In this document: positions 1 through 40,361 of the stretch, piece by piece
Position numbering within the stretch: position 1 is the stretch's first letter
How the letters are laid out: each line of letters starts with the position of its first letter
IMG/VR virus record: IMGVR_UViG_3300026848_000007
Coordinates: 1-40,361 of that record
Source of the DNA: a virus
Taxonomy: Duplodnaviria; Caudoviricetes
Direction: 5' to 3' (one strand)
DNA length: 40,361 nt
Translations under genes and position numbers: made by a program
The notes under the pieces: generated by a model
Seen by the model: the letters and a program-made list of their open reading frames with translations, nothing else
The model's database searches: none
What the model was told of the DNA's origin: nothing

Positions 1-477
1 ATGGATGAGAATAAGGAAAGACGCAGTTCAACAGACGGAGTACCACCAGGACAGAGCGACAGAGTCAGGGTGGGGGCTCGGCATAGAGGCCTGACCGGTC
101 AGCCACCGGGGGGACGGTACCAGGATATCTGCACAGTTTTTGAAACGTCAGAAAAAAAATCGAGCGACCCGCGACTTGATGAGCTGAAGGATATGGGGCT
201 TGGTGCTTTTTGGCGCGGTCTGGCTGAGCAGATTGGTTATGACGACTTCATGCTGGTGTGGGCGTCGCTTTCTGAGCAGGCTACGGATGGAGATGATGGG
301 CATCGTGTGTATATTCCTCGATTCGACTCATATCTGCGGTTTCAGAGGAACCGCTATATCGTCGCGCTGGCCAGTTCAGGTTCGAAACCGAGAGAAATCA
401 AGCATCGTGTACAAGAAGACCTGAACGAGAACGTGCATGAGATGCATATCAGCAAAGTGATACGTCAAAAGGGCTGA
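1..477 (+). CDS. Mor/C-like late transcription activator (putative)
   Basis: LAEQIGYDDFMLVW...RVYIPRF...QRNRYI followed by a C-terminal HTH-like segment resembles the Mor family layout. Lies directly upstream of the first repeated promoter motif. Start uncertain. Confidence 0.6.
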   Translation: MDENKERRSSTDGVPPGQSDRVRVGARHRGLTGQPPGGRYQDICTVFETSEKKSSDPRLDELKDMGLGAFWRGLAEQIGYDDFMLVWASLSEQATDGDDGHRVYIPRFDSYLRFQRNRYIVALASSGSKPREIKHRVQEDLNENVHEMHISKVIRQKG

Positions 478-480
478 TTT

Positions 481-525
481 CAAGCCGTTTTTACCCTTAT
501 TTTGCTTGTGCTGCCGTGCTTCAAT
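481..525 (+). promoter_or_regulatory. Putative late promoter 1 (28-bp motif plus -10-like TTCAAT)
   Basis: CAAGCCGTTTTTACCCTTATTTTGCTTG at 481-508, repeated at 8553 and 15722. Hexamer at 520-525. Confidence 0.65.
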
Positions 526-532
526 CGGCAGC

Positions 533-1471
533 ATGGCAAATCGTCGCGACCACAACTCACCGTTAACTGCTGTCAACTTCATTTGTGGCGGCTGCAGGTA
601 CAAATTCGCTTCTGATCCGGAGCGGATTGAGGACGCGCCAGAACGACATCACCCTTATCTGTACTTTGCAGAATGTCCGAAGTGTGGAGGCGAAGCTGAG
701 CAGGTGTCTTGGGAAAAGGCGCTGATGGCGTCGATGGGCAAACATACTGGGCCCAAGACAAATGAGGGTAAAGCGGCCGTTACTGCCAATCTGGCAGGGC
801 ATCCAACACCTGAAGAAGCATTGAGAACCCGGTTCAATGCGATGAAGCACGGTTTACGCTCGACAGTCGCGACTTATTTCCCTGCGAAGCCCGGTAGTTA
901 TTCTCAATGTAAAACCTGTGACATCGACTGGGATGAGTGTGCGGGTTCGGTTGCCTGCATGAAACGTACAGAGCTATTCATGCGGCATCGTATTGCCTTT
1001 GAGAGCCGTGACCCAGGCATGTTGACTGACCTTCGTGCGGATCTGCAGGCGAATATTCAGGCGATTATCGACGATATCATTCTGGCCATCGTCAGTGATG
1101 GCGTCGCACTTCGAAACCCAGCCTATGATTTCGATAAGGATGGTGGTTTCCATATCGCCAAATATTTCGATTCTGACTCACGAGAAGAGCGCGTAATTGA
1201 AGAAATTAAGGCTCATCCACTCCTGAAAACGCTTTCTGAGTTCCTTACCAGAAACAACATGTCTCTGGCCGACTTCAGCATGACGCCGAAGGTGATGGAA
1301 GATAATGAAATCACCATGGGGAATCTCGCTGAAGAGAAAAACGACCGCGAAACCTTGCTCGAATATCAGCGACAGCAAACGAATCAGCTCAACAAGCTGG
1401 GTGAGCTTATTGAGCGAAGCCGGCAGCGTAGCAATAACGACCCTATAGCTGTTGAGTACGACGATGGCTGA
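533..1471 (+). CDS. Putative terminase small subunit / packaging protein with Cys-rich zinc motifs
   Basis: Directly upstream of terL. CGGC..CPKC and CKTC..C..C clusters, GPKTNEGK..NAMKHGL motif. ATG 533 preferred over TTG 506, which lies inside the promoter motif. Confidence 0.6.
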   Translation: MANRRDHNSPLTAVNFICGGCRYKFASDPERIEDAPERHHPYLYFAECPKCGGEAEQVSWEKALMASMGKHTGPKTNEGKAAVTANLAGHPTPEEALRTRFNAMKHGLRSTVATYFPAKPGSYSQCKTCDIDWDECAGSVACMKRTELFMRHRIAFESRDPGMLTDLRADLQANIQAIIDDIILAIVSDGVALRNPAYDFDKDGGFHIAKYFDSDSREERVIEEIKAHPLLKTLSEFLTRNNMSLADFSMTPKVMEDNEITMGNLAEEKNDRETLLEYQRQQTNQLNKLGELIERSRQRSNNDPIAVEYDDG

Positions 1472-3071
1472 GCGAATCAGTGCAAAGCGTCGGATCGAGA
1501 TGGCCAACGTGGCAGAACGCGAGGTTATGCGCTTCAAAGATGATCATGCGCTGTGGCACAAGCATGTGCACAACGTCGAACTGGACTCTATGCAGGTGCT
1601 GAAATGCATTGAGATGGACCAGCACCAAAATACTGTTGATTACAGCTGCCGCCGGACAGGAAAAACGGCTGTTAAAGAGCTTTATAACCTCAAATACACA
1701 GCCACCAACTCAGATCAGGAGCTGGGTATCGTGGCACCTCGAGAAGCACAGTCACTGGTCAACCTTGGCTACCACCTGGATGCGATTCGACGCTCAGAAA
1801 TCCTTGATAGCTGGCTGATGTATAAAGCCGGCCGGAAAGCCATGTCCGATACCAAGTACCAGTTTGCAAACCGGTCTATCGCTCAGGCTTACGGCATCAT
1901 GGCGCAGATTGACGGTGCTGATATGACGATCGGCAGTATCGAAGAAATCGACGATATGCCATCCGAGCGTTTGAACTCACGTTTCCTCCTTACCATGGGC
2001 TCGACTCGACGACTTGGCGCCAGCAAAGATGCTCTGAACGACCCTCAAATTAGAATTACTGGAGTATTCAAAGGCGCTGACACGCTCACAGCGCTGATTG
2101 CGACCGGTAATTACCACGTTCTGCCGACGGTTGATGCTTATCTGGGCATCGAAATGGGCATATTGAACGAAAAATTCATCATGCAGATGCGTACTGAGTT
2201 GCCACCAGATGAATATCTTCGCCAGCTGCTCTGCAGAAACGTTTCATCCAGGAACCTGATCTGGGAAAAATATGTGCGTAAGGCAATGTCTGTAGGCCTT
2301 GCAGCAAACATCCAGCTGGCCGAGCCATTGCCTGGAATGAAATACAAGAGACGGGGCATGATTTCGTTCGGCTATGACGCCGGCGGGCATGGTGAAGATA
2401 AAAGTAGCTCTAAGCATGCCCTGGTTGTCACCGAGCAGATCGGTAACTTTGTCTGCTTCATCTATGTCCGGACATGGTCCGCCGGTGCAGATGACAGTGT
2501 CGTTCGTCGTGACCTGATTTCACTCTGGGAATACTTCATGCCCGACTATGCCTTAGGTGATGCCTATGGAATCGGCATGCTCACTCAGTTGAATGATGAT
2601 CTGTTTGCTAAGGGGCTGACCGATATCGACCGTCGTGCCATTGGTGACGGAGATAGCACGGCGTCGACCTGGCCTGAGTGGCCATTCTCCCCACTGCGTT
2701 TCGAAGGGATAACCAAACACGCCATGGCCCGTGCACTGCGTGGCGTATTCCATAACAGTCAGGCCGCCATCCCTTACTTCGATGACAAAGACCCGCCTGC
2801 CGAATTCAGCGATATGCACGAGGTGGTCCGTCAGCTGCCGAACATTGTCCCCGTCAGCACAAAGGGCAGCTATGACAGCTATAAGCGAGCCAACAACAAA
2901 ATTAATGATGACGTGTTTGATGCCGCGATGGCCTCAGTCTGGGGCATTGTTACTGCCGGCAACGCGGATGTGAAAACTGTCATCGTCACCAGAACCCGAA
3001 GCTATGACCAGATGCTTCCTGGGACAGGCTACAACATAGGAATGACGCAAGATGAAATTGGGTATCGGTAA
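1464..3071 (+). CDS. terL: Terminase large subunit
   Basis: Walker A-like CRRTGKT, Walker B-like GSIEEIDD, RNase H-like nuclease motifs FGYDAG and DDVFDA. Precedes the portal. Confidence 0.85.
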   Translation: MAERISAKRRIEMANVAEREVMRFKDDHALWHKHVHNVELDSMQVLKCIEMDQHQNTVDYSCRRTGKTAVKELYNLKYTATNSDQELGIVAPREAQSLVNLGYHLDAIRRSEILDSWLMYKAGRKAMSDTKYQFANRSIAQAYGIMAQIDGADMTIGSIEEIDDMPSERLNSRFLLTMGSTRRLGASKDALNDPQIRITGVFKGADTLTALIATGNYHVLPTVDAYLGIEMGILNEKFIMQMRTELPPDEYLRQLLCRNVSSRNLIWEKYVRKAMSVGLAANIQLAEPLPGMKYKRRGMISFGYDAGGHGEDKSSSKHALVVTEQIGNFVCFIYVRTWSAGADDSVVRRDLISLWEYFMPDYALGDAYGIGMLTQLNDDLFAKGLTDIDRRAIGDGDSTASTWPEWPFSPLRFEGITKHAMARALRGVFHNSQAAIPYFDDKDPPAEFSDMHEVVRQLPNIVPVSTKGSYDSYKRANNKINDDVFDAAMASVWGIVTAGNADVKTVIVTRTRSYDQMLPGTGYNIGMTQDEIGYR

Positions 3072-4422
3072 TCTCATTCAGATCCGCTTTGGTCGTGACA
3101 AGGCCATGCCGGACACACCATCGACGACACTGCCAGGACAAAAAGAACCCAGCACCGAACGAGGAAGTCGGGCCACGCCAGAAAACAGCCTGAAATACAT
3201 GTATCGGGAAATGTGGGTAGATCCGGACCTGCGTGCATCGATACTCGATATTCGACGCATGGACCGGGAAGACGGCCGGGTTAAAAAGCTACACAACCGA
3301 ATGGCCAGAACAGCGGTGAAAGGCGGCTTGAAACTCAAAACGGCCAGTAAAAACAAGCGAATCATCCGGCTCTGGAAGCAATTCGAGAGCAGGCTTCACC
3401 TTAACAAGCAGCAAAAGCTGGAATCTGATGCCCGCGGTCTGGTGATGGAAGGTAACTTACCGCTTCAGGTCGCGATAAACGGCCTCAAGATTGTCTCAGC
3501 CGTGATTCGTATGCCTTCAGAGACTATCCTGCCGCTGGTGGATCCTAATGGCCAGTTCCGTGACGTTCAGCATGCCTATGATCAGATAGACCTGACGACT
3601 GGCCAGCCGATGGCCGCGTTTGCGTTGTGGCAGTTGCAACTCGCCAGACTGGATCCGGATAGCTTTGATGATATGGGTGCAATGGGTCGGCCTTATCTTG
3701 ATGCGAACCGTGAAGTCTGGAAAAAGCTGCGCATGACCGAAACCGATCTGGTTATCCGTCGCCGTCATCGTGCCCCTTTGCGTCTCTCTCACATACTTAA
3801 GGGAGCCACGCCTGAAGAACTTGAGGAGTATCGTGAAAGAACTGAGTCTGAGAAGGGCGAGATACAGACTGATTTCTACAGCAACAAAGAGGGCGGCGTA
3901 ACACCGATTCAAGGCGATGCCGCACTGGACCAGATAGCCGACGTGACTTATCTGCTGGACACCTTCTATGCCGGCGCACCGGCGCCAAAAGGCCTGTTTG
4001 GTTATACCGGTGACCTGGCTCGTGACATTCTGGAAGACCTGAAGCGTGATTATTTCGATGAAATCGACGCGATGCAGGATATCCAGGCATCACTGTATGA
4101 CCAGATATTCCGCCTTGATCTGCTGCTGCATGGCGTAAACCCCGAGAACTACGAGTTTCAGGTTGTCTTCAGCGAACGTCGTACCGACACGCCTAACCAG
4201 CGGGCTGATCTGGCACTCAAACACAAAGCGATCGGCATTCCTAATGAAATGGTCTGGGAAACAGCAGGCCTTAACCCGTCAGATGTATTGGCACAGCGTC
4301 AGGCTGAGGCAAACAGCAATGACCCGTATCCGGAAGAGTCAGCACACGGTCCGCAGCGGGTAAGCATCACGCCCGGTAATCAGCCGAAGGGCGAATCAGC
4401 CACGAGCGTAAATAATGGCTGA
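3052..4422 (+). CDS. Portal protein
   Basis: 456 aa between terL and MuF. GRPYLDA and AGAPAPKGLFG segments are typical of portals. Confidence 0.8.
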   Translation: MKLGIGNLIQIRFGRDKAMPDTPSTTLPGQKEPSTERGSRATPENSLKYMYREMWVDPDLRASILDIRRMDREDGRVKKLHNRMARTAVKGGLKLKTASKNKRIIRLWKQFESRLHLNKQQKLESDARGLVMEGNLPLQVAINGLKIVSAVIRMPSETILPLVDPNGQFRDVQHAYDQIDLTTGQPMAAFALWQLQLARLDPDSFDDMGAMGRPYLDANREVWKKLRMTETDLVIRRRHRAPLRLSHILKGATPEELEEYRERTESEKGEIQTDFYSNKEGGVTPIQGDAALDQIADVTYLLDTFYAGAPAPKGLFGYTGDLARDILEDLKRDYFDEIDAMQDIQASLYDQIFRLDLLLHGVNPENYEFQVVFSERRTDTPNQRADLALKHKAIGIPNEMVWETAGLNPSDVLAQRQAEANSNDPYPEESAHGPQRVSITPGNQPKGESATSVNNG

Positions 4423-6199
4423 AAACATCCGGACTCAAATCAAGGCAGCCATTAAGAGAGCGTCAGCTGCAGCTCGTGCAAGCGCGAATAAGCTCGACCG
4501 TCAGGCTCTGGAAGACCTGACCCGGCTCTATCGAGAAGCGGCTTATCAGATGGCCGACACTATCGAGTCTTATGCCGACCATGATGGCTCGCTGAAGCTG
4601 ACCAACATGCAGGATCTGCTCAGTCAGGTGGAACAGCAGCTCGACACGTTATCGGCAACACGTGACGCCTTGCTTGATAGCAAGATGACTGAATCGGCCT
4701 TGCTGGCCACCTCAGCATTTAGCAGTGACGTGGCCCGAGTTGGTGCGTCGTTGAATCAAATAGCAAACGATGCCGTGCTGCAGGCGAGAGCATTCATTGC
4801 CGAAGACGGCCTGCAGCTCTCTGATCGTATCTGGCGTATAGACAACAATGCGAAACGGTCTGTGGGTGATGCCATCCAGTCGGCCATTATTCAGGGGCAG
4901 TCAGCGGCGAATGCTGCTCAGGAGTTTATCTCCGGAGGTAAGCCCATACCTCCGGACCTTAATAGCAAAATCAACAGTGCCGATGCCGTCAGAGTGGGTC
5001 GGGAAGCCTCAAGCGCCTTGATCAGAACAGACGGTAACGCTTACAGCCATTCGCTCAGACTATTTCGAACTGAAATCAACCGGGCACATAATGACGCCTA
5101 TGAGGCAGCAGCTGCAGAGCATCCGGATGCAGTCGGTACCCGTTTTTTGCTTTCACCTATGCATCCCGAGGTCGATATCTGTGATATGCATGCCAATGCC
5201 AACCTGTACGGCCTTGGCCCCGGTGTTTACCCATTCGGGAAAAATCCACTGCCGGCGCATCCGAACACATTGAGTTATAAAGAAGTCGTGTTCGCCGATG
5301 AAGTGACTGATCTGGATAAGGACAACAAAACGGATCGCATTGCCTGGTTAAATGCTCAGTCAGTCACCCGGCAAAATGAAATTCTGGGGCGGGGTAAAGG
5401 CTGGATGCTGCGTGAGGGGTATCTCACTCAGGGTGCTATCAATACACCATGGGCTGTGCTCAAAGCCAGACTGGAACGGCAAGGCGTGACGTTGCCGACA
5501 TTTCGTATCGAAGGGCCGCTGGTGGAAGTGGTGCGGCGTTCCGATAAGGTCGCGCCCGTGTCAGCGGCGTTTAATGTGCTCGAGTTCAAGCAAATTAGTC
5601 ATCACGTTTTGGACAAAATCGACAGTGTTCATTCCGATGGTGCTTTGCCTGTTATACCGCTGACACGCACGACGAGCAAAGAGGGCGGCGCCTATGGTTT
5701 GTACTCCCGGACACATCCGGATAACGGTGATCAGGCTGTTAAAATTGCACTCAACCGAAAATCGCCACACCCTGAATTCACACTAGCCCATGAGATAGGC
5801 CACTTCATCGACCATAAAGGCCTGCCCGGTTCCTACATGAGCTCCGAGTATCATCCTGTGATGGAAAAGTGGCGTAAAGCCGTGATGGAGTCACCGGAAA
5901 TTCAGTGGCTTCAGCAGTTATCGAATACCAGTGACCAGGTCGTTATCGAAGGCAGAGTCCACCGAATCCCGAAAGACTATATTTCCTACCTGTTGCGCCG
6001 GCGTGAGATATGGGCTAGAAGTTACAGTCAGTGGATCGCTATGAAGTCAGGCGATACAAAGCTGGTGGATCAGCTCAAAGCTGAAGTCAATCAGGATGCA
6101 AAACGTAAGCTGCCTTTGCCGGGTCAGTGGCGTGAAGAAAACTTCGGGCCCATTGCTGAGGCGATCGAGGAGCTGTTTAAACAAATGGGGTGGTTATGA
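4415..6199 (+). CDS. MuF/SPP1 gp7-like head morphogenesis protein with C-terminal zincin metallopeptidase-like extension
   Basis: LSDRIW, RLFRTEINRA, DICD and PAHPN are MuF signatures. HEIGH (5789-5803) and EIWARSY lie in the last ~230 aa. Confidence 0.8.
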   Translation: MAENIRTQIKAAIKRASAAARASANKLDRQALEDLTRLYREAAYQMADTIESYADHDGSLKLTNMQDLLSQVEQQLDTLSATRDALLDSKMTESALLATSAFSSDVARVGASLNQIANDAVLQARAFIAEDGLQLSDRIWRIDNNAKRSVGDAIQSAIIQGQSAANAAQEFISGGKPIPPDLNSKINSADAVRVGREASSALIRTDGNAYSHSLRLFRTEINRAHNDAYEAAAAEHPDAVGTRFLLSPMHPEVDICDMHANANLYGLGPGVYPFGKNPLPAHPNTLSYKEVVFADEVTDLDKDNKTDRIAWLNAQSVTRQNEILGRGKGWMLREGYLTQGAINTPWAVLKARLERQGVTLPTFRIEGPLVEVVRRSDKVAPVSAAFNVLEFKQISHHVLDKIDSVHSDGALPVIPLTRTTSKEGGAYGLYSRTHPDNGDQAVKIALNRKSPHPEFTLAHEIGHFIDHKGLPGSYMSSEYHPVMEKWRKAVMESPEIQWLQQLSNTSDQVVIEGRVHRIPKDYISYLLRRREIWARSYSQWIAMKSGDTKLVDQLKAEVNQDAKRKLPLPGQWREENFGPIAEAIEELFKQMGWL

Positions 6200-6387
6200 C
6201 GGTAAGTGCAAAAGTAATGTGGATGGAAGTATTTATCGACGGCAAACAGCACAAGCTGACTCAATGGGAAGAGGAGGCTGCTGTCGAGGGTCAGTTTTAT
6301 TTCCGGAGTGTGGAAGGAATAGGTTCCTTTTGTGTGGTTGATCATCTGGGTAACCCTGTTCCTGATGCTGTGGAAGAAGGTAATTAG
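6196..6387 (+). CDS. Small acidic hypothetical protein (candidate immunity partner)
   Basis: ATGA overlap with the MuF stop codon. Confidence 0.55.
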   Translation: MTVSAKVMWMEVFIDGKQHKLTQWEEEAAVEGQFYFRSVEGIGSFCVVDHLGNPVPDAVEEGN

Positions 6388-6399
6388 TAAAGGATCGTT

Positions 6400-6666
6400 A
6401 TGAGTCACGAAAAATTTGACCGTAAAAAAGCAGAGCTCATCGAGCAGGGTTTAAGCCCTGAGGCTGCTGCTTTGCTTGCCGCCATGCAAACGGGCGAATC
6501 TGATGGCACAGTCGACCTTAACCCCGAACAGGACACCACTAACTGGACCGAGGAAGACTGGTACCAGAATAATCTTCGTCTGGGTATGAGTGAGGCCGAG
6601 GCACGGTTCGTGGCACAGGTCGAATCCGGCACTATTGACATCAACGATCAGGAGGTTGATTACTGA
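6400..6666 (+). CDS. Small acidic protein with internal duplication
   Basis: SD AAGGA. GLSPEAAALLAAMQTG and GMSEAEARFVAQVESG repeat. Confidence 0.65.
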   Translation: MSHEKFDRKKAELIEQGLSPEAAALLAAMQTGESDGTVDLNPEQDTTNWTEEDWYQNNLRLGMSEAEARFVAQVESGTIDINDQEVDY

Positions 6667-6854
6667 TGGCAGCCACGCAGCATAACGTCCAGTCACTCAG
6701 ACCCGAGGTGAAGTGCCCGAACTGTCGGAAAACGATCTTTGACGGCGATGTTATTAAGTCTCGCATTGTAAGAGTTCTAGCAAACGGAACTGAGGCGAAG
6801 TGCGCGAACTGCAAAACATGGGTATCTTTGCCATTGATCTACTCAGCCGCATAA
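6666..6854 (+). CDS. Com-like zinc-ribbon protein
   Basis: EVKCPNCRKTIF...EAKCANCKT in 62 aa, same layout as Mu Com. TGATG coupling to the upstream gene. Confidence 0.6.
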   Translation: MAATQHNVQSLRPEVKCPNCRKTIFDGDVIKSRIVRVLANGTEAKCANCKTWVSLPLIYSAA

Positions 6855-6878
6855 ACATTAAGCATGGAGAGGTTAGCG

Positions 6879-7514
6879 ATGACGGACATCAAAGAAGGTT
6901 TTTTAAGGCAACGACGCAATCTTATGGCTATTACGATTGTGATCTTCCTTTCTTATTTTTGGGATGTTGAGTTCAAGACGATTAATATTCTGGGTAATAC
7001 AATCGATTTGAACCAAGGTAATAACGTCTATTTTGTCCTGTGGACCTTGTTGTTTTACTGGTCTTGGCGTTATAGGAATTATTTACTTGAGCTCAGACCG
7101 CTTGGGATAATGGATTCACTTGAAAAAGCCCGTTACAGGTTGTGTTATGAATGGCTAGAACGTAACTCTACGAAGCAGTGCTTTTGGGACAACACTTCTC
7201 ATTCAGTTCGAGGCCAGGGTCCAGTCGATGCCTCAGGAATTAAAAGCGTTAACATTGACCCATCGTCATCAGGCCTGACCAACCGCCTATTGATTATTCA
7301 ACTCGGCATTATTAACGACCCTCAACCATGGAGAGGTGACAACATTACAGTTGATATCAATCTTTCCTTGTGGCGGTTCTTATCCATCCACTATAAAGCC
7401 ATCATGCATGTCATAAATGACACCAGGCTGTTCAGTGAATACATATTTCCGCCTCTAATGACATTGGCCTTTATTGGTTATTGGTTGATATGTCATCTGC
7501 TCACCACATGTTGA
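6879..7514 (+). CDS. Membrane protein, AT-rich accessory gene
   Basis: About three hydrophobic segments. GAGG upstream of ATG 6879 (alternative start 6864). Confidence 0.65.
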   Translation: MTDIKEGFLRQRRNLMAITIVIFLSYFWDVEFKTINILGNTIDLNQGNNVYFVLWTLLFYWSWRYRNYLLELRPLGIMDSLEKARYRLCYEWLERNSTKQCFWDNTSHSVRGQGPVDASGIKSVNIDPSSSGLTNRLLIIQLGIINDPQPWRGDNITVDINLSLWRFLSIHYKAIMHVINDTRLFSEYIFPPLMTLAFIGYWLICHLLTTC

Positions 7515-7528
7515 ATCAGTAATAAATA

Positions 7529-7565
7529 TTCTCTATATTTTCTCATTATGAGAATGTATAGAGAA
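7529..7565. repeat. 37-bp near-perfect palindrome (operator or RBS-occluding hairpin)
   Basis: TTCTCTATA-TT-TTCTCAT-T-ATGAGAA-TG-TATAGAGAA, 16 of 18 positions pair. Confidence 0.8.
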
Positions 7566-7569
7566 AACC

Positions 7570-8001
7570 ATGTGTGAAGGTATCCGCTTTCGCAAAAACA
7601 AAGAAATCCTGACCAGCCTCTATCGCCACGAAAAAGCCTTGTTACCGGTGATGCTTAAAAGCGGCGAGCAGATTCTGTTGCCTTGGGGCCGCAAGCACGG
7701 CCAGCCCGGTGAACTGCCGTTCGGTGGCTGGGCCAAACTGGATGCTATTCACGGTGGCTATTGGGACAGGTTTTTCCCGACGCCCGTTAAAATCCCTTGC
7801 CTGTATTACATGCTTATCGACCATGAGGGCCGTGAAAAGTGGTACCCGAATGTAATGAAAAAAAAGATTCAGGGTTTACTTGCTCAAGGCAAGAATGAGC
7901 GGCGCGTGTATATCGTGACAGTTGAGCCTGATGTCGATATGGTGGACTTTCACTCACACACGCCCCGGTTGGTGGCGGACATAAACGCAAAAGACAAATA
8001 G
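7570..8001 (+). CDS. Short SRAP/HMCES-like protein (putative)
   Basis: N-terminal MC, WG motif, IVT..HSHTP near the C-terminus. Shorter than canonical SRAP. Confidence 0.45.
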   Translation: MCEGIRFRKNKEILTSLYRHEKALLPVMLKSGEQILLPWGRKHGQPGELPFGGWAKLDAIHGGYWDRFFPTPVKIPCLYYMLIDHEGREKWYPNVMKKKIQGLLAQGKNERRVYIVTVEPDVDMVDFHSHTPRLVADINAKDK

Positions 8002-8009
8002 GAGGTTTT

Positions 8010-8555
8010 GTGGCACCAATCGATTATATGGAGCTGGCCAAGCAGCTAAACCCTTGGATTGCTGCAGCAGGAGCGTTGCTAGGTGTAATTGTAGCGGGGT
8101 TCATCAATCTGACCTCACAGGTACTAGTTGGTTGGCTGAAACGAAGATCTGAAGCGAAAACACTACGTATCGCACTGCTTTCTGAGATATATGGAATAGT
8201 CAGTATCATCGAAGTCAGAGGTTACATAGCCGGGTTAAACGCGGCGCCCCAAAAAATGCACAAGGCTGGAGTCGACACCTGGTCGTTCGGCGTGAAGATG
8301 GCTGAGAACTATTGCCCTGTGTATCACGCCAATGCGTTCAATATCGGTCTATTGAAGCCCTCAGAGGCATCCCATATCGTCGGCTTCCATCAGATCATTC
8401 TATCGGTGATTCAGGATGTAACGCCCGGCGGGGTCTTATATGACGGTGGTACAGCTGACCAGTTTGGGGAAGCTGCGGCCCTTCTTGAGCATGCTGTTGA
8501 AATGGGAAATAACCTTACAAAGAAAGCCGGTATCCCAAACGAGCCAAAATCTTAA
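8010..8555 (+). CDS. Hypothetical protein with N-terminal transmembrane helix
   Basis: GGAGG SD before GTG. Hydrophobic WIAAAGALLGVIVAGFI. Confidence 0.7.
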   Translation: MAPIDYMELAKQLNPWIAAAGALLGVIVAGFINLTSQVLVGWLKRRSEAKTLRIALLSEIYGIVSIIEVRGYIAGLNAAPQKMHKAGVDTWSFGVKMAENYCPVYHANAFNIGLLKPSEASHIVGFHQIILSVIQDVTPGGVLYDGGTADQFGEAAALLEHAVEMGNNLTKKAGIPNEPKS

Positions 8556-8597
8556 GCACAATTTACCCCTGTTTTGCTTGTCCTGATGCGGGAAACT
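8553..8597 (+). promoter_or_regulatory. Putative late promoter 2
   Basis: TAAGCACAATTTACCCCTGTTTTGCTTG at 8553-8580, GAAACT at 8592-8597. Confidence 0.65.
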
Positions 8598-8632
8598 GAA
8601 TACCGCTAAAAGGTATAACGCACCCCGAAGCG

Positions 8633-8679
8633 AAAAGCCTGGCAGACCGTCTTACCCCTCGGTCTGTCAGGCTTTTTTT
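8633..8679 (+). terminator. Intrinsic terminator-like hairpin in the capsid operon leader
   Basis: AAAAGCCTGGCAGACCG-10 nt loop-CGGTCTGTCAGGC followed by T7. Confidence 0.75.
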
Positions 8680-8691
8680 ATGGACGGAATT

Positions 8692-11334
8692 ATGCGACGA
8701 GCAAACATCATCAGACTAAGCGAAGACGAGCGACGCTCGATTCGTTTCCTTTCCGACCGGGTGGACGCCCGGCTGCTGTCAGAACGTGATGGCAAAACCA
8801 CGGCGGTTATCACCGTGACCCGTACCGGTAAGTTTTTTGACCCTCGGTACGACAGCTTTGTGATTGATAAGTCGATGCTGCTCAGCATGGTGAAAAACTT
8901 CGAAGGCAATGTTTACGGCCAGGACATCGTGCTCGATGTCTCGCACATGCCGCATAACGGCGCTGCCGGGTTTTTCAAACGATTGTTCCTGGACGGGAAC
9001 AAGCTCCGCGGTGAAGTGGAGTTCACGGAATACGGTGTCGATGCGGTGACGAAAAAAGGTTTTGTCTACGTCTCTGCCGAGTTCGATGAGAACTTTGTCG
9101 ACAACGAAAAACGTGAAGCCCACGGCCCAACGCTTCTGGGGGCCGGCCTGACCCCGAGACCAGTCATCAAGCACCTTGATCGGGTGCAACTATCCGAAGA
9201 GGCGCTGGATGGCGCTCCAATGACGCTGGTTTCAGATCGTATTGCCCGACTACTGAATGAGGAAATGGACATGAAAAAGTACAAACAAGCGTTGATGGCG
9301 GCTCTGGGCAGCCTGAAACTTTCTGAGGCTGTTGTTAAGCAGCTTGGTGAAGCATTTGAAGCCGCGGCCACTCCGCTGGGTGATGACGAAGCGAAGCTGA
9401 AGGCGCTGTCGGCTAAGTTCGAAGAAACTGGCAAGCAGCTGGCCGAATCAATCGGCGACAAAGAAGTAAAACTCAGCATCGAAATGCCCGCCGCTCCAGC
9501 AGCTACTCCTACTGCCACGCCAGCAGATGACAAGGGTGCCAAAACCCTGTCTGAAGATGATGTGAAACGCATCATGCAAGAATCTGTCGCTGCTGCGAAT
9601 AAGGCAACTCAGGATGCAGCCAAAAAACTGAGCGATAACCAGGCAACCTTTAAAAAGGCACTGGATGAGGCCGAAGGCCTGAAGGCGCTGTCTGAAGACA
9701 CACTGAAATCATTGCATGGTGCTGCCGATCTGATTACTGGTGATATGACCGAAGCTCAAGTCAAAGCACTGGCTGAGCATCAAATCAAACTCGGTACAGA
9801 AATGGGTGTCACCCGTCAGCTGTCGGGTATGGGCTTTCAGGTTTCTGGTAATGCACATATCTCTGTCGATGACAGCAACAGCGTTAAATCACTTCAGGAA
9901 ACAGTTGATCAGCGTCTTGGCTTTGCTGGCATGGCCGACTCTCGCCGTTATGCCAACACAGGCGGTCAGTTGCAGGACGCGAATAAACAACTGGCTGAAA
10001 AAGTACTGGCGCAGTTTGACGCGGCAAATGCTCACCAACTGCGTGAAGAGCGCAAGATGTTGTCTGGTGGCGATGGTTTGGTTTCTGACGTCGCGGTTCC
10101 GGCTATCTTTGAACGTACTGTTATCCGTGAGGCGTTATATAGCCTTGTCGGTCTGCAGTTTGTCGATGTGGGAACGCTGCCGTTTGCTTCCTCAGCATTA
10201 ATTCCTTACAGCTACCGCGATACCACTGCTGCAGGCCGTAACAGCACTCGCCGTTATGAAGGCCAAGGCATTAACCGCGCCGGCATCATTCAAACGTCTG
10301 ACACCGCTTACCCGATTCCTCAGAAATTGGCATTCGAAGTGTCTGACGAACTGCGTTATCTGACAGGCAGCGGCATCTTGAACTTTGATGCAGCCATGGA
10401 AAACGTGAAAAACGCCTCTCGCATCATCGGTGAAGACACCGAACAGATGATCTTCAATGAAGTGCTGAACAGTGCTGACGAATATGGTGCTGTAGCGGTT
10501 GCTAATGAAGTCGTTGCGGATGTTGACGGCACCAACAACATCTTTGTGTTGGCCAACTTCCCTGTAGTCCGTCCTCGTGCCATTTATGACCTGCAAGGCA
10601 ATCAAGTCGGTAACACGGTGAACCCTGTCACTGTCGAGTATGACACTGGCGGTGGTTATAACCCTGTGTCTGAGTTCGACGGTACCGGCGAACAGGCTGC
10701 AGGCACTTATTACGTGCTGGACTTCAACCAGGGCGAAATCTACCTGGTAGACGAAGAGGGCGCCATGGTAACGCCAGCTGATGCTCACAATATTCGTGTC
10801 AGCTACAGCCGCTCAACCAACGTTTATGCCTTCAACTCCGACAACGGCTCCGTTGAGATGGATCTGTATTGGAATCAGTTCCTGTATCGCTATGGTCTGC
10901 GTAAGTCTGAAATTGAAGACAACCGCTTCCACTCGGCGAACTTCGGTTTGATGTCTGGTACTGCGATGAACCAGGTAGAACAGGCTCGCCAGTTTGCTGC
11001 CAACTTTAACCGAAACGGTACTGACCTGGCATCGAACGGTAACCTCGGTCGCATTAAAGACGTGCCTAACTTCAAGACCAGTGCACCCGGTCTGAATATG
11101 GGCGACCAGCGTGTGATTATCGGCGAACGTGGCCAGACCCGCCTGCGCATGATGAAACCGTGGTCAATGGGTGAGCTGGAAAACCAGAAAGACGCTAACG
11201 GTCGCTTTACTGGCAAGAAAGAAGCCTATGGTGACCAGTTCCTCGTGCTGCACACCCCAACGCCGCTGAAACGTGCTTACACCTCGATGGTGTTGTACAG
11301 CGCAACGGCCCGTGTTGCTCGTACAGCTGCCTAA
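8692..11334 (+). CDS. Fused prohead protease - scaffold - major capsid protein
   Basis: N-terminus DVSH..AAG..YVSAEF..GAGLTPRP is Mu gpI-like protease. Ala/Lys/Glu-rich helical middle, capsid-like C-terminal ~420 aa. No separate capsid gene. Start 8692 or 8680. Confidence 0.85.
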   Translation: MRRANIIRLSEDERRSIRFLSDRVDARLLSERDGKTTAVITVTRTGKFFDPRYDSFVIDKSMLLSMVKNFEGNVYGQDIVLDVSHMPHNGAAGFFKRLFLDGNKLRGEVEFTEYGVDAVTKKGFVYVSAEFDENFVDNEKREAHGPTLLGAGLTPRPVIKHLDRVQLSEEALDGAPMTLVSDRIARLLNEEMDMKKYKQALMAALGSLKLSEAVVKQLGEAFEAAATPLGDDEAKLKALSAKFEETGKQLAESIGDKEVKLSIEMPAAPAATPTATPADDKGAKTLSEDDVKRIMQESVAAANKATQDAAKKLSDNQATFKKALDEAEGLKALSEDTLKSLHGAADLITGDMTEAQVKALAEHQIKLGTEMGVTRQLSGMGFQVSGNAHISVDDSNSVKSLQETVDQRLGFAGMADSRRYANTGGQLQDANKQLAEKVLAQFDAANAHQLREERKMLSGGDGLVSDVAVPAIFERTVIREALYSLVGLQFVDVGTLPFASSALIPYSYRDTTAAGRNSTRRYEGQGINRAGIIQTSDTAYPIPQKLAFEVSDELRYLTGSGILNFDAAMENVKNASRIIGEDTEQMIFNEVLNSADEYGAVAVANEVVADVDGTNNIFVLANFPVVRPRAIYDLQGNQVGNTVNPVTVEYDTGGGYNPVSEFDGTGEQAAGTYYVLDFNQGEIYLVDEEGAMVTPADAHNIRVSYSRSTNVYAFNSDNGSVEMDLYWNQFLYRYGLRKSEIEDNRFHSANFGLMSGTAMNQVEQARQFAANFNRNGTDLASNGNLGRIKDVPNFKTSAPGLNMGDQRVIIGERGQTRLRMMKPWSMGELENQKDANGRFTGKKEAYGDQFLVLHTPTPLKRAYTSMVLYSATARVARTAA

Positions 11335-11342
11335 CTAAAACC

Positions 11343-11363
11343 GGCCCCGCCTCAGGCGGGGCC
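11343..11363 (+). terminator. GC-rich hairpin after capsid gene (weak terminator or mRNA stabiliser)
   Basis: GGCCCCGCC-TCA-GGCGGGGCC with no clear U tract. Confidence 0.5.
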
Positions 11364-11381
11364 ATTACCTTGAGGTGAGTT

Positions 11382-11801
11382 ATGGCCACAGTACCCGTCG
11401 AAAATAAAACTGAATTCCCGAAGCATGTCGCCGGCACGATTATTCCGCCAGGCGAAACACGCTTTTTTGAAGAATCCACGCTGCCGCCTTATCTGCGTAA
11501 GCCAAAAGTGGCGGCTGTTGAATCTCAGCCAACTGGTTTTGAGCTCATTAATGATGCCGAAATGCTTGCTACGGCAATGCTGATCGAGTTATTGGACCGG
11601 CCAGTTAAAGAAGTCAAAAAACAACTGCACACACTGCCGCTTGCCGGGCTGAACCAGTTGGATGCGATGGAGCAGGCAGGCGGTAATCGCTCAACGTTGA
11701 TTAACGACATCACCAACGAGCGTCTGCGCCGTGCTGAAATCGAAAATAACGCGGAGCTGACCTCTGTCGAAAAATACGTTCAGGTGCACCGTGTCGGCTG
11801 A
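11382..11801 (+). CDS. Capsid-adjacent hypothetical protein
   Basis: GAGGTG SD. C-terminal helical motif E..GGNRSTLI is common in genes that follow capsid genes. Confidence 0.7.
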   Translation: MATVPVENKTEFPKHVAGTIIPPGETRFFEESTLPPYLRKPKVAAVESQPTGFELINDAEMLATAMLIELLDRPVKEVKKQLHTLPLAGLNQLDAMEQAGGNRSTLINDITNERLRRAEIENNAELTSVEKYVQVHRVG

Positions 11802-12399
11802 GTTTCACAATCTGCTGGATATCTCTCCGAATACGCTGGTCGACGCGATGCGTCGGCTGGCCTATCCGGTGTATCTGGGTGACTACAATCTCAATCTGGT
11901 CGGGGTCCGTTGTCTTTTGGATAAGGATTCCAACGAGTTTAATGATGTGCTGGCCGTGCTTTACACGCTCAATGGTCGGCAGCATCTGCACTGCATTCCC
12001 TTTACCACTGACCCCGGCGAACACTACCGGGAAAATCCGATTAACTCACTGGGCACAGCGGTTCTTGTGCCTGGTCACTATCCCGGTTGCTGGCGTGTGG
12101 GTTCCCATCGCGGCCAGTATCAGGCATTGGTGCAATGCGCCAGCATGACTGTGTACCGGGACAACGATAAGGACGCGGAGCTGGACACGGATGTCTCTAC
12201 CGAGTCGGGCCTGTTTGGCATTAATCTGCACCGTGCACATGCCAATCTGCCGTCGGATGAGGTAAACCGCTGGTCTGCTGGCTGTCAGGTTGTGCCTGAT
12301 CCGCTGGACTTTGACCTCTTAATGGCACTGGCGCGTAAGTCCGTCTCTCTCTATGGCGTGTATTTCAGCTACACGCTGCTGACGGAGGACCAGCTATGA
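11791..12399 (+). CDS. Putative endolysin with L,D-transpeptidase (YkuD)-like His/Cys motif
   Basis: GINLH-x12-WSAGCQV. Sits directly before spanins and holin, and no other lysin was recognised. Confidence 0.6.
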   Translation: MSAEFHNLLDISPNTLVDAMRRLAYPVYLGDYNLNLVGVRCLLDKDSNEFNDVLAVLYTLNGRQHLHCIPFTTDPGEHYRENPINSLGTAVLVPGHYPGCWRVGSHRGQYQALVQCASMTVYRDNDKDAELDTDVSTESGLFGINLHRAHANLPSDEVNRWSAGCQVVPDPLDFDLLMALARKSVSLYGVYFSYTLLTEDQL

Positions 12400-12884
12400 A
12401 CCCGATGGCTTATTTCATTTTGGCTGCTCTCCTGTTTGGGCTCTGGGGCGGTTACGAGTTTCGTGACGCCAGAGCCGAAGCTGAGCGGGTGGCTGCTGTT
12501 GAAGCGGCTGTTAAACAGGCCAAAGAAGATGAAGCGGTTTCTCGTGAGCAGGAAATTGAGCTTCGTAAGTCGCAGCAAAAAACACAGGTCGTTTACAAGA
12601 CCATTACCAAAGAGGTTCCGAAATATGTGCCGGTTATTCAAAAATCTGACAGTGAGTGCAATTTGTCTAGGGGCACTGTCCGCTTGTTCAACGACGCCGC
12701 CGCTGAACGAGTGCCCGAAACCACCGGTGTCGATGACCCAGCCGATACCGAGCCTTCCACCGTTACAGAAGCCAGACTGATCGATTATGGCTTCGATGTT
12801 ATTGAGCAGTACAACCAGGTTAAAAACCAATGTAATGCGCTCATCGAGTGGCACGAGAAAACACATAACAGGGAGCGGCGATGA
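12396..12884 (+). CDS. Rz-like inner-membrane spanin
   Basis: N-terminal transmembrane helix, coiled coil, two Cys, embedded lipoprotein gene. Confidence 0.75.
   Translation: MNPMAYFILAALLFGLWGGYEFRDARAEAERVAAVEAAVKQAKEDEAVSREQEIELRKSQQKTQVVYKTITKEVPKYVPVIQKSDSECNLSRGTVRLFNDAAAERVPETTGVDDPADTEPSTVTEARLIDYGFDVIEQYNQVKNQCNALIEWHEKTHNRERR
12625..12780 (+). CDS. Rz1-like outer-membrane lipoprotein spanin, embedded in +1 frame
   Basis: SD AGAGG at 12611. MCRLFKNLTVSAICLGA-LSAC lipobox followed by a Pro-rich mature peptide. Confidence 0.75.
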   Translation: MCRLFKNLTVSAICLGALSACSTTPPLNECPKPPVSMTQPIPSLPPLQKPD

Positions 12885-13192
12885 TAGACAAGGATCCGTC
12901 GGCATTTTCATTACTGACGTATTGCTGGGTTTTGGCCTTATCTACATGGGGCGGGATTGTCGGTTATATGCGTAAGCGTCGACTGGGCATTATCAAGCGG
13001 TTCTCGATCGTCGAGTTTATCGGCGAAATGATGACCTCTGGCTTTGCCGGCATGATGACGTTTTTCCTGTGTAACTCAGCCAACCTTGACCCGATGCTGT
13101 CAGCGGCCCTGATCGGCATATCCGGACACATGGGGTCACGGGCGGTGTTCATGCTCGAAGACTTTCTACAGCGGAAATTTGGTGAGGCGTAA
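12881..13192 (+). CDS. Holin (LydA-like)
   Basis: 103 aa with about three transmembrane segments. KDP..WGG..SGFAG..GISGHMGSRA. Confidence 0.8.
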   Translation: MIDKDPSAFSLLTYCWVLALSTWGGIVGYMRKRRLGIIKRFSIVEFIGEMMTSGFAGMMTFFLCNSANLDPMLSAALIGISGHMGSRAVFMLEDFLQRKFGEA

Positions 13193-13195
13193 TCC

Positions 13196-13810
13196 ATGGC
13201 TGGCACTCTGAGCAAAGCGGACTTAATCACTGACCACAAAGCCGGTATGGGCAAGTCAGCGACCAAGTTCACGGCTGCCAACGATGCCGACTTTGAGCGG
13301 CATCTGGGCAAAGCTGTCAGAGCCTTTTCACGTATCCGCCGCCGGACACTGGTCGGCACGATATCACTCACCGCTGACGAGTCTTATTATCCGGCCCCGG
13401 CCGACATGATTGCGCCCAAAGTCTCCAAATGGGGGCAGGGCAAATTGCAGCCCTGGGATGATGGTTACGCACCGCTCCCCAGAATGTCGATGTTTGAAGA
13501 TGACGGCGTGAACATGATTCAGCTTTACCCTGCGCCGACATCGTTTCAAATCTGTCTGTTTGGCAGCCAGTACAGCTTCTTTTACCTGGCAGCGCATGAG
13601 ATTGGTGAGCAGGCTGCTGACACGACTATCAAAAACGGTGACCGGGATCTGTTTCTGCTGCTCGCCACTATTGAGGCTGTGCGTGAGCTTGCAGCCTCTG
13701 GCATCACAGAACCCGTTCAGCTACATCGTGGCATGGGCGCTGTTAACTCGAACATGACACCAGCAGCGCTGCTGGAAGTGCTGGGCAGAGAACTGGAGCG
13801 CTATCGATGA
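13196..13810 (+). CDS. Head-tail adaptor (putative)
   Basis: First gene of the neck cluster; size and position. Confidence 0.55.
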   Translation: MAGTLSKADLITDHKAGMGKSATKFTAANDADFERHLGKAVRAFSRIRRRTLVGTISLTADESYYPAPADMIAPKVSKWGQGKLQPWDDGYAPLPRMSMFEDDGVNMIQLYPAPTSFQICLFGSQYSFFYLAAHEIGEQAADTTIKNGDRDLFLLLATIEAVRELAASGITEPVQLHRGMGAVNSNMTPAALLEVLGRELERYR

Positions 13811-14301
13811 GCTTTTCAGTCGATGTCAATGCCCGTCAGCTGATCGCAGGCCTTAACTATTATGTGAAGGCGCTGCCTGAACGCATCGATGAAGGTGTCA
13901 GCCGTGCAGCCTTCGAGGTCGGCCGTGAAATGGCAGACCATGCTCCGAAAGCACACTCAACACTGGTCAGCAGTATCAAACCTGATCAGGTGGCGCTGAT
14001 GGAGTGGCGCGTTGGGCCGCATGTGAACTATGCAGCCGATGTGGAATACGGCACCGAAGGCGGGGGCTTTGTCCCGTTCGATGTTCTGTTTTCATGGGTA
14101 CAGATAAAAGGCATTCAGCCGCGTAATCCGGAGTGGACGCTGGAGGATGTCACCGTGGCCATTCAGGACAAGATTCTGGCTAAAGGCACACCGGCACAGC
14201 CGTTCGCTAAACCTGTTGTTGATAGCGGCTTTGCCGAGCAGGCATTGATGCGAAATCTACTCAATAAAACCAGACAAGCCAAACAGGAGGCCGGTCTATG
14301 A
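13807..14301 (+). CDS. HK97 gp10-like tail completion protein
   Basis: APKAHSTLVSSI, YAADVEYGT and GTPAQPF motifs. Confidence 0.75.
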   Translation: MSFSVDVNARQLIAGLNYYVKALPERIDEGVSRAAFEVGREMADHAPKAHSTLVSSIKPDQVALMEWRVGPHVNYAADVEYGTEGGGFVPFDVLFSWVQIKGIQPRNPEWTLEDVTVAIQDKILAKGTPAQPFAKPVVDSGFAEQALMRNLLNKTRQAKQEAGL

Positions 14302-14717
14302 ACTGGTATGACGTTGCTCTGGCACTGCATCTTTTCATGGTGAATCACACCGATCTAGATGGTTATGTCGTCCAGTTCGGGGCAAAGGTGCCTATTCCAG
14401 ATGCGAAAACGGTCGTGCTGATTCGGGGTCCGCATACGCCTAGAACAAATGAACCCAAAAGCCGCGAGGAGCTGACCCTGTTTGTTGAGTGCTGGGAGTC
14501 GGGTTCAGACAGTGAGTCAGAAGCACCCGAAGTGGCATATGGCCTGCTGGCCACTTTCGAGAAGAAAGTCTTCTCCGTGATTAATGACTTCGGCAAAGGT
14601 GACCAGCGTATTCAAGATAAACCAATTCGGGTTCGGGTCGGTGACGCCGAGCCTGACGGCGATATGTTCCGGCCCATGGTCGGCAGCCGGACCCGAGTCA
14701 CTATTTCATGGCTATAG
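14298..14717 (+). CDS. Tail terminator (putative)
   Basis: 139 aa between the gp10-like gene and the tube gene. Confidence 0.55.
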   Translation: MNWYDVALALHLFMVNHTDLDGYVVQFGAKVPIPDAKTVVLIRGPHTPRTNEPKSREELTLFVECWESGSDSESEAPEVAYGLLATFEKKVFSVINDFGKGDQRIQDKPIRVRVGDAEPDGDMFRPMVGSRTRVTISWL

Positions 14718-14728
14718 GAGGAAACACC

Positions 14729-14878
14729 ATGCCAGCAACTGATAAAAAAGCCGCACCCCGAACAGAAGTAGAACTGAAAAAGGTGCATACCCATGCCGGC
14801 GAGCCTAAAGAGCCGGGCGACAAAATCAGCGTGACCGAGCGGCAGAAAGTACGCCTCGAAAAGCGCGGCATCATTTAA
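14729..14878 (+). CDS. 49-aa conserved-type phage protein (below the ORF-track cut-off)
   Basis: SD AGGAGG. MPATDKKAAPRTEVELKKVHTHAGEPKEPGDKISVTERQKVRLEKRGII. Confidence 0.75.
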   Translation: MPATDKKAAPRTEVELKKVHTHAGEPKEPGDKISVTERQKVRLEKRGII

Positions 14879-14933
14879 TCGACCCGTCTCAAAGGCCGGG
14901 AATTTTTAGTTAAAGTCATAAGGAGTAAACACT

Positions 14934-15686
14934 ATGGCGGGTGTAATTGCTGAAGGTACGATGTACCTCAATCGAATTGTGGACGGTGTTGCCCAGGGCC
15001 GCGTTAAGGTTCCCGGTCTGGCTCGTTTTTCCGTTTCCCCACAGTCGGAAAAGAAAGAAGCCAAGTCTAAGGACAAAGGCAAATATGGTCAGGTAGTGGC
15101 TGCAGTGCTGTTGCCGCAGCCTACGGAACTGGGCATTACCATTACCGACGTAGATGGTCCGGCGTTGGCCATGGCACTTATGGGTGACCTGGAAACCTTG
15201 TCAGTCAGTGGTGGCACCGTCACCGATGAAGTTGTGACAGCCAAACTGGGTCAGTATCTGGACTTGGCTCAGAAAAATATTACTGCCGCGACCGTAGTCG
15301 TGCAGGATGTCACCGACACCACCACCTATGATGAAGGTGTCGACTATGAGATCAACTATGCCATGGGCTGGATTATGCCGCTGGCAGGTGGTGATATCTC
15401 GGCAGATGATGTGCTGCATATCGATTATGACCATGGCGCGATTGCCGGTCAGCGAATCAAAGGCTCAACCCGTGCCGAAGTGCGTGGCGAGATGGTGCTC
15501 GATGGCCGCAACCTGGCAGACGGTAAACCACTTACAGTCGTTGTCCATGAAGGCATTGTGGCTACTGATGGTGAAGTCGACTTTATGTCTGATGACTTCG
15601 TCGAACTCGCTATGGGCGGCACGATGGCCACACCAGATGGTAAGAACGAGCCGTACTATGTCGATTATGGTCAGACGCTAAGTTAA
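14934..15686 (+). CDS. Major tail tube protein
   Basis: Strong SD TAAGGAG. 250 aa beta-rich protein directly before the tape measure gene. Confidence 0.8.
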   Translation: MAGVIAEGTMYLNRIVDGVAQGRVKVPGLARFSVSPQSEKKEAKSKDKGKYGQVVAAVLLPQPTELGITITDVDGPALAMALMGDLETLSVSGGTVTDEVVTAKLGQYLDLAQKNITAATVVVQDVTDTTTYDEGVDYEINYAMGWIMPLAGGDISADDVLHIDYDHGAIAGQRIKGSTRAEVRGEMVLDGRNLADGKPLTVVVHEGIVATDGEVDFMSDDFVELAMGGTMATPDGKNEPYYVDYGQTLS

Positions 15687-15721
15687 TCGCGGTTCAGCCT
15701 GTCAGGGATGACGGGCTGATA

Positions 15722-15766
15722 TAAGCGAAATTTACCCCTGTTTTGCTTGCCAAAGTGAGCCATTAT
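15722..15766 (+). promoter_or_regulatory. Putative late promoter 3
   Basis: TAAGCGAAATTTACCCCTGTTTTGCTTG at 15722-15749, CATTAT at 15761-15766. Confidence 0.65.
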
Positions 15767-15797
15767 CGGGCTTGACTGATAAAAGGTAAGCATCTGC

Positions 15798-15834
15798 AAA
15801 AGCCACGGTCCTCTAGCGAGGTCGTGGCTTTTTT
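15798..15834 (+). terminator. Intrinsic terminator-like hairpin in the tape-measure leader
   Basis: AAAAGCCACGG(T)CCTC-TAGC-GAGGTCGTGGC followed by T6. Confidence 0.7.
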
Positions 15835-15846
15835 ATTTGGGGCACT

Positions 15847-18800
15847 ATGGCTGAAGACGTCAAAATCCATCTTAAGGCAGAAAACGATGCCAGTTCCGAG
15901 GTGCAACAGGTCACGCTTGATGCTGAAGAACTGGCGAAGGAGCTCCGTAACGCTGCGAAGGCTGCAGATGAATATGCGCCAGCGTTGGGGAAGGTGGCAG
16001 ACGAGCTGGACAGCCTGACAAAACAGCAGCGCATTGTTCAGGAAATAAAAGCGCTTAAAACTGAGCTGCTGGGTTCGACCCGAGCCTTAATTGACGCTAA
16101 GGACAAAACTAAACGACTCGCTGCTGAGGTTAAAGGCTCAATTGGTTCTAACAAAGAGCTGAATAAAGAGCTGTCTAATTCCAGAGCCAGACTTAAGCAG
16201 CTGGCCAGTGTTCAAAAAGAGCAGATCAGCAACTATCGACGCCTTAAATCTGAGGCTGAATCATACGGCATCAACACCCGTAATCTGAACACAGCTCAGC
16301 GAAGTCTAAGCTCATCCATCGAGGCAACCACCAAAAGAGCGCGTGACCTACAGTCACAGCTCGGTAAAACGTCAACCTCTGCCAGAGCGGCTGGCGATGC
16401 AGTCTCTGATGCAGGGAAGGAAGCACAGGGGTTTTCTGATCAGGTTAAAGGTGCAACTGCTCGTGTTGTGGGCTTTGTTGCCGCGCTTCTCAGTATTCAG
16501 AAGGGCAAGCAGTTTCTGACAAGTGTCCTGGAGACAGGCGGTCAGTTCGAGACGTTTGAAACCCAGCTCGAGGGTGTGTTCGGCTCAATCGAAGAGGCTG
16601 AGGGTGCATTTAATTGGATCGAAGATTTCACCGAAGACGTCCCGCTGCAGTTGGACCAGACGCTCGAAGCGTTTGTCCGGCTTAAAAACTTTGGTCTGGA
16701 TCCCATGGACGGGACTATGCAGGCGCTGGTGGATACAAATGCCAAGCTGGGCGGTGGCCAGGAGCGACTGAACGGCATTATTCTCGCTGTTGGCCAAGCC
16801 TGGGCGAAACAGAAACTGCAGGCCGAAGAAACTCTGCAGCTGGTCGAGCGTGGTGTGCCTGTTTATGAGCTGCTTGAGAAGGCAACCGGTAAGACAGCTG
16901 GCGAACTGGAGGAGCTGAGCCGAAACGGTGAGCTCGGTCGTGATGCCATCAAGGCGTTAATCGATGAGATGGGCAAGGGCGCTGTCGGACAAGCTGCGAA
17001 GGAAATGTCCAACTATCGAGGCATTGTCTCGAACCTGAAAGATGACTTTGTCCAGTTCCTGAATCAAATCGCCGATCAGGGTGTACTGGATTACTTCAAG
17101 GGGCAACTGCAACAGGTCCGGGACACCATTCAGCAAATGGCCGATGACGGCCGTCTCGAGCAGCTGGCCAAGCGTATATCTGACTTCATGATCACCGGTG
17201 CTGAGGCGACGAAAAACTTCCTCGGCATTATTGTTGGCCTGAGTCGGGAGCTCAAGATTCTGGCCGGCGCATTTCTCGCGCTCAAATTTGGTGGAATGCT
17301 CCAGGGCTTCTGGGGGATGGCTACCGGCGCTGCCGCTGCGACCACCAATATTAAGGCATTAACGCTGGCATTAATCCGCACCGGCTGGGGAGCAATTGCT
17401 GTCGGTGCTGGCATTCTAGTCGGCAAGTTATGGGAAATGAATGAGGCCAGCGCAGAAGCAGCTCGCCGGCAGCAAGAGCTCGCCGACAAACAGCGGGAGG
17501 TCGACGACGTTTATGCTTCGCTGTCTGACCGACTTGGCATCCAGATCAGAAATAGCCGTGAGCTCACCGAGGCAGAACGTGAAGGCCTGATCGTTTTCAG
17601 CGAGAAGACGCGACAGTATGAGTTGGTCAAACAGAAAACAGAAGAAGTCATTGATGCTGCGAGCCAGTATAAGTCAGAACTGAGTGGTGTCACCGAGGGG
17701 ATAAACCTTCAGGCTCAGGCAATCGTTAATTCTGCAGCGAGTGGTCAGGCATTTGTTGAACGCCTGGCGATGATGAAAGAAGAATCGAGTGGTTTGGCCG
17801 GTGAGCTGGAGCGCATGAATGCCGCGGACTTTCTGAACTTCGCTCGAGAGTTCAAAAACGCAACTAACAATGATTACCTGCCGGCCGCTGACGAAATAGA
17901 AACGCACAATGCGATTATTTCTGAATCTTGGCGCCGGTTGAATGTTGATGTCGAGACACTGGCCTCCGGAATGACATCTTCAGGCGCTTCCGCGATGGCT
18001 GCGTTTGACTTATTGGCCGAAAATGCCGGTGCGAACAGTAAGATCATCACTGAGGCTTTTAATGGTGCGCTGAACACTGTTCAAACCACGCGAGGGCTGG
18101 AAGAGCTAAAACGACGTATCGAAGAGTTTGGTCGTTCTGGCCGTCTTACTGGTGACCAGGTTGATGAGGCACTGGAAAAAATCAAGGCCAAAACCAGTCA
18201 GGTTGATGAGCAACTTATTAAAGCCCGCGAAGCACTCCGGGAACTAGGGCAGGGCATTAACAGTGCTGAGACGGTTTCAGCGCTCAATGATATCGGTATC
18301 GCCGCTGCTCAAGCCTGGCAGGACGGCAAAATCAGCGCCGAAGAATATCTCGAGGTCATGGCTCAGGTCGACGCTCAGAAAGAAAAGCTGATCGAAACGA
18401 CCAACCGCCTGACTGAGGCAGAAAAAGAAGCGGCTGACGCTGCTAAAGAAAAAGGTGACGAGGAAGAGAAGTCGACCGAAAAAGTTATCGTCGCTCGTCA
18501 GGCGGCTACCGAAGCTTCACGCATGGAAGCCGAGGCCATGGCCAAAGCCCGTGAAGAGGTGAACAAAACCGCACTGGCCCACGGGTATGGCATCGAAGGC
18601 TTGAAGAAATACTGGGACGCCGTTGAAGACCTGACGGCTCGCTATGTAGAAGCGAACAAAAATGCCCAGAACATGGCTGCCAGCGTGGCACAGCTCGACG
18701 CGAATGCAAAGGTCTCGGTCAGCTCGCTCGAGGGCTATGCAAAGGGCTTGGAGTCGGCAATCCGTGGCGGTGATGAGTTAAATAGCCAGTCATTGAGCCA

Positions 18801-19287
18801 GCTTCAATCTGCTTTATCGGCTGTGCGTAGCCGGATTCAGGCTATCAAGTCAGAAACGGAGTCTGCCAAGAACGAGTTGAGCGGTTTTGAAAGCGAGCTG
18901 GCTGGCCTGCAGGGTGATCAGCAGCGAGTTCAGGAGATTCAATACCAACAGCGTCGGCTTGATCTGCTCAGCAAGATTAAGGCGGCAGAGGCATCCGGTA
19001 ACACATCCGCTGTTCAGAACTACAAGGAATCCCTTTCTCTCCTGGAGCAGATCAACCGCATCAAGCAACAGAACATTCGTGATACAGAGCGCGAAGCGCA
19101 GCTGCAGAGACAGTCTCAGGCAACACCCCAAACCCAGAGTCAGGTTGCTCCCGAGTCCGCGAGCAGAACAATTCGCATGGTCCTTGAATCCGACGATGGC
19201 CGACATGCATCGGTGTACGCCAGCGAAGGCGATGCTGACAACGTGATTGAAATGATGACCAAGGCAAAAGGAGTCAGCGCCCGATGA
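15847..19287 (+). CDS. Tail tape measure protein
   Basis: 1146 aa, helical. Tape-measure domain AFVRLKNFGLDP..GQAWAKQKLQAEE..ERGVP. Confidence 0.93.
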   Translation: MAEDVKIHLKAENDASSEVQQVTLDAEELAKELRNAAKAADEYAPALGKVADELDSLTKQQRIVQEIKALKTELLGSTRALIDAKDKTKRLAAEVKGSIGSNKELNKELSNSRARLKQLASVQKEQISNYRRLKSEAESYGINTRNLNTAQRSLSSSIEATTKRARDLQSQLGKTSTSARAAGDAVSDAGKEAQGFSDQVKGATARVVGFVAALLSIQKGKQFLTSVLETGGQFETFETQLEGVFGSIEEAEGAFNWIEDFTEDVPLQLDQTLEAFVRLKNFGLDPMDGTMQALVDTNAKLGGGQERLNGIILAVGQAWAKQKLQAEETLQLVERGVPVYELLEKATGKTAGELEELSRNGELGRDAIKALIDEMGKGAVGQAAKEMSNYRGIVSNLKDDFVQFLNQIADQGVLDYFKGQLQQVRDTIQQMADDGRLEQLAKRISDFMITGAEATKNFLGIIVGLSRELKILAGAFLALKFGGMLQGFWGMATGAAAATTNIKALTLALIRTGWGAIAVGAGILVGKLWEMNEASAEAARRQQELADKQREVDDVYASLSDRLGIQIRNSRELTEAEREGLIVFSEKTRQYELVKQKTEEVIDAASQYKSELSGVTEGINLQAQAIVNSAASGQAFVERLAMMKEESSGLAGELERMNAADFLNFAREFKNATNNDYLPAADEIETHNAIISESWRRLNVDVETLASGMTSSGASAMAAFDLLAENAGANSKIITEAFNGALNTVQTTRGLEELKRRIEEFGRSGRLTGDQVDEALEKIKAKTSQVDEQLIKAREALRELGQGINSAETVSALNDIGIAAAQAWQDGKISAEEYLEVMAQVDAQKEKLIETTNRLTEAEKEAADAAKEKGDEEEKSTEKVIVARQAATEASRMEAEAMAKAREEVNKTALAHGYGIEGLKKYWDAVEDLTARYVEANKNAQNMAASVAQLDANAKVSVSSLEGYAKGLESAIRGGDELNSQSLSQLQSALSAVRSRIQAIKSETESAKNELSGFESELAGLQGDQQRVQEIQYQQRRLDLLSKIKAAEASGNTSAVQNYKESLSLLEQINRIKQQNIRDTEREAQLQRQSQATPQTQSQVAPESASRTIRMVLESDDGRHASVYASEGDADNVIEMMTKAKGVSAR

Positions 19288-19667
19288 CTATCACGCTTGA
19301 GGCTATTGGCTTGCCAGACGACCTTCTCTGGAGTGATGAATACCTGTGGTCGCCCGTTAAACAGAGCATGCAGCTCTCACTCAGTGGTAAACCGATTATT
19401 CAGGAAGCTGCACAGGTTAAAGGCCGCCCAATCACACTGGAAGGTGATCAGGAATCAGCCTGGGTAACAAAGCAGACCCTCGAACAACTCCGTGCCCTTG
19501 AAGCGACCCCGAATAACGATATGACGCTCGATTATCACGGCAGCGCCTTCACCGTGCGTTTCAGCAGGAGCGACGGCAACCCCATTGAGGCAAGGCCTAT
19601 TGTCGGCTTTGCCAACCCACAAAATGACGATGTTTACAGTCTTCGGCTGAAACTGTTCACCGTTTAG
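19284..19667 (+). CDS. Distal tail protein (putative)
   Basis: Follows the tape measure gene. LPDDLLWSDE..SLSG..GRPITL. Confidence 0.6.
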   Translation: MTITLEAIGLPDDLLWSDEYLWSPVKQSMQLSLSGKPIIQEAAQVKGRPITLEGDQESAWVTKQTLEQLRALEATPNNDMTLDYHGSAFTVRFSRSDGNPIEARPIVGFANPQNDDVYSLRLKLFTV

Positions 19668-19676
19668 GAGCAAGAA

Positions 19677-22600
19677 ATGCCTATCCAATCTCAGGACATA
19701 AAAATTTTTGCATCGGACGCCATGAACGATGCTGACGAAGGCGGTGGCGCGATTACCGGACAGGTCATCGTTGATGGCCAGAGCAACAACATTTTTCAGG
19801 ATATCAGCACGCTCGACCGGGTTTATGGTGCTGTGCATATGCGTAAGGTGTTTCCTGCTGTCAGCATTCAGACTCAGGATATTTACTTCGGCAGCCATGT
19901 GATCATCAGTAAATTGCCAGGTGATCAGAAAATCGGTGTAAACCTGTTTAATACTGAGGACTGGTTTGACCGCCGACCCGCTGCACAAAGCCGAGTCGAA
20001 AACTACCGTGCAAAAGGGGCGAACTACACAGGCTTCCTGTTTGCAACGCAGTACAAAGGCTCCAAAGTCGTCACCATTTTTCAGAGTGAAAGCGCGCCGA
20101 TTCCGGGCGTGGGTGATGTTCTCTATCTACATCAGCTGTCAGAGACGCAAACCCAATTCATCAAAATCACTAAGCTTGATGACCGGGTGCAGGAATTTAC
20201 AGATGCAAGCGGCACATTCCGCCGGCGCATTTTAGAGCTTGAGATCAGCCAGAGCCTTGAGTATGACTTTGTCGGCGCTCAAATTTCACGACTGGATACA
20301 CTGTCGCCGCAGGCACAAATCAAGCAGACCGTCGTCGCCAATGCTGCGAAATATTTCTCAGCGCGGCCTTTGGCGGTGGCTGGCGCAGCTGAAGATTCTG
20401 TGATTGAAGTTGATACGGTTTACAGCCAGGTTATCCCGAGCAGTCTGCAGGAGCTCTCCATCACTGATGCCGATATCAACGGTGTGTCGGTGCCGTTGGT
20501 CGCGTCAGATAACGGGCCAGTCACACTGAGCATTTCCAATAGCTTCGGGCCCAACCTCAGCTTTTATGCTGGCAGCCCGATTCTGCCGGGCAGTTTCAGT
20601 TTTGCTTCTGGTGGCAACACCATTGTTGATGAAGGCGGCACGCTGAAATCGGGCAATACGGCAGTAGGAACGATTAATTATCTCGAGGGAAGCTGGACAT
20701 TCCTCGCAACCAGCCCGACGTATTCGGGCACAAAGAATGTCGTGTTTAAACCGGCAGCGGTGCCGCAACAGGTGAGCAATACCGGTACGGAGGCGATTAC
20801 CGAAGCCAATCGTGGGCTGATTTATAACTACACCATGCTACCGCTGGCGTTACCCGGTTCGGTGCAGGTGAGTTATCGTTCGCTTGGCGAGTGGTACACG
20901 CTTTACGACGATGGCAACGGCAAAATTGAAGGGATTGAAGACGGTATCGGTACCGGTACCATCAATTACAGCACCGGCACATTGACAGTGACGCTGGCAG
21001 CGCTGCCGGATGAAGGCTCGCAAATCATTTACACCTGGGGCAAACCGGTGAGATACAGCAACAGAGCGAACCAGACGCCTGACCCGCTGACCTTTCTTAT
21101 TCAACTGGCACATACCGGCATCGCGCCTGGCACATTCGATATCAGCTGGACGGGTGCAGACACACTGGCAAAAAGCGCCTCAGCTGATGTGTATGGGGTA
21201 ATTACTGGTGATGCGACGGGCACCATTAACCACGTCACCGGTGAGGTGGAGATTCGCCCGAACGCGATGCCGCTGGGTGGCACGGTGTTCGATGTGGATT
21301 ATCAGTACGGAACACCGCTGACTAAAAATTTCACAGCACCGGTGAAGTCGGGTGGTGACTTAACGCTTGATCTGACTTACGTCAACATTGAGCCGAACAC
21401 ACTGGAGCTGAAATGGCCGGTCGAGGCGGATCCACTGGACTGGGAATCTCGTGACGAAAAGCTGTCTGTTCAATCAGTATCGGGTGAAGCGATTGCCACA
21501 GATGATGGCAACGGTAATATCAAGCTTGCAGATGGCACTACGCTCGGTACCATCAACTACAGCACGGGCATCGTAACCTTTAACCCCGACATCAGCGGTA
21601 ACGCATACAAGGCGGTGTTTGATAACACCTTCGGCGGGCGTGCGCCGTCAGGCACTGGCAGTATCAGAACGGTTTATGACTTCCAGCAAGTCGGCACCAC
21701 CGAAGTGACGGTCGGCCTGTTATACCCGACAAACGGTTCGGGTTACGTTAACACCAAGTTCAGGGCAGCTGATTCACCATCTTCAGTGAGTACGCAGGTC
21801 ACAGTGACCCAAATGCAAGTTGACCTGACTGACGGTTTCGATGAAACGCTGGTACCGGGTTCAGTCCGGTTCCGGTTGGCCGGCAAGACCTACTCAGACC
21901 CGAACAAAAATGGGCAGTTATTTTTCGATATTAATCCGGCTACCGGTGTCGGCAATCTGGCGGGGAATATCGATTACGGCACCGGTGTCGCTACAGTCAC
22001 GGACTGGGCCGACGGTGCGAATACACTCACCTTGCAAAGCCTGTTAACAGAGCGCGGCAAGATTCCTGTCAGCCAGGTCACCTTCAGAATTCCGAACGCA
22101 CCGATTCGTGTCGGGAGCTTGCAGATCAGAGCCACTAAAATCGACGGGACGTTACTCACGGCGACTGCAGATGCGCAAGGTGACATCCTCACGACTGACA
22201 TGATCGGCTTCATTGAATACGAAACAGGCGTCGTTTCACTGTCTTTCGGCAATGAAGTGGTAGCGGCAGGCAATGAAAGTGAAGAGTGGTATGACCCCGC
22301 TGCCGTTGATGGTGAGGGAAACATCGTTGAGCCTGAGCTGGTGTTCGCAGAGACCATGCTTTATAACGCGGTTTCTCAGACCTTCTTACCCCTGGACTCT
22401 GACATTCTCGGACTTAACCCTGTCAGGCTGCCACAGGATGGCAGAATCCCTGTTTTTGCTGCTGGCGATGTTGTTGTCGTATTACATGACCAGGTTACAT
22501 CGGGCACCTATTCAAATGCACAAGTGACTGACTTGGGCCGTGGGCGTATAGCCAAACTCAGTGTGAGGGACAGTGCCAATCAGGAAATCCTTGCGACTCG

Positions 22601-23255
22601 CTACACGGCCGATTTGGATGCCGGCACCATTACCTGGGACGATCTCTCGGGCGTATCTCAGCCCCTGACTATCACCGACCGAATAGAGGATATGGCAATC
22701 CTTACGGACGTGCAAATCAACGGCAAGCTCTCTCTGAGTCAGCCGCTTACCCACGAGTTCCCGGTCAATGAAACGTTGGTTTCCAATGCCATTGTGTATG
22801 GGGATCTGTTTGCCCGAACGTCCATCCCCTTTGATCAGCAGACCTGGACTAATGTCTGGAGTAACACTCTGATTGGCAGTAGCGTTGCCGCTCAGTACAA
22901 CAACAGCCAATACCCGATTCAGGTGGATAACGCGAGTGCGATTCAGGAGCGTTGGGCGTTAATTTTCACAGGGCCATCAACAGTCAATGTGATTGGTGAG
23001 AATGTCGGCCAAATCCTAAGCAGCATCAGCATCGGCGTCGATATTGCACCTATCAATCCGAATACAGGTCAGCCTTATTTCACTATCCCAAATGAGGGGT
23101 GGGGTAGTGGCTGGTCGTCTGGCAACGTTTTACGCTTCAACACATTCGCAGCTAATGCGCCGGTCTGGATTATCCAGTCAGTCGGGCAGGGTGAGGAAAC
23201 TGACGACGACTATACCTTCTGCCTCGAAGTCCGAGGCGATATCGACACGCCATAA
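19677..23255 (+). CDS. Large tail tip protein with repeated beta modules
   Basis: 1192 aa, Gly/Thr/Ser rich, about six GTINY.TG-type repeats. Confidence 0.75.
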   Translation: MPIQSQDIKIFASDAMNDADEGGGAITGQVIVDGQSNNIFQDISTLDRVYGAVHMRKVFPAVSIQTQDIYFGSHVIISKLPGDQKIGVNLFNTEDWFDRRPAAQSRVENYRAKGANYTGFLFATQYKGSKVVTIFQSESAPIPGVGDVLYLHQLSETQTQFIKITKLDDRVQEFTDASGTFRRRILELEISQSLEYDFVGAQISRLDTLSPQAQIKQTVVANAAKYFSARPLAVAGAAEDSVIEVDTVYSQVIPSSLQELSITDADINGVSVPLVASDNGPVTLSISNSFGPNLSFYAGSPILPGSFSFASGGNTIVDEGGTLKSGNTAVGTINYLEGSWTFLATSPTYSGTKNVVFKPAAVPQQVSNTGTEAITEANRGLIYNYTMLPLALPGSVQVSYRSLGEWYTLYDDGNGKIEGIEDGIGTGTINYSTGTLTVTLAALPDEGSQIIYTWGKPVRYSNRANQTPDPLTFLIQLAHTGIAPGTFDISWTGADTLAKSASADVYGVITGDATGTINHVTGEVEIRPNAMPLGGTVFDVDYQYGTPLTKNFTAPVKSGGDLTLDLTYVNIEPNTLELKWPVEADPLDWESRDEKLSVQSVSGEAIATDDGNGNIKLADGTTLGTINYSTGIVTFNPDISGNAYKAVFDNTFGGRAPSGTGSIRTVYDFQQVGTTEVTVGLLYPTNGSGYVNTKFRAADSPSSVSTQVTVTQMQVDLTDGFDETLVPGSVRFRLAGKTYSDPNKNGQLFFDINPATGVGNLAGNIDYGTGVATVTDWADGANTLTLQSLLTERGKIPVSQVTFRIPNAPIRVGSLQIRATKIDGTLLTATADAQGDILTTDMIGFIEYETGVVSLSFGNEVVAAGNESEEWYDPAAVDGEGNIVEPELVFAETMLYNAVSQTFLPLDSDILGLNPVRLPQDGRIPVFAAGDVVVVLHDQVTSGTYSNAQVTDLGRGRIAKLSVRDSANQEILATRYTADLDAGTITWDDLSGVSQPLTITDRIEDMAILTDVQINGKLSLSQPLTHEFPVNETLVSNAIVYGDLFARTSIPFDQQTWTNVWSNTLIGSSVAAQYNNSQYPIQVDNASAIQERWALIFTGPSTVNVIGENVGQILSSISIGVDIAPINPNTGQPYFTIPNEGWGSGWSSGNVLRFNTFAANAPVWIIQSVGQGEETDDDYTFCLEVRGDIDTP

Positions 23256-23268
23256 ATAAGGAACTGAC

Positions 23269-23688
23269 ATGGGAGATATCAGATTTTCAACGAATCTACG
23301 TAATGACCGGGCTCAGCAAGTGGTCGATGATTTGGATGCTGCCGCAACGCCCGGGTATATCGAATTCTACGGCGGTGGAAGCGGCCGACCTGCAGCAGGG
23401 GCGGCAGTCACTGACCAGACGCTGATTGCTATCTGCGAGCTATCCGACCCATCCGGAACGGTCTCCAATGGTGTGACCACCTTTAACCCCGTGAGTGATG
23501 AACTCTCGGCGCTGGCAGATGAGGATATTGAGTGGGCGAGAGCTTACGACGGCGATGATGTGTTTGTGATGGACTTAGGCTGTGGTTTAAATGGAAGCGG
23601 CAAATCCATCATCTTCAATACATTGACGGCTCGTATCGGCGGTGTGGTTCAGATTTTGAGTGGTTCGCTGACTGAGGGGAATGCTTGA
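23269..23688 (+). CDS. Tail-associated structural protein
   Basis: Position in the tail module, SD AAGGA. Confidence 0.6.
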   Translation: MGDIRFSTNLRNDRAQQVVDDLDAAATPGYIEFYGGGSGRPAAGAAVTDQTLIAICELSDPSGTVSNGVTTFNPVSDELSALADEDIEWARAYDGDDVFVMDLGCGLNGSGKSIIFNTLTARIGGVVQILSGSLTEGNA

Positions 23689-24755
23689 TGTCGATTCCTC
23701 AGAACGGACTAATTTTTCATCACAATATGTCATTGGTCGATGGAACAACACTTACGGCCGTGTTTGGACCAGATGCTGTAATAGAGGGGGCACCACCTCT
23801 GGTGGAGGGATACGCTGGTGCTGATGCAAGGCAGTTTCGGCTAGCCAATCAGCAGCGGTGCTATATCCCGTCAACAAGCTTGTTACCATCAAGCGGCTTT
23901 ACACTCACAGCCGTTATGAAAAAACTCGCTGGGCAAGGGATTCAGGATTACGTCGTCATGGGCAAGGACGGATTCGGACAGGGTTGGGGCGTTTTTCTTC
24001 TAATTAACGATACTGGATATTACGCTTCGATCGTCTCGTCAAGCCCTCTAGCTCAACAGAGCGTTCCTGCAATATCTCCGTCAGTTCTTGACCAATTCCA
24101 TATACTTACACTCAGGTATAGTCCAGGCAATTGGCTGGATCTAAGTGTGGATGAGAATATTGCCGCCAGCAGAAAAACAGGCACATTTACCGGTCTGAGA
24201 AGCTCATCATTTGGTTTTCAAATATCAGGTCACCCTAGTAGTAACCCTAACCTTTACGTCGATGGAGATCGTGGCGACATTTTGGGATGGTCAAGAGTAT
24301 TTAGCGACCAAGAGGTTGAAGATCTCCATGATTATTTAGGTGCGCAACTGTTGATCAATGGTCAAATTGATGAAAATTTGGCTTCAGAAAGTTGGAAAGT
24401 TAGAGCTACTGCGGTATCAGATGGAACGCTCATATCGAGCGACACTGTTTCGAATGGTCCATTTTCTCTCAACATTCCAGTTTCGAAGGCTCAGCCCTTA
24501 TATGTCACAGTCTCAGCGGATATTGGCGCACAATGGGAGCCCAATGCGACTGTTGCCGTTGATCAGAAAGCTTTCCCTACAGATCCGGTAACCTCGCCGT
24601 ATTATTACAAAGCGAACTCTGCGGGCCAGACAGGCGCAACAGAGCCAATATGGCCATCAACACCGGGCAGTACGGTGCAAGATGGTGACATTACATGGGA
24701 ATGTGTCGAAAGACTGATCCAACCCATAACCCACGGCCCACTAATCCCTTCATAA
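23688..24755 (+). CDS. Putative receptor-binding protein (LamG/ConA-like N-terminus)
   Basis: FTLTAVMK..FHILTLRY..WSRVFSDQEV is LamG-like. C-terminal AGQTGATEPIWP..TVQDGDITW module. Confidence 0.55.
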   Translation: MSIPQNGLIFHHNMSLVDGTTLTAVFGPDAVIEGAPPLVEGYAGADARQFRLANQQRCYIPSTSLLPSSGFTLTAVMKKLAGQGIQDYVVMGKDGFGQGWGVFLLINDTGYYASIVSSSPLAQQSVPAISPSVLDQFHILTLRYSPGNWLDLSVDENIAASRKTGTFTGLRSSSFGFQISGHPSSNPNLYVDGDRGDILGWSRVFSDQEVEDLHDYLGAQLLINGQIDENLASESWKVRATAVSDGTLISSDTVSNGPFSLNIPVSKAQPLYVTVSADIGAQWEPNATVAVDQKAFPTDPVTSPYYYKANSAGQTGATEPIWPSTPGSTVQDGDITWECVERLIQPITHGPLIPS

Positions 24756-24764
24756 GGCGGCATC

Positions 24765-27074
24765 ATGGCCTACACGCCGTCAACGACATTTAATTTCAGC
24801 GGCGGCAGTTACACACCGTCAACGACCTTTGATTTTTCCGATGCGCCGCCATCAGAAAACATTGGTGACATTGCTTCTACGCTTGATGATGCTGTTGGTT
24901 CATTTTCTGCTTCGGTTGCCCTGTATGGTGATATCTCAGCCTCATTGGATGACGCGGTTGGTGTGTTTGAGGGGCGAATTCACGTTGCAGGCATTATTGA
25001 TGCTGTGCTGGATGATGTTACCGGCGAGTTTGTTGGTAACTTCGTCGACAATCAGGGCGTCCTCGATGCAGTACTTGATGACGTGGTCGGCGGAATTATC
25101 GGCAACTATGACTCAAACGTACAACGCTGGATAACAGCTGATCTGTTAAGTGAGTGGCAGGATACTGGTCAGGTCGATACCAAGTCACTGATGAGCCGTG
25201 ATCAGGCAACGCGAACCGACCATAAGGCTGTCAGTGTTCAGCAGAACGGGTTAATTCTGATCACAGAAACGGACCTTGATACTGACCAGGCGAAAAGGCT
25301 GGACCATGCCGCCTGCAGTGCAGAGCAAAAAGGCACAAGCCTGCAGACCGTGGCCACTATGGTGAGAGAGCAGGGCATTAAGATTCACCGCGCTATGCTA
25401 TCCGCCAATGAAACGGCGCTGAAACGACATATCGGCTCAGCTATGGTGGCTCAACAAATGACGAAGGTGTATCCGGATAGATGGCTTGCACCAATTCAGG
25501 ATACCGCCAAAACCCAGACCGACTTCAAACGCCTGGTGTGGTTGGAGCCGCCTCCAGAGCATCGCTACACACCTCAGACAACATTCAGCTTCAGCGATAA
25601 CGGTTACATACCTGACCCGGTATATGTCTGGGACTATGGCGAAACCGCCTATCTGGCGACTGGACACAACCTCGGTGTTGCCAGAAATGAGTTCAACAGC
25701 TACTGGCAGCGTGCCACTGACTTTCGTGACAAGCTCTGTTCAATTATCGAAATAGCCCGTCGGCCTCCACCAGGCAAAAGTCCATGGATTGATTTGCCGA
25801 GACCAGACCCTGATCCGGAGCCACCATCCGGCGAGACATTCGACGTACCCATTAGGGAGACCTACACCATGAATTTTGACGTCAGCGTGACCCTTGAGGA
25901 TCTGACTGAGATTGATGTCGATAACATCAAGCTCGACTATGACCGTGACAGCTTTGCCTGGGTATTCAGTGCCGAGCTATTGGATGCTGCTCAGATACCT
26001 CTGATTAAGCCCTTGTCGGATGGCTCAGCCGTGAAGCTTATCGTGACGTTGAACAGCTATGTCTTCCATATTCTGGTCGAAAAGCTACCTCACCGGCGCC
26101 GGTTTGGAGAAAAGAGAACCACCATTTCCGGCCGTGGTCTCAGTGCCGAACTAGCAGCGCCTTACTACCAGGCCACTACCGGCATGCAGGGTGATTTGCT
26201 GGCGATTCAGCAGCTGGCAGCGCTGCATGTGCCGGCAGGGTGGACGCTGAACTGGCAGCATGTGACCTGGAACGTGCCGGGCGGTGCTTATTCCTACCAG
26301 AACCGGACACCGATTCAGGCTATCGCCGATATTGCTGACGCAGCCGGTGCATTCGTGCGGCCATCACGGGATAGCAAGGTGCTGGACGTGATTCCGGTTT
26401 ATCCCGTACTGCCCTGGAGCTTCGGCTCAGTCTCGCTCGATGTGGCCATCCCCGAAGACATCATTGTCGAAGTCACGCACAGAGACACGTCCAGACAATA
26501 TGCTAATGGCGTCTATGTGCATGGGGCAGAAATCGGCGGCGAGGTTGGATTTTGCCGTCTTAACGGCACCGCCGGTGACGTGCTGATGCAAACCTATTCA
26601 AACCCGTTAATGACTGATGTCGTCGGCATTCGAGCCCAGGGCGAGCGTCTGCTTGCCTCAGAGTTTACACAGCCGGACATCGAAGGCCTGACCGTACCCC
26701 TCGACAGCAGCACCATGCCATTGTTGGAAGTCGGCACCTTCATCGGCGCCACGATTGACGGTAACGAAACCCGGGGCATAGTTAACGCGCTGAGCCTGTC
26801 AGCCCGTCGCGACCCGCCAGAGATTTATCAGACCGTGCGTATCGGCGAAGACACAAACAACCAGTGGATTGCCTTCCAGACCTTACTGCCAAAAGACCCG
26901 CTACTGATTGGCACGCTGCAGAGCACCGATGGCAGCACGTCGGTAATGCAACTGATTGATGGTGGTGTGATGATTGTCCGCGGTACAGGCACTGTCGGTG
27001 AGAAGTATTACATCCGGTCAGGCCAGATTCAGGGCGAAGCGCCGAATATGACTCAGAGTGAGGTGGTTATTTAA
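24765..27074 (+). CDS. Tail hub / baseplate-like protein with N-terminal repeats
   Basis: Last tail gene. ISGRGLSAEL and TPIQAIADIADAAGAFV resemble hub proteins. Confidence 0.6.
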   Translation: MAYTPSTTFNFSGGSYTPSTTFDFSDAPPSENIGDIASTLDDAVGSFSASVALYGDISASLDDAVGVFEGRIHVAGIIDAVLDDVTGEFVGNFVDNQGVLDAVLDDVVGGIIGNYDSNVQRWITADLLSEWQDTGQVDTKSLMSRDQATRTDHKAVSVQQNGLILITETDLDTDQAKRLDHAACSAEQKGTSLQTVATMVREQGIKIHRAMLSANETALKRHIGSAMVAQQMTKVYPDRWLAPIQDTAKTQTDFKRLVWLEPPPEHRYTPQTTFSFSDNGYIPDPVYVWDYGETAYLATGHNLGVARNEFNSYWQRATDFRDKLCSIIEIARRPPPGKSPWIDLPRPDPDPEPPSGETFDVPIRETYTMNFDVSVTLEDLTEIDVDNIKLDYDRDSFAWVFSAELLDAAQIPLIKPLSDGSAVKLIVTLNSYVFHILVEKLPHRRRFGEKRTTISGRGLSAELAAPYYQATTGMQGDLLAIQQLAALHVPAGWTLNWQHVTWNVPGGAYSYQNRTPIQAIADIADAAGAFVRPSRDSKVLDVIPVYPVLPWSFGSVSLDVAIPEDIIVEVTHRDTSRQYANGVYVHGAEIGGEVGFCRLNGTAGDVLMQTYSNPLMTDVVGIRAQGERLLASEFTQPDIEGLTVPLDSSTMPLLEVGTFIGATIDGNETRGIVNALSLSARRDPPEIYQTVRIGEDTNNQWIAFQTLLPKDPLLIGTLQSTDGSTSVMQLIDGGVMIVRGTGTVGEKYYIRSGQIQGEAPNMTQSEVVI

Positions 27075-27679
27075 CCTTGCAAAGAATCTTCTAATTTATA
27101 TTTCTCACGATAGATAGACTCATAATTGATGATGAATTTAGTTTTTTTACCGTTCAGTTCTACGAAGCTTTTTAGCCTCTGATATGCATGATTATTATCT
27201 GGCATTCTTACCTCGAATACTCTGATTTCTCCGCTTGAAGGAATAATCATAGTGTCATTGAGACCTGAAACCGCTGCAGACTCCCATCCACTAGGAACCA
27301 GGACATTAAGTAGTTCCATTATTTGCTCAATGCCTGTTCCTGGCACCTCAGTGCCATCGTAAAGTATTGAATGAGACCTTATAATCGCTGGGCCATGCCC
27401 GTTATTGTGGACTTTTACGTCAAAAAATACATACGGTTTATTTGTAAAGGTATAGCTGAGTGATAGGTAGGGGGCTGTGGTCATTCTGTTCTCTTCTCTG
27501 GAGATATTAATCTGCCAAACGGTAAGACCTAAAGCGCAGAATGATGTGACTGCAGTTGCAGAGTAAAAAATCACTTCTGAAGTGATGCCTTCGCCGGGAA
27601 TGACTGTCAGCCATGCGATTACCAACACGCCAATAAATATCCCTACAAGTAATGCAATTCCTGTAATTAGGTGGTTCAT
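27071..27679 (-). CDS. Membrane-anchored accessory protein
   Basis: Two N-terminal transmembrane segments, VHNNGHGPA motif, AT-rich. Confidence 0.7.
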   Translation of the reverse strand: MNHLITGIALLVGIFIGVLVIAWLTVIPGEGITSEVIFYSATAVTSFCALGLTVWQINISREENRMTTAPYLSLSYTFTNKPYVFFDVKVHNNGHGPAIIRSHSILYDGTEVPGTGIEQIMELLNVLVPSGWESAAVSGLNDTMIIPSSGEIRVFEVRMPDNNHAYQRLKSFVELNGKKTKFIINYESIYREKYKLEDSLQG

Positions 27680-27969
27680 TACCAGCGCGACTGTTTCGAG
27701 TATGTAGCAAAGGCTCTAAAAGCGAAGATGATGGATAACCCAAGAAGCATAATCGGGATCAGGTAGACGAGCCAACCAATACTGCCGATGAAAGCATTGG
27801 CAATCACATCTTTATCTACTGGGTGATTGTAAGCATAGGCCCAACGATAGGCGTAGCTTGATAGAACCAGAAAGATAACTGAGACAACCACGCCAAATTT
27901 CCAGCTGTAGCCGGTCAACTCTAACAACATGTCGATGAATTTCTCTGAGGGCTTAATCCGTTTTGCCAT
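27679..27969 (-). CDS. Small two-transmembrane accessory protein
   Basis: Two hydrophobic helices, coupled to the next gene. Confidence 0.7.
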   Translation of the reverse strand: MAKRIKPSEKFIDMLLELTGYSWKFGVVVSVIFLVLSSYAYRWAYAYNHPVDKDVIANAFIGSIGWLVYLIPIMLLGLSIIFAFRAFATYSKQSRW

Positions 27970-27974
27970 GTAAT

Positions 27975-28850
27975 TTAATCCTTACTTGGTTTGTCCGTGT
28001 GGTTTGGGAGTCCTGGTTGCACACTAGTGAAAGGTGATTGTTTTGTGTCGTAATAGTCGATACTGTTCACTTTGAAGCGATTATTTAGAATTTCTTTGTA
28101 GTCGAGCTCGACATCTCTTCTATGTGTGTGTTTTGGCCGTGCTAATGACTTGGATATTTGTCCTGAGTATTGCTTTTGAGTTTTGTCATTAAGTGTTTCA
28201 AATTCATTATTAAATTTGCGTGACACTTCAACAAATGACTTGTATACCTTTCCAAAAAGTGGGGTGTCTATTGCTAGTTCATACGCATAAGTTCGAATGA
28301 ATTCACCTAAAAACTCCCTGCTACCGTAAATCGAGAGCCATGAGCCAGACTTACCAGCCTTGAGGCTTGCTACTAACTCTTCAAGAGCCGCTAGCATTGA
28401 TTTGCTATCAATTTCACCTGAGTCTCTGATCTGTCCCAATAGGTTTATTATTTCGTCGAACAGATCCGGTAAACGACTTTCATCAAAGTACTGCTGGAAT
28501 GTCTCTTCGAAATCGATACCCGAAGTTGTGTTGTCTTCATGCGTGAATTGATAAGCTTCAAGTTGTTTATTGACCTCAATAATCGTACGCATCAGAGCTT
28601 CAGGTTTTATGGCATTATTTGTGTATCTCTCAAGGGCGCCATTGAGGTTTTTGAGCCAAGCAGGCTTGTCAGGTTGAGCAAGTAAGTCGAGAAGAGTTTG
28701 AGACGAGGATAAACAGCGCTCAGCTTCAACTTTCTTTGCTTGATCATTCTTGTTGACAAACGTGACAACCAGGTTTGCAACGTTATTTTTTAGTTTGCTG
28801 TGTTTGTCAGTGATTGTACGGGCGACTTTTTCATGGGTTTGTTCAGGCAT
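27975..28850 (-). CDS. Helical hypothetical accessory protein
   Basis: 291-aa AT-rich ORF in the minus-strand operon. Confidence 0.7.
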   Translation of the reverse strand: MPEQTHEKVARTITDKHSKLKNNVANLVVTFVNKNDQAKKVEAERCLSSSQTLLDLLAQPDKPAWLKNLNGALERYTNNAIKPEALMRTIIEVNKQLEAYQFTHEDNTTSGIDFEETFQQYFDESRLPDLFDEIINLLGQIRDSGEIDSKSMLAALEELVASLKAGKSGSWLSIYGSREFLGEFIRTYAYELAIDTPLFGKVYKSFVEVSRKFNNEFETLNDKTQKQYSGQISKSLARPKHTHRRDVELDYKEILNNRFKVNSIDYYDTKQSPFTSVQPGLPNHTDKPSKD

Positions 28851-28863
28851 TACTGGTGTCCTC

Positions 28864-29427
28864 TCACTGCAGCCAAACCGGCAGCGGCAGGTAGTCCTTA
28901 AAGTCCGTTACCTTCCCATCTCGATTAACCGTGATCACTTTTTCTGAGCGAACATAGCCGCCATAGGCATTAGTGGCTCGGTAGTTAATGAGAGTTTTGT
29001 GCTCGCCTATACCGTTGAAGGTTTGAACCCATTCCAGATCTTTGAGCGAGTCGGGGTCTCTGAGTGCTTCGTCGAGATAGTTGAGGGTCGCCTTCTTTAC
29101 TTCATCTGGGGTTTCAACTTCGTCCCACAGGTCTTTTTCAGAAAGCTTTGTTGACCCTGATTCGCCAGGCAAAGTAGAGACGTGCCTTTCTATGGTTTGA
29201 TTGGCTTGTTGCTCCTGCTTTAATCGCAGTTGCTCGGCCATGCGTTCCTGTTCGATACGGTGCCGGCGCTCGGTTTCAGTTTCTTTTGCCCATTCTGTGT
29301 TTTGGTCATCTGCACAAGGCTGAGCCTGAAAACTGGTGTTACCGAGTGAGTCTGAGCATTTGTAAATCTCAGCAAAGGCACTGCCAGAGCAAGCCACTGA
29401 AAAGAGAAAAATTGCCTGTTTAAGCAT
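28864..29427 (-). CDS. Exported DUF4124-like protein
   Basis: Signal peptide ending AFA, then EIYKC.D..G...FQ.QPC. C-terminal LRDPDS..YRATNAYGGY domain. Confidence 0.7.
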   Translation of the reverse strand: MLKQAIFLFSVACSGSAFAEIYKCSDSLGNTSFQAQPCADDQNTEWAKETETERRHRIEQERMAEQLRLKQEQQANQTIERHVSTLPGESGSTKLSEKDLWDEVETPDEVKKATLNYLDEALRDPDSLKDLEWVQTFNGIGEHKTLINYRATNAYGGYVRSEKVITVNRDGKVTDFKDYLPLPVWLQ

Positions 29428-29441
29428 AAAAACACTCCGTG

Positions 29442-30191
29442 TTATTGAATTTTTCGTATTACCTGCAGAATGAGTTGCTTTGATTCCTCATCCAGTGAGC
29501 GAAAAAGCTGAAGGAGCTCGTACTCTTCTGAGTTTTTATCGACCGGTGTCGTATAAAGTGGACTGCTGGTATCGGCTATGACATCAGGTAATGAGTTGGG
29601 CAGAGCGAAGAGCTCAAGGCGGTCATTCATACTGACCAGTCCGGCGCCAGAGAGCAGCCCATCTTTTTTACTATCACCCAGAAGTTCGTATGTGCCGAGC
29701 TCACCATTCACTAAGCTATTCATAGCTTCTTGTGAAATCGTAGTCATCATGAAAGCGCTTGCATGCAGGGCGGCTTCAGAAATTGCTTTGACTCCTGCGG
29801 GTGATAGAACTTCGATAGCCGTATATTCGATAAAGCCACTTCGGGCTCTTTGGAAAGCTGATGCCATCGTCAGCACGATGGCAGTTCGGTCGGTATCGTC
29901 AACAATATAGGCAGTCCAGGCCTCCTGGGCGAGGAGGTCTTCCAACACGTCAGCACATTCACCGTCATGTTCAAGCTTTGCCAGTCGATAAGGTGAGCCT
30001 TTACCCTCTGTTAACCACAAAAATGAAGCGTTTTCGCATTTCGAAATGATGCTGAGAACGTTCTCGCTCGGTTCAGCGGTCTGATCCTTGATGTGCTTTA
30101 CCGTATCGCGAGCTATACCCATGCCGCCAAGCCATGTGTGATGGGCTCTGTCCTTTCTTAGATACTCAATACGATCAAAGAGTGAACTCAT
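29442..30191 (-). CDS. Immunity repressor (Xre-type HTH, no S24 peptidase motif seen)
   Basis: Divergent from the early operon. N-terminal HTH ending PSENVL..I...WLTEGKG. Confidence 0.75.
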   Translation of the reverse strand: MSSLFDRIEYLRKDRAHHTWLGGMGIARDTVKHIKDQTAEPSENVLSIISKCENASFLWLTEGKGSPYRLAKLEHDGECADVLEDLLAQEAWTAYIVDDTDRTAIVLTMASAFQRARSGFIEYTAIEVLSPAGVKAISEAALHASAFMMTTISQEAMNSLVNGELGTYELLGDSKKDGLLSGAGLVSMNDRLELFALPNSLPDVIADTSSPLYTTPVDKNSEEYELLQLFRSLDEESKQLILQVIRKIQ

Positions 30192-30290
30192 AAGTAATAA
30201 AATAATTCCTAAAATGTGTTGACTTAGTAATTAAGCCCATTTAAAGTACATAAAAAGTTACTAAGTAACTAATCACTTACTTAAGCGGGG
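30185..30290. promoter_or_regulatory. Immunity switch region: rightward sigma70 promoter and operator repeats
   Basis: TTGACT(30219)-17 bp-TAAAGT(30242). Perfect inverted repeat AGTTACT-A-AGTAACT at 30256-30270, degenerate copies at 30218-30232 and 30185-30199. Confidence 0.75.
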
Positions 30291-30300
30291 AGTCTATCAC

Positions 30301-30474
30301 ATGTCTACTAACAGCAAATCTGAAACAGGTCGCTTAACTGCTGATGTGCCACTGACGCTAGCGCGAAGAGTGAAATCTAAGGCCGCTGAATTAGGAAAAA
30401 CGAAAAACGAGTTTGTCGGTGAGGGCATGGAGCTGTACCTGAAACAGTTAGAGAAACAACAACCAGCCGCATAG
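30301..30474 (+). CDS. 57-aa ribbon-helix-helix protein at the Cro position (not in ORF track)
   Basis: SD GGGGAG. MSTNSKSETGRLTADVPLTLARRVKSKAAELGKTKNEFVGEGMELYLKQLEKQQPAA fits the Arc/CopG pattern. Confidence 0.8.
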   Translation: MSTNSKSETGRLTADVPLTLARRVKSKAAELGKTKNEFVGEGMELYLKQLEKQQPAA

Positions 30475-30481
30475 GAATAGT

Positions 30482-30615
30482 GGTCAAGCAGGGCGGCAAC
30501 CCTGCCTGACCGGTTGAGGCTGGCTTTTCCGTACCTTTTACCTCTGAGCTTTCGCTCAAGGTCAATCATAGCCAGCCCCTTTTAGAGAGCAAGTCGAAAG
30601 TAGGGGCAAAACGAC
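30482..30615 (+). ncRNA. Structured intergenic RNA / cII leader (putative)
   Basis: Hairpin 30482-30511. Stem GGCTGGCT(30518-25)/AGCCAGCC(30570-77) encloses hairpin 30540-30562. Confidence 0.5.
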
Positions 30616-31074
30616 ATGGCCAACATGTTCGATCCGATAGAGCAGGCGAGTTACGACCTGGTCCATGATTTCAAAGGCGGTGCCGCCAGACTGGCACCGC
30701 TGGCGAATATGAATGCGGGCACCTTGCAGCACAAGGTCAACCCGACGATGGAAACCCATCACCTTCACCTTAAAGAATCCGTCAGCCTGATGAATGCAAC
30801 ACAGGACTTCCGCCTGCTGCATGCCGTCAGCGCTCAGCTGGGTTTTGTCTGTGTGCCTACCGGCAAGTATCAAGATGTTTCTGATGTGGAGTTTCTGACG
30901 CTCTACACCGCCGCTATGAAAGAGGTCGGCGACCTATCTAAAGCCATTCAGGATGCCTTTGCGGATAAACGCATCACACAAAAGGAAGTGAAACGTGTCC
31001 GCCGTGAAGCGTTGGAAGCGGTTGCAGCACTGGCTGAACTGCCAGCCCGACTGGAGGCCATGAGCGATGAGTAA
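30616..31074 (+). CDS. Phage regulatory protein, 186/P2-type CII family
   Basis: GGAARLA...N.GTLQHKVNP...HHL..E...L..T.D..LLHA, placed after the cro-like gene. Confidence 0.75.
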   Translation: MANMFDPIEQASYDLVHDFKGGAARLAPLANMNAGTLQHKVNPTMETHHLHLKESVSLMNATQDFRLLHAVSAQLGFVCVPTGKYQDVSDVEFLTLYTAAMKEVGDLSKAIQDAFADKRITQKEVKRVRREALEAVAALAELPARLEAMSDE

Positions 31075-31411
31075 GTTATTTCGCCTCCTGAATCCAAAAA
31101 TCGGCCTCAATGCTAATCAGCGTGTGTGGCTTGAACTCGGCCAGAGCCTGCCCATCGGTAAGGGCCGTGCCTACCGTCTACTCAACATCCGTTCGGGTGA
31201 GAAAACCCAGCCTGCGTTCGCTGAGGAAATCTTCGGACACACGATGAAATACCACGACATCGAGGACGGCCACTGGCGCTGTGAAACAGTGCGCGAGGGC
31301 TATCTCGAAATCATTCCCAAAGCAGTGCGTTATGACCAATCCGGCCGTGTTGATGCGGTGCTGGTTGATTTGTTACTGACACCGGCCTCAATGGTCTCGG
31401 GTCAGGTTTAA
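31067..31411 (+). CDS. Hypothetical protein
   Basis: GGAGG SD, overlaps the cII-like stop. Confidence 0.65.
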   Translation: MSKLFRLLNPKIGLNANQRVWLELGQSLPIGKGRAYRLLNIRSGEKTQPAFAEEIFGHTMKYHDIEDGHWRCETVREGYLEIIPKAVRYDQSGRVDAVLVDLLLTPASMVSGQV

Positions 31412-31413
31412 CC

Positions 31414-31451
31414 CCCGATCGTCTTTTTCAGCTTCAGCGATCGGGCTTTTT
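31414..31451 (+). terminator. Terminator-like hairpin before the tyrosine recombinase
   Basis: CCCGATCG...CGATCGGG followed by CTTTTT. Confidence 0.55.
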
Positions 31452-31467
31452 ATACAAGGGGTGCGTT

Positions 31468-32064
31468 ATGGAAACAATGGAGAGGTATCTGACCCAGCAG
31501 GAAGAGCGGCAGCTGCTCAACACTGTGGCTCGGGTGAATGATGTTTACGCCAAAAGAGACTATGCCTGGATGCGTCTGCTACGGCATACCGGCCTGCGTA
31601 TTGGCTCCTGTGCGGCTTTGACTGTAGACGATGCACAAGAGGGTATCGCTACCGGTAACCTGCCGGTTAACCCTGAGTTTGCCAAGCGTGGCAAAGGTGG
31701 CCATGTGCCACTGAACAAGGCTGCCCGTCAGGCGCTCACTGATCTGCTCAAAATTCGCCGTGAAATGGGGCATGAAAAGGATATGCAAGGCCGCCTGATT
31801 ATGGGGCGTAAACACCGGGGTTTGAGTGTTCGCAGCTTTCAGGCGCGTATGCAGCACTGGCGTGATGAAGCAGACCTGCCTGTTGATGTGTCGCCTCACT
31901 GGTTCCGTCATACCCTCGGTGTTCGCATCATGCAGCATTCCACCGCAGCCAACCCGTTGGGCGTCGTTCAGCGCGTGTTACTGCACAGCAATATTGCCTC
32001 TACTGGCATCTACACCCGACCTTCGAAAGAAGATGTTCAGCTCTCACTGGAGGCGGCGTCATGA
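31468..32064 (+). CDS. Short tyrosine recombinase (catalytic domain only)
   Basis: TGLRIGS (R), AKRGK (K), SPHWFRH (HxxR), LLHSNIASTGIY (H, Y). 198 aa. Confidence 0.9.
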   Translation: METMERYLTQQEERQLLNTVARVNDVYAKRDYAWMRLLRHTGLRIGSCAALTVDDAQEGIATGNLPVNPEFAKRGKGGHVPLNKAARQALTDLLKIRREMGHEKDMQGRLIMGRKHRGLSVRSFQARMQHWRDEADLPVDVSPHWFRHTLGVRIMQHSTAANPLGVVQRVLLHSNIASTGIYTRPSKEDVQLSLEAAS

Positions 32065-32399
32065 GTGATTTAACACTTAGGCAGTTGCAAACACAGTTGC
32101 CATGGACTGTTCATTATCACCGCGATTTTCGTTCTTCATCCATGAGCCATAAGGACTTCGGTCATGCGCTGCTCCATGTTCAGAAAGCTGCAGGAAAACT
32201 CGCTGCGGTAGTCAATGACGCTGAGCATGGAGGTAGTGATTTTAAAGCTGAAGAGGTTGACCGGTACGTTGCTGATCTAGTGGTTTGCGCTTTGCGAATG
32301 GCTAACACCTGTCCAGGCAGAACTATCGATCTACAACGAGCTGTTGAAAGCAGGATTGAAACCAAAAACGAAGCCGAGCTAGCAAGGGAGCAGCAATGA
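32061..32399 (+). CDS. MazG-like all-alpha protein (degenerate)
   Basis: HALLHVQKAAGKL...VADLVVCALRMAN..IDLQRAVESRIETKN. Confidence 0.45.
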   Translation: MSDLTLRQLQTQLPWTVHYHRDFRSSSMSHKDFGHALLHVQKAAGKLAAVVNDAEHGGSDFKAEEVDRYVADLVVCALRMANTCPGRTIDLQRAVESRIETKNEAELAREQQ

Positions 32400-32866
32400 A
32401 CCGCGAAAACCGCTACCTGGTGTTAAAACACACCGATATCACTGCTGGCCTGAGCATGGCCCAGCGCAAAATCCTCGAATCACTGGCTGACATGGTCGCC
32501 GACCGTCGTTCTATCGAAGGCAAACACATGCTGCAAGCGGTCGTTATCGAATCTGACTGGCCGGAATACGAGCCTGTCTGGCGTATGTTGGCGCGTCGTG
32601 TTGAGCCTTGGGCGCCGCCGACACCAGAGCAAAAGGCTGGGGCGATGGCGCTGCTGCAGCACCACGCCACCATAACGGCCTACCTGAAAGGTAAAGGCGT
32701 TTTTGAGGTCAGCCTTTCTCAGGGTAATTACCTGCTCAATGTGGCTGGCAACTGCCCCAAGTCCGGCGCGTTGCTGAACAAAACCGACCTGCAGCGGTTT
32801 ATCGATGAGCTGCAGGTTCTCTGCGATGCGATGTCGCCTGCGAATCAGAAGAGGGCACACGCATGA
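32396..32866 (+). CDS. Hypothetical phage protein
   Basis: ATGA coupling. RENRYLVLK..VVIESDWPEYEPVW N-terminal domain. Confidence 0.7.
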   Translation: MNRENRYLVLKHTDITAGLSMAQRKILESLADMVADRRSIEGKHMLQAVVIESDWPEYEPVWRMLARRVEPWAPPTPEQKAGAMALLQHHATITAYLKGKGVFEVSLSQGNYLLNVAGNCPKSGALLNKTDLQRFIDELQVLCDAMSPANQKRAHA

Positions 32867-33075
32867 GCGTATTCATTTTGTTTTTACTAAGCGTTGCCTA
32901 TCTCGTTATTGGGCAGGTTTTTCTGCTGAGTTGTGATCTGGAACTGCGCACGGTTTGCCGCCGTATTTGGGCTAACAGCTGGCTGTATGTCTTCGCCTCA
33001 GTTGTCTGGCCGCTGACTTGCCTATGGATTAGAGCTAAATGGCTACGCAAACAAAAAAACGCCGGGTCAATCTGA
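32863..33075 (+). CDS. Small membrane protein
   Basis: ATGA coupling, two hydrophobic segments. Confidence 0.55.
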   Translation: MSVFILFLLSVAYLVIGQVFLLSCDLELRTVCRRIWANSWLYVFASVVWPLTCLWIRAKWLRKQKNAGSI

Positions 33076-33233
33076 GCGCCTTACCGCCGGAACGTAAGCG
33101 GGCAGCGCGAGATTACCTGGCAGACAAACAGCCGGAGACGCTGAAGCTTATCGAGTCGGATTTTTTCCAGACCTTGCGGGATGAGTTCCCCAACGGGTCA
33201 GTCATCGTAGAAATTGAAGTGGAGTCGAAATGA
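33039..33233 (+). CDS. Hypothetical protein
   Basis: Part of the coupled early gene chain. Confidence 0.6.
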   Translation: MATQTKKRRVNLSALPPERKRAARDYLADKQPETLKLIESDFFQTLRDEFPNGSVIVEIEVESK

Positions 33234-33460
33234 GCACAAGGAAACTAGAGCAAATCAAGGATCAGGCACGACGCCTGTTATCAGAGGAAGGGTATTTAAC
33301 GGCTACACAACTCGCATCATTGTCGAGCCCGCCTGTCAGCTCTGCTTCTATGGCCATTGCGCTTAACCAGCTCTTTTCAGAAGGCGAGGTTCGCCACAGC
33401 CCCGGCAATGGCTGGACATTGGTTCACAGCGGAGGTGAAGGCGATGCAGTCGAGGCTTGA
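33230..33460 (+). CDS. Small winged-helix-like protein
   Basis: LTATQLA...MAIALNQLFSEGEV...GWTL. Confidence 0.55.
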   Translation: MSTRKLEQIKDQARRLLSEEGYLTATQLASLSSPPVSSASMAIALNQLFSEGEVRHSPGNGWTLVHSGGEGDAVEA

Positions 33461-33677
33461 GTCACTTCTTGAGGCCTTTGCCAATATTGGTACTGGCATG
33501 CTGGTTTCATTCACTCTGGGGATGATTGTTTACCCGTGGTTTGGCTTTAACGTCACACCGACTCAGAACGTCTGGATTGTCGTTATCTTCACCACCGTAT
33601 CGTTGCTGCGCTCTTACCTGTGGCGTCGCTGGTTTAACCGTCAACTCGTTCGGAGGGTTAGCCGTGGCCTCCGTTGA
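33444..33677 (+). CDS. Small two-transmembrane phage protein
   Basis: SD GGAGGT at 33431. MQSRLESLLEA.ANI..G...SLLRSYLWRRWFN. Confidence 0.75.
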   Translation: MQSRLESLLEAFANIGTGMLVSFTLGMIVYPWFGFNVTPTQNVWIVVIFTTVSLLRSYLWRRWFNRQLVRRVSRGLR

Positions 33678-36393
33678 AGAACTCAAGCAGCGTATTGACC
33701 TGCACGACTTAGCTAACCGTCTTGGCCTGTCCCGTCCGGGTGACCGTGGCAACTACCGCAGCCCGCACCATGACGACAAGTCTCCATCGCTGTCGATATT
33801 CGAAAAGGGTGGCGTCTGGCGCTGGAAGGACCATTCACAAGACACCGGCGGCAGCTGCATTGACCTGGTCTGTTACGTTAAGGAAATGGAAGTCGCCGAG
33901 GCGATTGTCTATCTCCATGACCTTTACGGCCTGCCTTTAGACCGTCAGAACAGCAATCAGCCACGTGAGCCTAAATCGCTTGCCGAGCATATCGCTGACA
34001 AGTGCTTCGAAAAAGCCGAAGAAGCAGTCCGTTACCTCACTGGTCGTGGCATTGGCGAAGACATTGTTCGCGCTGCTATCAAGCGTCGTGCTATTGGCTG
34101 GAATGATTGGACCAGTAACAAAATCGAACCCGGTAATTTCGGTCATGGCGGCCCAGCCTGTGCCTTTATCGTGCGTACTGTTAATCCGGGGCGCGTTGTC
34201 GCTGTGGATATGCGTTATGAAGATAAGGATCTGAACGGTGGCACTAAAACACAGTGTCAGGGCGAGAAGTACGGTTATGTCTGGTACAACGACCTGCAGG
34301 CGCTGAAAAAGGCGCACACCGTTTACGTGGTCGAGTCACCGATTAATGCCCTGTCTATCGAGACTGCTGGCCTTCGTGGCGTCGCTGCGGTTGCCGTTCG
34401 TGGTGTGAATGTCGCCCCGATTGACTGGTCATTCCTTAGCGGTAAAAAGGTGCTGCTTTGCTTCGACAACGATGAGCCGAATGAAAAAGGCCTTCGCCCG
34501 GGTGCGTCAGCGGCCTGGAAGCTGCACGAAATTCTGTTAGGCATGAATATCTCGTCGTTGTTGGTGGATCAGCTTGATTGGGAACACAACGACGTTAACG
34601 ATATTCTGCAGAAAGAAGGGCCGGAGGCTCTTATCTCTCATCTGAGAAAGATCGAGCCGTGGATTATTCCCGGTCTGCCGGGTAAAGAAAGCGTCGGTAA
34701 GTCTCGAGTCTATCTGCCGCCGCACGATTTCAGCCAGTACTGGCGTTACCGGGCGAAAGACGACTTCACCACCTTTGTAAAAGAGAAGAAAACCGAAAAG
34801 CAGGAAGACGGCTCTGAAGTAGAGCGTGAAGAATTTTCCGATCTCTCCGGCTTCCGTGTAGCGGGTATTTCACGTGTCACGATTGCCAGTGCAACGGCGA
34901 CCATGACCGGCGAAGAAGATGCCCAGCCGAACACCGTTTTCTCTGTATCAGTTCAAATGCCACGCCACGGTAATAAGCTGGTCAGACGGGTATTTGAAGA
35001 CGAAAAACTGCACAACCTCGACCAGTGGCGCAAGTTCGGGCCGGTATTCAATCAGTCTGCCTTTTCACGCATGGTGACACTCATGGAACGGGCTGCTGAT
35101 GTCGGTTCTCGTAATGCGGCGAACTTTGTCGGTTTGTGCTGGCGCGATGGAAAGCTTATTGTAAATGAAGGGCCGGACTGTTACTTCATGGATCCGGAGA
35201 AACAGTGCCCATATCACAATCTCACTTTTCCTTCGGGGTCGAACATGGATGGTCGACAAGTGTTAGAAGCCTATCAGCAAACCTTCGCCAGTAATGCGGC
35301 GTCGATGCTACTCGTCTGGGGCCTTGGTGGTCACCTGAAGACGTTGCTCGGCTTCTGGCCACATATGACACTGCAGGCCGATAAAGGCGCGGGTAAATCG
35401 ACCCTGATTAAACGCCTAGAGCGCTCGCTCGGTTTTACCATGTTCTCCGGTCAATCTCTGCAGACAGAGTTTCGTCTGCTGACATCCATATCGCACACGT
35501 CTCATCTGGTCGGCTGGGAAGAGCTCTCAGCGCGTCGCCAGGATGTGATCGATAAGGCTGTGGCCATGCTACAGGAAAACTATCAGTACACCGTCAGCCG
35601 TCGTGGATCTGACATGACGGAATATGTCCTATCAGCACCGGTTTTGCTTGCGGGTGAAGACGTGCCGGTGCGAAGCCTGACCGGGAAAATCGTTCGGACG
35701 GATCTGACTGGTAAGAAAGGGCCAATGATGCCCGAAGACCTGCCACGGTTCCCTGTGCGTCAGTGGCTGGGATTTCTATCTCAAAAGTCACGTTATGAAG
35801 TGACTGAAACCTACAAGAAAGCCAGACAGTTCTGCCTTGATAACTGCAGAGCAACCAAAGACGATAACGGTGCTCTGCGTATGGCCGGCAACTATGCCGC
35901 TGTGATGACTGCCTGGTCGCTACTTTGTGAGTTTGTCGATATCCCCGTCGAGTCAGGCAACTTTGTCCGTGACTGCCTGGCTGAAATGAACAGCCATATC
36001 AGCGAAACCAGCTCCGATCGTGAGCCGTGGGTCATGATTCTCGAAACCATCCTGTCTGAAATTGATAGCGGTAATTACCGCCATCCGTTCAAGTTCGACG
36101 AAGTGCGTCAGGTTGCCGGTGAAGATGGCCAGAACTGCCTGATCATCCGTACCAGTCACATTATGGACCATATCAGTCACACCCCTGCATTGCGTGAGAA
36201 GTGGAACTCGCTCTCGGTGAAATCTGACCGCGTATTCAAACGCCAATGCATACAGGCCGGGGTGATCTACAAGGACGACGTCGAGAAGGTCATAGGCACT
36301 AAGCGCGTCTGTCACATGGTCGCCTTCAACATCAAAGAACTACAGAAGTTCGGGCTCTATACCTCAGAGCCTGAGTATTACAACGTGCAATAA
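33664..36393 (+). CDS. DNA primase (CHC2-like plus TOPRIM) fused to P-loop helicase-like domain
   Basis: GTG 33664 with SD GGAGG. TOPRIM motifs VVESPINALS and CFDND, Walker A ADKGAGKST. Confidence 0.85.
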   Translation: MASVEELKQRIDLHDLANRLGLSRPGDRGNYRSPHHDDKSPSLSIFEKGGVWRWKDHSQDTGGSCIDLVCYVKEMEVAEAIVYLHDLYGLPLDRQNSNQPREPKSLAEHIADKCFEKAEEAVRYLTGRGIGEDIVRAAIKRRAIGWNDWTSNKIEPGNFGHGGPACAFIVRTVNPGRVVAVDMRYEDKDLNGGTKTQCQGEKYGYVWYNDLQALKKAHTVYVVESPINALSIETAGLRGVAAVAVRGVNVAPIDWSFLSGKKVLLCFDNDEPNEKGLRPGASAAWKLHEILLGMNISSLLVDQLDWEHNDVNDILQKEGPEALISHLRKIEPWIIPGLPGKESVGKSRVYLPPHDFSQYWRYRAKDDFTTFVKEKKTEKQEDGSEVEREEFSDLSGFRVAGISRVTIASATATMTGEEDAQPNTVFSVSVQMPRHGNKLVRRVFEDEKLHNLDQWRKFGPVFNQSAFSRMVTLMERAADVGSRNAANFVGLCWRDGKLIVNEGPDCYFMDPEKQCPYHNLTFPSGSNMDGRQVLEAYQQTFASNAASMLLVWGLGGHLKTLLGFWPHMTLQADKGAGKSTLIKRLERSLGFTMFSGQSLQTEFRLLTSISHTSHLVGWEELSARRQDVIDKAVAMLQENYQYTVSRRGSDMTEYVLSAPVLLAGEDVPVRSLTGKIVRTDLTGKKGPMMPEDLPRFPVRQWLGFLSQKSRYEVTETYKKARQFCLDNCRATKDDNGALRMAGNYAAVMTAWSLLCEFVDIPVESGNFVRDCLAEMNSHISETSSDREPWVMILETILSEIDSGNYRHPFKFDEVRQVAGEDGQNCLIIRTSHIMDHISHTPALREKWNSLSVKSDRVFKRQCIQAGVIYKDDVEKVIGTKRVCHMVAFNIKELQKFGLYTSEPEYYNVQ

Positions 36394-36410
36394 GCCATTA
36401 GGGGAAAGGT

Positions 36411-36725
36411 ATGTGCAAGGAAATTAATGAGCAAAGAGTGAAGCATGCAGCTCGTGTACTTGGTGTATCTGAGGACCATGAAATTGTGTTCCTGGCTAAC
36501 ACAGAGTTTCAGTTCATACGGGATTCAGAGCTTGTCATCGATGAGTTGCGGGATGACTGCGGAGAGCTTGATTTCACTCTGTTCAATGAAGATGAGGTCA
36601 TGGCCGCCGTTGAGTCAGCAAGCGTCACAGTAAAACTGCCAGATAACTTAAGAATCGTCGGGTTAGCAAAGCCAGACTCAGGCAAACGGGTTTATGGGGT
36701 AGTTGATTTTACCGGATTAGTTTAA
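36411..36725 (+). CDS. Hypothetical protein
   Basis: 104-aa ORF with purine-rich SD. Confidence 0.6.
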   Translation: MCKEINEQRVKHAARVLGVSEDHEIVFLANTEFQFIRDSELVIDELRDDCGELDFTLFNEDEVMAAVESASVTVKLPDNLRIVGLAKPDSGKRVYGVVDFTGLV

Positions 36726-36875
36726 GCGATTACGTGAGACCCCAGCCGGCGGAGGGGAGCAATATCACCGGCAGCATGGGCAGTTGACTCTCCACGAGTA
36801 ACACCTTCCAACTGTGACCATGCCGACTGGCCGGCGCAAGCGGCCAAACAAAAAACCAAACAAGGAGTTAAAGGT

Positions 36876-37058
36876 ATGTTGATTTTGACTAGAAGAGTAG
36901 GCGAGAGCCTGATTATTGGTGACGACGTGGTCGTGAATGTCCTCGGCGTTAAAGGTAACCAGGTTCGTATCGGCGTCGATGCACCGAAGGATGTGACCGT
37001 GCATCGAGAGGAAATTTACGACCGTATTCAAGCCGAAAAAGACCAACCAAACGATTAA
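36876..37058 (+). CDS. csrA: Carbon storage regulator CsrA/RsmA homologue
   Basis: [56 protein letters not shown]. Confidence 0.97.
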
Positions 37059-37068
37059 GGGGTAAGCC

Positions 37069-37494
37069 ATGACAGTAGAAGTATTAGAACTCACCACTGA
37101 ACAGCGTGTAACAGAGCTGGAAAACCAACTTTACGCCATTCATATGGACCATAAATACAAACCGCACGACGAGAAAATCAAGCGGGTTACCTACGAGCAA
37201 TACGCTGAGGCCGTCGTCAAATTGTTCAAGCTGGCAAAAATGAATTGTGGTGGCTCGTATTACGCCGCGCAGGTGTTGCTGAGCTTATACAACGGCAGTG
37301 AGTTTCACGTCGATTTAGCCCATGTTGCCGGTGGTCTGGACGGTAATTATCTGGATGCTGTGCTTGTGGCCATTAAAGGGCGTGGGATTTTGATGAAAGA
37401 ACCTCATGAGGTCATCAAGGATGGTTCGGAACACTTCCGTAAGCTCTGGCGTAATTGGGAAAAAGAGCTTCATATCAATCATCGTTACCAGTGA
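37069..37494 (+). CDS. Conserved-type hypothetical phage protein
   Basis: GGS..AAQVLLSLYNG..F..DL...LD motif. Confidence 0.7.
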   Translation: MTVEVLELTTEQRVTELENQLYAIHMDHKYKPHDEKIKRVTYEQYAEAVVKLFKLAKMNCGGSYYAAQVLLSLYNGSEFHVDLAHVAGGLDGNYLDAVLVAIKGRGILMKEPHEVIKDGSEHFRKLWRNWEKELHINHRYQ

Positions 37495-37502
37495 GGGCGC
37501 AG

Positions 37503-37739
37503 ATGAAAAACAAATTGACTGATTTGAACGATTATCTGTTTCTCCAGTTAGAACGGTTAGATGACGAAGGCCTGAAAGGTGAAGATTTGAAGGCTGAAAT
37601 TGACCGAAGCAAGGCAATAACTGGTGTTGCTGAGAAAGTTATCGCCAATGCCAGTTTGGCACTGGAGGCTCAAAAGTTTAGGGTCGATTTTGGCGGAACT
37701 CCGCATTCTGATATGCCGAAGATGTTGGAGAACTCATGA
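37503..37739 (+). CDS. Small phage protein typically paired with HNH genes
   Basis: MKNKLTDLNDYLFLQLERLDDE..EIDRSKAI. ATG 37503 with GAGG SD. Confidence 0.75.
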   Translation: MKNKLTDLNDYLFLQLERLDDEGLKGEDLKAEIDRSKAITGVAEKVIANASLALEAQKFRVDFGGTPHSDMPKMLENS

Positions 37740-38341
37740 CTAGAAAAGACCTGTTGAGTATCACGCCTGAAATGCATGCTTACATCGAAAAGCGTGCAGC
37801 CATGCCACGTCGTCAGCTCAAGGACGAGCTTAACCGAGAGTTTGGGCTCAGCCTCAGCTATGAGCAGGTTAGGGGCTACTGCAAACGAAACAAAATCATG
37901 ACCGGAAGGGATGGTCGGTTCTATGAGGGACAAGCCAAAATACCCGGTTCGGGCGCCAAAGGGCCATCCAAAACATCGTTTGTAAAAGGGCAGAAGCCAT
38001 ATAACTATGCGCCGATAGGCAGCCTCAGGACTCATAGTGAGGGTTATCACCAGGTTAAAGTCACTGAGACAGGTTATCCCCCTCGCGATTGGGTGTTTGT
38101 TCATCGGCTGTTATGGGAGGAGCATAACGGCCCGATTCCACCTGGTCATAAAGTGCTGTTTATCGATGGCAACCCCGACAATATAACGATTGAGAATCTC
38201 ACAATGGTGAGCAACGGGGAACTCGCCGTTATCAATAAACGCCAGTATCGCTCAGTCATACCTGAGGCGCGTTTAGCGGCAATCAATCTGGGCAGGCTAA
38301 TTCACCGTATCGCCCAGCGAAGCAAGGCCGCTAATCAATGA
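37736..38341 (+). CDS. HNH endonuclease-signature protein
   Basis: VHRLLWEEHNGPIP.G..V.FIDGN..N....NL plus FVKGQKPYN. Confidence 0.85.
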   Translation: MTRKDLLSITPEMHAYIEKRAAMPRRQLKDELNREFGLSLSYEQVRGYCKRNKIMTGRDGRFYEGQAKIPGSGAKGPSKTSFVKGQKPYNYAPIGSLRTHSEGYHQVKVTETGYPPRDWVFVHRLLWEEHNGPIPPGHKVLFIDGNPDNITIENLTMVSNGELAVINKRQYRSVIPEARLAAINLGRLIHRIAQRSKAANQ

Positions 38342-38586
38342 TTTCGCGCCTCGAACCCCCTTCAAGTATGTCGGCGATTCGCCTGATCGGGACGTGCTAC
38401 ACCTGTGTGCGTTTTGCCTGCTTGCAGCCCAAACACGCTGAGCAGTTCCCGGACCAAGGTTGTCGTGAAGGTTGGACTAATGGCGAGGTTATCCAGGACA
38501 TCGATGAGCACTGGCCTTGCCCGGAGTGTGACGAGATTATATTTATCGAGACAGCCAGCCATCACCAGTGCGGAGAAGCTGCGTAG
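38338..38586 (+). CDS. Small Cys-rich protein
   Basis: CYTC and CPEC motifs, ATGA coupling. Confidence 0.5.
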   Translation: MISRLEPPSSMSAIRLIGTCYTCVRFACLQPKHAEQFPDQGCREGWTNGEVIQDIDEHWPCPECDEIIFIETASHHQCGEAA

Positions 38587-38723
38587 TGCTCGAGCGCTTT
38601 CTACCGACGGTCATCATCATTATTCAGGCGTGTTCTGCCGTGCCTTACTTTTACATCGGTGACTGGCGGAAGGGGCTGTATTGGGTGTTCGCTACGGGTT
38701 TGACGATCGTGGTGACGTATTGA
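38586..38723 (+). CDS. 45-aa membrane peptide (not in ORF track)
   Basis: GTG start overlaps the upstream TAG. VLERFLPTVIIIIQACSAVPYFYIGDWRKGLYWVFATGLTIVVTY. TGATG coupling downstream. Confidence 0.6.
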   Translation: MLERFLPTVIIIIQACSAVPYFYIGDWRKGLYWVFATGLTIVVTY

Positions 38724-38923
38724 TGTCTGGTACCGAGGAAATAACTGTCGAATCGGTAGGGGGAATCGACGTAGAACCCACGATAGAAATGTTGTTACCT
38801 CTCATAGGTAAGCATCTGGAAAGACAACAAGAATTAAAACAACAGAATGAACAAACAAGCCGCCATTTACCTACGATCGAGCAAGGACAGGAACGATGTC
38901 AGTATCGCCGCTCAGCGTCGTGA
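38723..38923 (+). CDS. Small protein overlapping the integrase start (candidate directionality factor)
   Basis: ATG coupled to the upstream stop, 77-nt overlap with the recombinase gene. Confidence 0.4.
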   Translation: MSGTEEITVESVGGIDVEPTIEMLLPLIGKHLERQQELKQQNEQTSRHLPTIEQGQERCQYRRSAS

Positions 38924-40361
38924 CCTGCAGGCGCTGGCCATGCAAAAAGGGCTTGTTATCGTCGAGGAGTTCAGCGACGCAGTAGAGTCGGGTAAGTCGG
39001 AGAATCGACCCGGCTTTCAGGCGTTATATTCAGCACTAAAATCAAATAACCGCGGCTGGGATTCGATTTTAATGTTGGACACCAGCCGGCTTTCTCGCCG
39101 GCAGTATATTTCCCACTTCTTCGAACACGAGGCTGAAAAGCAGGGTGTTCATATCATTTACAAAAGCTTCCCGGATGCAGACCCGATCAGCTCGATGATG
39201 CTGAAATCCATCCTGCAGGCGATGGATCAGTGGCATTCAATGATCAGCCGGCAGAAAGGTCTGGCCGGTATGGCCGAGAACGTAAAGCAGGGTTTTCGTG
39301 CTGGCGGTAGTGCACCTCGAGGCTATTCCCTCGAGAAAGTGACGACCGGTGCTGTTCGGGACGGTAAGCCGGTGACAAAGTCACGCCTGGTTAAAAATGA
39401 AGATGCATTTCTGATTGGTGAATATTTGAAAGGCCGTGCACAGGGCGTCGGTCGACGCATTCTGATTCGACGGCTCAATATTCCCTGGGCAGAATCGACC
39501 ATGATTTCCACTGAGTGGAATGCGTTGACCTATGCTGGCCATACGGTATGGAATGTTCATTCAGAACGGCACGAAGGCAAAGCCAAAGGCGGGAAGAAAC
39601 GCCGGCCTCGTGAAGAGTGGCAGATTAACAAGAACACGCACGATGCCATTATCAGCGAGGAAGAGGCGGAGATTATTCTGCGTCAGCTCGATATGAGCAA
39701 ACTGAGCAGCCCACGCAGAACGCCGGCGAAATACTTGCTGACAGGTATTCTGCAGGATAGTGACGGTCGTGCCTGGTTCGGTGATCAACGTAAATACTAT
39801 CGGTCACGTGATGGCCGTGGCATCCGGATCCGATGCGAACGGTTCGATAACGCCTTTATGAAGAAGCTGCAGAAGGATCTGTCGTCTGCATCCTTCGTTT
39901 CACAGCTCACACGCAAGGCAAAGCAGCTGGTCACCAAAAAACGCCAGTCAAAAGCGCCAATGCTCAAACGTGAGATTAACCAGGTTAACCAGAAGATCAC
40001 AAAGGTCATGGATCTCATGACCGAGTCCACCAATACAGCACCATTTATGAGGACGGTTCACGAGCTCGAAGACAAGCGGTCTCTGCTGCTTGAAAAGCTT
40101 CAGGAAGTGGAACGGGAAGACTTAGCCGTTAAATCTGTCCAGGAGTTGACAGAGTTCGACGTAAAACGCGCTCTGGATTCGTTGCTTAAGGAGCTGGAAA
40201 ACTCTGACCGTGAATCACTGAAAGACTTCATTCAGCGCGTGGTCAAACGGGTGGTGGTGGATGATGAAGAGAACACCAGAATGACGATACATTATCGTAT
40301 CGTCAGCCCTGGGTTTAGTTTGGCGTCCCCAAGGGGATTCGAACCCCTGTTACCGCCGTGA
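38847..40361 (+). CDS. int: Large serine recombinase (integrase)
   Basis: AAIYLRSS catalytic motif, ESG..NRPGF, DTSRLSR, recombinase domain and coiled coil. 504 aa. Confidence 0.93.
   Translation: MNKQAAIYLRSSKDRNDVSIAAQRRDLQALAMQKGLVIVEEFSDAVESGKSENRPGFQALYSALKSNNRGWDSILMLDTSRLSRRQYISHFFEHEAEKQGVHIIYKSFPDADPISSMMLKSILQAMDQWHSMISRQKGLAGMAENVKQGFRAGGSAPRGYSLEKVTTGAVRDGKPVTKSRLVKNEDAFLIGEYLKGRAQGVGRRILIRRLNIPWAESTMISTEWNALTYAGHTVWNVHSERHEGKAKGGKKRRPREEWQINKNTHDAIISEEEAEIILRQLDMSKLSSPRRTPAKYLLTGILQDSDGRAWFGDQRKYYRSRDGRGIRIRCERFDNAFMKKLQKDLSSASFVSQLTRKAKQLVTKKRQSKAPMLKREINQVNQKITKVMDLMTESTNTAPFMRTVHELEDKRSLLLEKLQEVEREDLAVKSVQELTEFDVKRALDSLLKELENSDRESLKDFIQRVVKRVVVDDEENTRMTIHYRIVSPGFSLASPRGFEPLLPP
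40321..40361 (-). tRNA. 3' half of tRNA-Glu(UUC), partial; att site
   Basis: Reverse complement TCACGGCGGTAACAGGGGTTCGAATCCCCTTGGGGACGCCA gives part of the anticodon loop, the T arm (GGTTCGAATCC), the acceptor strand and CCA, matching recalled enterobacterial tRNA-Glu. Confidence 0.9.

Follow-up and report, generated by a model that had tools for sequence, protein, structure and literature searches.

We report what appears to be a second gate on phage late genes, formed by an RNA attenuator and a tiny, unannotated zinc-ribbon partner. A CII-activated transcript that carries the same RNA fold appears to connect this gate to the lysogeny switch. The known switches for phage late genes are antiterminators of the Q type or activators of the Ogr/Mor type. 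Here, we propose with moderate confidence that a zinc-ribbon protein acts as the antiterminator of both the capsid and the tail operon and that the RNA from a leftward pE-like promoter carries a third site for it, as a decoy or as a target. This regulatory module is real and conserved, and it is apparently undescribed.

The window (the whole stretch of DNA analyzed here, 40,361 nt) is a provirus record with a 186-type immunity region, in which a PF06892 CII follows a cI/cro-like pair, and it also encodes a fused protease-capsid gene and a tape-measure tail (Table 1). The closest named relatives of the phage are Methylophaga prophages. The gene in the cro position looks like a ribbon-helix-helix rather than a helix-turn-helix protein, judged by eye apart from a weak HicB match (E 0.065). 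Four low-GC leftward genes, mostly without known families, come after the repressor gene (27071-29427). The early operon holds a 198-aa tyrosine-recombinase catalytic domain (31468-32064) that is present in all 53 relatives compared, alongside a large serine recombinase at 38847.

Table 1. Positions of the features in the window, with the basis of the call where one applies
Feature	Position	Strand	Remarks
Putative late-promoter activator	1..477	+	Mor/C-like lead only
Late promoter-like element, third and weaker copy (481-508)	481..525	+	without boxes or terminator
CCCC zinc-ribbon gene, 62 aa	6666..6854	+	candidate antiterminator
Late promoter-like element, 21-nt box then -10-like GAAACT	8560..8597	+	predicted start ~8603
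Capsid leader motif: box 1, spacer hairpin, box 2	8607..8640	+	predicted cis antiterminator
Intrinsic terminator, 5' of protease-capsid gene	8633..8679	+	folding
Late promoter-like element, same 21-nt box then -10-like CATTAT	15729..15766	+	predicted start ~15773
Tape-measure leader motif: box 1, short spacer, box 2	15780..15805	+	
Intrinsic terminator, 5' of tape-measure gene	15798..15834	+	folding
Repressor gene	29442-30191		186-type immunity region
Small cro-position gene	30301-30474		upstream of cII
Hairpin P0, 3' of cro-like gene	30482..30511	.	folding
Third motif copy on predicted pE RNA	30516..30544	-	box1/box2 helix enclosed by GAGG/CCUC helix
Stem P1 of cII 5'-UTR	30518..30577	+	bulge with box-1 complement; inner hairpin P2
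Predicted leftward pE-like promoter	30565..30592	-	-10 TATGAT 30570-30565, -35-like TTGCTC 30592-30587; predicted start ~30558
Anti-SD/SD helix over cII ribosome-binding site	30575..30607	+	overlaps outer end of P1
Inverted repeat GTCG-N15-CGAC	30593..30615	.	inferred CII site; sequence
CII, 186-type	30616..31074	+	PF06892, E 3.6e-38

Motif copies in the late leaders and in the cro-cII gap

A first-pass annotation, made from the letters alone, had noticed that RNA of the cro-cII gap is complementary to two boxes in the leaders of both the capsid and the tape-measure genes, and every box was found where it had been placed. The box-1 sequence TAAAAGGTA has exactly three copies in the window: two on the plus strand, at 8607 and 15780, and one on the minus strand, at 30532-30540. 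The two-box pattern AAAGGTA-N0-30-AAAAGCC has three occurrences against 0.01 expected, an expectation that overstates the surprise because the pattern was derived from these same sites. Folding confirmed that AAAAGCC forms the base of the terminator 5' arm in both leaders, as first annotated. Both leaders end in strong hairpin and U-tract terminators (z -5.7 and -4.0), which were missed by the terminator scan and were assessed by folding.

An identical 21-nt promoter-like element precedes the two leaders (8560, 15729), and the spacing of the capsid-leader element is the same in relatives, as judged by eye. Its third copy is predicted, from sequence, to drive the terminase-portal operon, which holds the zinc-ribbon gene. 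The gene at 1..477 is a candidate activator of all three late promoters: its product is 32% identical to a protein annotated as 'middle operon regulator' in phage yong1 and has a weak Mor lead in the ESM Atlas, below the bar set there, and it matches no Pfam or PHROG family. For the capsid ORF, ATG 8692 is the probable start: position 8680 is immediately next to the U-tract, and SD-like sequence is present between the two positions. In one relative (G001), the gene 5' of the tape-measure leader (L003:15540-15720) looks GroES-like by eye.

A cmscan against Rfam, a check proposed along with the first annotation, yielded no relevant match in the window, and Rfam gave none in 40 cII loci or 19 leader loci of relatives either. 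The leaders were also considered as c-di-GMP-I riboswitches, whose consensus their letters resemble; this candidate was rejected, as Rfam has no match on the window or the 19 leader loci and the spacer loops are not GAAA.

The third copy of the motif lies on the minus strand of the gap, where box 1 sits 23 nt into the predicted pE RNA. At the place of the pE -10, TANNNT occurs in 25/29 relatives; its TA is partly fixed by the anchoring of the rows, and its last T (26/29) is independent of the anchor. Where the window has its inverted repeat next to the cII start, relatives carry a repeat of the TGTGAA..TTCACA type.

The plus strand of the gap is separately predicted to form a co-varying cII 5'-UTR structure. 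Within 29 phages, cognate arms of P1 pair better than permuted ones (-17.6 versus -13.1 kcal/mol, p < 5e-5), and so do those of the anti-SD helix (-14.6 versus -10.4 kcal/mol, p < 5e-5, n=29); two or three rows in these sets are mis-anchored (G010, G062 and probably G095), and the covariation is unchanged after pruning from 29 to 25 phages. G.U pairs are commoner on the plus than on the minus strand in both P1 (33 versus 13) and the anti-SD helix (44 versus 28). P1 spans the predicted pE -10 and can thus form on the rightward transcript only. Most of the gap complement had initially been assigned to an unpaired bulge: the box-1 complement does lie in the bulge, whereas P1 takes up most of the box-2 complement (GGCT). 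In the window, P1 and the anti-SD helix compete for their outer 4 bp only and the cII SD is predicted to be mostly blocked without a partner (unpaired probability 0.03-0.19), so that a switch between the two helices is something we infer. The P0 loop occurs in both orientations among the 29 relatives (16 versus 13). In many relatives P0 is preceded by an A-run, and it would act there as a leftward terminator.

Relatives and the zinc-ribbon gene

Homologues of the capsid gene were collected from 79 viral and 41 genome loci. CII was sought in 75 of the capsid-homologue loci and was present in 36/45 and 28/30, and most of the genome was compared for 54 phages. We sorted these relatives by eye into three groups. 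Leaders of group A are of the terminator type and carry GGYR-NAA-CG[hairpin]CG-AAA-AGCC as their motif, and the gap has the form GAGG..GGYTT..ACC..CCTC..AGCC. In group B the leader hairpins are long, their loops are rich in C and U, and a loop in the gap resembles them in sequence, in the same sense. Group C is without the gap RNA. A pattern test places the gap boxes in 29/30 group-A rows, 0/28 group-B rows and 0/7 group-C rows, a count that is circular with the by-eye grouping and in which some phages are counted twice. The link first drawn between the gap and the late attenuators is borne out and holds across the family. A quick tree of the capsids makes group A essentially one lineage, with two changes. 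One phage, G072 (L122), is a mosaic that joins a group-A backbone and leader to a group-B capsid gene; this combination rules it out as an independent gain.

The exact leader pattern has 43 matches among viral contigs, 16 of them directly 5' of a window-type capsid gene and about half of these 16 with a terminator by eye; the other matches look like chance. A blastn search of the gap region against named phages found no match, a single-protein cII scan recovered no relatives, and a loose gap pattern returned mostly chance matches, with cII nearby in 1/120 loci.

When every ORF of the window was compared across the 54 phages, the zinc-ribbon gene was the one ORF that tracks leader type. BLAST finds it in 22/26 other group-A phages, 0/20 group-B phages and 0/7 group-C phages, and a profile finds it in 25/27 group-A phages. 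The two that the profile misses are a 43%-complete fragment and G013, a complete group-A genome in which the zinc-ribbon gene is absent, the capsid leader has hairpins and no U-tract terminator, and the gap motif is kept despite the missing gene (P 0.99). The gene ends less than 300 nt from a leader in 10/21 phages.

When loci were sampled from the protein instead, motif and terminator were found together at 15/17, and the other two comprise one motif whose contig is cut and one locus with none in 323 nt. Several of these loci overlap earlier records, and others have capsids that are only 36-43% identical; both new complete genomes in the sample carry the gap motif. Two further proteins, of 114 and 126 aa (P0123, P0124), have two zinc-ribbon repeats. 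In G009 (L024:5868-6275) and G022 (L053:1374-1789), two AGCC-based terminators without a clear box 1 stand on either side of the zinc-ribbon gene.

The model of the 62-aa protein is all-beta, a small zinc ribbon with a mean pLDDT of 87, and the protein has 216 related clusters at E <= 0.001. Foldseek gave no match at E <= 0.001 in PDB or BFVD, the best VIA hit has a Z of 3.1, and the Atlas offered only unnamed clusters or low shared-feature counts. No Com profile is among the 25 of 31 Pfam families shown for 26 members at E <= 0.1, nor was one found in NCBIfam, and no antiterminator profile, BglG/LicT included, matches the protein or the window ORFs in PHROG or Pfam. An N/Q homologue was likewise found neither among 51 ORFs compared with PHROGs nor among 32 compared with Pfam; N proteins are hard to detect by profile. 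The initial remark that no N- or Q-type gene is recognizable therefore holds, yet the window does encode a candidate protein antiterminator: judged from its distribution, the product of 6666-6854 is probably the missing regulator of the late leaders.

Since group A is essentially one lineage and G072 is a mosaic, the correlation between gene and motif amounts to about two independent evolutionary events, and the gene might be no more than a clade marker. An alternative built on this point takes the gap copy to be functionally unconnected with the leaders. The overlapping demands of P1, the pE hairpin and the pE promoter would keep it in place, or it would be a relic of common descent; the leaders would answer to some ligand or to a factor of the host, and the zinc-ribbon gene would mark the clade only. 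This is what a single main lineage might produce, the P1 and anti-SD covariation (p < 5e-5) could explain part of the conservation, and AGCC/GGCT, a common terminator base, is found in 16% of other terminators. We nevertheless think it unlikely, as gap boxes and terminator leaders co-occur in 29/30 group-A rows against 0/35 others, the invariant ACC of box 1 is not needed by P1 alone, and G013 has lost the gene and the terminator together.

Box pairing in cis and in trans

Within a leader, box 1 is predicted to form a helix with box 2. The minimum-energy fold of the capsid leader in its nascent form (-9.5 kcal/mol) joins AGGU to GCCU, with the spacer hairpin and an A-rich internal loop of 4x4 enclosed by the helix, and this cis fold occupies the base of the terminator 5' arm. 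The GG/CC cis helix has a mean predicted probability of 0.91 in nascent leaders, exceeding 0.3 in 38/39. The mean is 0.69 in predicted pE RNAs, of which 25/31 are predicted to form the helix (the start of G062 is misplaced in this calculation), and 0.02 on the plus strand of the gap, where it is predicted in 1/31. With the spacer shuffled, the leader probability falls to 0.52, and 37/39 leaders beat their own control. The GAGG/CCUC helix that encloses the pE copy co-varies within phages (p 0.0003 on the minus strand, 0.003 on the plus strand).

In 30 canonical leaders, a set that we selected ourselves, the internal-loop bases AACG and CGA are nearly invariant and do not pair to the gap. In the same set 92% of cells pair, and both sides have changed in only 1/6 pairs; covariation support for the cis helix is thin because the helix has just 3-4 bp and its bases barely vary. 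The near-fixed loop bases and the pairing pattern suggest sequence-specific recognition. Leaders of a compact form, without the spacer hairpin, occur in two phages that have the zinc-ribbon protein (G003 and G072), so that the compact form on the pE RNA can also be a site. Three readings of the gap RNA had been offered at the outset, and the one in which it is a third, same-sense copy on a leftward transcript is the best supported, by the leftward -10, the CII-type inverted repeat and the box1/box2 helix on the minus strand.

The headline of the first-pass annotation, a circuit of RNA-RNA pairing between the gap and the leaders, is not the reading that fits best, and compensatory changes sought across phages lend it no significant support. 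We scored 39 leaders from 27 phages, leaving out the G007 capsid leader and a third leader of G047, both mis-located; G013 and G045 gave none, and G060 was kept as a gap-leader pair although its cII and capsid sit on different contigs. (The CII match of G045, at G045:C1:19665-20087, contains one TAG.) Cognate pairs are not better than permuted ones by pair count (p 0.07-0.17), by duplex energy (p 0.10) or by cofolding with terminated (p 0.20) or nascent leaders (p 0.22), nor are they for box 2 alone (p 0.22, pruned 0.48) or box 1 alone (p 0.09, pruned 0.30). Two scores reach nominal significance. The longest antisense match is slightly higher in cognate pairs (6.5 versus 5.97, p 0.011, unpruned), which fits the cis/protein and trans-pairing models alike. 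Box-1 similarity scored in the opposite-strand sense gives p 0.006 (pruned 0.026) among several tests made, and part of the effect may come from base composition. Neither score singles out trans pairing.

In a refined form of such pairing, the early plus-strand RNA would invade the nascent leader by strand exchange, with box 1 as the toehold and then the base of the terminator, and would so antiterminate. As an extension, the zinc-ribbon protein may clamp the three-way junction, and the CII-induced pE RNA, perfectly antisense to the early RNA, would neutralize it. A core of 4 + 5 gap-leader pairs is indeed nearly invariant in the 39 leaders, and the nascent leaders of the window are predicted to pair with the cII UTR through the boxes (-9.3 and -12.4 kcal/mol), as the first proposal of such an invasion had supposed. 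Long lineage-specific complementarity also exists, contiguous in G003 (13/13) and G072 (12/13) and of 7 + 9 bp between the gap and capsid leader of G013 (L030:9880-10000). AGCC opens every leader terminator arm as against 16% of 32 other terminators, and GGCTT is kept in G004 and G047, though P1 there leaves its last bases unpaired. Set against this, beyond the permutation results (p 0.07-0.48), are A.C mismatches in 22/39 leaders at each of the next two box-1 positions, with a G.U once in all, and a mismatch to the gap at the position before GG in 9/39. The predicted duplex can be as weak as -8.6 kcal/mol (duplexfold, G062) or -0.7 kcal/mol (cofold, G008), and box-1 similarity is significant only in the opposite-strand sense. 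That invasion part of the early claim thus keeps its favorable duplexes and lacks compensatory support, and we regard the mechanism as improbable. The odds are similarly poor, if anything a shade lower, for the complete circuit, in which the cII 5'-UTR would be a late antiterminator acting by strand exchange, the protein its clamp, and the pE RNA would cancel it both as antisense and as mimic. If true, three RNAs and one protein would make up a lysis/lysogeny circuit in which a naturally occurring RNA antiterminator, acting in trans, takes the part of lambda Q.

A further reading from the same source, in which short terminated late RNAs open P1 in trans so that the anti-SD helix shuts off cII and commits the phage to lysis, is disfavored to the point of being very improbable. 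It can draw on the overlap of P1 with the anti-SD helix, both of which co-vary, and on the precedent of StxS, a terminated late-leader sRNA (PMC7547250); but box 2 is locked in the terminator, terminated leaders show no predicted pairing through the boxes and their best cofolds use other segments, the SD is mostly blocked without a partner (0.03-0.19), and cognate pairs do not beat permuted ones (p 0.20).

Group B offers a parallel. A loop sequence of 9-12 nt is common, in the same sense, to its leaders and the cII UTR (for example L116, L180, L169), and this same-sense sharing means that the 5' end of the predicted pE RNA there would be antisense to the late leader. The gap segment of this group was mis-extracted in about 7/21 rows, and group-B statistics were left aside. 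Group B also carries a different protein of about 80 aa, which is unrelated, has no Pfam family and was found in 20/20 group-B, 0/27 group-A and 5/7 group-C phages (L095:5898-6137).

Proposed mechanism and known systems

In our preferred model, with the zinc-ribbon protein as antiterminator, the capsid and tail leaders would be attenuators in which box1/box2 pairing blocks the terminator. An activator would turn on the three late promoters, and the un-attenuated one would give terminase, portal and zinc-ribbon protein, while capsid and tail transcripts would end after about 60-75 nt until the protein builds up, which would delay capsid and tail expression. The protein would then bind and stabilize the box1/box2 fold, allowing read-through into both operons. 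Where CII is active, the pE RNA would show the same fold and most likely titrate the protein, so that the late operons would remain terminated; alternatively, the protein may bind the pE RNA and damp the establishment of lysogeny. The pE RNA, as a perfect cis antisense of the cII UTR, would also keep the cII SD blocked. The complementarity between gap and leaders would simply be the reverse complement of a same-sense site.

The main awkward result for this model is G013, whose gap boxes without the protein it explains only as a relic. The group-B protein is a further counterpoint, as its analogous gene is also present in 5/7 phages without the gap RNA. A phage-encoded CsrA (36876-37058, PF02599) was considered as the regulator and rejected, being present in just 5/26 other group-A phages.

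The leaders are reminiscent of BglG/LicT-type RAT elements: in both, a weak helix of the leader, interrupted by an internal loop, overlaps the terminator 5' arm and would need a protein to prevail. An antiterminator helix overlapping the terminator 5' arm is predicted here in 38/39 leaders; however, the zinc-ribbon protein is unrelated, the genes are phage late genes, and a third site lies on an establishment transcript. The lambda paQ RNA acts as an antisense on Q. By a similar logic, CII activity would here restrain late-gene antitermination, although through a decoy site from pE itself rather than an antisense to the antiterminator mRNA. paQ is named as a pro-lysogenic CII promoter in PMC7708051.

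The closest protein precedent is Mu Com, also a 62-aa CCCC zinc protein of a late operon, described in PMC6483171 as an RNA-binding activator that binds a structured leader and turns on the downstream gene. The window protein, in contrast, has no Com family match among the families listed for it, and no mom gene was recognized in the window. Its putative target is a terminator at several operons, as opposed to the translation-inhibition hairpin that this account gives for Com, and the motif, GGYR-NAA-CG..CG-AAA-AGCC before a terminator, is not the GAGNNCC given there.

In 186, CII activates pE through a binding site of two half-sites (PMC8538670), and pE serves the expression of cI and int (PMC8538670, PMC7708051). 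The window is similar in having a PF06892 CII on the early transcript and, predicted from sequence, a leftward promoter and an inverted repeat at the start of cII; it differs in that the motif of the late leaders is also present on the predicted pE RNA, which overlaps a cII UTR with structure of its own.

P4 CI and IsrK (PMC4825925) are likewise structured RNAs near early regulators with single-stranded parts complementary to a terminator-controlling leader. P1 C4 is an RNA of this kind too. The window and 40 cII loci of relatives have no Rfam match to such RNAs. In P4, the targets sit on both sides of CI within its own operon and bring about termination, whereas the putative targets here lie at a distance of 15-22 kb without a clear compensatory signal, and the sole other copies are the two late leaders. 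StxS (PMC7547250) is likewise a short transcript that arises when a late leader terminates early, and its control is by Q; no regulatory action is predicted for the short terminated RNAs here. By the features tested, the module is outside the Com, BglG, N/Q, P4 CI/C4 and c-di-GMP families.

No description of such a system was found in the literature searched, chiefly outside subscription journals. IMG/VR has been mined for structured RNAs (PMC10690425); six supplementary files of that study contain no match to two motif strings or to the CII accession, and the motifs may be among the unnamed candidates in its other supplements.

Taken together, these results, if the preferred model is true, would give a function to a new protein family and add a new Rfam-type motif. 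All parts of the module are short and suited to reporters, and a switch made of a 62-aa protein and a 35-nt RNA would be usable in synthetic biology. A sister lineage, group B, seems to use another small protein with another leader loop, which would allow direct comparison. For the phages themselves, a CII-induced decoy RNA would couple lysogeny to late expression.
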